64,000 bases of DNA from Raillietiella orientalis. Taxonomy: Eukaryota. A program made the translations under genes and the position numbers. Below, piece after piece: positions 1 to 64,000 of the stretch. Positions within the stretch are counted from its first letter, which is position 1. Every line of letters begins with the position of its first letter. The DNA lies in contig JAYWIR010000004.1 of assembly GCA_036172245.1 (NCBI GenBank), positions 1,612,001 through 1,676,000 on the forward strand, in the 5' to 3' direction. A model generated the notes under the pieces. That model was not told the DNA's origin. It ran no database searches and saw nothing but the letters and a program-made list of their open reading frames with translations.

Positions 1-510
1 CTAGCAATAGAGTACATTAAGATGTGATGAAAACACAAGAGAGCACTCTCGAAAGCTAAAAAGAGTGAACTCATCTGAATAATGCCAGTTTTTTTTTTTT
101 CAATCCATCATTCCATTAAATTTGAATGCTTCTGTGATAACTCCATTTTCGATGTAATCCTAGCAAAAAAAGAGATAAAAAGACCTTTATATTTTCAGGC
201 CGGTGATACCAAATAACCCAACGACTACAACATTGGCAGCCATAGCGCATTGGTTGTGCTATGCCAATAGTGCTGCGAATCCCATAATATACAATTTCAT
301 GAGTGGTACGTTTCTTTCAAATAATGCAATCAGCGCATGGTAATTGCTACTTGAACTGCAGGACCAAGTAGGAAGAGTTTTCTCTTCAGAGACGCGATTG
401 GTGAAGCAGGGAAACTGGGAAGAATGCATGATAATTATCTCTAGAAATTCTCTAATCGTGACCGTAAATTTTCTTTTTCTCTCTTTTCTTCCATGCCTTT
501 TTTTTTTTCT

Positions 511-685
511 TTTTTTCGGAAGCGGAATTGACGTTTTAATAGATTAAGGTCATCCCCGAACGAACAGAATGGCGATCTTTTGTTTTTTTTTTGCGTGTGT
601 TTTTTTCGAAATCAGCAATTTGACGTTTTGGTCGATTAAAGTCATCGAGATCCCCCGGAACGGACAGGAGGACGGCCTGTTTGTT
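511..685. repeat. Diverged tandem duplication, two ~90-bp units
   Basis: ttttcg..ttgacgtttt..gattaa.gtcatc..cccgaacg.acag occurs at ~511-590 and ~601-685. Confidence 0.7.
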
Positions 686-3340
686 AATTTGGTTCAGAAG
701 TCAGCACCACCCTCAAGCTGAAAGACTTCACTCGTTACTTGCGCGTTCGAGAACTGCAAACACCCCCGATGCAGAAGGGGGGAGGGGGCAAGAAAGAGAG
801 TGAAACACGTGAACGTGCGGTCCTAGAGCCGGCAGAACTGAAAGAGCGTTGTATTCATTCCAGCTTCTTTCAAGAAAGCGTTCCTCAGAACGCTGCTCGT
901 CTGCCGGAGGAAACCGATTGCGAAAAACCTCGCCTATACTTGTGAAATGGAGATGAAGCAAAAAACTCGTGACTACAGGATCAGCAGCAGGCGATCAGCG
1001 GAAAGAGATGATGAGAATTTGTTATAGCACGGACGCCACCGTGCGAGCATCTCCCAAAGCAATCACTTGATAAACAGCCTAAGATGACGTACGAAACCTT
1101 GATCATAATGACAGTAACGACATTTGATTAAAGCAATAAAGTACTTTTGTAATATCAGCCATCAAAATGTATATGGGAGGGAATTATCAGCAGCCTAAAT
1201 GTGCTTCACCACCAGCATGCACCAAGATTTTAAATGCAAATCACACAACATATGCGCTCAATACCCAAACAACGCATAAAATACATTTTCATTATATAAA
1301 AAGCAGTTTTAAGGAGGATTACTCTGTGAAAACAAACAGAAACCACACTGCACCAGAGAGATTTAAAAAATGAACGTGAAGTTCAAGTAGTGAACCGACA
1401 TAACACGTTGAGTGGTAGAGAAAGGAGCCACCCTCTGATCAAGGCAAATGGAATCGACTTTGCTTTCCCTGGAACTAGGAAACCGGTCATCAGGTCCATG
1501 CTCTTCTCATCCGGAGAGCCTTTGTTGCTTTCTCGGTTCCATCTGCAAGGAGGAAGCGTCTTTCTCATCATTTCAGCGATGGCGTTTGCAGTCAAATACA
1601 GAATGCCAGGTGATGCTTTTCCTTCAGAGAACTTGAAGCGTTTCACTGTACTGTACATAACCGACGATTTCGCCCTTCATTTTTCTCTCGTGGCGCAATG
1701 TGGACGAGAATTCAAGAGAGGCTGTTTTTATGATTATTTATCGGTCCGCTTCGGGACAATCAAATCTGTCGACGTGTTTTACTATGCTGTTAACGAAATC
1801 TCAATCCCTCCTCCACTCTCGATTTGCATGTTGGGAACATGCATGGACCCTTGGCTGCTGCAAGATCTGGTTCGCACAGATCCGGAACCACTGTGAACAA
1901 GACAGCTCTCAGCGTCAACACAACTTTCGCTGGAGGACTTTCCATTATTCCTAATCCAAACCACGCCATTGGAAACGATTCCCTCCTAAATCCCAAAGCA
2001 TAGAGTTGGTGTTTCATTTTTTCTTTTTTACAGTTTTTTAGATGTTGCACAAAAATGCATGAAGAGGAAACAAAGAAGTGATAATGCTTCGCTTTATCGG
2101 TAACACCTCAGTGCGAAATCAGAATTTATCTTTTCGATCTATTCTCCACCCTCCTCGACTTCACGAGGATAGGTCCCAGCCAAAGCTTCACTGCGTCTTT
2201 TCTTCTTTTTGATACTGACATTGACAACGAATCTCTAAGCAAGCAGTGGCCTTATGAGTGGAAACCTCACAGAATGCAATGTGCTCTCGTTTAATAAGTT
2301 TAGAGAGCCCACTCCTGAACTATATGAGAATTCGGAACCATCACTTGTTTTCACAAAGATGAAGATTATCTCCAACACATGGAGGAACATTTGGATTTAC
2401 ATTCGGCAGCAGGGGGATTTGTTTACGTACGTGGGACTTCACTCTTGATGCCATAGAGTGTTGCTTTCCTTCTCCAGAATCTGCAATTTTTGCAACCACA
2501 TATCATGGGAACGCTTGTGTCATAACTTTTTAGTAAGATTAAGAAACTCCAAGAGCTCATCCTTGTTGCTTCGTATTTGTCTGAAGCAGGAGACTTTGTT
2601 TTTTTGCGATAAAATTCGTTCCCTGATGACACTTTACCTTCTTAAGGCATTTTTCTTCAGTGCATTCCCTTTGCTGTTTCCCACATCTTCTCCAAGAACC
2701 ACCCTTGTGCTCTTGCAATATGAATTCCAGATTCCCTTCATGCCTATTACTATTCTTATTCAAGACAGAGCACTTCAGTACTACATGGGTCACTCTGCAC
2801 ACAAAAAAAGCCTAACGGAAATAACTAATCGGAATGAGTTTTTCTATCCGAAACCCAAAATTCGGCTGTCTTCTCCTGACGTTGATTGCTTCCAAGAGAA
2901 CTTCCAGAATCTTATTCATGAGAAATTTTCCGAAACATCAAAGGAATTCTTTTTGTGACTAGTGTAGGAAAAAGAACTCCATAGCATCCTCATCTTTGCA
3001 GCTGATAGCTCCACTGATGAATTGAATACGATGAATGTTATCGCCGCTTATGCTGCTAATAAAAATTCATTGCATCACCACTCTACTCTTCCATCACGCC
3101 AAGGTTGTGATAATCACAGTCTATCAAAGATCCTGATGAAGTATGATTTTTCATTCACGCCAAGGTTGTAGTAGGCCTTACTTTCTTTAGTGCTATCGAT
3201 TTTCTACCAAGTTCTTTTTCTATTTTGTTTTTGCTTTTTTCGAATAGGTGGTCCGAAGAAGCTATTTGATTCCGACAACAGGATAATCATTTCTTTTCCT
3301 GTCGACACTTGCATTGTAAAAAGGAAAGAAAGGAATCATG

Positions 3341-3345
<5 letters not shown>

Positions 3346-3383
<38 letters not shown>
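3346..3383. repeat. (AC)19 microsatellite
   Basis: Uninterrupted AC run. Confidence 0.98.
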
Positions 3384-3385
<2 letters not shown>

Positions 3386-6300
3386 GCACCTGAACCAAAT
3401 GTGAAACGTGTTCTAACTCGACTAACGATGTGTTCACCACGTGTGCCAACGCAGTCTGCAGAAACACCAATGTACGCGACATTACTGTGATCTCGAAAAC
3501 TGGATTTCCGTCTTGGCCTTAATATCTTGATTTCTACAAGGCTTCGCACCTTTATTCTGTCTTCATAAGGTGGACATCAAATATTGTTTTGACACGAAGC
3601 GATTTCGGGATAAGAAATAGAGATGCTGCAACATGTCTGGGATGCCGCCCACGCTCTTTGGAGTTGTCAAAGATATGATAGCTGAAAGGGAAACAACCAA
3701 TCGTAGATCGAGCTCTTTTCAAACTGTATCTTTATGAAAATGTTGCCTTGGACCAGTTCGTTTTCAAGTTCCTTGATTCCAAATGTGTTACATGCTGTTG
3801 CCTTTTTTTTTTTTTCTTTTAATGATGACTCGTGATTTTCTAGTCCTGAATGGGTTTGTTCTCACGACCGCTTACTTACTTCCTCCAGGTCAAAAAGAGC
3901 TTAGTCCATTCTAAGGAGACTATGGAAACCTCAACCTGAGAACTTTCATGAATTCACTCATACACACTGTTCAGAGAACAGCTAGAGCTGCTGCATCTTC
4001 AGCGCTCCAGGCGAATTCACGAATTTTCTGGTTTCTAACCCCCTCGTAAACAAACTGGGAAAGATGGCGCCATCTTTCCCTGTTTGCGGCATCTGCGATG
4101 CTTATCGAAAGAAAAATGTGTGGTTGGTGAATGCAAATTAACACTTGAAATTTCGTGATGATCTGAAGTTTCCCTCAAAACTGGAACTGCACCCGAGACA
4201 AAAACCCGAAACTTTCTCAGAAAGTCTGAGAAAGTTAACTGATTTCTTGCGCAGAGATGTGCTTCAGAGTGACTTTTCGTCGACAGTTAGTTTTCCTGAG
4301 TGACGCAACTTTTTCATTTGAAAGCTCAAGAGCTGCTGGAGAATTTTCCTCCACAGTCGATATGCCAGCTGAAACCCAACGGCCCGAAGAACCGAATACT
4401 AGAGCGGATGCCGACTCATTCTCATCCATTTCTTTCGACCAACTGGTGATTAAAACTTCTCTCAAGTGCATTTGCAGAGAATGCCAGTGCTGATTCTGCC
4501 CAGTTGAGTTTCGATTGATGAATTTGCTGGTCCACTGTTTGCAGAGATTTAGGTGGCAATCAGTGTTACTGCGAGGTCAAGCAGCGATCCCGCCTGCTGT
4601 TGCTGGCGGGATTGCTGCTTGACCAGCAGAATAACGAGTCTTTTGAACTGAGAAAAAACAAACATGAAAACTGGTGATCCGTCTTATCCCATGCATCTCT
4701 GAAGTTCACCCATTAAGTTCCTGTTTTCGAAAGGTTTTGACACATAAGCGAGGATTTTCTGTGTCATCACCTATTGGAACGATGGCATTCAGTATCTCTG
4801 TGCACGTCACGTGACACTGAAAGCCATCGAGCCGTTTTGATTAAGCGGAAAAATTTTTTTTTTCTCATCCTCTGTGAGTCTGTAACTTGGTAACACCCAT
4901 GTGCACTCCGGTCTCTGGAACCCCTGCAACAAACACAGTGTTTCACAAGCCAAGAACCAAACCAGAATGTTTCGTATAGTCGGATTTCATGCCGAGGCAC
5001 TCTTCCATTTTGAAGGGAAGAGCAAGCTTCTCTTCTTGCCGGAACCGAAGGGTCATTTGATCTTGCTCTTTTAGCAGCTCTATCACCTTGGTCATTAATC
5101 GCTCTGCCGTTCACATCCACGGATTGATTCAGCTGCACACGTCTAGTAGGCTCTACGTTGCTCGTAGTAACTCTGCTCTCACTACTTTTACGTCACTCTC
5201 AGCGGAGATGGAAAAGTGTTCTGGTGTTGATTTGTGAATTGTGGTTCCACCTGTTGCTACTGAGGATATTGCCAAAAGTCCCTTTTCCCTTCCCTCCCTC
5301 GAGTCTCAGCCGCTATGAATAAAGCTGTTCACCAAACCCTATCATACACTTCCATCTTGCTCACCTTTGCGGAAATTGCCCAAATGCGTTTCGGACTGGC
5401 TCAAAACTGATTTGGTAATTTGCATTGGAAGCTGCCATTGGTCTCTGTGGGTCACGGAAGAGGAATGCTCGAACAACCGGTCCAAACCGCATTAAGGACA
5501 ACGGAAAGCTGTCCCACTCCTATCACTTGGCTTTATTTCTTCTACAGCTAGAGGCATTGCACTGACGTCATCAGTATCCTCAACGGAATTCCACAGCTGT
5601 TTTCTCGGGCTTCCTTGTGAACAAGCAAGCGATAGAGTCAGTTTGAAAGTCCCTTAAACGAGCTTTTTCCACAGCACGCCTACAGTGTCCTACGAAGATG
5701 CCATCATGAATTGCAGAGGTGATACCTTCTGTAAAGTAAGGAAATAGGTAGCGGCCTGGCAACTCTCCATGAAGGATGATGGAACGATCCAAGTCTGTAG
5801 CAGCGATTTCCAAGTTTCCATTTTTGTTTCACGATCATTTGTAGAGAGTGAAGAGGTACATTTCGTTCGAAGGAGTTCCATGGTCTCTTCTCTTAGACAG
5901 ATCTCTCATTCGTATCGTGTTCGGAGTTTTCAGCTAGTCCAAACTTCTGAGATCTCCCTAGCTTCAAGATGTGAGAAAGACCTTTGAGGTCAGACTTATA
6001 GAAACATCCTATCTTTCAGTTTAGGAAGCTTAAGTCATCCGCTTCCATTCTTCAAGACTGAGAAGGATGTAAAAGGAATTTGCTAGATCTTATGGATGCA
6101 TGTTTGGTGATGGCTCAGCTGCAGAGCATGTCTTAAAATCACTGAATTAAACTGACGGAGGATGATGCATTCGAGAATGCGAGATGGCAATTTTTTTCTC
6201 ATTTTCCATTTGAGAAAAATGCGGGAATCGACATTAGCTGTCGTGACTATGGAGGAGCTCTACCTGCCAACGTCGGCTGGTGAGTCGGATTTTCAACTTT

Positions 6301-9300
6301 GGAATTTTCGTCTCCCCGTCCATCATCACGGAATTTCGTGTTGTTTTCTCATCGTGCACCACGGGAAGAGTTTCCAAGGCACACACCTTATGCATTTCAA
6401 CGAGCAGCCCTTTTACACTTACTCAGAAATCCATCAAAACGAGATTCAACCTGAAAATCCTCTACAAATAATGAAAGGGAGTTCCACTCGGTAACGCTGC
6501 TTCATAGATCGGAATGCTTAGAGTGAAGGGAACCCAAGTTCCAGAAACAATTTCAAGGCTGACACGAGGAACTTCTGATGTGTTTGTGAAGAATTTTAAT
6601 TACTCACGTCTTTGGTTTTGGATCCAAATATTCACTTTCGAATTGAATTCTCCAAACAACTCCGTATCCACATGTTCTTGGTGAATTTTGCGAGTTCAGG
6701 AGAGCGCATCCTCGAAGGGAATCTGACCAAAAGGAGATGAAGTGAATCAAAAGTTCATGTGGTTCATGAGGCACTTTTTGTCCAAAAACAAGTAAAGATG
6801 ATGAGGAAAAAATGTGGTGGAGATATGTAGTAACTAATCGAGCGTTTTTCAGAAGTGAGAATTGTATTGAATTCATGGAACTTTTACCAAAAGTCATAAT
6901 TCTTCTAAAGACTCGTTTCAAAGTCTTCATCCACAGAGTTCTTCAGTAAAAGACTTCTAAAGTAATAAGTCTTTCGACTTATGCGCTAGAGTGAGGAACA
7001 GAGTATTGGATCTACTCCAGCTTGGATTCCTTTTTCTATCAATGATCCCATCTCACAGACGGTCACCAGCATGTCCATCTTCAAGGCATTTTAGTGGTAA
7101 ATTATTGCGAAATTCAAAAAGTTGAATTCCGAATTAAGGCTCATAATTGTATCGCATTCGGCAATAAGTATTTGGTGCAAATGCTGATTGTGGTAGCGGT
7201 CAATAGCAACAGAGACAACAGCAGCAGAAAGAAAAAGCAAACGAAACGAGATGCATTCCGGATAACGGATACATATCCCATCTTTGCAAACTGAGCACTT
7301 AAGCTCCGCAGATAAAGAATAAGCTGTGATAGAGTGATGCATTTGAAAAAAATTAAATGCATTCTCATTTTAACGCAATAAAAGAGAAACCTTCAAAGTC
7401 AGGCATGTACCAAAGAATAGATCCCAACTCCATAAATGTTTGCGAAATGTTTTTTCAATTTACAGCCTACGAATTCCTAGAACTCATTATTAGTTCATGC
7501 AATCAAAATCATCATTAATTCATTTTATGACATTGGCAACAATGACTGCTTGTTATTAACGATTAGAGAGCTGCAGAGAGTTGAGACTACTCATAAGTAT
7601 GAGACATTATTCAGCTTATTAATTACGTGATGTATTTATCATTAACTCATAAAATTTTTGCTATTTTGAAAGCAAATTTCAATGGATACCAGTGACGTAT
7701 TAATATTAATAGAAACATCAGGATTTTATCATGAATTTCTTAAGCAATCTTGCCAGTGTTGAATCAGTGCACTACAAATCCCAAAACACATATAAAAATA
7801 CACATAATGTAACTCATACTCCTTATAAATAATGCAAACATAAATGCAGGTTCTGTTTTCTCTTTCACATTATTAATTATTGGAAACTTATTAGCACCGT
7901 ATCCTGGATTTTAAATCAATGAGATCCAATGATTCCAAGTTCATTCGCTATAATAATTTAGAGTGGACATTCTATCATATTTCGAAATGTATTAGATATA
8001 TTTCCGGGGCGTTTCCAAAACCCAGACCTGACTCACGTTTTGCAGCTCGATTTATTTTTGAAAGTTTCAGTACAAATAGCCTTTTCATGTGGGTTGTGTG
8101 CTTATTAAAAATGCTATAATATGCTGAACAGCCTGTAACTGAGCAGCACGGAAGTCCCAGAAATCTGACGGCGCCATTCATCCGGGGAAAGTGTGTTAAT
8201 GTTTCCGTGTCCACCATGTATTCCTTGGTAAGGACGAAACTTTCCAGAAATGGAATTTGCACAGCCATAGCAATGTTGATGAACAGAGTTGTTGGTGTGT
8301 AAATAGTCGATGCACGTTTAAGAGATGTATACGCCGACTTCAAACGGGTCCATGGTCTGTTGTTTCCCTGGAACAAACATGTGCTAGAAAAATGATGCTC
8401 TTCATTGACGTGGAAATTTGCTAAGGATCCAGGGGAAGAAAGGGGGGGGGAAAAAAACTTGCTTTGTTTCTTCTGGAAAAATAACCAACTATACTTGACT
8501 GTGCAGAATGGCATAATCAGCTGCATCCAGTTCTCATTGGGGATTGATATACCAGCTCAAAAAAGGACCTATCATCATGGAGTTTTTGATTTAACTCTCA
8601 AATACTCGATACGGAGGAAAGATGCGACAAGGAAATCTCAGGTCTCGGGAAACTGCCTTCGTATCAGGAAGCGGTAATGTACCATCAAAACAACTTACTG
8701 ACGCTATGCTATCAACCCCTTGAAAGCAGACAAAGGGCAACGCCCATGCAGTGAATTTCTAGGTGCTTATTTTAAAGAAAATAAAACCAACCACTTCAAC
8801 ATGTAATCGTCAGAGTTTAAGATCTCTTTTCACATGGACAGAATTCTACATAAATTATAAGGATCTCCAAGGAGTTCGTTTCGGAAAGTGAACAAGAATT
8901 TTATCGATGACATTATCATCAACCAGCAGTCCAACCAACTCATCTTTTTTTCACCAATATAGAGGCGCTTTGGAGGAAAGAAAGGGAGCAGTCAGCATTC
9001 CAAACGATGTCTCACTCCGCTTGAGAATGTCATCCATATTTCTACAACTTGAGACACACTCTGATTTTTTCTTCAGTAAACCCCAGAACAGATTAATGAT
9101 GCTCAAAAACAATCCTTTTTTTTTTTTCAGATTTGCTCTTTGCTGTGCACCCATAAACTTGCAGCAGCTCCCTATGCTTTCGCATTTTCTTATTTTTATT
9201 CTGAACGTTTATTCGGCTGCTCAATGGATTAGCGATTGTCTGGAAACTGTTGAAGATCTCGAGCTTTTGTGTGAACGGACTTGAGCTGAATTCGGTTACA

Positions 9301-10622
9301 GATGAAAGAGAAGATGCTCTCTGTTCGTCGTACGCTATACTCGATGCGGGCCCCGAATCCGACAAATTTGTAAAACTCTTTCGGGAGTAGCCCAATCTCT
9401 AGTCTGGAAGCCTAGCTTCAGTCTACGATACCACTGCTTCTTTAGATTCCTCAATAAACATGAAGTCGATTCATGGTCGTTAGAAATAACCAGGGATCTG
9501 TTTTGCCTTCTCTTATGTCTTTTGCATTGCATTACTTGTCTTTCGTTTTTTCTTTCCCATCAGTTTTTCTGACCCACGGATGTGATTTGTAAAGGCATAT
9601 TTCAATAGCACTGTACTACAAAACGAGGTACTATAAACATAAGCTGTACCTTCTTATTTGTTGACATTTTTTATAATGCTCGATCTATCAAGCACAATCG
9701 TGCAACGATTGTCTAATTGTATTTGTGATCCGAGGTCAGATAATGCCTCCTCGATCCTGAGAGTACGCCAATACAAAACTGTGCACCTTTTTTTTTTTGG
9801 TGAAAAATCGAAAAAGGATGAATTTTTACCGGGAAAACTCAATCGTGTTTTCAATTTTCCAGGCAGATCATTTGAAGAAACCTCGTAAGATGCATTGCCA
9901 CCCCTTCATCGCTGACAAAGAGCAAGTAAACAGGGAAGCAATACGGGATATGTGAAAGAAGAATAAGAAATCTCTACAGTTTCATTGGTATGACCGCAAT
10001 TTTGTGTTTCATTTGAGGGGGAACATATCTTGGAATGGTGATGGTCATTTACGCTTTGCTTGGTTTCTGAATAAATTTTTAGTGCATCAAGCAAGAAAAG
10101 AAATCGAAAAAAAAAAAAGAAATGCAATCCTCTCTTTTCATCCTTTCCTTCAATCTCATTTTTCGTTTCCCATTTATGGAGATTTCAAAGTCAGGTGACC
10201 AGTGAGCTGGCCAATAGCTCTCGAGCATTTCTTCCCGAGTCGATTACTACTTCCCTTTTGATATGTTCCGAGAAAAAGAGTGCCTTTGACGGAGAGCGTA
10301 CACTTTCTTGCTGAAGGAAGCCATTTCGTGCTCAAAGTTAGGTGAGCGTACGTGCTGTGTGTTCAGACGCCCTCAGAGAATTTTCACCCTGCTGAATTCC
10401 GAGTTTCCACGGGCTTCATCCATGCAGATGGTTTTCTCTACTGAATTCTATCGAATACACCAGTGCCTCTCCCAACTTATTTGACCTGCCGCCCCTTTTT
10501 CAGATAAAAAATTACTCGGCGACTCCCTGAATCGTCCCAGCGCACACCGGGGGGCGGTATCGCCCACTTTGGGAAGCACTGGAATACACTAACAGTAGAG
10601 AGTTTCCTGTGATCCCATTCAG

Positions 10623-10886
10623 ATGGGCCTGTCCTACTCCGCGACCCGCGCGGAGAACGTCGTACTCCAGAACGAGTACGGCCGTGGTCGGCCGGCTCCG
10701 TCGTTGCCTCGAGGCCGTCGAGGATCCCCGGATGCGCGTCCTCCTACTGGAGGCCGGCCGGGAGGGAAACGCCACCTCCGACGGCCCGGCCCTCGCCAGC
10801 TACCTCCAGGATGGGGTCATGTACTGGCGCTACCGGACGCAGCCCCAGCCGACGGCATGCCTGGCTATGAAGAACCAGTCGTGCAA
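10623..10886 (+). pseudogene. GMC oxidoreductase (glucose dehydrogenase [FAD]-like) N-terminal exon, frameshifted
   Basis: Across frames: NEY..(G)SAGSVVASR.S/EDPRMRVLLLEAG..SDGPALASYLQ..WRYRTQPQPTACLAMKNQSC, matching the FAD-binding N-terminus of arthropod GMC enzymes. Small deletions break the GxGxxG region. Flanked by ttcag| and |gttatg. Confidence 0.88.
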
Positions 10887-11278
10887 GTTATGTAACGTAC
10901 CTCTGTAGCCTTCTCCTATATCCAAAGTATCCTGTGGCGACTTCCAATTTTCACTTTTGGTAAGTGGAAGTATACAAATTGCGCATCTCTTCATTTAAGG
11001 TTTCTTGAGTTTATTAGTAACACCCTATCAAGAGTGGACATCTGACCTTCCGTTGCTGAAGCTGACATTAATTAATCGAGTTGCCATCGTCGAATTCGTG
11101 AGTGTTGATTCACAAGAACTCGCAAAAGAGAAAGATGTGCAACGAGTGCCCTGGGCAAAATAAGAATCACATTCGCGAAATGAACAGAAGTGCCCAGCTG
11201 AAAGTGAACAAAGTATGCTCTAAAGATGCAACTATCCATGCAATTCCAGAATGGAAGAAGTTTTTCTGATTGAAAAGA

Positions 11279-11541
11279 TTCATCAACCTGTACGAAACAG
11301 GAAGATTGCCTCTAGGGATTTTCATCAACCTGTACGAAACAGAAAGATTGCCTCTAGGGATTTTCATCAACCTGTACGAAACAGAAAGATTGCCTCTAGG
11401 GATTTTCATCAACCTGTACGAAACAGAAAGATTGCCTCCAGGGATTTTCATCAACCTGTACGAAACAGAAAGATTGCCTCCAGGGATTTTCATCAACCTG
11501 TACGAAACAGAAAGATTGCCTCCAGGGATTTTCATCAACCT
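11279..11541. repeat. 42-bp minisatellite, 6 full units plus a partial unit
   Basis: Unit catcaacctgtacgaaacagaaagattgcctc(t/c)agggatttt, head-to-tail with no spacers. Units 1-3 have tctagg and units 4-6 have tccagg. Confidence 0.97.
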
Positions 11542-12869
11542 TCAAAACATTTGTTGCCATCAAACCGATGATTAGTGATGGGATTTTGAGCACACCAAAG
11601 AGAATAGAAGCGGCTACATTTCATGCTACTGAATACATTATCAGAGTATCTTAGCATCAGGGTGCATCCTAAAAAAGTGGTTTCCTAAATTCTTAATCAG
11701 GAACGATTTCGCAACGCTGGAGCAGGTCTCGCTGAAGTCAAATTTAACACATAGACGTCAGCGTCTCTACGGATGGCGGTGCCTCTGAAGTTTGAACCGC
11801 TTCTTCTCCACCATCTGGACTGTATTTTTGCTAGTTGAGACTTCAGCTCTGCTCTTCAGCATTTACAGATCTGTTTTGGAACAGCTCGCATCCGAAAAAG
11901 GTTCAGCACGAAGGATCTTCCATTTAAATGAGTCTTCCACTAGATGACTCGATGTTGGCGCGTTCTTTGCAATTCGAATAGCAGTCATACGTGGAAAGAC
12001 AAAGCAATACAACCTGAGAGTGAAGAACACATCACAGAATCCGCTTGTGTGGTTCTTTGCGTCATCTGCTTTCTATTCCGAATGAGCGGCGAGACGAGAA
12101 CACGTCATAATTGTAGGTTAAATGACAGTCATTATGATTGAAGACATCACTGCACAGCAAGTTCTTCTCAACTACTTTACCACTCTCAATCGTGTTCCTT
12201 CCTAGATCTTTCCTGTTGAGAAGCTTCATTCATGAGGAGGGTAGCACACCGGTGCTCAAAGTAACCATCATCGGCTCAAAAGAGCATGCGTTCATCCCTG
12301 ACAAGGAAATCCAGTACTGTGACTTATGTACCGATGAAGTCCTCCCTTCCCTCCCTTAAAATGAGTCCCGCGTTCTTCATGAAGAAGATTTTCGTCTCAT
12401 GGCAATGTTGCTTTCCTCTAATCTGCTTCAGCTATCCTTTCCCGTTAGTTCGAGCTAAACTGCAGTTCCATTCCTCCATCGCCATCACTGATAGCGCGTG
12501 CTTTTCTTTCATATATTTGTTTTGTTTTGTTTTTGTTTGTCTGAAGCCACTTTCAATAAAGTGAAAAGATTCCCAACAGGGCTCTGCCCTACTGTCTTTG
12601 CTTCCCTGAGTATAGCCGTCAGCAATGATCAGAATTCGTACGATCGATTTCAGTTCCCTTGCTCATGTAGTGAGAGAAAGAAACGGCAGCTCTTGTCGAG
12701 ACTGCATTCAGCCCCCTCCTGAGCTGGAACTGCATGGAGCAGAGAAATCTTGCCTCTCTCTCGTCTGGATGTGGATTCCACATCCTCCTTCCTACTCCGT
12801 GAGCAGCCTTCAGTGAGTTTCTCGAAAACGCTCAAACCGATGGTACGAAGTTGGTGACATCGGATGGCA

Positions 12870-13270
12870 TTCCAGAGATGAGTGGCAGTCGCCCGGAAAC
12901 CTACTTCCTGTGTTAGACGGACGCGGATCCAGAAAACGAAATACCTCACGTGAGAGTATGCGCCACGCAGTACGCATTCTAATAACTGTCGTACGTTGCC
13001 GTTTGCGTCATGCAGTTAGCAATTTGCGAGGCGATACAAAATCACACGTCGGTGCGGACGCCTTTGGTCACTTGGCTGCATCCTTCCTGAACTCTTCGTC
13101 CTGCTCTGGAGGAGATGCAGCGGTCACTGCAAGAGGATCCATCACTTCCGTTGGAAGGAAGGTGCCTCTTTTTCCTGGAAGCGAGACGCTCCACAATCCA
13201 GACAGCACTTGGTGTTTTGCCCGTGTTCCTGTGAAGCCGCTGCAAGCTTCAGCCCGGTGCCAAGTCGTCT
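12870..13270 (+). mobile_element. Degenerate LINE ORF1 (gag-like zinc knuckles), Tx1/L1-like
   Basis: RRCGRL/GHLAAS at ~13047-13083, followed by two weaker knuckle-like segments; GC-rich and frameshifted. Confidence 0.4.
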
Positions 13271-13929
13271 AGTTTCGTTCCCATGAGAGAACTCGCAGGA
13301 GAGTAGGGATGACATGAGTCTCTCAGTTCCTCTGGCGTAGGCAGGAGGATTGAAAAAAGCCGGGCATCATTGTGCGTGACTTGACATATGACGCGACCTT
13401 TGCACTGGAATTTCATAAGCACACCGACAGCAGTTTCTCGGCCGGCTACATGCTTTCTTTGAGATCTTGGTCAGTCTCTTCAGAATTACCACACTGTGCG
13501 TACCTAAGGATGAAACTTGCTGTTAGTTTCCATCACCTTGTTCCTTGTACATTCTCAGGACGTGTTCTCTATTTATCGCACCATACTAAACAGCAAATGG
13601 CTTTTGTCTTTTGAACTTCTAGAAAAAAAAGCACATGTAGGCAAAACTCAATAAGGATTATCGTTCGTTGCCGACTGTTCTTATATGCTGTTTGTGCAGG
13701 CGTTATTATAATCTTGGAATGCAATCTCGTTAAGCCTTTCCATTCGACAGGATCGATTGAAATCTCACGGGTGTGTTCTTTTTTTTTTTTTCCGGTTTCT
13801 CCAGTGTGCAGTTTTACTGGAAGTACAGCACAATAGGTGCGATTCTTGATCTAAGGTACGCGTTTCTTCCGTATTCTTCACCACAGCTGTGAAGCAGGCT
13901 CTCTAATCATCAATCTAGAATTAGCTTTA

Positions 13930-14092
13930 GCCCGCGTCGGAGGCCGTGTGGTTACGGTGGTCTCCGTGCGTGGCGCCATGCGTCGTTCGAATATTCCGAA
14001 CTGAATCGATGCAGTGCGTCGTGGGTTCCGAGTTCATCCCGCAAGATGACGCTGGTTGGCCTACATTCATCCGGCACTGGTAGCTGTTGACA
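13930..14092 (+). mobile_element. tRNA-derived SINE-like head, copy 1
   Basis: B-box-like gttcgaat at 13985-13992. Collinear blocks are shared with the reverse complement of 60690-60863 (gcccg.gt.gg.ggccgtgtgg; gtgcgtcgtggg; gca.gatg.cgctg; gcactggt..ttgacac). Confidence 0.65.
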
Positions 14093-14119
14093 CCGGGTGC
14101 CCCCGATGAGGGCCGGGAC

Positions 14120-14740
14120 AAACGAAAGTCGACCTCCGGGCCCTTCCAGGAATCACGGAGTGGGGAGTTTCCCCTCCGGTTGTGAAGGAACCCCCTCTGT
14201 TCCGGGGGGGGGACCCCTCCGCGTCGTACTGATGGAGTAGGTGTGTCGCCACCACCTCTCCAGAGAGTGGAGAGAAGAGAGCCGATCCCTTCGGGGAAGC
14301 TGAGCCCTTCCGAATTTCGGAAGCGTCCCTTCTGGGTTCTTTTCAGAGGAGTAAAAATAGGAGCGGATCCCTAGCGGGGGATCCCTCCGCAGAAGAAATC
14401 CCAGGATCGGATCCTTTCCGGGTTCCCTTCAGAGAAGAAAGAATGGAGCGGCCCCCCACCAGGGGTCCTCCGGAGAGAATAAGGAAGGAGATTCCCTTCT
14501 GTATTCTCCTTCGGAGACAACCCGGGTGGAAGTGATCTCGATTTCCGGGAATGCCTCCCCAGGCGTGAGAGGAACGGACTCCGAGTCCTTTCTGAATTCA
14601 TAGGGCGGACCTCTCCCAGGGTACCCCCTATCTTGAAGAATTACCCACCCTCGGGTGTCATGGAACCGTGTCGAAGCACTGCGAAGACAGAAAAGAAAGG
14701 ATCATCCTCCGGAGGGGACTCCGGAAAAAGAAAAAAAAAA
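14120..14740 (-). mobile_element. Tx1/L1-like ORF2 (thumb region) fragment
   Basis: Reverse complement aligns by eye with 49700-50200 and 59955-60120 (LSPK..GNPERIRSWDFF versus LSPK..GNTEGIRLWNFF). Confidence 0.6.
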
Positions 14741-14750
14741 ATAGGAGGGG

Positions 14751-14990
14751 TTCAGATCGCCCTGAAGCTGCAGATGCTCACCTACGGGGACCTGAACCAC
14801 TTGGTGTTGCTGACGATGTCTGGGGCGACAACCTGCCTGAGATTCCCCGGCCAGCTCAACGCCGACCTGCGAAAGCTGGCCGTCAACATGCCTGCACTTC
14901 ATGTCAGGGTTCGCCCCGCTGACCTCCCGTGGCAACCAGCAGTACCGCGCTCTGTCGGTCCCCGAGCTCACGCAGCAGGTCTTCGACTCC
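14751..14990 (+). pseudogene. TUBB: Beta-tubulin internal fragment, frameshifted
   Basis: LKL...[35 protein letters not shown], then a deletion of the VPFPR codons, then [28 protein letters not shown] in another frame. Confidence 0.96.
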
Positions 14991-15849
14991 ACGGTTATCT
15001 GTTCATTTGCTCACCGATACAAACGAAAGGCTCGGGGAGCAGTAATCATCAGAGGCTTTGGAAGTGGAAATCTGATGGAAAATCTTTTGCATTTCAAAGC
15101 TTTCACTCCATCATTGGACTGTGCAGTGCCATCCGAGTGTTTCATGCATTTCGAGAGAACTGTTTTCGGATACGGAGCTCCTCTAATAGAAGGATTTCAG
15201 TACATTGATTACTTCCTCGTTTTTGAAATTCATCTTCACACTTGCTGCCGCTTGCTTTACGGGGACTTTTTTTTGAGCATCTGATTCACATCTGCAAGCT
15301 CAAAAATTCATTTTACCTATTCCGCAGAGTTGTACAAAACATCGATGCCTTTTGTACATGAGCTTGGTTAAGCAAGCGCTCCGATTGCTTGATGCATCGA
15401 AAGCATGAGGAGAAAGGTACAGACCAAAATTGAAGTTCTCCTTTGAAAGTCGGTTTGATTTATTCCATGAAATACTGGAGATGAATTCGTTTAGATTCAG
15501 CACGAAGATGCAGGCATCGGCTGGTTCGTTGTATTTTTCTAAAAAAAGCGACAGTGAAGAGTATGTGAGCTTTCTTCGTCTTTCATACGTTTTTTTTTTC
15601 CTTTTCTGTTTAGAGACATACTGGAAAATTTTTTTCCCCTTTCCGCTGAATGGAATTCACAAGATCGATGCCATCATAGCTGCTGCTTAGCAGTGAAGTA
15701 GTCAACGAAGGAAAGTGATTCTGCTTTGAGAGTGAAAGAATCATTACCATCATCAAGTCTCACTTTAAAAATGTATAATTTTGTTGCTGGAAGTCTCTCT
15801 GCTCATTCACTGCCTTTCCTACAACGTTGGATTCATCATGATGGCTGTT

Positions 15850-16600
15850 TACTTCATATCAGTGCTTCCACATTGGAAGGGAATGGAAGTGTCATAGATA
15901 TGTTTCAAAAGCACCCTATAACTGATGCCAATCCCTGATACATTACCCTTCATTCCTGCATATTACATGATTCAAGAACGCGCTGTACCTGTACCTGGAG
16001 CTGATCTGAAATAGAAAGCGCGATAAAGGAGAATCAGAACGGAAGTGAGATTCTCTGGAAGGGAGACGTTTTCATAATGGAGAAACACATTGCTGCTTCT
16101 TCTATATATATCCAAAAAGGAACAAAAGCACACTCTGCCGTGGGCCAGGAAACAAACCAGAACTTTGATAGCAGCTAAAATCTGGAAAAAGTGGAAAGTG
16201 GGCGCGTCTGCCATCAAAGTATGATGCTGTAATCAAAGATTTGTAAATACAATCTCGAATGAGGAGGTGCTGCATTGATGCCCCCAAGAGCATTCAATTC
16301 CTAAAGTATCAAAATCAGAATGATGATGGACTCACATGGTGATGTGTTGGCCCAGAGCAGACCTGCTTGTGCCAGCATGATGGAGCGTCAGATAGGAGGA
16401 TTACGATTCATGCCCATGCGCTGAACAGAACGAAGAGCGGTAGTTCCGATTAAAGTAGTCCTGCTTTCTAACGGAAAGTGCCCGAGGTAGGTGTCTCTTC
16501 ATGAATTATGGTGGCCTATTATCATGGCGTCCAACTAATGGAAGAAAAGCAATGAAATTCCAAAGTCGTGAACAAGATATTGGGAAAATGTATGGATCAT
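15850..16600 (-). mobile_element. Possible CACTA/EnSpm transposase remnant
   Basis: ADAPTFHFF...AHGRVCFCSF resembles the DxPAR..HxG..CxxC motif; little else is recognisable. Confidence 0.3.
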
Positions 16601-17779
16601 GTATATGCATAGCACTGATGGCACTATCAACGTCGCCTGCATGTAGCCGTTCTACGTTTCAGTTTCCAGGGTAAAGTTTTCCTTCCTTTCCTTTTTTTAT
16701 GAAATTTCTGTGGATTCCTTATTGCCACAGTTCACATTAAAGAAAGTTCCTGCCCTTTTTGTCTTTTAAGGACTGTAAACTATTACTTTAATCTGGTGGG
16801 TTTTGACCTGCTAATTTGGGCATGCTGCTGTACAGAGGAAACTCGAATCTCACCTATTCCATGCAAATCTGCACTGTTTTACTCCCTTCCGAGTTCACTT
16901 TTTCGATTTGGTGACCTTCAACCTGCTAATTTTACAGAGGAAATTGTTTCCGGAGTAAAGATGCAGAGATGGTTCTGCGCTTGTTTGTTTCTTCTGCAGT
17001 TTCGTCAGCTGTTTCACCATCATTTTCAAATGCTTCCTGGAAGCAGTCAGAAGCCATGTTGTGAAACCACAGCTCTCGTTTTCTCTGTCTATGCACATAA
17101 GATAGCAATTTCTTGGAAACAGAGAAACCACCTCTACCACCTCAGTGGCCTCCGGGCAGTCCACGCTGTTTAGCCTGTGGATCCCTCTTGCACGAGCTCA
17201 GGAAGTTGGCCCAAATGTCCTCCGTCTGGAGAGGAATCCGAAATGTGGGTCCAGCATGTATCTCTACGAAAGAGGATAATCGAGGAAGTGAATTTCTATG
17301 GTGAATCCATATCGTACTGAAACCGGAGTCTCATGTGGAAGGTCATATTGGAAGAAGTACATGTGCTGTTTCCTTGAGCATAAAATCATTTAATTTTCCC
17401 ATTCTAGCTAAAATCCATCTTTCCTAATTGCTTATTAGCCTCATTGCGTAGAAAACTGAGGTAGCATTCATAACCGGAGCATGCCTAAGAAAATTCTTTT
17501 GATTTTGTTCCACTCCTGGATATTAATCATCTCTCAATACCATCAATCATGTCTTTGTTTGCTTAGGTTCCTATAGCATCCAGACATTCTATCCTTTATT
17601 TTTTAGCAAAAACAAACGACAGTTGTGATGTAGATTACTCAGAGCACAGTGTGGCAAAATGCATTCATTCATCATTCAATTTTGTTTTCGATGAATAAGA
17701 AGCGATGTCAATGGGTTCTCAAAAAAGTTCATGGAAGAAAATCAGGACTCGCCGTAATCACATGTTAAATTAATTTAAA

Positions 17780-20700
17780 AGGGAACGTGATAAGGGAAAA
17801 TTGGAGTGATAAGTCAAGTCTTGACTTACTCGACCTCGAAACTCTCCCTCGTATTATATCCTTGCATAGCAGAAAAACTTCCAGGCCCTGCACCCCTTTT
17901 CCTTTGTCGAATTCCAAGTTCCAAGGGAATCAGACGGACCCTCAGTCAGAGACCTTACTGTGGCACGCGTTCCAGCAACGGACACGAGTAGCAGAGCAAC
18001 GTCGAAGTACTTTGCTTCCTTCTTCTGGGATGTTCTGAAATCCGCTGCCGTGCCTTCTAAAGGGTATCAGACTCAGCTTGTACCGGGCTGTCCTTTTCGA
18101 GCATCAGATCGGGCCCTCCACAGAGCATCCACTCCAGGAACATGCGACCTTTGCTCGATAGCCTTCTCGATCCTCCCCACCAAGACATCCGACCCACCAG
18201 GAAGATGGCAAAAACGCCTCATGCAATGATTTGGAACCAACTGGGAAAAGCGCACTCCGGTGTTCACGTTTCGCCATGACGGGCAGGCTTTCCATGGCCA
18301 AGACCTCCTTTCCATGCCAGTGCGTTTCCAGCATCGAAAAAGCAGAGGATCTCACCGCCTTACTGGATGGCACTGCTGACCTTCTCCCGATCGCTCCAGC
18401 GGAGTGGACGCACCTCTCGTCCTCTGAAGAATTCTTCTGCACAACCTGCTGAGAGTTCTTCCGCTGCCCCGTAGCTTTCGAGCCAGTGGCTCTCTGAATT
18501 TCCAGAGATGGTTCAGCTCTATCTCTCAGGCTAGCAGCGGCGTGACTCTGTTTCACATTCAGCGGGGTTTTTCGAGGAGCAATTTGGCGACGTTTCCAGA
18601 CTGCTGCCCGTCCGTGGCCTCTTGCATCAGGTGCACCTTCGGATCGGAAGCGCCGTCCGGGGATGCCCTAAGCGGTGTGGACAGTGGATGCCCCGACTAC
18701 ATCGGAAGGACGAGGCTACCATGAGCAGCCTCATGGTAGCCTCATCCTCACCGAAAGCAATCTCGGAGCACCCACTCACATCGTTTCTGGGATTCCAAGA
18801 GCCGAGCTATCCAGCAAGAAGGTCATGAACCTTGCTTTGCAAGCCTTCTGTTGCTTTCGAAAAGGACAGCAAGAGTGTGGGTGCGTAATCCGCTCCAACG
18901 CGAGGTGAGGAGCCTGTTGCCAGCCACCGGATGCCAGCCACCCTCGGGGTTCCTTGGAGGGCAGCGCGAAAGCCGGGTACTCCTCCTATCAAGTGAACCC
19001 GCAGCGGTATGGTTGCTCTCTGACCCCGATAGCAGGACAAGGCGACACCGCGGTACCGCAGCAGGAACGCCCACTGCTCCCGTGTGCTTAAACGAGCACA
19101 GTTGATAAGTGAGGCTGGCGCGAGAAACAAGGAGCATCGAAGCGATGCGCCATCCCTCCTCCCGTGGTAGGCTCGACGGAGTCCGCAGGTCCGTTCCCCG
19201 TCGCGAGAGTGTGGGAAGCGCGCGGCCATCATTACTTTTTTTGTGTTTTTTGTCTGCTTTCGCGCTTGACACTCCTTCACTTCCTTCGGCAAAGACATCC
19301 AATCTGCTGCCATTTTAAAGGAAGCTATTCCCGGGGAAGGGAATTTTCCATTTGTGTCTTAATTGGGCTTTGTTATTTCGAAAATAAGGAGAGAAAAAAA
19401 TAATGGGGAGCGAGCACGTCGCCCTGTATAGTCTTCCTGTATATTCCCGGGGACGACAAGGGAAGAAGTCGCTCCAATTACAGATTTCCTTTGGAGACAT
19501 GAGGGAAGAAAGAGGCGCGAACCTGAGGACAGGCTCAAAAGCTGCGCGGAGACCAAAACAGCGCATTGCTGCTGCTTCCCCAGATTCTGGATTTTCTCGT
19601 CTCTTGCCAAGCACGTCGAGGACCATCCGACGCTAATTGGGTCGCTTCATCCCGTTCGGGCGTCAGCATTGCTTTCCTGAATCACGTCCCCGAAAGAGCG
19701 ACTGTCTGCTCCTCCGAAACGAAGGAGTTGCTGGAGGGACTACTTTCCGCGGCGGTGGAACGGCCAGTCCCTGCAGAACGCGTTCGTCTCGTCTTTCGAG
19801 ATCAGGGAAGGAGGATCAAAGCTGCAGAGGGCTTGACTTTCCAAAAGAAGTGGCGTCCCTTTGCCTTTCTTCGACCTGGAAGTCTTGGCAGGCAGCAGGC
19901 TGATCCCGGCGCGAGACTGCTGCCGCGCAATGACGTCCACTTCGTCTTCCTGCTCTGTGAGCTCAGCGAGCCAAGGACCCTCGCCAAGGACCGGAAGATC
20001 GGCCTTAACTTCGGCCTTCAAGAAGTTTCAAGTGACGAAGATGCCGGAGGAAGGGGCTCTGCCCAGTACGGGGATCGGCAAGAACCAGAGCTTGTCTTCT
20101 AGAGTGGAGGGGCTGCAGAGGACGACTCCTAGCAAGAAGGAGGAGTTGGAGGTGGTTAGGATGAACAACTGCCATTTGCTCCTAAAGTGCAATCTGGACC
20201 ACTCAGATGAAGGAAGAGTGAAAGCAGAAGAGATGGAAGGAGAGGTCGAATTCGCGAATTTCTAGCTTGAGAAAGGATGCGACCTGGCGCAACTGCCGAT
20301 CGCTCCGTCAGGAGCGACCGAAAAGAAACCCCTTCAGAGTGAATTGGGCTCAACTTGTCAATGCCCCTCCCCCCCAAAAAAAGGGATAAAGGGGAGAGGT
20401 AAAAGGGATGCTGCATCCGCACCGATAGAGGGGAAACGGGAGCTCTTTGAGGGCACCAGGTGGCAGTCTTGCGCAGGCAGAATAGGAAAGCGAGCAGGAA
20501 TTTCGGAATAGGCAGGAGCATGCCATGTCCACATGAGAATCGAAATTTCTTCCCGGAAGGCATGGCCATCCTGAGGGAAGAGAAAGTACGGAAAGGTTAG
20601 ATGCCGGGTGCGTTCCTCGTCTTGTGGAAGTGGATCCTTGCGCTCGCATCTACCCTGGCAAGGAGACTCCTGAGGGTCCCGAAGGGAGCAGTTCCCGTCC

Positions 20701-21600
20701 ATCATTTTGCTCGAGGGCGAAGTGTCTCGATGCGTGCTACAGATGACACATCCGCAATTTTTGCTTCGTCGCCGGAGGTTCCTCGTTCCCTCCTCAAGCC
20801 CTCTTCATCGGGAGCATCGGATGTGCAAGGAGGTCTGCGAAGGAGCCCGTGCTCTGCCTGCGCAGGATCTCTCCCTCCCTCATCCTTCTTTTCCCTCCTC
20901 CCATTTATTATTTCCCCGTAGCAAAACCCCAGTGTCCGACCTTGAATCTGAAAAGTTGGAAGCAACCTATACCCGCAGAAGGATGGGGAGACCGGGAGGA
21001 AAAGAAACCTAGGACCGAGATCGATGGCAGCCGATCGATCAAACATTCACGGATTTCTACCGGCCGCTGCCTGCGATCGTACGATCGCTCCCTGCAGGGA
21101 GATGCCCCGCAAGCCCAACGTCGCTGCTCCCGGTCGATCCGCCTTCCACGCCCGCCCGCGTCCATCCATGGACTCGGAGGGAGGGACCTGACTCCAGGTG
21201 CAGAGGGAGGCCGCTGACGAGGGGAGCCAGGCACGTAGGAGGAATCCGAGCTTTGGCCCCGCGAACCCGAAGATCCACTCCGCGGGGAGCACGGCAACCA
21301 CCCAGTGCCATTCGTGAGCCCGCAAAACCCCCTTCGGAGACTCCGAAGGATCTGCTCTCCCACGCTGCTTCCCCAAATGCGAAACTCAAGGACACTCCAA
21401 GTGGACACTGAAATACTCCTTCCCTCTTTCTTCAGCTTTGGCAATCTGCAGAGTCTCCTGCCCTTCACAAAAGCTCTGGCGGAATCAGAACGGTTTCCTG
21501 ATCCACTTGGGGTTTACTGAGACTCAATCACGTCCTTGCGCGGCTTCCCCCTAAAGTCCTGAGCATCGAGTGGCACGTCGTGAGTGGTAACGCTGGCGGA
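17780..21600 (-). mobile_element. Degenerate Tx1/L1-like LINE: ORF1, APE endonuclease and start of RT
   Basis: Minus strand, in the expected order: ORF1-like LPTFQIQGRTLGFCYG; APE-like SLINCARL, DYAP, SD..WK; PGVDAL (SPGxDG-like); FLLCKDII (ISLLCxDYK-like). Many frameshifts. Confidence 0.6.
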
Positions 21601-23099
21601 GGCATGTCATCTCCGTACGAAACTTCTCATTAGGAGCACAGGCAGATGCCGGAAACGAGACGACTGATCTCGCTGCTGCATCAGCAGTGAAGAGGGTTGC
21701 CAAGCACAGAATGGTTACTGTAAGAGGCGGGAAGCCTCTTCCTAATGAGCAAGAAGCGACTGGAGGAATGGAATCTGGTGTCCCGAGATGTTTCTTCTAA
21801 AGCTAAAAGGGCCAAAGCAGAGTGTCAGAATGCTCCAGTTCTGTTGAGTGAAAGGGAAAATATCCAGCATCCAGCAAGTTATTCCGGAACTGGAGTTAAC
21901 CAGCAATCAATAAAAGCCACTAAAGCCACTCGCTATTTTATCTGGAGATGTAGGTGGCGATGAACCACATTGGCGGTTTCTTCGGTCGAAAATTGGACTG
22001 TTGCGAGGGTTCCTGAATTGGAGGATAATAGGGAAAAAAGGAACTCCGAGATCCTGCGATAGCAGCTAATGGTGTTGCAGCTGGTGACGAACCAGATGAA
22101 TGAAGCTGAAAGATACCTGAGAGATCGTAACTGCAGTTCAGCAAGTAATCATTGCAAGAGATGGAGCTCTTCTAATATAGGGCAAGTCCTGATAAGCAAG
22201 AAACTAATCTGAAATCATGGCCGAATTGAAAGATGAGATCGAAGTGACCGACTTCGAATAAGAACGGGAAAAACTTCGAAGAAGACTGCCTATGTCTAGC
22301 GTCAGGTGTTGGTCTCTGTCTTCAGCCTCAGTTGCCACACCAAGAAATCCGTGAGAAGAAAGACAGCATGAATAAGTTATCTGCAACAGGTTGCAGCTGT
22401 GGAGGAAGCTAGGGACCTAGAAGAAAGTTCTTGGTCTTGCAATCGTTAAGTGTTTACCTGTTTCGGACAAACTGGCAGTTAAGAACGAGGATCAGAAAGC
22501 AGGCACTGAAATTTTCAGGAACGTGTTAACACTTTGTTGCTCTACCATTGCAAACGATGAAATCTTGGTCAATCCACTTCTATGGAGGGCAAGGCTATGG
22601 GAGCTAATCAAGAGATGATGCTCCAGCAAAAGAATACTTAGATCGCGTTTTTAGGAATCTCTTTGGGAGTTTCCGTTGTGCTTGCGTCATCAATCAGAGT
22701 CTTCAGCTGTTCCTCACTTTTGTGCATAGGCGAGGTAACTACCTGATGGGTTCTTTGGAATTCAGGAGCATTTTCTTCCCGGCAGGACGACCTTGTGGGT
22801 CAGGAACAGGCGGTATGAGGCAAGAATTTCCTTGCAGGCTTTCCGTGTGGAGTTCATGGTGGGAGATTCTGTGGAAGTGGTCCGTTCTTGGTATGGAAAC
22901 TGTGTCCTTCAGGAATGAGATGCTTTGCTTAGACCTGATTTCCACACAGCATCTCGGGCACCTGGTGTTCAGTTCCACCCTCCCATCTTCAGCATGCAGG
23001 CCGTTGATTTCTCTGGAAAAGTCTGTAGAGGTAGCGGAGACAAAACCGCACAAGAGGAGGAGCTCAAATGCTCTTAAAATTGGAGGGAGGGGAGATAAA

Positions 23100-25560
23100 T
23101 GAGATCTGTGGGCAGTAGTGGATCAACAAGAATAAACAAACAAGTAAGCAACATAGTTCCCGAAACAAAAACAAAAAGAAAAGTTCATTTGAAGAGTCCA
23201 TCGACACGCAGGTCGTTTGCTGGGTCAGTCCGGAACGAATGGAAGGGAGGAGGACAATAAATAAATAACAAAACAAATAGGAGGAAGGGGATAGGACATT
23301 TGAATCTCCTTCCTTTCTAGAAACTTGCCGAATGCCGGCGATCCGTCTTGACTTCTTCCTGTAGGTGAGGTCACTTCGCAGCCGTTCTCATATAGGTAGC
23401 TGTCATGCAGCTGATCTCACTTCACTGCTCACGACACTCCAACAAATAGCGGATTGTGACGATGGTGTCCGGTGCAACACATTGCCGCAATCACGGCCCC
23501 TGTCATAACTCCCCTTTTTGCAAAGAATCTCAGCAGTAGGTCTTTGGCAGTGTCCTCAGCGTGCAAGAGTGATGAAACCATCCTGAGCCAGAGCTCCTCG
23601 AGGGCACTGCAATCTAAGAGCAGGTGCAGAAACGATTCCATCGCTCCGTAGCTTGAACAATTTGGGGACGCAACTCCCCTGAAACCACCTGTCTACGCTG
23701 ACTGCAGAAGAATTCCCAGTGCAGAAGCTGCAGAACATCCTGTTTCCAACGCAATGAAAATACCGGAAGTGTTCAAGCACGAAAAAGGTACCACAAGAAT
23801 GGAAATGGAGGGAATAGGTAGACCAGACTGCTCTCGTGGGGTCTTGGGCACTCCAAAGGAGTCCTGCTAACCCTAAAAAGGTAGTATGAACTACACTGGC
23901 GGGATGCTGCTGGTGTTGCATCTTCATTCACAATAACCGGATGTGCTGAAATGAAAGATTTGCACAGAGAACATTTGTGGGATCGACCATGTGGATAAAG
24001 ATTTGGTGTGGGCGCTTGGTTTAGAAGTAGTGGTCTTGGGTGTTAGGAGGAGAAGGAATCAAACTAAGCCAGCGTTGACTCAGATTTAACTGTCTACTCC
24101 AATGCAGAGTCTAGCAGAGCTGATGGGAACGAACTAGCACTTCAACTCACCGGTCGTCTGGAACTCATCCCATGACCAAACAGATTTGTGTCCTCAAATT
24201 AGTATTTCAGAGAATGAAGCTCAGCATTTTCGATTCAGCTTGTCTGGACGAAGATGCTTGAAGAACAGCAGCACCGGCATCGAACCGACTAATCCAATCC
24301 CTTGCAACATAAAAGGTATTTTCGTGATAGAAAACTTGATTTCTAGGCCTGTTTTCCAGGTTGTGGATTACATCCATGTTAAGAAAGGGGTTTGAGGGAA
24401 GTGAAGCCGGGAAGTTCCATTATCTCCACCCAGGCTGCCTGCTCTCTCCGGCTCCTTTTATGCCAGAGCTGTGGTTCCTAAGGTTGCTTTGAGTACGAGA
24501 AGCGACTCATCTGATGCTTCCAATTTCGAAAGGATTTTCTTTCCACTAATGAGGAATACATGGCGGCGGCGAGACGTACGCGTTGCCAATGGGAAGCTCT
24601 TGGAAGTCTTGGCATCTTATGGTGTGGCACGCGGCTGCAGGGATGTTGGAAGTGTCTCAACAGATGTCCGTAGTAGACCGGTAGGGATTTCTGGATGTTT
24701 CTGGAAACCATTTCTTGTCTCAAGGGTCGCGTCTCCTTTGTGCAATTTTCAGGTACTTGCTCCTCAATGCAATTCACAGTACTTGCTCTCCCTCCTTTTT
24801 CAGAAATCTCGAAAATTGTTGATTTCTTTCCCTTTGGATTTGTCATCCAAAGGGAAAGTTGCTCGACCTCCTCTTTGAAGTATCAGGTCCGAGAGGAGGC
24901 TGGATTCTGTTCCAGGGTTTGAGTTGAGTGGTTTCCGTCTGCCTACAGTCATCCCCTTGGTCATGCTGACTCACTTTCCGTGACTCTTCGTGTCCCCACA
25001 TGAGTAGCGGACTCAGCGCTTGATGATCGAAATACAGCATGATCGAGCTCATCATTTCTTTCTCCATGTTCTCTGTCTCTTCGCAATCTTCGATTCTCTC
25101 GTTCTCTGCGTCCTGTGATCCTAGGAATCCTATGGCACTCCCTGGGAGGCCAGATAAGAAGCCAGCTCTCGACACTTGCTCTTCTCCTTCCGTTGTCTTC
25201 CTCTTCTAGTGCCGTTGCTAAGTCATCAAAGTGATGACGTCTTGCAAGATTCCTTTCCCTTCTCTCTGAAGCTCTGGGTCTATCTTTGAGCTCCACATTG
25301 TCTCCGGAACACGCAATGATCGGAGGCATGTAACTCTCAATGTTTCAGGGTGATTCTCGATATGGGTCACCAATTCACTGTTTTCCTTCGTTGCCGGTGT
25401 CGGAGCCACAGAAAGGAACGCTCCAGATATCCACGAGAGCTACACCGCGAGGACCATCAAGAAAAACATCACGCCTGAGAGCATCCCCATTAGTCCATCA
25501 GTGCAATTCAGTACCTCTAAGGCTTTGTCGCCATGCAAATAATAGTGTCCGTTTGGGTTG
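23100..25560 (-). mobile_element. Degenerate Tx1/L1-like ORF2 with CCHC finger and 3' UTR
   Basis: Clear finger ..MESFLHLLLDCSALEELWLR at ~23580-23680 and a 3' UTR homologous to other copies. Weaker upstream APE (YFDHQAL) and RT (LQG..PVLLF) traces. Confidence 0.6.
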
Positions 25561-26899
25561 CTGACGTTGGCCTCGTGCCTATTAGCATGCAAGAGACCTG
25601 GCAGGTACTCAGAAAGAGACAGGAGTATTTCCTTTTTCAGATTTCCTTTCTCAGTTGTCAGGAGTATTTCCTTTTTCAGATTCCAGAAAAAGGAAATACT
25701 CCTGACAACGTTTGCGCAGACCCTGACTTCTGACCCACGCACTTGCCTTAGGGGACTGTGCAGATCCAAACAGCGTGGCGAATCGCTGCGATCGGCAGAC
25801 CCATGGTTTGCTGACACTCCTGCCAGAGATGGAGAAGACGGATAGGGTGTTCGGTCCACGTTAGTGCACAGGATTCCTGTGCAGGATGATGAGGTCGCCA
25901 ACTCCTCAAGGAGTCTGTGCTTGTGCTCATGAACCCTCTGAGACCACATCAGCTATTTGGTTTCAAGTAGCACAATGCCGCAACCTAATAAGTCCCTCAT
26001 CCTCAGTGTCACAGTTTCTTAGCCCTCAAGCAAAGAAGCAAGTCAGAGGATTTCATCTCCAAATTCGGATTCAAAAAGCTTCGAAATGGATGCACTTTGA
26101 AAAAGAAAAATTCAATCTCTGTACTGCAGGATGTAAAGGAACGAATAAGGAAAGCAAATTTGAGGGAATTCCTGTGCGGCCTGATTATCTTTGTAGGACT
26201 GAACTGCATCTCCAGCAAATTCGGGAATTCCAAACTCTCTAGATAAAGCTTTAGGGGGGATGCTACTAAGCATAGAGTCGCAAATACGCGTGAGGATAAG
26301 AATATGGCTCCATCCCCATCAATGCGATCACCTGACTACACCTTAATGTCTGTTGAATGGTTTTTCTGGGTTTATGGAATCAGAAAGGTTCGTAAGTCAC
26401 TGCGACCTTTATTATAACACACAGCATCGTCATACTTCAAAGTGCTTCCAGTACATCCTTCCAAAGCTCTATCCTTCCTGCTCGCAGTCACTCAGAAGAT
26501 TCAAGATTGGAGTCCCATCTAAAAACCAAGGAATAAAGGTGATGTTTCTCCGAACAAGTTGATGGTGTCAAAAGTCGCCCTTAGGAAGTTCATCAAACAG
26601 CAATCCGTTCATTCAACGTTGTCATAAACCGAATTGATTTCTTTCTGTACGATGTTACCTCATGTGATCACTTCCTTTGCCAATGCTTCGGAATTTGGAC
26701 CCAGCTTTGATTTTCAGCAAACATGGACATGCTGTCTGAGATCAGCTGCTTGATCAGCATCAGAACGCAGGTGCATAACAAAGAAAGCAAGAGGAATGCC
26801 ATCATACAGAATTGCCGGAGGCCTTCTTTAACGCAAGTGAATAAACAACGGAATCACAAAGTTCGGCATTGTGCGAGAAGAACGAGGGGAGAGTTTGCT

Positions 26900-28500
26900 G
26901 CGCCATTTCCACAGCCTTCTCCTCCCGTGAACTCTATCGACTCCGCCCCCGCGTTTTTTCAATTCGGAAAAAAACACGCTTTTTCTGTTCGAGGTGCCGA
27001 GACGGGATGCCGTTGTCGCGGCGGGAGCACCGTTCCTGGAGTCCCATGCTGGATTCCCGGGCCGCAACCTCAAACGCCTCCGCGGTCGGCTTTGCCGCTC
27101 TCGACTTCCGAACAGGCACTTTCGTATTCCTCCGCGTCGGGCGCCGCGGGCGATACAGCGGAGCTGCTCGAAGCGAGCCTCTGAAAACGGCGGCAGAATC
27201 CACCTCTTCTTGCGAATGGACTTGGCATGGCTGCCGCTGCTCTTCGGGTCGTCCGGAACGTGGCTCGGGAGGAGCGCCCAGTGGGCGTTCGCGCTGCACC
27301 AGATGCTCAGTGATGCCGCTCAGGAGATTGGCGCGCGATCGAGAGATTTCCAGATCCGCCAGTGATCCCGGTCGTTTCTCGAAGATTGCATGCCTTGCCA
27401 CTACCTCGAAGGCTTCTGAGATCCTGTGTCGCAGATGCTGATCCTCCTTGTTCTCCTGAGCGGCCCTGGATGCTTCCGGAGTGCTGCCATGCCGCGTCCA
27501 GAATTGCGGCTGCATCTCCTCCTCGTAGTACGGTGCGCAGGGGAGAGATGCGAGCCGGGATCTGGCATCTTCTGGTGTCCGGGAGCAGTGCTCCATCTGC
27601 CGCGGGGCATCCGAGAGATGCGGTTTGCGATTGCACCCTGCCTGTGTGGACAGACGAGGATGCCTGCAGCGGTGTCTCGTTGTGAGTGGATGGCTGTCCC
27701 TCGTTCCATGCCGGAGCGAACGTTGGATCTTCGTTTTCCTCCTTCCGTGGGCGCGCGCCGTTTTCCTCCCCATCCTTCCCTTGAGTTTGGTACCTCCAAC
27801 TATCAGTTGGGTTTCCGTCTCCGCTCTCTGGAGTCCAGAGAGCTCTGCTGAATTTCTATCCTGTGGGAGTGCAAGTGCTCCTGATTCCTGTCGACGGACG
27901 TCCGACGTGTTCTTGCTGTCCTTGGATAGCCGGAAGTTTTCCCCACTTCTTCACAAACAAGAAAGGGAGGATCAGGGAAGAGTGCGACCTGCACTGGCCT
28001 GAAACGGCGGGTTACCAATCCTACTGAGGACAGAACTAGGGAGGGAGTAGTGGGCGGAGAGACAAAGGATCAACGAGTAAATAGATGCAGGTTGCTGTCT
28101 AGAAGGCGAAACGGACTACCCCACGGTGGTGAAGGTGACTCCCGAGGATCAGAGTAGGTCCGAAAGAAGAGAGAACATCGGGTATTGACATCGGCTTTGA
28201 ACGAATCTATTCCCGGTAGTCCTGAGGCTGGTTTGTGTCTCAAGACCGAGTTTGGGCCATTGCTCGTCACCTCGCACGATGGCCACGGCGACTGTGAGGG
28301 GCTCCCTGGGATGACGGGACGACGGCTACCCTGTTCTTCATTGCGCGCTGACGACGGACAACTAACATATTCAAAGAGGAGAACTTCCTCCGAGAGGGAG
28401 GGTCCTGGGAGCCATCGCTGAGGTGCGATGCGCTTTCATACCTTCCGCATCCTTCGGAGCATTTTAGAAGCATGCACGGAAGAGTTTCACAGTTCCTCAG
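26900..28500 (-). mobile_element. Degenerate LINE ORF2 (RT core to C-terminal region)
   Basis: In order: GSQDPPS (QGxPLS-like), KPASGL..FKA (ASGLxxNxxK-like), an ILGVTF-like motif, APTEGG (PxxEGG thumb) and WRIWKSL..AHWAL. Confidence 0.55.
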
Positions 28501-31500
28501 TGGATACTCATTCTTCAAAGATGCTTCCCGTAGAAAGATGGTGACGTTTCTCGTTCCGAGAACAATTACAACGCACCAGAGAGATGGCGATGTGCTGGAA
28601 GGGAAGGGGAAAGACGAAGGTGTTAATAGAAATGCCAGATAAGTCAGAGTTTTTCAGGAATTCCGGCAAAATGAGGAGGTACCAGTGTTTGTTCCTGTTC
28701 TGTGAACCACAAACATGTGTGTGCTTGATAACCCGGAAAGCGCGGGGAAAGAAAATTCAAAGAAACCTTGAAAGGGTATCCCCCTGTCTCTTTTTGTCAT
28801 TGCCCCTGGGAAATAAAGCAGAGAAGTGCTCAGTGAGTTTGGGTTCCCTCTCGCAGCTCCTCAGCTAGAAGTAGTAAGTTGCAGAGAATTTTTCAACTTA
28901 CTTCCTGATTAGGTATTTCTTTAGAATTGCCGAATTTGATGGAATCCTGTGGTATAAGTATGGTTGGAGTCAGTGGATTTCTGCTATCAAAAACAGTGAG
29001 ACTGTTTTATTCTGGGCTTTAAGGCCATTAAAATGACTGGGTGCACGTTGAAAAACTTGAATTTAGCTCACTGTCTCGCGGCTAAACTTGGGAACTGCCC
29101 ACACTTTCTTATGGGAAGAAGCTCTTGGATCTTCAGTGGATGGCGCACACTATCGAGACCTCAATGAAGGCTTAGATGAAATCTTAGCAGGTAACCCCGG
29201 TACATGTGGTTAGTCTGGACGCTGGCGTGCACAATCCTTTTCTTCATGTTTTTATTCTTGGAACATCTCGAGTTACAGGCTGGAAGCAAGCTACCACCAG
29301 TACTCTTCCATCTACGAAACAAAGGAACAGTTCCTTATACTTAATCTTTTTTTCCTCTTTGAATGCTCTCGCCCCACGCTCACATTCACGCCAAGTCTGT
29401 GATGACCTGGCTTTCGGGAGCGCGCCAGGTCGGGCCGTAGTAACAAGTCGTCGTCACCCGGTGTTGGTTGGTGAGGCTGCCGGTTCTCACTTTTTCATGA
29501 GTTGCTTCCTTGATGCGGTTGCACCCAGATGGTCGTGCCTCTTAGCGGTGAAGTTGAGACTTCGAGGACTCTTCCCATATCGATCATTTTTGTACATCCG
29601 ATCCGCACCACCTCTTGCAACGTCGCCCCCATGGGCAGTTCGTCGAATCGAATAGTTTGCACGAAACTACAGGGGGAACATCGAGGAACCACAGGAGGTC
29701 TCTGGTATGCAAGAAGTGGCCGATTGCATGACGCTGGCCGACGCCCGACACGGATTTCCCTTGAAGGAATATCTTGCTTCTCTGCTCTCCAGCGTGTGCG
29801 CCATAGAAGAATTTGCGTGGTTCTGGTAACGTGTCTTCAAACGTGTAGTTTTGTTTTGTGCTACAAAATCACCGACTGAGACTCAAACATAAAATGGAAG
29901 GGAGTCAAAGTGCACGAGGTAAACCTACCCATAATCTTATGTTTTGCTTGGATGAAGAAGAAATGAAAATTGTCTGATGCCTTTCGAATGAAATCGATTC
30001 TTCAAACGGATTCTACTTTGCCTTTCTGAATCTTGCTTCAAGAGGAAGATCCCCACTGTTCCTACGTTGTTTGCCTATGCATGTTGAGGTGGAATACGAA
30101 AATGAATAGGGCACGCCAACTTGCCACTTCAGCAAAGCGAGTTTTCATTAGCAGATCTTTGGTGTATTTTGGAAGCAGAAAGCTTCGCATCGCAATGCAA
30201 CAACCACCCTTCAGACTGCCAGCTAAGCACATCAATTGAATCTGGAAATGGCAGTGTTTCAATGAACAGGAAGGGAGGGAAAATCACGAGAAATGCTTAT
30301 TCATTCCCAGGCTTCGAGGAAGGTCACACAAAAAGGTCCTCTTGAGGTTCCATGCAGCAACTTCGCACATTTCTTCCTTGCAGGAAGCTGATAATCGCGC
30401 TGTTGGAATGAATCCATATATGAACGGTTGAACAGGTAGCACTGATTCAGCATAGATAGACGACGAAATGTGGAAGTTTCACAGCAACACCTCAAAAGAA
30501 AGACGATGGAACCACTGAACAGATTTCATTGTGCTGCATAGGGATATTGATTCGGCGTCCGAAAATGGAAATGATGTAAGACCAACTGCCAAAAAAAATG
30601 GTAAACACAAGCCTCCGCTTATGAATGTACTCTCAGAAAAACGGATTCCTTCCTAAGCAAATGGAATCTACACCGTGACATTGAATTACAAGCATGGAGT
30701 AGAAAGAAAGAGATCAGGACTCCTAATAGAAATGTCGGCTCACTCAATGCAATGACAGCTCACGAAAACGAAAATTTTTTCCTTCGAAATGGATAGAAAA
30801 ACGAACCATGAAAGATGCTCAAATAAAAATTGCTTTTTATGGTAATGCCTAGAAGTCTACTCAAAGGGATTTGAAAAATGGCAAGGATGGTCTCAGATGA
30901 AGCAGTTCGGGGAAGCGGTCGCTTTGAGCACCTGGAAGACTCCAAAGGGAACCCCCTCTGAAGGCTTTCCTGAAACGATTGCAATACATATTTGCATATT
31001 AATGCCTCTGTTTATTTCTTTTCCTACCTGTTACGTGGGAATCGCAGAGCACAAGAAATAAAAGTGAGAAGACTCACTGACTCAAATGGTAACTGAGAAA
31101 TTTCCGTGTTCCAAGATTCCAGTCGTCATTTGCGAATAGGGATTCCTTACACTTGTGAGTCTATCATGATCATCACAATTAGGTCTTGTTGACAGAATTT
31201 TCATGCGCCGTTAAGACCATCAAAATTGCTCGGGAGTGGTAAAAAAAAAAAAATAGAATGAATACAAAACTCTGTTTGGACCTTTCCCATGTCTGACACC
31301 TCAGACACGGGAAAAGAACTCTCCAAAGCAAAGCACCAAGATGCAGAGGTAAGCCAAGTTCCATTAGTTGGCAGCAGCATCTAAGCTGCAGCTTTTGTGA
31401 AATCAATAGTGAAAGTTTGCAATTAAAATCACTGTGTCCCCACTCTGAACAGAAAAAAAAAAAAAAACACAAGTTTCTCAATCTAATGATGACGAAGAAA

Positions 31501-32097
31501 TGCCCACCGGAAGATGCGCGCACACAGAGCACACTGCAGCAGCTGCTTGTGTCTCCCTTCCTTTGCAATTCATTCTTCGTTGAATTTGCGCCGACTTTTT
31601 ATTAAGGGTAGTGAAAGATCCCGAGTTCAGTAACAGAAGAATGGATTCTCTATGACCAGAGCCTTCACGAAAGTTTTCGTCGCCATGTGTTGTCAAGAAA
31701 TCGCATCCAGAGTGCAAAGGACACCAAAGGTAAGGAAATCCAAGGATTGTGTTCAAACATCCAGCATCGAAACACGCCTATTCTCAACTCAGATCGGGTG
31801 GTGGGTGAATAACATGTCTGAAAGAGAAGAAGGAAAACAGACGAATCTTGGAATCTCGAGCATGCACAAAATTTCCTTGAAAAGTGTCCAAAATGGATGG
31901 TCACACACCAGAAACGTGTCCTTTGCTTGGAATTCAATCGAAACGTTCAAAATGAAAGGGCGCCAATAAAAGTGCGGAAGTCATGGCGAGGATGTTGCCA
32001 TCCTCCTTTTCTGGGAAAAAAAGAAAAAAATGAAAGAAAATAATCACTCGTTCTTCTGAGCTATCCGATGGAGCATAGTAAATGGCTTTTGGTCCCG

Positions 32098-32302
32098 TAG
32101 TGATAGTGAAAAGTACTGAAAAGGATTGAAGTAGATAATAAGAAACTGCTAAAGTTAGTGGTCTTTTGTATCAGAGTAAACTTAATTAAAAGTTTATATT
32201 CAATGTTCGAATGTTTATGAGTTGAATGAAGTGATTGCTATGCATGATAAAGTATAGTTGAATTTTATTTGGAGGTGATATGCTGACAAATTAACATTTC
32301 TA
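32098..32302 (+). pseudogene. rrnL: NUMT: mitochondrial 16S rRNA fragment, part 1
   Basis: AT-rich; agtactgaaaagga, cttttgtatcagagt and ggaggtgatatgct are collinear with conserved 5' blocks of arthropod mt 16S. Confidence 0.65.
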
Positions 32303-32510
32303 ATTATTTAACTCTTACGTTTAACCGCTACTGCTGGCACGCATATTAGCAAAATTTTAAATAATTACTAATTCAATTTTTTTTTACAATTAAAATTAAA
32401 TACTACACGTTTTATTTTCGAAATTTATATGCACCTCATTATTTCAATTAATATTAAATCACATGTAAAAATTATTACTTACAGCTTCAAGCATAATTAA
32501 ATCCTAAATT
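32303..32510 (-). pseudogene. rrnS: NUMT: mitochondrial 12S rRNA 5' part
   Basis: 32321-32340 read on the minus strand is gtgccagcagtagcggttaa (SSU 530-loop motif) in very AT-rich context collinear with the arthropod 12S 5' end. Confidence 0.85.
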
Positions 32511-32545
32511 TAATACATATTTTTCTGTCATATTAGTTTTTAATT

Positions 32546-32605
32546 TAAACAAGAAATTTTCCTCTTTGGTGTAAACAAAATATTCTATTAAACTGCTTCT
32601 CGCTT
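32546..32605 (-). pseudogene. trnV: NUMT: mitochondrial tRNA-Val(TAC) with reduced T-arm
   Basis: Minus strand: acceptor aagcgag/cttgttt, anticodon arm ttttg-tttacac-caaag, and only 10 nt between anticodon arm and acceptor. The D-arm is weak. Confidence 0.55.
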
Positions 32606-32825
32606 TTTAAGAAATAATGATAAGTTATGGGCTTAGAGGTAGCTAGCTATTATAGGGTTTTAATACTAAGTTAATATTGATTTTTAAAATATTATATAAA
32701 TGAAATGTAATTAATAATAATTTATGTGAAATCATGTTTTAATTAGTAAGAATGTTGAGTACGATTAAGTTGTGAAGTAAGGATATTATAACGAAATCTG
32801 TTTGAAATGTTTTCTTAAAAACATT
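32602..32825 (+). pseudogene. rrnL: NUMT: mitochondrial 16S rRNA fragment, part 2
   Basis: tttttaagaaataa, gggcttagaggtagc and atgttttaattagtaa continue the 16S block order from part 1. Confidence 0.6.
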
Positions 32826-32836
32826 TTCTTATGAAT

Positions 32837-32940
32837 GATAAAAGGCAGGGAGCCCAGATCAAAGTGCGTCGATGTGCGCTGTCAAGATTCGAACCCGCTT
32901 CCTAGGGATCAGCTAACCACCCGAACGACTTGACTTCCTG
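32837..32940 (-). mobile_element. tRNA-derived SINE-like remnant
   Basis: Minus strand shows A-box-like gggtggttagc, B-box ggttcgaatc and a downstream T-run; no cloverleaf. Confidence 0.4.
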
Positions 32941-33249
32941 GCAGACAACTCATGCTGGACATCTATTAAACACAAAACCAACTCATCGTTTCCAGGATGA
33001 GGATGTTGTGGAAATAGTGAGTAACCCCTTTTTCTTATTTTTTAAATATATTTCCCAAAATTCTCGCCAAATGAATGTTTGTGAGTATAACATGAGAATT
33101 AGCTTGTGCCACTCTGGAAGGATTGTGCTCCAAACTCGTAAGACCAGGAAGAGATGTAGGAGAGAAATTTCTCATCTTGATACCTTCTAATGACTTGTGC
33201 CATGAACAAATGAAATGAAGTTAAATGTTATCAATCTTGTAATTACAAT

Positions 33250-33850
33250 CATTGTAGCATGATTTCGAGAATAATGCAAAAGCAGATCGAAAATACACAG
33301 AAATTTACCAACGAAGACTGCTGAAGAGAAACGCACAGTGAACACAAAGACTGAATGACCATAAGAGCAGATTTCAAATCGGTCATATTATTGGACTGTA
33401 GCTAAAAATGCCAAGAAGTTGCGATTGAACTGACGATCTGTGTACGGCTAATGGAACCAGAAGCTTTTCCCATTATTTTGATCAAAATTGCAGTAGGGAA
33501 GATCTCTGATGGCCTTTAGAGCAACGGTCAAACGTCATTAAATTGGAGTAAACACGAAGAGCACTCAAGCAAAAAAACTCGATAAAGCAAAAAGAATTCA
33601 GTTGAAATGGGAAGAACATTGCAGAACTTATGTTCTATCAGAAACATCCTAATGATGCTAAGTAGTGATAAACATTCTAATGGGGCACATGCGTTAGGAA
33701 CTGATTAACCATGAAATTGTAAGTGGCAGTTAATAACGAGCAAGCAATATTACTGCCAGCATCACAAAGCATCGGGAACTCCTGAATTGAAGGAGAACGA
33801 TTCGTGTACCCACCATAAAATTATTAATACTGTGAAGTCAAAATATGGTA
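33250..33850 (+). mobile_element. pogo/Tigger DDE transposase remnant
   Basis: LTICV/ANGT..FPII (RLTVLxCxNAxGxEKLP-like) and a later LLPAS motif. Confidence 0.35.
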
Positions 33851-35898
33851 CATGAAGAGTATTGTGAAACTAAGCATCCTCAAGGAAACCAAGAACGGTA
33901 CTCTTGCGTACATTTTGAAACGATCGGACGAATCACTCCGCCCCGCCCTTCTGACAGCAACGGACAAGTGGATTTGCAATGGCGAAGCTGCTGAGGTGGA
34001 TCATGGTTCGAAGTCTCAGAACGTGGCACCAGCTGCCGGACTCAGGCTACAAGTTCTAAGGAATTGTGCTGAGGCTGACGCAATTTACTAACAGGAAAAT
34101 CGTAGCTCATCTCATCATTTCAAAATTAAGCGGCATTGGATAAATCACCTCAGACATATCTTGAGTCAGACAGTGATGACGGTTTGCTTCTGCGGAGGAT
34201 TTGCAGACCCACTCTGGAGTTCAAAATGCAGCGACGTGAGCAACGAAGATGAGGAAGTAATGCAGATGCAAAAAGATAGACCAATAAACTTCAAAAAGAA
34301 AAAAGAAAAAAAAGGCTATTAAAACCTTAAAACGACGTAACATTTTATTTCAGAGCTCCACGTTACGTCGTGTGATCAAATGAATTTTGATCACACGCCG
34401 GATCGTCGGTACCAACGAATCCAATTTTTGCCATAATCTTCAGATCTTTCCGTGTATCAGACAACGTTCGGTTCGAATTCGCATTTTCATTACGGAACAA
34501 ACATTAAGCCTGAGTGAAGGATCCATGCAATTAGGTGCGGTGAATTTTCGATCCCTTCAACATACTCACAGACTAAAGCATCACCTTCAAAAAAATAATC
34601 GCATGCTGGAAGGCATGGCGATTCTGGGATAGAGCCTTTGAAACGGAAGTCGAGGAGACCACCTGTGAAACACGGCCGAATACGGCATGTGAGTGCATGT
34701 CGAATGCTACAGAAAATGCGAACGCTACTGAAGATGTGAAGATGAATCCCTCGTTTTAGAGAACAACCTTATTACTGCGATAGCTTGAAATAAGAACACT
34801 TGGACAAATCTGCTGAGGAAGACGTGTGCAGATGTAAAGATGTAGATGTGTGTAGTTCAATTCTGGCGGCATGCGTGTGAGTAATTGCTGCAAGAATCTC
34901 TTGCTTCAAATGCTCCATGCCCAATCAATTATTCAGCGTCTCTCATTCTATGGATCATTATCATGTGAGTACCAAAAGCTGTTCGCCAGAACTGCCTTAT
35001 GGAGTCGCCCCGAATTCTTCTTGAGTCAACAAATAAGATTTGCTATCCGGCGTCGTTTCAAATTTCACTTTCAAACAGATCCACCAAGTAACTCAGTCTT
35101 ATTATCAGGATGAGTCCTCAGTTCATAAACACGCCTCGCATGCTCCGATTTCTCATACTCATGGTCTCAGTCTTGCTCCATAAGATTGCATCATAATCGG
35201 ACCGCAATATCGATTCATCTGCTGCTCGTGGCAGTAATCACTATAGCAAATAAACTCTTTGAGCTCTTTGGGCTGAAATTTGATACAGTTCTTGCGATAG
35301 GATTTGATTGATCTATATAGAAATATGGGTGAGATGATGAAATGAGTTTTTTTTTTATCGAAACCTCAAAGAAGCTAAAGATTAGTGACCGATGGAAGGC
35401 CATCCACTCAAACAAGAGAGTGGTGAGTCCCACTTCTCCCGGACTGCATGGAAGCTCAGTTATGAAAGTACTTAAAATGTTTCTGCATTTTTTTTGGAGA
35501 AGAAACTGGAGCTGCAGAATAATTTGCACTTCTAAAAAACTGGAAATTCCATGTAGAATCGAAAGAAGGAAGAGAAAGCGACTGCTTTTGAGAGCAACGA
35601 TAGAGAATGGGGACATTTAGTGGCTTCACGATTTGAAAAGAGTGTATGAGGCTTCTGGAGTGTTTCCATGACTCCACGTTCGTTGCAGCTGTCATCCTGC
35701 GTGTCCTTGGAAGCAAATCTGTCTCTTCTTCACGTGAGGGGATTTCACGGGATGGCTCGACAGCACTTTTCGTGCCTTGGAAGGATCCCCGCCTCCAAGA
35801 ACGTAGTCTACGAAGTGCCATGGAAGCATCTTCAGTTGGCCTCCCCATCCCACGTGCATTTCCCGCCTAGGGAAAGCTCTGCCTGCGGCTTGGTTCTT

Positions 35899-38400
35899 AC
35901 CCGGCTACGCCGTGACGTTTATTTTAAAAAACAAACTACGAGAGGGGAGGAGTACCCATCAAAAACAAGAGATGCCAAAAAAAAAAAAAGTTCATTCGAG
36001 TTAACCACTGGCACGGGACCTGCTTCCAAAAACTGAAGGACGGAGAAAGGGGACAATAAATAAATAAAAAAAGACGGGAGGGTGAGGACAGGGGTCTTTT
36101 GTTCATGACGGTCCTTCCTCTTCCTCTCTAGAAGCAGCGTTGGATGGTGGCGATCTCCCTGGAGACTTCTTCTGGCAGATGAGGCCACCTTGCTGCCGCC
36201 CTTATGAGGGCTACTGCCATGCTGGTGGCCTCTTTTCGCTGCGAAGCCCGACTCTAACACAATGGCAGCCCACTATGATGCGGATGCAACGGACTGTTGC
36301 TATCCCGCTCTCTTCTTCAGTCCGGCTCCGGTGAAGAAGCATCTCAGCAAGTCCAAAGCGGTGCCCAACAATTGTCGGAGTCTCCGCCACAAGTCCTCAA
36401 GGTCTCTGCAGTCCAACAAAAGGTGCGGGAGCGATTCCATCGCCACGCACCTTAAACAGTTCGGGGAGGTAGCTTCCTGGGAACCAGGAATCCGCGCTGA
36501 TTGCACGGGAAATCCAAGTGCAAAAACAGTGGAACATCCTGTTGCCCGCGGAGCGGGAACACGGACGTGTCCACACACAGGGGAGAGACCATGAGTTCTT
36601 CGGTGAGCACACCAAGCAGGTCAGGAAAGGACGCAGAGGACTCCCCTCCAGCGAACAGTAATTCCTTCCCGTGCACCTCAGAGTTTTTTTTTCTTATTTA
36701 TTTTTATTTTTGTTTGACCCCTCCCCCTCTGCTGCCGAGGCGAACCTCGTAGGCCTGCGTACCAGTTACTCGGCTGGTTCCGAGCATTTTCGGACGATGT
36801 AGAGCGGATGACTCTACATATGTATGTTTCTTATTTTGATGATAAATATCCCGCTGTGACCGTGTGTTAAAACAAAGCATGCCACTCCACTGAAGAAGTC
36901 CCTTTGTCCGGAAGCGAGTAGTGGCGGCATTCAACAACTCGCCTGCAGCTTGGTGTCCGGATGGTAGGCTTGTTCGCTTCCGGTCCCGCCCCGTTGTGCC
37001 GTCACCCGCGCGAGTGGGACACTTCTGCCGCTTCACTGGGTTTCGAGTCAGCGCAGAAACGGAGTGATGGCTCTTCTTTTCCAGATCGCCAAACCATCCG
37101 AACGCGCGTTCCGCTCCCTCTCCCTGGCTTTTATTTGTTGCTGATCTAGACGGGTTGCCCTGGAAACATTTGCCGCACAAATTGGTGGACATGGGCAAGC
37201 CTCTCTGCAACCCATGTCCCCTGTGGGCTTCTTTGTTTTGGTTTCGTCTTTGGTGCAGGCCTTCAGTCTGCTGAAGAGGCGCTCCAGGTAGCGGGAGAGT
37301 GCTTCTTGATGGCAGCCTTCCATTCATTCAGCGAGGTCTTTCCTTGTTTCCTACATCCTCTTGATGGCCTTCCTTCTTTAGCTTGTCTACCCTGCTTCAG
37401 TGGATAAAGGCGAGCTGCCTCGGAGCGGGCCCATAGGCACCTTGCATTGGGGACCGCCGCTGCCTTCCCCTCCCAGAAGTCCTCCTGAGGTTCCTTCCCC
37501 GCCTTCCACGAAACATCCGCCATTTGCCCCGTCGGTCTTTGCCCAGCGTGGGGCAGCTGAAGAGTGGCATTTCTGTTTCCGCTTCACTGCAATGAGTTCA
37601 GAATTCATCTTCTGAGTCCTTGGACCAGCTCTTCAGTTTTCCCTTACGTCCAAGTTCGCACGGAGGAATGGAAAGATTCAGGGCATCGGGTGGTGAGTTG
37701 GCTTCCCACAAGGCACAACTGGCTACTGTGGCGCTGGTTTCTCTGCCCTTGGTTCCAGGCTCCTTTTCTTTAATGGTTCGTTCTCCACTTTTTCTCCTCT
37801 CGTCTCGCCTTCCTGGCTTGCTCTTTGCCTATTTTTGGCCCAATGGTCTCTTCGGCCCTGATAGAACCTGCTTTCCCTGCCCCGGATCGCTTCGCTTTCC
37901 CTATAGAGGATCACGTAATGAGTGTCTGATTCCGAATTCGTGTGCTTCCTGGAGAAGAATTCCTTTTTCGAGAGGAACATCCTGCCCTGACAGAAGCTTC
38001 GACTGAAATAAGATCTGATGTTTTTCGATCCAAAATCTGCTGCCTATCGTCCTTCCTTCAGCCATCTTTCTGCACCACATCAAAGAAGGAAACATTCTTC
38101 GAAGCATCATGAGTTGTAATCAGAGTGATTGGATGGTGCCAGCGGATGAGCAGATGGCGTACATTCTGAGATGCGCCAGCTGCTCAGCAGTCCCCTTGGA
38201 GGAATGAAAGTGAAAGAGTGCTTCCGTGGTTCCCGAACAGATCCGGGGATTTTTGGCATATCTGACCGTGAGACTCCTAAGTGTAGAGAGGGGAACGGAG
38301 CAACTGAAAGTGCGAATGGAAACTCCAGGGTGGAGGGCGGTTATCTTGCGGTAGAAAGTTCATCCTCCAATTGCTGACTAGATTGCTGACTCGATCAATT
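35899..38400 (-). mobile_element. Degenerate Tx1/L1-like ORF2 from RT to the 3' end
   Basis: FTFIPPRG..SWRIS, EGRTI, FWEGK..WARSE, CLRCVAMESLPHLLLDC, then a 3' UTR ending aataaacgtcacggcgtagccgggt. Confidence 0.72.
36680..36870 (+). mobile_element. Isolated Tx1-like 3' UTR fragment nested antisense in another LINE
   Basis: Homologous to 60500-60697 (gctgccgaggcgaacc..ctgcgt.ccagtt..cggc.ggttcc..tgtatgttt..taaa..tccc). Confidence 0.7.
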
Positions 38401-39231
38401 AGTTAAATCAACTATCTGAACGAAATGGACTGGCTCGAGTCCAGGTGCTTCACGAACCAACCATCCAGAAATCAATCAGCCAGGGCCCTTGGTGCAGGGA
38501 ATGGGAAGTGCCAAATTGAGAACTTCTGTGTGCATCTGGGAAAAATGATTTTCTCCATCTCACATTACGGAAGAAGTTCTCCCTCGAAAGTCTACTCGTA
38601 GCGATGGAGGTCCTCGGAGCTGCTTGGCCATGAGGAAGTTGCTCAGAGCGTCCGTCGGCAGGCATTGCTCGCAAGAACGAGCAAGTAGAACGGTTTGGGT
38701 ATGATGAGGGAAGGACTTCTCTTTCTAACAGGCAAATAGGTGTTGGGAGGGTGATGAGGTGCTTCCAGAAAATTCGACGAAGCCTCCACAATGAATTTTT
38801 CAAAATAACTCTCAATTTTTCCCCCATTCCGTTCCGTAATTTCAATGGAGCGGATAGAGCTATTTCTTAACTCATTTTATTTAATCTATGTACATAAAAC
38901 TGATAAGATATTTAATTTCATTGAATGGAAAATAGTTATTACTATATATGTTGTAGCATTTACAATGTTCTGTCGATTGACTATTTATAATAAATGCATA
39001 TATATTGCAAATAGCACACTGTTCATAATGATAAATTATTTATAAAAATATTGTCGAGTGGCAATTGAAGAAATGCTTTAATTTGTAACTGCAGTGAATG
39101 TGAGGAGTATTTCTTTTAAAAAAAAATGCAATGTTCTGTAATCTAGTGAGGGTTGATTGAAATGCTCGGAGTGTTAGGTCATTCAAGATAAAGAATGGCT
39201 TACTAATGCTCACATCAGAGTGTAACGAGTA

Positions 39232-40175
39232 GATTCTGTTGAAGTAGCAATAGATCCGTTGATCTAAGCCATTCAAAGTCACAGATCTGCAGACGAGGAC
39301 ATCCATGCGTTGATTTTTTTTCGAGCAGTGACAGGCAGTTTTTTTCTTGGTGAGTGAAAAGGTTCCAAAACACCACCGCAAGCAGATATTTGGCAGACGC
39401 CGCCACGCCTCTCAATATTCCCAAAGGACTCCTTCGGTGGAGCGAACTCCCGAGTGTGCCCCTCGAAGAACTTGTGGTTTCTCCCTCGTGCGCGGACACT
39501 TCTGTGTTCCCCCTTCCATGGAAGCAGGACGTCATCATGCTGGTGCATTGGGGTCTCCATTGCAACCAGCGCAGCAACGTTCTTTCCGGGGGAGTTGCCT
39601 CCCCGGACTGCAAAAGGTGCGGAGCAGCAGGAACGCTCCCGCACCTGCTTTCGGACTGCGGTGTCCTCCAAGGACTGTGGCGGAGGCTGACCTCAGCTCT
39701 CCTGCTCCAGGGGGACACCGCAAGGGGATTTGATGCGCCGCTTCTTCACGCCAGGCGGCAAAGGTATCATTAGGTGCGGTGGTCGCAACGGTCTGTTGCC
39801 CCCGCTCCATCGACAAGGCCCACCGAGAGCGGGAGAAGCTGGCGATTCGTCGTGAGGCCACCGGAATAGCCGACGAGAACATGAGGTCGGCTGCCGAGCG
39901 GCGTCATCTTCCAGAACACACAAGGAACGAGATCTCCGGCATCCAACAAGGATTCTGAAAGGAAGGAACGGCCGAAGTCCCCTGTCCCCAATTCTCCCCA
40001 TATCTTATAAAAAATATAAATAATGTGCATTTGTGGTCCCCTCCCTCCCGTTCTGGACTTTCGGATTTACCGAGCTGCATGTCGGGGAGCTCTCCCTCCG
40101 TCCCTCTGTACCCTTTGTCTGGAAACTTTTGTTCTCGGATAGTTTAGCTATAAACGCCCCGGCGCACCCGGGTGA
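39232..40175 (+). mobile_element. 5'-truncated Tx1/L1-like LINE (CCHC finger and 3' UTR), copy A
   Basis: FPLPWKQDV..HWG..CKRCGAAGTLPHLLSDC..LWRRL; ends ataaacgccccggcgcacccgggt. Confidence 0.8.
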
Positions 40176-40210
40176 AAAGCAAGCAGGCATTTCCGAGAAA
40201 GGGCATCTGA

Positions 40211-40455
40211 AGGTCCGTGAGGGGTACAGACACCATTCCAAGATTTACTTTTAAATTAGTATTTACATTCTTCTACCGTTAGGGGGTTACACATCCTTTG
40301 AGCCAAATGTGGTGAGCGTCGTTGATGAACGAGAATTCCGTGTTCAGAAGCCACGCAATACCGGAGAAACAGCTGCTGCAGTTAGCATAAACCATGCATC
40401 ATGATGTTTTCTGGATAACCAAATCGAAAAGATTGTTTTGCATCGACTCACAGCC
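40211..40455. repeat. 245-bp near-identical inverted duplicate of 44808-45052
   Basis: Reverse-complement match; one mismatch seen by eye. Confidence 0.95.
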
Positions 40456-40479
40456 AAGTGGCAGACAGTGTCAACTCCA

Positions 40480-40900
40480 AAGAGAGAATCCCCACTCTTG
40501 ATATTCATCTTGCAGTTTCTGAGGTTGTTACAGGCTTCAAAATCCATTTCTCACTTGATAAAGCAAACTCTCATTGACCTTAAAGTGTTCTTTTACATTG
40601 TATTGCATTCTACATTGCCCCAATAACAAAGATTTAATAGAATGTCTATTGCTAGCTTGTTCACCACTGTCTGCGACCATTCTTTGGAACTCAATATATG
40701 GTCGGATAACTCTTCTGGTTTCATAGAACTCTTGGAATTGAACGCCGAAAGTTTTTCGGTTGTTTGACATGATGCAATGCGTTTAGTATTGAGTTTGGAA
40801 ATGCTAAGCAAACGAAAGGAACCACTTGGCGAGTTATTTACGCGCTAATTTGAATGAAAGTCTCGTCCGGTTTGAATAGAAGGCTCCTTGAATTCAGATT
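40480..40900 (-). mobile_element. pogo/Tigger DDE transposase remnant
   Basis: PDETF, KEWSQTV, KSLLLG and KPVTTS appear in DDE_1 motif order. Confidence 0.45.
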
Positions 40901-41524
40901 AGAGAGACATTGCGAAAGTTATCAGTCAATGATTTTACGCCTCAAGTTTTCTTTCCACTCTAGAGTGCTAATGTTCAGCATGTCAGAGATAACTGCGTTT
41001 AAGCATCACTCCTTATGTAACACTTTTTAAGGAGGAAACTTTTAATTGCAAACACGTAGAGGGATCGAAACGTTCCATTTCCCGGGAATGATTATAAAAA
41101 AAACTTTCCATCTCAGCTATTAAGGAGGTAACACCATGAAGAAGAAGAACGGAGAATGGAACAAGAGGATTCGAATTTTTCGTACAAAAGCTTAATGTAA
41201 AATGTAATGAGTGCCATGGTCACTGCAATAAATCTGTCTGTGAATGTGTTTCCGATTAATAATTCGTTCATTAGAGAACGCGAGCATGAAACCAGACAGG
41301 TATTAGAAAGAACGTTTGAAGGATTAACAGCAGCCTACCCTGTTCGCTTTCCGTTTAAGAAGAATCTGTCTAAGGAACCAGGAAATCCATTGATTGTATT
41401 GAGATCACTAAAAGGATTCGAATGAACTGAAAGCTGCTTGTGATGCTCCTGGAGCACTGCGTCTCGTTTTCTCAAATAGCAATTCAGGGCTCGGATATTT
41501 TCGGCTACTCGTTGAACTCTGATT

Positions 41525-42422
41525 CCCACCCGGGTGCGCCGGGGCGTTTATTGCTAAACTATCCGAGAACAAAAGTTTCCGGACAAAGGGTACAGAGGTA
41601 CAGAGGGAGGAATCCCCGACACGCAGGTCGGTATAACCGAAAGTCCGAAACGGGAGGGAGGGGACCATCAATAAACATATAAAAAATATAAAAAAAGATA
41701 TGGGGGGAATTGGGGACTTCGGCCGTTCCTTTCTTTGAGAAAGGTCGGCTGCCCGCTCGGCAACCGACGTCATGTTCTCGACGGCTATTTCGGTGGCCTC
41801 ACGACGAATCGCCAGCTTCTCCCGCTCTCGGTGGGCCTTGTCGATGGAGCGGGGGCAACAGACCGTTGCGACCACCGCACCTAATGATACCTTTGCCGCC
41901 TGGCGTGAAGAAGCGGCGCATCAAATCCCCTTGCGGTGTCCCCCTGGAGCAGGAGAGCTGAGGTCAGCCTCCGCCACAGTCCTTGGAGGACACCGCAGTC
42001 CGAAAGCAGGTGCGGGAGCGTTCCTGCTGCTCCGCACCTTTTGCAGTCCGGGGAGGCAACTCCCCCGGAAAGAACGTTGCTGCGCTGGTTGCAATGGAAA
42101 CCCCAATGCACCAGCATGATGACGTCCTGCTTCCATGGAAGGGGGAACACAGAAGTGTCCGCGCACGAGGGAGAAACCACAAGTTCTTCGAGGGGCACAC
42201 TCGGGAGTTCGCTCCACCGAAGGAGTCCTTTGGGAATATTGAGAGGCGTGGCGGCGTCTGCCAAATATCTGCTTGCGGTGGTGTTTTGGAACCTTTTCAC
42301 TCACCAAGAAAAAAACTGCCTGTCACTGCTCGAAAAAAAATCAACGCATGGATGTCCTCGTCTGCAGATCTGTGACTTTGAATGGCTTAGATCAACGGAT
42401 CTATTGCTGCTTCAACAGAATC
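41525..42422 (-). mobile_element. 5'-truncated Tx1/L1-like LINE, copy B (inverted partner of copy A)
   Basis: 41791-42422 is the reverse complement of 39232-39863; the 3' UTR is homologous but diverged. Confidence 0.8.
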
Positions 42423-42619
42423 CATCAACAAATCACGTCTTTTTGCTGAAATCATCGGAATGAATCATTTCCTCTGATCCTTGAGACTTGCATGTGGTAC
42501 ACTTTTAAACTCCTCTCGTATCGAAGGAATCCAAATGAACTCGGGCATCTCTGAAAAATTTTCAGAGTTTGCTTCATCAGATTCAAGTGCTTGGTACACC
42601 ACATCGTTTATCGTACTCG

Positions 42620-42850
42620 GATCTCGCTCGGAAATGCAATTTGAGAATAATCTTCTGGCGATTCCCTGAAGTTTTGGAAAACCTGATTTACGAAGAATGC
42701 CACAAGCCTGCTGCTGCTACGCCCTGAACTGGGAATAGGCAAGGAGAGCTTCATGGTGCGCACCACGGGCAGGAAAAGGCAAGCAGGCAAAAAAGGGGAG
42801 CATTTCACGGAACTCGAGTTTAAAGGACGAGAGTATTCAGAGGGTATGTG
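42620..42850 (-). mobile_element. Possible hAT C-terminal dimerisation remnant
   Basis: KLSLPIPSSGRSSSRLVAFF resembles LSIPASSASSERxFS. Confidence 0.3.
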
Positions 42851-42929
42851 CGGCTGCATTACGTGGTTCACGGAAGTCAAGATTTGATTTTCTCCCGGGT
42901 GCAAAAAAAATCACACATCGCCGATCTCA

Positions 42930-42963
<34 letters not shown>

Positions 42964-44807
42964 CGTTAATTTCGCAAATAAATTCCATTGCATTCTTCCA
43001 GAGGTGGAATGCTTTTTAGGTTCCACTTCTTTGCATTCTATCTAGTTGGGGAGTGAAAGAATCATTATTTAAATCATCGTGCTTTTGTCTTTGTTTTTTT
43101 CTTTTTCAGTGGTCCAAACGCTGGTTTTCTCACCAAATGAAAGAAAGCAAAAATGAGAGTATCAGTCCCGCCTTCCGAGACAAACTCAGTGATCAATAAC
43201 CAGGTTGATTCCCTTGTCAAATATCAACACGAGAACGAAACTGGCTGAACTTTAATCCGCAGATGCAAAACATTAGTTGAGTACAAGTTGAGCTTCCTAT
43301 TCGGACGAATTACACACATGCATGCATGCATCAGAGCTATTAAATGCTTACTTAACCAGAGTTATTGATGACCAACGGCTGCTTAACATTTGGGAACGGA
43401 GGTATTCGAAGATACAGCAATGATGCGTCCAAACATGTTGCTGGAATACGGTTCTGTTCAAAAGTCTTTGCTCAGACATCTAGAGGTGCGTTACCGTGGA
43501 AAGGGAAGAAAACTGCGTGATACATCCACGTTCTTTTTTTTCTCCATCCACTCGTGAATTACAGCTCGGCCTTTTCTCCCTGTTTCCACACTCTCTTTCC
43601 TTTGATTAGTCTTTGGCTACTGACCTTTGTCATCCTCGCTTAGCTCGTGCTTCTGAGAGGTAACACTTCTTACCTTGCCGTGTCTGATACTCGAAAATAA
43701 CCTCCGGAAGTGCATCTACACTTTTGATCTGAAGAAAGGAGCGAGGCTAAAGAATCTTGTCTCGCTTTCCTGACCCCCTAATACTCAAGTATTTCCAGAA
43801 ACGAAATCCCTCTGGGAGACGTTCTCCTGAATAAGTTTCAACAAAATCTTGAAAGAAATCTGTTGGAGTTTGTTGCGTTGAACTTCTTCAAGCCCTCGGA
43901 TCCTCATGGTGTTGAAGTGATGCGGAAAATACGAGGGATCTTAGCAGAATCTAGGTCTGCAACTTTCTTTTGCAAGAGAGGAAAGCTTCTGGGCCACCTG
44001 AACAAGTAAGGGTACAGAGGAAGAAAGGAGCTGTTGAGAGCAGATGGATGCAAGCAACGTTTTTCCTTGTTTTTTTTTTTTTTTTTCTGTTGTTGTTTCG
44101 AAGCAACCGAAAACCGTCATTGAATGCAATACAATGTAGGATTATCATCCGAAATGATGGGTCACTGGAATACTCGAAGACCGATGCCAAATGCTCGTGC
44201 AAGCCTTTTGAAATAACAGAGAGGATCCTTCTGAAACATCTTCGTGCCAGCAGCATCAGCGTCGCTCAGCACAAGGAAACAGAAGGAACGGCCCAAGAGG
44301 GCCTTAGAGAATGAGGGGAAACCAGGTCCATGGCATCAAAGAGAACGCAAAGATCCTTGTCGTGTAGAAAGTGTAGGACACGCAACGCATTTAGCACATC
44401 GAGTTCAGGGAGCCCGCGCAATTAGTCAAGGATAACGCGTTTTCATATGAAAATCTCACGGCAGAAATAATTGCCGACGGCTAAATATTCAAATGAAAGC
44501 AAAGCAAGTTGACCTGCCAGTCACGGAAATCGTGCAGGAGTTTTGGATGGAAGCAAGCGTGCAAATGCTTGGCAACCGCTTCCGATGCACGGAAAGACAA
44601 AGGCTATAAGCACTTTGGTCGAACCGAAAACAGTGAGGATTGTACTGATAAAGTGAAATGTGATCCCACTTAGATTAAATCTGCACCGTGCCAACATCCA
44701 TTCGTTATCGGTCCCCACTCAGAACCAGCATTCCAGTATTGATTGACTGGAAGTAATATAAATCCGGGGGAAAAGTAAGGGAACTGCGTAGCCTATCCCG
44801 TAGCCTC

Positions 44808-45052
44808 GGCTGTGAGTCGATGCAAAACAATCTTTTCGATTTGGTTATCCAGAAAATATCATGATGCATGGTTTATGCTAACTGCAGCAGCTGTTTCTCC
44901 GGTATTGCGTGGCTTCTGAACACGGAATTCTCGTTCATCAACGACGCTCACCACATTTGGCTCAAAGGATGTGTAACCCCCTAACGGTAGAAGAATGTAA
45001 ATACTAATTTAAAAGTAAATCTTGGAATGGTGTCTGTACCCCTCACGGACCT
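44808..45052. repeat. 245-bp near-identical inverted duplicate of 40211-40455
   Basis: Reverse-complement match. Confidence 0.95.
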
Positions 45053-46200
45053 CACCTACCTCAATTAGAAAGGGCATCCGCCCTTTCTAATTGAGCTGAA
45101 GAAACCAATTCATATGCTTAGCTGCCTCGTTTATTGATTAAAGAAAAGAAGAAAAATCAAATTTTCGGAATGCACATTTTTCAGATGTCCTGTCACTTTT
45201 TCGAGGAAGATTCAGCTCTCCATCTAAGGATTTAGAGCAGGTAGTCTTCTTAATGGAAACACAGGAAAACAAACGACACACATAGCAGGAGATTGGTAGC
45301 TTCATGGAAATCCAAAAGAATCTCATAATCGTTGTTGATTTTGTAAGGACACAATAAAAGATGTGTTCGCCTAGCCGGGAGAAATCCTCGTCACTAGGCA
45401 AAGTGGGCAAAAAAAAAAAAAAAAATGGGGGGGGGGGGATGTTAAACAAGATTCCCGCTAAGTTGAAACAAACAACACACTCCTCGATATTCAAACATAA
45501 ACACTTGCGAATGGGCTCAGGAAAGTGTGAGGAGCAGACACCCAAAAGTGCATGATGGGAGGAAAATTCTCAAATCCAGAGAGGTTGCCCCGAAACACTC
45601 AGAAACACGCTGCATATAAATGAACAGCAAAATGGTCTCCATTTAAAAACTTTTCTAAGGTATTCATGGGTTGTTTTCCGGAAATCTAAAAATTCTCACA
45701 GTTGCAATGTACAATACCTTTGGGGATCAAGGAATTTTCTCTTCGGAATAAGAAACTTTAAGAATGATTTCATCGGAAGCTCTCAACTTGGCGGAGAGTT
45801 TGGCTGACCAGCAGCTACCAGTTTTAAAGATTGTCATTTGTTTCCCAATCGTATGCGTCTCCGAGGTGAACCTGTAGCATCACAATAGTCAACCTCGAGA
45901 TTCATGTGATGAATGAAAACATCAGAATACTCGTTTAGCGCAAAGGCCTCGTAAAGCTTCAGCTTATTGGAAATCCAAATTCAAACCATCGAATCCATTT
46001 CTATGAGTTCATTGTCCGTAAGCATATTCGGATTGGCAATTCTGAGTATAGAGTTTTCAGCGAGCGACAAATTTCAGGAAGAAGCTCTCCAAATACAAGA
46101 AAAGAACCCCAAAGAGAGACTGCTGTTTTCCAGTTACCGAAAGAACAATACCTTGGGGTATTTAGTGCCGCAAACTGGCAAACACATCGTGGCACGTGGA

Positions 46201-46820
46201 ATGGCTTCCAGCCTTGAGAAAGTCAGCAGCATTGCTGGTACGATGCCCAAACGCTCGATCCACGGGTAAACCACGACATCTTTATGATCAGGGAGAAACA
46301 GAGGTGTGTTCAAAGATGCTGCAAGAGCCTCATAAAGACGCGATTCCTTTCCGAACCCCATGATCGCCGGGAATGAATGAGATCTGTGTTTCCCCTTCAA
46401 AGAGAAAAACGCACAAAGGACTGCAGCATGTTGCACTGCCGCATCCATCCAGTTATCGGTTCGTGAAGGAGCGGACTTGCACCAGGAAGGGCGTGGCGAA
46501 GATGCTGGTTACCCGGGACCTTGAGACGAGCCTCCGCTTTTCTGCTGTTTCCCGTTCTGGTTCCACCTCAAAAGACTCCCTGATGCAACTGGGCTGGACT
46601 TTAGGCAAGAGGACACTTTCGGCACAGGAGGCAGCAGCAGCGAAGAGGGGAAAGAAAAGCTCCCGCTCCACTTGGGGCGGGGCACCTTCCGTTTCTGTTC
46701 GTGGGATCGGATGCTGCACGCGACGCGGAGTGGGTCCTCAGAGCATCATCACCTCTTCCTCGAATCGCCTCCATGGAATCTGTCCCAAGGAAAGAAAGAT
46801 GGAGCCTCAGAGATGCTACA
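46201..46820. repeat. Direct near-identical duplicate of 58618-59254 (probably decayed LINE ORF2, minus strand)
   Basis: Identical apart from about three substitutions and one 17-bp indel seen by eye. The LINE origin is tentative. Confidence 0.93.
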
Positions 46821-47999
46821 ACAAACTGAATGGAAAATTGCTTGAATAGCTAAACTTTTTGGAATATTGTGTTCTTTTGAAGATTTCTGGATTGGAAATC
46901 AGCTGTTTTGAGCTATAGGGAAGGTTCTATGGAATGTACACGTGAAAATCTATTGAAAGCAGCTCGTTGGCCAGACTTGAATGGCATCATCCTTTTCAGC
47001 AACCCTTTGTACCAAGATCAAATGAGCTCATGGGAACAGATGGAGTTTAAAGATGTAAATGAGACAAGGAAGAGTTCCATAAAGGAACCTTAGGAAAATT
47101 TGCATCCTGCGCCACTGGATAATGTAGATCGTCTTTGTTAAAAATCTGTCATCTGAGCCACGACGTTCTCAAAAATGCAAAAAAGTTGCGTCAGCATCTG
47201 CATATTTTGTGCATTTTGTCGATATTATTTCTGTGCGAGATCCGAGCCAGAAGACTTTTTTATGCACGACCTCTGAGTGTACCTCAGGAGACATTTCAAA
47301 GATAAATATTTTGAGGAGCAAATTACAGAAATCTCACGTGAACATGCTGGGTTTGACACACAACAGTTCCTCAAACAAGAGTGCACGAGAATCGTGGAGA
47401 CTGGACAAGGAAATTACAGAAAGGGCACTTGCCTATTCCGGTGATTTAGAGATACGGAATTTGTAGGTTTCTGTTTTCAATAGTCTATCTCGGGGGTGTC
47501 GAGATCTGTCATCATCTAGATGCTACCCTGGTACTAGCACGGAAAGCACCTTTGCGGTCATCTGTGGATACTGGAAGCTTCAACCGGACTTGCTATTCGG
47601 CTCCAGTGTATATTTAGAGATGGCTGCCATGAACATAAAAGGAACGCTGTTCTCTTGTCGCTCGGAGAACTCAAGTATGAAATCCCCAATCCACTGAGAA
47701 TAATCGATGAAATATAATCTGGGAAGCGCGATTTGAGTCTTTGAGAGGATAATTCAAATCACAGTGAAGAATGATGCTTGAGAGCGAAGCTAATGGCGCT
47801 GCTCGCATGTACAGAAAGTACTCTGTAGGCAACTCCTCAAACACTGCGTCACGGAGCCAACTGCAATCAATGGAAGACATGACGAACTAGTGACCCAGAT
47901 CCAGCGAGCTACTGTGTAACAGGGAAAGTTGGTGGCCTCCCGTCGGTCTGTCAGACCTAATGCTCCAGGAAGGAGGAGAAGCAATCATGCAAGAATCAC

Positions 48000-48200
48000 G
48001 TGCCCTTTGAAGTATCCTGAGAAGGTGATGGAAGAGGAGAGAAGGAAGAAGGCAGGTGTAAGGCTCGCTTCTCACTTCGCTTGCAAAGGAGTATCTCGGG
48101 TGGCCCTCGTCAGTATGAGCGCTCGCCGTAGGTTCCCTGAGATCGTGGGATCAGACGAACGATGAAGTACCGAGGTAACCGGAGATTCCAGAGAGACGGA
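48000..48200 (+). mobile_element. hAT transposase C-terminal dimerisation remnant
   Basis: *WK..SLAKEYLGWPSSV..F.EIVGSDER resembles WWK..LAKxYLxxPASS..ERxFS..G...R. Confidence 0.5.
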
Positions 48201-48559
48201 CGGAGCTCATAAAAGGCGAACCGGTGCGCTCGCACCTCGCACATCCGGTATTGCTAGATGTATATTGAAAGCATCGGATGGGTGACCTCTTGCACTAAAA
48301 GCAGCCTCAGGAACCACAGCTCTATTCTGAGTACAGGCTGAAGAGAACGGTCAGTCTGGAAGGATGGTCGAGATTCACCACTTCATTTGTTTGTACCCCT
48401 TTTTTCTAAACATGGATGGAATAAAAAAAAAAGGATAAATAAAAGTTATGTTATAGGTTTTTTATAGTTAGGTGCAGTAGGGAAACGAGGAGACCCACTC
48501 TGAAATAATGAGGAAACACACGTTGCATGCCAGTTAGTTGAAGTTCCTCTTGCTTCCTT

Positions 48560-50260
48560 GAGTACCAACTAATGAGGACCGACTTCCTCTCATGCCTTCC
48601 CAGTCCGAAAGAAAGCCAGAAGGAAAAAGCAAAGGAAATTCCAAACGCGATCCTGGACGTGCTGCAGAGACTCTTCACTTTGAAGTCTTCTGGATGAAGG
48701 ACGGCTGTAGGGACCGAACTGAAGGAAAGAAGTTTTCGTGAATCATCCTCTAGATGAAGGAGTTGCTTTCTGATTCTGCGTTTATTTTGTCAGTAAAGGA
48801 AGTGATGAGAAAGGAACTTCAGGCGCGTCTTCCATGGAAACGATGAACTTCGAAATCCCAAGTGACAGCAACAACAACAATTTCAACTTTTTGTGTGCAA
48901 AAATGGTCAATCAGAACACCTTTGAATGTATGCTAGGGTGGGAAAAGGAAACGGAAAGTGCTCTCATCCCGATGGATGCAAAGCTGATGCCTCAGGAGCT
49001 TGGCGTCTGCTTGGCTTCCTGCACCAGAAGCATGCAAGGGACTGCAACATGCCTCAGAGTCAAGGAAAACAAACTGCCTGAGGAATCCGCCGAGCAGAGT
49101 CAGGTCTAGAAGGAGGGCGCAGCACTCCGGAAAGCTGCGGCTCGGGGAGGCGCCGCTAAATCGCACGCTCTTCCGTCCACTGCGTCGGACGCCGCGAAAG
49201 TCTGAATAGTCGGCACGGGGGAGAGCGGAAAGAATGTTCTGGCATCTGGAACAAGAGAGTTCGCGTGCACTAAATGAACACCCATGTCGAATATTGAGGG
49301 AACGATCTTCACGATTTCTGCCATCTCCAGACGGTCTCCCTGTTCTGTCCTATGAGGTCATGGTGTCATTTCCAAGCTTCCTCATCAGTTTGTGCAAGTT
49401 TCCTTGGACGCTGATGTTCCGGGAGTTTTTACTTTTGGGGGAAAACTTGCTCCAGTATATGCGTCCAATATGTGCCACGGCTGTATCATATGTTAGAGGC
49501 GAGCCCAAGGCGCCTTGTCGAGGTTTGATTTCGGGATCATCAGCATCCCATCAATTCGGATCACAGCAAACTTAGAGAGCCAAATATCAGGATTCTATGG
49601 CCCAGAGGGTCACTTGAACATCCTTCGTCGACAGGAAAGAAGCGAGGTCTCTGTATTTGGTCTACTTTTCTTTCTTAAGGAGTACTGAAGAACCGTTCGT
49701 CCCCTTGAGGGGTGAGGGGGTCTCATGGAGCTCTTTTACACCATTGACGCCATCAGAGGGTGCATGTAACTTTTCAGTTTAGGGGGAAACCCCCAGAGGA
49801 GCTACCCTATGAATCCAGGAAGGCTTTGGAGGAAGGAGTCCGTTCCTTCTCTTACTCTTGGTAGTGAGCCTTCGACCTGGTTGTCTCCGAAGGGAATCCC
49901 GAAGGGAACCTCTTCCTTGTTCTTCTGGAGGGCTCTCCCGGAGGAGATCACCCCTCATTTCTTCCCCGCAGGAAACACGGAAGGGATCCGCCTCTGGAAT
50001 TTCTTCTCCGGAACCGCTTCCTGATTCCTCTTCTGAAGAGAATCCTTAAGGGACGCTTCCAGATTTCCCTGAAGGGCGCTTCCCGGAGGAAAGAGAGCTT
50101 TTCTGACACTTTGGAGAGGCAACTCCCAGGAGGGTATCAACCAGATCCATGAAACGCGATGCAGGGTCCTTCCCCGAGGCGAGGGGGAGTGGCTGTCCAT
50201 TGCAGGAATGAGCCTATTGGAGGAAACCGCTTCCCAGTTCCATTTCATTGTCATCTTTGA
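48560..50260 (+). mobile_element. Degenerate Tx1/L1-like ORF2
   Basis: SPDGLPVLSY (SPGPDGLPxEFY-like), RPIC, and a thumb-like LFFWR..EGIRLWNF segment shared with two other loci. Confidence 0.6.
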
Positions 50261-50419
50261 TCGACGAAGCAGGAAATCACGCTGCCGAATGTACTGGAGA
50301 GAATGCTACAGGAAGTGAGACAACGTACGAGACAGAGTCTCATCCCGAAATTGGCATCTTCTGCGAACACGGTCTCGTTTGTGACATGGACTGAGTGGAT
50401 CTTAAGCTTGGATGAAGAT

Positions 50420-51450
50420 CTCTTCTAATTTGAATAAACTTGGCTTGAAGAAATCGAAAGCGGTACAACCCTTAAGAAAAAAAGGAAGGACGTGGAGTGG
50501 CCAGGAATCTGCAATTCGAATGCTGAGGAAAGTCCGTAGCAACGTTTCAGGCGAAATTAGGAAGATTGTAGGCAATCCGTAGAGCGAAGAATGGTAAGAA
50601 AAATTCAAGGCAGAGGAAAAGTCTCCGACAGCCATCTGTCCAAGAAGTTGCGGAGGAAATTCCAAACAACATTCCAACCAATTTCCTACATCAGAATCCA
50701 GAAACGGTTTGTTGTTGAGACTTGGCTACTTCCTAATACAGATCTTTTTACACAAGCGAGGTCCAACAGAAACCCCTCAAAAATGCAACAGGGAAGCATC
50801 CATTGGAAGAGCCTCTGATTCAAAGATTTTTGCAAGCAAAAAAGAATATAGATTAGCAAAAATACAAGAATATAGGCACTCAAGATGAATTGCGAATGCA
50901 AGTTAAACAGAAAAAGAAAAGACTTGAAAGAATGGAGTGGACCACACCTCTACGTAGGGAAGGGGTGCCAGTCTGATGGGGAAGAGAAAGTGTCGAATTG
51001 CTCATGTTACTGGGGAAAATCCGGACGTCTTCCGTGTTTGAAGACGCCTCTCATCTACCAGAATTAATATGTGCGGAAAGTTTCAGAGGACAAGCATTAG
51101 ATGATATTGAGTCGAACGCAAGAAGGTGACCCTGCCGCATTCTCTGACCTTATCATCGAAGGAAGCGGAAGTAGAACTGCTTACAAAAAAGGAAACCTAT
51201 TTCAGAGAGACCACTTCGGCCTCTCAAAAGTGGGTTTCCACATGCCCCAGAGGAACTGGAGACGCTGTTCTCCTGCTCTCTGAGCTCACACACAGATCTG
51301 CAAACGGAAAATCGTTGCAGAGAGAAGGCACGCTACTGTGTGATGGAGGCTTCCCGTGTCAAAGAGTTGCAGATGAGATTCGATGATAAATTGCAATGGC
51401 TTTCTTTTTGTTTGCGCAAGTGTCATGCACGTGCTATTCAGCGTGCATCA
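50420..51450 (+). mobile_element. pogo/Tigger transposase remnant
   Basis: CQSDGEEK...GKSGRLPCLK matches the CxNADGxEK...GKSxxPRCFK motif. Confidence 0.55.
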
Positions 51451-52689
51451 GGGAATCTCGATGTGAGCAAACGTAAGGTATCTCAAAACTTGGAGCACTC
51501 TCCTCTAATCCTTGGAAAAAGACCATTGGAAAACGAGATGTAGGGAGAAAGGGAGGTCTGAAAAAATGTTTCCAACAAAGATAAGGAACGAGAAGAAAAT
51601 AAAGCAAGGATTCTTCATATTTTGATGAGGAGGAGAGTGTGTTTAAGATATGAAGCCTTCCTAAAAATGAAGCCATGAGCAAATAACAAATGACATAAAT
51701 GGAAGGGCTCATCTTGAAGCCTCCTTCTCTTTGCTAGTATGAATGGAAAGCAGGACCACGGTCTTTGGAAGCTCTGCATGAAATTTCTCCATGCTTTGAT
51801 GTACAGAAACTGTTATTGATTTTCCGTACGTTTTATGACGGCTTAAGGATTCTTCTGCAAGTTAAGGTGAAGGTAACATCAACCTAAAAACCGAAGCGCT
51901 TGAAACTGTTAGAAAATCAAAGATTTCAAATTGTCCTGCAGATGAGTGAGTGAAATTTTCAAATTTCCTTCGGATAAATAGTACGAAAAATACTGGAAAG
52001 ATTTTACGTGAGACATACTATCGCTTTCCCTTGGAAAAGCAAACGGTCCAGAGTCTTGTGCTCGGAATCGGAGCTTGAATGCGTCAGAGTAGCACTCAAA
52101 CGTACGTTCCCTCGAAGCTTCGTAGAGGAACGCATCTTTCGCAGAAGAGTTGAGTCATGTGCCCCCTCAATCGGTTTTAATCTCTGATGCAACTTGGAAA
52201 AGCTCCTTGACGGTGCACTCAGTTTCCTGAGGATGCCGAGTTTGCAAGGAATTCCGTTGCGCAGGACGAATGCCCTTTCTCTCCGTTTACCATTCCCATA
52301 GACACATCCGTTCGGAATGCCTATCAATCGGAAAACTGCTGGATACAAATCCGAAAGTTCAAGTGCATCTGATAAAATCAGTCGTTTGGAGGATCTTTGA
52401 CCGCAATCCAATGTGGTGGAAGAAGGATCAAGTATAAGAGGAACCGATGAAATCGATGTCTTCAACGTATCATGTGTTACCATCCACGTTACAACGTTAC
52501 GAATCTTCAGAGTTTTTTCTTTTGTATTAGTCACATGTGAACAAGGCACTTAAGGGAGTGTGTGAAGTAGACCTTGTGGAAGAAAAAAGAGATGGATGGA
52601 AAAGAAGATGACAGAGAAAAGAAATGATTTACGAGTAGAAGGAAAAAGAAAGGGTAAGAAACCAATGGCGAGGAACTGATCATGAAGAT

Positions 52690-53480
52690 TCGCCATCTTG
52701 TGGGTGCACAAGAGAAATTGGTCGGGCGAAAAATTGCCACAAGTCCCAAAACCAAGAGTTTCGTCAGAATCTATTCGATTCAACCGTGGCTCGTGCACGT
52801 TGAGGATGTCTTTGGAGACTATTTGTGGAAGTTCCCGAATGCACGGTACCACGGTTTGCTCAGTTCATCTTCACGCTTCCGAGAACTCCAACTGAAAAGA
52901 AAATTTTGGCCAAAGAGCAAGCATAATTACCATTGAGGTGATGGCCCCCCACTTTCGATCCCATTTCCATTTCCGAAAGTGTTGCTCCGCCAACACATGA
53001 TCGATCAATGATTTTCTTCACGCTAAAAGACATGAAAATACCGCCCAAGAAAAGCTGAGCAAATTCGTGCCGCCCCGTCCTGATGAAGAATAAACATCGA
53101 AATGCTGACTTGCCTCAGGGAATCCGCCTTTTGATAGTAACTATCAAGAAATAGTTCTTTGCCCACGCTCGCGTTGAGTGATCATCGCATCAGCACAAAA
53201 GGCAAAGGAAACGACTCAGAGCGCCGGAAGCTTGAAACTGTTCTCTGAGCGCATAAATTTAAACGAAGACTTATCAAGTATCCTGGCGACCTTTTCCCTG
53301 CTTGTAGGTAATCTGAGAATTTTCGATAGGTTCCTCGGAGAACCGTCGAAAAGTTTCCTCTTCGGATGTAGGCTCTTCGAAAGCTCAAATGGAAACTACC
53401 TATGGGTTCCCTGGCGGCCAAGGATTTTCAGCCCAAGCATAGAGATCCCTGTTATTTCTATTCCCAGAGGCGATCGTCAT
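52690..53480 (+). mobile_element. PIF/Harbinger transposase remnant
   Basis: WVHKRN, LRMSLET, KH..P, NY/KK*FF, LLVGN and RL/SKA..ETTYGF/LAAK appear in Harbinger motif order. Confidence 0.65.
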
Positions 53481-54649
53481 CTCCATTCATTCGATCGAAA
53501 ACGAGTAGCTGCAAGTGGTTCCCATTCAGCAGTCAAAGTGGTATAATTGGATTGGATTTAATCAGATGTGCAAACTGAAATCAGTTAATAATAATTATTT
53601 GCTCTTTGATACCATGTGGAGGAAATATGACTTTAAGGGTTGACTATTTAATGCTTACCTATGCGTATCACCGAGCAATTCGAAGAAGGTGCCATTTTAA
53701 AGATCTGAGAAACGAACGAGCCCTTCTAATGGCTGATTAAAAATTCATTCCGGGGAACTGTAATGTATGATGAATGAATCTAATGAAAAAAGGTTGGGCC
53801 GAAGTCTTCAAAATAGTACTGAGCACTGCTTATTAGGCAGCTAATCTATGGTCAGCCGTGTTCTGATCTGCTCAATTTAATCAGCCCACAAAGTTTATTT
53901 AATAAGAGTGTGCTGGTCCATTGGCGTTCAGCGCCACGTTAACTTCAACCCATTCAACGATGGGCTCATCGTGCGAAGGACATTTTACGTATACGTCTCT
54001 GGAACTATAAAAGCTTCGCATGCGCACCAAAATTTGGTACTGAGGTATTTTTTTCAAACAATCGACGGCACTTTGCTAACAGCCGATAAAACCAAGACAC
54101 GAATTGCAGATAAAATAAAAATCACGCCATGATCTAAACATACCAATGAGCTCCCTAAGTACGAGGAAAACTGTTTTCAGTTGATGTAGCCACCGTGTAT
54201 GGTCATCCCCGTCCACTTTAGACCATTCTCGTTCTATTTTAGTAGAGGAGGTCATGGCTCTGTGAAACAATCTCGACATGGATGCAAAGGGAACTCTTGA
54301 AGTTTTACGTGTACATCAAGATAAAGTACACCGTGACACCGAGCCGACTTGACAGTGTCTGCGCACTTTTACCGATGACGTGTTTCCTCTTTTCATTCCT
54401 ACACTTCCAAATACCAAACAGCATTATACTATACACTCGAAAAGCCATTGCACAGACTGCTTAATTTCTGGTTCTTTTCTTTTACCTCGAGTTTGGTACT
54501 GATGCAGGAGCACTCATGAAGCGCGGCTCTTTCCTGCAGGGAAGACCGCTGTATCTCTGACCCGATCACTGACAACTTTCAGGACTCTCCCCTAAACACG
54601 GGAGGGGGGTGATTTGCATGGTGCCGCTTGGACTGCAGTGGATGACTGA

Positions 54650-56103
54650 ATTTTTCAAGATGGTGGATGGATGTTTTCACCCGCCTCACATTTTATATAG
54701 GGAAGGAGAAGGAGGAGGGGAATAAAATGCTTGAAACAATCTAAGAGAGGAGCTCTGCTTTTCGATTTCAATGGCACGCCGCCGGAGGACGTCGCCCACG
54801 TGGTTGCATCCCCCGTCCCGGTTTGCACTTGGAGATGCAATTTTTTTCTAATCCTCCTCAACTTTTCGAGTTATCGTTTCGATTCTCGTGTCACTTGCCC
54901 ACGAAAGAAATAGCCGAGGAAGAAACAGGGATGATCGATGAGGATCATTTCCTAGCATCACAGAAGATGACTGATAATAACCCAAAAACATGTGAAACTG
55001 CCCACTAGCGCCTCCGACGAAAGAATGAGTACGTCCTTTAGAAGACAGGTGTGTATTACACATGGAGCAGTCCTGAAGAGGAACTGCACGGGCGTAGGTG
55101 TTGATAAAGGAGTTGTGAGCCGCATACGGGTGCAACCCAGCGAGTTCCAAGGGAAGACAAAAGTCCGCTTCACAATCTTTATTCAGAGAGAGCACTGGTA
55201 AAAAGAGAGAGTGGACAACGATGAGATCAGGATGAAAGGTGATGGCCCAGGGTATGAGTCTTACCCGGACGATGAGAGACGGGAACGATCCGCACGCGGC
55301 ATCCTTACGGAAAATTCGTTCGGACCAGAGGACTCCAAGATCGGTGAGCTGGGACGAGCAGCCGGCAGTGTTCCGGAAACACCGCAGCTCTTCTGATGCC
55401 TCCCTCTCCTAGGGGAGAGGAAAGCAGCATCCTCTCCTTGTTCCCGCTTCGATGGAAACAGGATGTTCTGCTATTCCTGCACTGGGGCTTCCAGTGCATC
55501 AGCGCAGACACCTGGTTTCCGGGGGAGTTGCCTCCTCAAACTGTCTCAGTTGCGGGACGATGGAATCGCTTCCCCACCTACTTCTGGACTGCAGTGTTTT
55601 GCGGGAGTTATGGCGAAGAGTTGCTTCGGCACTCCGTCGTCCCCAGGACACTGCCATCAGCCTGCTGCTCCTTCAGCGAAGGCGGACTGAAGAAGGGCGC
55701 TGTGATGGCAACACCATCCGCGCCATCGCGACGGCCCGCCGTAAGCTCGAAGGGAGTTCGCAGCGAAAGGACGCCACCAGGATAGCCGCCAACCTTATGG
55801 AGGCAGCTGCAAGGTGGCCTCATCTTCCCAGAAAAGTCGCCAGGGAAGTCGCCATCGTCAAGCGCCGCTTCTAGAAAAAGAGGAACATACGATACCAAAG
55901 ATCCCTGTCCCCACCCTCTCCTGTTTTTTTTGTTTATTTTGTGTCCCCTCCCTCCGTTCCCTTCTTTTTTGAAGCTTGCCTGCGTGCCGGTGGTTTTCCG
56001 GGTTGAACTTTTTGTATGGGAGTTTCTTGTGTCTTGGGGGGGATACATATCCCTTCAAGTTTGTGGTTTGCTCTCTGAATAAACGTCCCGGCGTGATCGG
56101 GTT
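54650..56103 (+). mobile_element. Internally deleted Tx1/L1-like LINE with CCHC finger and 3' end
   Basis: DFN and WRCN APE traces; FPLRWKQDV..CLSCGTMESLPHLLLDC..KRRF*; ends aataaacgtcccggcgtgatcgggt. Confidence 0.78.
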
Positions 56104-58617
56104 CAAACCTCTCCTTGGGGAAAATTCGCAGTTCTCCAACAGATCTTGCTAGTGTTCCGACATTCAGAGGGAATGGTGGAAGGGAATCCTATCCGAGTTT
56201 CGCGAGAGCGCGAAACACCGTTCGGAGCTGCCCGGGAAGCAGCTGTCACGACCAAGGTTTTCAGGACTCTTTCACTCGGAAGAAAAGAGCCGTTCTAACC
56301 AAACCATCACCAGATGGTACAGAAATGTGATCTTTACGATATGGGCAGAGTCGATCAGATTTTCGAGTTGTCATCATCCCAGTATCGCAGCAGTCGCTAA
56401 TTCAGCCTTTTTTAAATTAATATCATTGTTCCAGCTACCCTGGGATTTCTCTTAATCACGAATCAGAATGAAAAAAACTGTGATGAGGAGCGACGGACCC
56501 ACCAATGGAGCGTCAAAAATGGAAATTTTCTCCAAGCATTTCCTATTATTTTTCAGGAGCATTCTCCCATCAAGAACACGCACACCAATAATCTAAGTTG
56601 AGGTTTCTCTCTGCTGTTGGGAATGCTTTCCATGGGTCCAGTGCCAGCTGTGCAGTTGTTCAGTCTTTGGAGTGCTCTCTCTCTCATTGCTGATTGGAAG
56701 AACTCATTTGATATGGCTCAGAACCTCAAATGAAAATTTTATTTATTGGATTGGAATGGAGGATAGAAAGAACTTTCTCTAGTCAAAAAAAAAAAAACAT
56801 GGCTCCCCGAAAGAAATGAACGTTTCAAGTAGCTTGAGTCAGCTTCCGTTGTCAGTATGAAAGCATCCTGAAACGTATCTAATAGCAAAGCACTGGGAAA
56901 CGCAGTTGTTAATTTATGATGCATTTGTATTCTAATAATGCATCCTCGTGTGTGGGTCAATACTTGAATCATGAAAATTACTAGACGGTTAACATGATTC
57001 GCATTCTTTTCTTTCCCACGCATGAACAAGGGAAAATTGATGTAAATCATTTTTCAACATTTTGTCCTTCAATCATACAGTTTCACGACGTTCCGCTAGA
57101 TGTCACGAATCCATTCAGTGTTTAAAATGGAGTTTGACATGGCGGCAGGTCACAGCGAACGGCCATCGAGTTGCTAACGGTTGAAGAGGACGCTGTGCGA
57201 AATATCCATAAACTCCTAAAATACCAAGGGAAATTCAAGCCAAAGATCGATCGCATCACCCGACTTTGACAAACAAGAAGTTCATGACGAATCCTTCAGC
57301 ATAGGAAGCGTCAGCTACTGCCTTGTCATACTTCTCCATCCTGCCAGAATCCATCCAGAGGCACATAAAGCAGTTTTGATCCAGGAGGAAAATCCATGCC
57401 TTTCTCATACATAGCAATGCTAGATCGCACCAGTTTGCTCACAACAGAAGCACCACAAAGCAATACCAAGCCAAAATGTCATCACCGCTCTGGGCTGTAT
57501 TCCTACATCCACTATAAGCTCTGGCTTTTCTCTGTTCGATCCGATAGAGAATGCTATTATTGGAATAAAGTCCAGGTTAGATGAAGAGGTGAAGAGTGAC
57601 CTCAACAAATAAGAGGAAGACAAGAATGGCATTGCTGACTAGCGACAAGCTTTTTGTTGCTTACGTGTGAATTTACACAACTGGTTTCAGGGGGGCTCTG
57701 GACATTTCTCTGCTTACTTGGAGCGCTCCTCGCCTCTCTTCATGGTGCTTCCTCCAATTCCTGGCTTTCCTATAGTGAGAGAAGATTGCATGGATTCTCC
57801 AGCTGGCTTTCCTTGCAACGTGGGCCGCATATATGTCACTTGAGCACAGGATACACGCAGCCACCTTCCGGTGCCTCAGCTGCATCAGCTTCTTCCTTGG
57901 TATTCCTTGATTTTGTAATACTTCTTCGTTACTAGGATCCCATGCTCCCAGAAGGTCAACGATGAACGCGTGTGCGTTGCTTTACTTTCCACCTTTTCTC
58001 AGAAGTAGTGCTACGTCCTTGTGTTCTCCTTCCTCGTTCTTCCTGGCTGTGTTGACGTCCTCTTCTCCATTTTCTTATGGGCAGCAGACGTGTAGCACAC
58101 ACGTCCGGTTTCCTTTTTGCGTGACCAGATCAGGTTTTAGGATGGAAGCTGTTCCTGGAACTCTCCGGTTCCTTGATACAAGACTCCACTTTGCTTCATC
58201 CACTGAAGCCTTTCTGATTTCCTGAATCGGGTCGTGGCATGCCATGGAGAGAGGAACGTGTTTCTTGCATCCATTTAGTATGTGGAGCAGCGTCCTCTGT
58301 CCTTTTCGGACTACCGACAAGGATACCCCTATTCTAGACGTGAACAACGTGCAAAAAAACAAATATGATGACTAGGTAGAAAAATATCTGACAAACTGAC
58401 TCACAGAAGCTCGCCATACAGAGACTGTGGCTGCTGGAGCTGTTGCTATAAATAGCAACAGTTCCGGCAGCAAATTCTTTTCTGTTGAGATTTCTAATCA
58501 AGTCATTAGTTTTCGCGTCTATAGAAAACTTGAAGTGTGACAAATAACAGTTAACGAATCATCAATGACTGTCGATAGCAATAGTTCGTGATCAACAAAT
58601 ACATCATGACATATGGG

Positions 58618-59254
58618 ATGGCTTCCAGCCTTGAGAAAGTCAGCAGCATTGCTGGTACGATGCCCAAACGCTCGATCCACGGGTAAACCACGACATCTTT
58701 ATGATCAGGGAGAAACAGAGGTGTGTTCAAGGATGCTGCAAGAGCCTCATAAAGACGCGATTCCTTTCCGAACCCCATGATCGCCGGGAATGAATGAGAT
58801 CTGTGTTTCCCCTTCAAAGAGAAAAACGCACAAAGGACTGCAGCATGTTGCACTGCCGCATCCATCCAGTTATCAGTTCGTGAAGGAGCGGACTTGCACC
58901 AGGAAGGGCGTGGCGAAGATGCTGGTTACCCGGGACCTTGAGACGAGCCTCCGCTTTTCTGCTGTTTCCCGTTCTGGTTCCACCTCAAAAGACTCCCTGA
59001 TGCAACTGGGCTGGACTTTAGGCAAGAGGACACTTTCGGCACAGGAGGCAGCAGCAGCGAAGAGCGGAAAGAAAAGCTCCCGCTCCACTTGGGGCGGGGC
59101 ACCTTCCGTTTCTGTTCGTGGGATCGGATGATCTGTTATGGTGTGTGCTGCACGCGACGCGGAGTGGGTCCTCAGAGCATCATCACCTCTTCCTCGAATC
59201 GCCTCCATGGAATCTGTCCCAAGGAAAGAAAGATGGAGCCTCAGAGATGCTACA
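58618..59254. repeat. Direct near-identical duplicate of 46201-46820
   Basis: Same sequence plus 17 extra bp (atctgttatggtgtgtg). Confidence 0.93.
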
Positions 59255-59501
59255 GCAAGAAGTTTCCGAGAAACTAAGCGATACAGAACAGGGATGCTGT
59301 TCCCAAACTTCCAAGATCCTGAAAAATACACTGAAGGAAGAAAAAGAATGAAAGGGATCTTGTGGTTTAAGACAAACGAATTCTTCCTTTCTCTGGACTC
59401 AAGAAGGTTTCGGAGGAGTTCCTCTTGTCGCATGTCTTCTCTTGCCTCTTGTTGGTTTTAGCAGGGCAGGGTGGGCGTGGGCGACAGCAATTGCACGGTG
59501 C

Positions 59502-59876
59502 TCATTTTGGACTCGTGCACATGGTCACCGCTTTCGTGCCTTCCGAAACGGCGTGCTTGGGCAGTTCCCCAGGCAACAGCAGGTGGACTGCCGTCTGCAC
59601 CTCCCGGCTGGTGATGGTCGTGAGCTTGTTTTAGTGAGACAGCCGGAACGCTCCTGCAGCGATGCGCTCGAAGATGTTGTTCACGAAGCTGATCAGGATC
59701 GACATGGCCTTGCTCGAGATGCCCGTGTCCACGTGCACCTGCTTCAACATTTTGTAGATGTAGATCACGTAACTTTCCTTCCTCTTCCGCTTTTTCTTTT
59801 TATCTCCCTTTTTGATGTTTTTCTGAGCTTTAACAGCCTTTTTCACCGCCTTCCCACTTCCGGACTTGGGAGCCAT
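59502..59876 (-). pseudogene. H2B: Histone H2B pseudogene, full length with one premature stop
   Basis: [102 protein letters not shown] replaces the Tyr of HYNK, and many conserved sites are substituted. Confidence 0.97.
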
Positions 59877-59954
59877 CTTACTCTTCTGAACTTCTGCTAC
59901 GCACTTTCCACGAGGAGAGAAAGACGCAGTTCACACCACGCTCAGCAACTATCA

Positions 59955-60690
59955 GCGCCCTGGTTGTCTCCAAAGGGAACCATCTCTTCTTCGTTCTCTC
60001 CGGAGAGATTCACTGGATACTCTTCACTTCTTTTCCCAAGGGAATCCGGAAAGGATCCGTTCCAGAATTTTCTTCTCCTGAGGGAAACCCCGAAAGCAGC
60101 CGGCTCCTCGATTCCAAAAAGGATCCCAGAGGGCGAGATCCGATGTGGATATCCGCAGATGTGTGACTTGTAGATGAGACCAGATCCCTGCCAGTCAACG
60201 TGGCATCCGGTTTCCAACAGTGCCACTTTTTGAAGCTCCTCTTCCTGCACGACGCCCTCATGCCAGCCGCATCCCTAGCAGCACTGTGCTGCCCCCTCGG
60301 AGGGACCGCAGCTGCATGGAGCAGCGCCAGGACGAAAAGGACGCCATTTATTTTGCTGTCTTCTTCATGAGGACAGTGTCAAGATGGCCCCATCCAGGAA
60401 CCCTGAAACAGGAACTTGCCGGCATCCTTACAAGGATGCAGAGGATGCCTCCAGCATGCAATGATCTCTTCCCGAACCCCCCCCCCTCCATTTTTTGACT
60501 GGATGTTTTTGTTTTATTTTTTTCTTTTTGTTTGTATCCCCTTTCCCTATGCTGCCGAGGCGAACCCTGCTGGTCTGCGTGCCAGTTCCCGGCAGGTTCC
60601 TTCTCGTATCCGTGAGTAACGTGGCAGGATCAAACGTCCTGCTACAGACGTGTATGTTTATTTTGTAAGTAAACGTCCCGGAGTGACCTG
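59955..60690 (+). mobile_element. Tx1/L1-like 3' portion (thumb, C-terminal region, 3' UTR)
   Basis: cctggttgtctcc.aaggga block shared with ~49877; LHDAL motif; 3' UTR shared with 36680-36870; ends gtaaacgtcccggagtgacctgtg. Confidence 0.65.
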
Positions 60691-60863
60691 TGTCAACCAG
60701 TGCTGCATCCGAAGCCCACAAGTCAGACAGCGCCATCCTGCTGGGAGAACCCGAAACCCCACGACGCACCCTCCATTTCTCGGTGTCGATTTTTCTTCCA
60801 GGTGGGATTCGAACCTGCATTGCTCGGTGTCACGCGAGGAGCCACACGGCCGCCAACACGGGC
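60690..60863 (-). mobile_element. tRNA-derived SINE-like head, copy 2
   Basis: B-box ggttcgaatcc at 60805-60815 (minus strand); homologous to 13930-14092. Confidence 0.7.
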
Positions 60864-60869
60864 GAAATC

Positions 60870-61400
60870 GAAAAGCGAACGTCGCTGTCTGCAGGCGTTT
60901 CCCTTGCCCACGCTGCTGCTGCGTGGGCGTGTGCGAAAGATGCACCAGCCAAAGAAGCAGGCCGTTCCTGTGGTGCAGATTTCAATACATCAGCTGGGAG
61001 GAGCGAAATCGAAGTTCAGCTCCCCCCAAAAGGGGGGGACCGCGAGGGAAACGTGAAGGAGCTCCCGTGATCTTTCCAGACGAATCCTGGCGACCACAAA
61101 TCCTCGTACCGTTTGTTGGTCTTATTGGCAATCCAAGTGGACGTGGTTTCACTGATTCGGGAGACTTTTTTAACGATCCGATCTTCGTGACCGTGCACCT
61201 CGAATCAAGAAGCCGCGCCAACCGCTACTCTGACTTTGCGCTGAAGGGAAGTTCCTTCCCAATCAGCTCCATTAAATCTTCATGCGTGAAGTTTCCGGAA
61301 ATTTTGTCAGGAATAGACAAATTCCGCGTTTTTTGCACTCATTCGAAACGAATTACGCGAGCCTCTGGGTTTCCGAGAACACCCGGAATTTCGAAATCGA
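60870..61400 (-). mobile_element. Possible LINE ORF1 remnant
   Basis: IRPTNGTRIC (NGxR motif) followed by weak knuckle-like residues. Confidence 0.3.
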
Positions 61401-64000
61401 CCCATAAAAAGATGCAACTGTAAACCATAATTCTACGCAGCGCGCCGTTATAAGCTTTTAAAGAACGAAAGGCTGTTAGAGTTTCGAAGAAGAATGGGCA
61501 GCTACCATTCCAAAAAAAAAAGAAAGGGGGGAGGGGATTCAGTCATCATTTATCCACTCATTTGAGATCGCGACGAATTCTGAGCTCACGAGCATGTTGA
61601 ACGTTCGGATTCTTATAGAAAACCAAATATATATATATATATAATCTGTAAGAGAGTAAATTGGAAATTCAGTCGGAAGAAACACAGTTCGCGCTCTGCA
61701 AGGAGATGCAAATTCCATGAATCAATCGTCAAAGAGAGATCATTGTAAGTGAAATCATCAAGAACGTGGATGCGCGTTTCGAGAAGGAGGATGAAACAAG
61801 AGAAATCACATTCTGCATACCAAAATAAAATGTCGAAAGAGAGCCAACGATATTCTTAGGTGGTATGTGGCATGCACAATTTTCTCGGTTTGCCATCCAT
61901 TATAGCTGAATACGGAAAAGCAGTAGAGGCCTGCGAAAATTCTGAAGAAGAAGAAGAAGAAGAAGGTTCAAAGCGAAACCTTCTGTTTGCTGGTGAAACG
62001 ACATGACTACTGACTGCACTTTGCGACTTTTGCCATTCCACACTGCCGTGAACTTTCTACTGTATCTACTACACTAAGGAAATGAGAATGTGTACAAACA
62101 TCATCCTTTGAATCGACTTTTTTTTTTCTCTTTGACCTTCTCTGAAAGACGGATTGCCCATCCGAACGCTTTTCAAGATTGAGATGGACAGGAATGTTTA
62201 GGTAGCTGCAAAAACGAAGTTCTGAAGGCTTGAATGAAGATTTTGGTTTTGAAGATTTTTTCGGTGGAGGTTTGCTGGTGTTATCAAACGTTCCCTGTCC
62301 GCTCACATGCGTCACGTTCACCTGTGGATGAGATTGCATAGCTTTCATTCGCGGGCCATCTATGAGCGCATCCCGGAATGACTGTAGCTCATACATTTCC
62401 CGTAGGAGGCGCAGTGCGATCATCAACGGTTCACCAACTTCCGAAACACGTCAAAAAACAGACAAGCGCATCCTTTAAATACTGTCACTTCATTTTAGAA
62501 TTTGAATATGAATTGAAAACCTCAATATTTGGAATCCTATGCATAGTTTTGTTAGCATCACAAAGGAAGAATCTGTCAAATGTTCAGATTCAACCAAGTG
62601 CTTATACCTGCAAGCAATTCAAAGGCATGTGTTTATCAATCAGAAAATCATGAATATTCATGGTATAAAAATGTTGGAAAGTGAGAGTATTCTGCAGAAC
62701 TGATCATCATTTCATCTCAGCTGAAGTCACAGGGTAAAAACGACAGTAAGTGCAAAAGCCTTTTCGAAAGAATGAGTTTTCTTCAAGACCACGACTGCAA
62801 AATGATGGTTTTTCATTCTGTGAAACCCTTTCTTTACTATTTGAGCAGAGCAATTTACTATTTGCTGCTCTTACAGAGAGTGTGGGGGGGGGGGATGGGG
62901 GTGGAGTGTGTGGAGCTACTGTGCTGGAGACCTCGCTTTGAGATAGCAAGAAAAAAGTTGACAGAGTCACGTGAATAGAAAATGCATTTTCACTTCTGAA
63001 GGTCACACTAATGATTTCCAAGAAAGTAATACATTCCGCCCCTTTAACATCATTATCCGAAACATATCACTTTTGCCTATGCTCATCGCTTCCTAGTTGA
63101 TGCTAATATTATCTCCTAGAAATTAAATTTTACGCATTCTCGAGAGCCCAAGATATTTCTCACAAAAGCGAGCGTCTAGCCTTACTGATATTGATCCTTC
63201 TCCCTGTGTCTTCTTAGCAAGCTGATAACCGGGTTTGCACCAGTCCTGATGCATCAAAGGGAATCCCGAAATTCCCTTTTCCTATTTATATTCATTACTG
63301 GCATTTCTCTATTCATTTGGACATTATGAGTCAAGTTTGGGAAGATGCTGGATGTTCTCTGAGGAATGCGGTATGAGATTCGCTGTTTCCGTCTGCTTCC
63401 TGTGATGCTTTCAGGAGAGGAGGCGCACGAAAGATTTTTGTTGCCAACGAATTGGCTGATCCCAATGGTATGACATTAAGAGTCTTCTTTTTTCTCTACA
63501 AAGCCCCTATTTAGCAAGGCAACACCCTCTACTTGCAATTCGTTTCCTTGTTCTTATCCTTGGGTGTCAGATTACTTGTCACCACCTTGAAAGAAGAAGA
63601 AACTCTTGTCCCTTGTTTCTTGGACAACTTTTTCCTCCATCACCGCTATCTGAATATGATTCCGGATTTTCTTTGAATTTTCGTTTCCGCCTTCCCCACA
63701 TCCAAGTGGGAATACCACTAACCTTGCCGTGGGGCGTTCTTGGATTGCCCCGAAACAACGAGAACGCACACTGGCTTGCCTTTTTCTCGAACTGAATGGG
63801 AACCATTTTGAACAATTCCACTGGTTTTTCTCTCGGGCCACGAAGTTAGACAAACGAATCGCCTTCTTCCATCGATCCAGAATATTCCATCCATCTTAAT
63901 AATTTGGTTCCGCATTGCGTCATCACGGGCATGACGAACTACACGAATCTTCAATTCTTGGATGCAGCCTCAGTTATACGATACTGCTAGCTGCGCAGCC

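Follow-up and report, generated by a model that had tools for sequence, protein, structure and literature searches.

SINE-like repeats beside a beta-tubulin piece and a histone H2B retrocopy, and a LINE that lands in an older SINE subfamily

Results

The window, by which we mean the whole 64,000-nt stretch of DNA analysed, contains two loci at which a SINE-like repeat is followed by sequence from a host gene, beta-tubulin at locus 1 on the plus strand and histone H2B at locus 2 on the minus strand (Table 1). A preliminary description had read both as the same four parts in the same order, a tRNA-like head, a CCCGG hairpin, an antisense piece of the thumb of a Tx1 LINE and, after an A-rich linker, a sense gene fragment, and had proposed either a Pol III-headed non-autonomous element or a LINE insertion process by which abundant host mRNAs are captured again and again.

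Table 1. Parts of the two SINE-gene loci in the window
Feature	Position	Strand	Remarks
Locus 1: SINE-like repeat, younger subfamily S1	13930..14709	+	5′ end complete; without the family's terminal hairpin and poly(A)
Locus 1: A-box-like motif	13941-13951	+	pattern match to box consensus
Locus 1: B-box-like motif GTTCGAAT	13985-13992	+	pattern match to box consensus
Locus 1: GGCACTGGT	14073..14081	+	insertion spot of the L1/Tx1-type LINE in older SINE copies; single copy and empty here
Locus 1: linker with short A run	14710..14759 (50 nt)	+	weak likeness to SINE body repeats, p 0.06-0.24
Locus 1: beta-tubulin, broken internal piece, about codons 215-297	14760..14991	+	sense; inside one parent exon
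Locus 2: head of older SINE subfamily	60691..60863	-	83.7% to old-head majority
Locus 2: L1/Tx1-type LINE 3′ end (about 450-470 nt), 5′-truncated	60225..60695	+	antisense to SINE; 76-83% to five long copies
Locus 2: motifs bounding the LINE, GCACTGGT and GGCACTGT	60703-60696; 60224-60217		duplicated GCACTGGT-type motif
Locus 2: rest of old SINE body, internally deleted	59956..60224	-	profile matches; stops at about S1 position 603; 76.6% to old-body majority
Locus 2: H2B retrocopy: 5′ UTR, full CDS (59876-59502) with premature stop, 3′ UTR	59444..59950	-	88% to parent-like gene L067
Locus 2: possible SINE body continuation past H2B	59390..59435	-	suggestive only, p 0.03

The B-box-like head described at locus 1 was confirmed on the plus strand, with a sharp start at 13930 and both an A- and a B-box-like motif by comparison with the box consensus. 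A search with this head gave 1726 candidates in the 210-Mb genome, 40 of which were scored and 29 copies besides locus 1 retrieved; these were 84-88% identical over the head. In all 29 the alignment begins at the same first bases and extends into the body, in most of them through it, and none continues into tubulin. The head, the supposed hairpin and the body at 13930-14709 are one SINE-like repeat of ~800 nt, without a LINE-derived piece. The stretch that had been called an antisense Tx1 thumb is SINE body: Pfam in six frames gave no match, and comparison with five long LINE copies gave no significant similarity (best blastn E 0.012, best tblastn E 0.011), so that an origin of the body as a LINE remnant was rejected by Pfam and for the one LINE family compared. 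A similar motif (gttgacac..ccgggac) does occur at both loci, but the CCCGG hairpin was rejected as a structure, its folding being no better than that of shuffled sequences (z -0.05 and -0.25). Nor is the A-rich linker the normal poly(A) tail of the family, which comes after a terminal hairpin that is missing at both loci.

The SINE-like repeat is short, non-coding, dispersed and of high copy number, with thousands of copies in one older and one younger subfamily and a density of about 6 copies per 200 kb of arbitrarily chosen DNA. The older-subfamily head gave 983 candidates, and the majority sequence of the older body is 70% identical to S1. Both heads, and likewise both majority sequences, carry A/B-box-like motifs at +12 and +49 to +59, which form a putative internal Pol III promoter by the box consensus. 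ARAGORN found no tRNA genes in the window, RNA-family scans were empty, with no Rfam tRNA match at locus 1 at E<=10, and relaxed ARAGORN on the SINE majority sequence produced nine scattered calls that were taken as noise. Complete copies end in a hairpin (folding z -4.2) followed by poly(A); this hairpin occurs within 2 mismatches at only 7 places genome-wide, the majority of copies stopping raggedly 5′ of it. All seven matches to the tail pattern were SINE copies, and the search, with one LINE family compared for a shared tail, found no partner LINE. Clear target-site duplications were present at 4 of the 29 other S1 copies, with 2 further doubtful cases. The family resembles tRNA-derived SINEs (SINE2): its head has A/B-box-like motifs, its body is non-coding, its copies are dispersed and number in the thousands, the few complete ones end in poly(A) and some are flanked by duplications. 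It differs from them in the absence of a tRNA match by ARAGORN or Rfam, of a detected tail-sharing LINE and of the terminal hairpin from most copies.

Several SINE copies had features of their own. Target duplications of unusual length, from 54 to about 70 nt, were seen at L005, L028 and L165 (L numbers denote loci in the genome), and at L028 about 55 nt separate the aligned SINE end from the duplication. Behind the SINE at L029 and L013, a pyrimidine run and AG lead into an open frame, which on inspection looks like the end of an intron and the exon after it; the frame at L029 may belong to a potassium channel. Two SINE tails about 1.9 kb apart (L228 and L230, G000:C49:253-255 kb) share a 40-nt downstream flank in opposite orientation, which suggests a local inverted duplication. 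A third copy of the same SINE in the window, at 49667-50193 on the minus strand, is old and 5′-truncated, and no gene piece was seen behind it.

The sense beta-tubulin piece reported at locus 1 is real, as judged by parent-gene alignment and by a match to beta-tubulin in PDB (E 9e-19). Of 232 bases aligned with an intact beta-tubulin gene on contig C19, 211 are identical (90.9%), and the piece has two deletions of 17 nt in total. Elsewhere in the genome, a poly(A)-ended copy of the same gene (L203) indicates that its mRNA was copied; as the locus-1 piece spans no intron, it is a putative RNA copy. No more tubulin sequence was found upstream or downstream of 14760-14991, and insertion of the SINE into a longer tubulin copy was ruled out by the absence of tubulin from both flanks. 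Poly(A) is absent after the piece, and no second copy of the SINE-tubulin junction was found. The locus-1 SINE is 93.6% identical to the family majority sequence, so that the age proxies of the two parts are alike, which fits a single event. Its end variant, GGATCATCC, is common to one other SINE copy only (L082), and a search for a SINE subfamily with this end matched, as SINE ends, only the two copies from which the pattern was taken.

Older SINE copies can carry an insertion at the motif that is empty at locus 1. In long copies, the inserted LINE is an element of ~5 kb with an RVT_1 match over the cut-off (E 1.4e-13), an Exo_endo_phos match under it (E 4e-4) and, seen by eye, a CCHC-like ORF1 and a C-terminal Cys motif; its Tx1 label is tentative and comes from motifs. 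An older-subfamily head followed by the same antisense LINE sequence was found in 29 other copies, a set biased towards filled sites by a query that included the start of the LINE insert. An unbiased set was therefore drawn with an internal LINE piece as query (2059 candidates, 40 scored and 20 examined, one being the query's own locus), and the SINE-head junction was present in 18 of these 20 LINE copies, the other 2 being without the LINE 3′ end. On the opposite side, 30 of the 31 loci scoring for both junctions return to SINE sequence within 3 nt of GGCACTGG, a count that omits loci scoring low for either junction and that shows where the SINE resumes, not how often. Insert length among those 31 loci runs from 36 to 3250 nt, with 4144 nt in L129. 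The target motif is duplicated on both sides of the LINE, over about 8 to 50 nt, and is single at empty sites, which together with the poly(A) ends of complete SINEs led us to reject the reversed reading of a LINE with SINE-like ends and internal deletions. L129 and L132 each have a locus-specific variant in both copies of the duplication, and truncation points of the LINE vary between copies. These loci show an L1/Tx1-type LINE lying antisense at one motif of the old SINE. Its junction on the target side is fixed, the duplication is short and the extent of 5′ truncation varies, which is what separate target-primed insertions would give. At L227, a young SINE lies inside an older SINE-plus-LINE. 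A short piece elsewhere in the window (36627-36781), 74-77% identical to the 3′ end of this LINE and with no adjoining SINE profile match, perhaps belongs to a sister family.

Locus 2 holds such an insertion. The related head at 60863 on the minus strand is present as described and belongs to the older subfamily, and the antisense LINE piece that follows (60695-60225) is genuine and absent at locus 1, so that the two loci do not share the same four parts. It consists of the last ~450 nt of the LINE, the thumb, for which it had been taken, being >1.2 kb further in. The sense H2B copy was also borne out, its CDS at 59876-59502 matching Pfam Histone with E 1.4e-16. Its 3′ UTR stops just short of the histone stem-loop and there is no poly(A), and the parent-like H2B gene (L067) has both a TATA-like box and the stem-loop; by its 3′ truncation without poly(A), and with no promoter, the copy is a probable tailless retropseudogene. 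No filler separates SINE and H2B. Identities at locus 2 are 84% for the head, 77% for the body, 89% for the LINE and 88% for H2B, and the lower conservation of the SINE parts fits later, separate insertions of LINE and H2B, though ages estimated from a majority sequence will come out too high if several masters gave rise to the old subfamily. A resumption of the SINE after H2B, which would make H2B a nested insertion, is suggestive only, three tests ranging from suggestive to null: one gave p 0.03, in a second the score of 59390-59435 was reached by 9-46 of 400 random controls with the old-body profile and by 74-152 of 400 with S1, and in the third by 438 of 2000.

Other repeats were seen in the window. 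Just beyond the H2B copy, a direct repeat of about 660 nt (46179-46824 and 58596-59258; 96% identity, 12.4 kb apart) could be a pair of long terminal repeats or have arisen by local duplication. Inverted repeats form two pairs, 39232-40174 with 41527-42422 (91% over about 940 nt) and 40211-40458 with 44805-45052 (99% over 248 nt), and are possibly a DNA transposon or a local inversion. Another dispersed repeat has five copies (23532-23797, 35899-36612, 39454-39721, 41933-42200 and 55435-56102) of 66-74% identity, and a 42-nt tandem repeat at 11279-11541 (6.3 copies, 99% matches) has a unit length that is a multiple of three.

If the head, an antisense LINE piece and a captured gene moved as one Pol III-driven unit, gene sequence would be expected behind other copies. 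In the 330 nt behind the SINE, a six-frame scan found a eukaryotic Pfam match in none of 24 other S1 copies (the 29 less L010, L011, L016, L029 and L030), the tubulin control being detected; Pfam misses UTR pieces and short fragments, and the first tubulin piece was itself missed. A single bacterial match (E 0.008) fell on a T run. Among 98 loci chosen by SINE, by LINE or arbitrarily, one (L041) had a histone or tubulin piece. Composite mobile elements of the SVA/LAVA kind show the same junctions in many dispersed copies, and no recurring SINE-gene junction was found in dispersed copies here: three SINE-H2B sense junctions differ from each other in both breakpoints, LINE truncation points vary by copy, and locus 1 has neither the LINE piece nor a second copy of its junction. 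Against this, two look-alike loci lie in one 64-kb window and the order SINE-LINE-H2B recurs at L041, but we give a cargo-carrying family almost no credence. The first proposal, a Pol III-headed non-autonomous element, suits the head and body as a high-copy SINE-like family with a putative Pol III promoter but is wrong for the cargo-carrying composite.

Histone copies proved abundant. A search for H2B gave 73 candidates, and the 40 loci examined comprised 7 genes with the stem-loop and 33 copies without it; the stem-loop is missing in all 33 of the latter and poly(A) is present in 1. Where both ends were readable, many H2B copies begin in the 5′ UTR and stop just before the stem-loop. Many copies of histone mRNA in this genome run from close to the start of the mRNA to a point just short of the stem-loop, with no poly(A). 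One H2B copy (L071, G000:C32:1645339-1645703) has an intact frame and 98% identity to a gene, without the stem-loop or the gene's upstream sequence, and is a young retrocopy. Histone genes themselves occur as tandem units of about 4.3 kb with H2B, H3 and H4 (L074-L076, L091 and L186; G000:C8:5.22-5.24 Mb), and a search with short H2A motifs found no H2A in 10 kb of these units.

Contacts between SINEs and retrocopies were counted in 53 H2B, H3, H4 and tubulin copies, the number left after removal of 21 gene loci, 7 duplicates and 3 seeds; a few H3-like members may be true genes with introns. Six of the 53 had a SINE piece within 60 nt, at 7 ends in all, where the 13 in 140 kb of the same flanks would predict 0.6 (Poisson P 3e-6), with a cut-off that was picked after data inspection and with approximate retrocopy ends. 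Pure coincidence, in which SINE ends and retrocopy ends are unlinked in a repeat-dense genome, gains something from the post hoc cut-off, from the SINE density together with dozens of retrocopies and from 0 of 7 actin-like loci with stops having a SINE in their 0.8-1.1 kb flanks. Contacts so far above background indicate that plain chance is insufficient, and we consider this explanation very unlikely. The excess is real in this sample; its cause can be given only in outline.

Two of the seven contacts are in sense tandem (L082 and L165), two are head-to-head (L068 and L177) and three are tail-to-tail (L085, L143 and L177). L177 (G000:C13:41500-45000) is a dense insertion hot spot, in which antisense SINE sequence, a head on one side and a tail on the other, encloses an H2B copy and further SINE and LINE scraps come after. 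A weak form of the proposal that a LINE process picks up host mRNAs survives in the many histone copies and in SINE contact at ~10 times background, but the mixed orientation speaks against its strong form. Mixed orientation and separate duplications of the parts, both named in the preliminary description as outcomes that would count against a composite, were found; gene fragments at background frequency, a third such outcome, were not, abutting being above background.

Target-site duplications were sought at both window loci, around the whole and around the parts, and none was significant (p 0.12-0.80); an enclosing duplication scored p 0.12 at locus 1 and p 0.25 at locus 2. Duplications are hard to see in this SINE family, and their absence at the window loci says little because so few of the other S1 copies show a clear one. 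The flanks of the locus-2 H2B gave p 0.20, and scores were low in most H2B copies. At L165, the SINE alone is flanked by a duplication of ~70 nt (p 5e-4), and weaker SINE-only matches were seen at two further loci, L143 (p 0.013) and L161 (p 0.04), the latter lying 114 nt from an H3 copy. At L082, a SINE then H2B in sense, 12 of 15 bases agree where a duplication enclosing the two parts would fall (p 0.008 for a narrow search window, 0.23 for a wide one), and the linker is a scrap of SINE in inverted orientation (p 0.001); the H2B coding part is 94% identical to its gene and the SINE 86% to S1.

These data bear on recurrent template switching, in which the reverse transcriptase would start on a host mRNA and jump to SINE RNA, giving a sense SINE-then-gene fusion as one insertion at both window loci and in a few percent of retrocopies. 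Such fusions would account for two RNA copies joined in the same orientation at both loci (the RNA origin of the tubulin piece being putative), for five sense-tandem cases in total (the two seeds, L041, L082 and L165), for the similar ages at locus 1, for the junction without filler at locus 2 and, at L082, for the possible enclosing duplication, the inverted scrap and the rare SINE end found also at locus 1. However, only 2 of the 7 unbiased contacts are sense-tandem, and one of these, L165, has the SINE-only duplication; H2B appears younger than the SINE at locus 2, and the identities at L082 differ in the same sense; at L041 the SINE may have landed within an old H2B copy (a colinear 5′ part lies upstream, p 0.08); and poly(A) is absent from the 3′ end of the whole, after tubulin or H2B. 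Chimeras of this kind have been described in mammals and in a fungus (PMC2104539; 10.1101/2025.02.02.635956). Overall, we regard recurrent switching at both loci as unlikely.

Discussion

Neither window locus, in our judgement, belongs to a family of composite elements; each is probably a one-off stack of retro-insertions, nested or occasionally chimeric. In the sequence of events that we favour, the endonuclease of the LINE would cut the SINE motif and each LINE copy would be primed there separately, and a relaxed reverse transcriptase would copy both SINE and histone RNAs from internal priming sites immediately 5′ of the hairpins at their ends. At locus 2, the old SINE would have come first, with the LINE and H2B added later and separately. 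At locus 1, the young SINE and the tubulin piece of similar age would most likely stem from one event by template switch, or else from a later insertion at the SINE end. The excess of contacts may arise because one break or junction is used more than once, irrespective of orientation.

The habits of the LINE are consistent with those of the target-preferring Tx1 clade, in which one survey places Tx1 in Tx1D of Xenopus, Tx1-Mar in Mariner-N4_AMi and Tx1-9_AMi in Harbinger elements, and names DNA transposons, LTR elements, microsatellites, satellites, U2, U5 and 5S among the targets of Tx1-type elements (PMC4494074). The LINE described here is alike in its APE-type endonuclease and reverse transcriptase, its use of one site in another interspersed repeat, its short duplication and its 5′ truncation, and it differs in that its target is a SINE and its clade label, drawn from motifs, is tentative. 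A dispersed SINE as target is a new form of this known target-preferring habit; a literature search, limited for subscription papers, Repbase and supplementary target tables, found no LINE targeting a SINE.

The histone copies recall tailless retropseudogenes, described in PMC5322556 as 3′-truncated RNA copies without poly(A), histone mRNAs included, that are explained by internal priming and are known for therian L1, with 51 5′-truncated histone cases. The copies described here are alike in their 3′ truncation and lack of poly(A), and differ from the therian cases in coming from an invertebrate-like 210-Mb genome, in that many H2B copies have a 5′ UTR and in duplications that are mostly undetectable. 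Chimeric retrogenes form a second point of comparison: the sources report U6/L1, Alu/L1 and WEIRD/MGL/Mg-SINE fusions, formed in sense by template switch and in antisense by twin priming (10.1101/2025.02.02.635956; PMC2104539). The window loci are like them in joining a 5′-complete small RNA or SINE to another RNA copy. Chimeric retrogenes, however, are flanked as a whole by a duplication and mostly end in poly(A), features that were not detected at either locus of the window, where the tubulin piece, moreover, is internal.

A broader scheme, which is possible but doubtful, would unite these observations. The reverse transcriptase would prime 5′ of terminal RNA hairpins and often copy two RNAs per break, by template switch in sense and by twin priming in antisense, so that about 1 in 10 histone retrocopies would be born fused to a SINE; locus 1 and L082 would come from one switch site, and a second LINE, in some thousands of copies, would have the SINE as its only landing site.

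A gene-capturing composite, if true, would have opened a new way of shuffling genes. It is unsupported, and the loci are hence ordinary in that part. A LINE with a dispersed SINE as its target, seen on copies from many contigs chosen regardless of the SINE, extends the known targets of Tx1-type elements, and the SINE motif could serve as a defined site in assays of the endonuclease. Tailless histone retrocopies, plentiful in this invertebrate-like genome and in contact with SINE ends more often than chance predicts, also provide a usable set for weighing template switching against insertion hot spots outside mammals.
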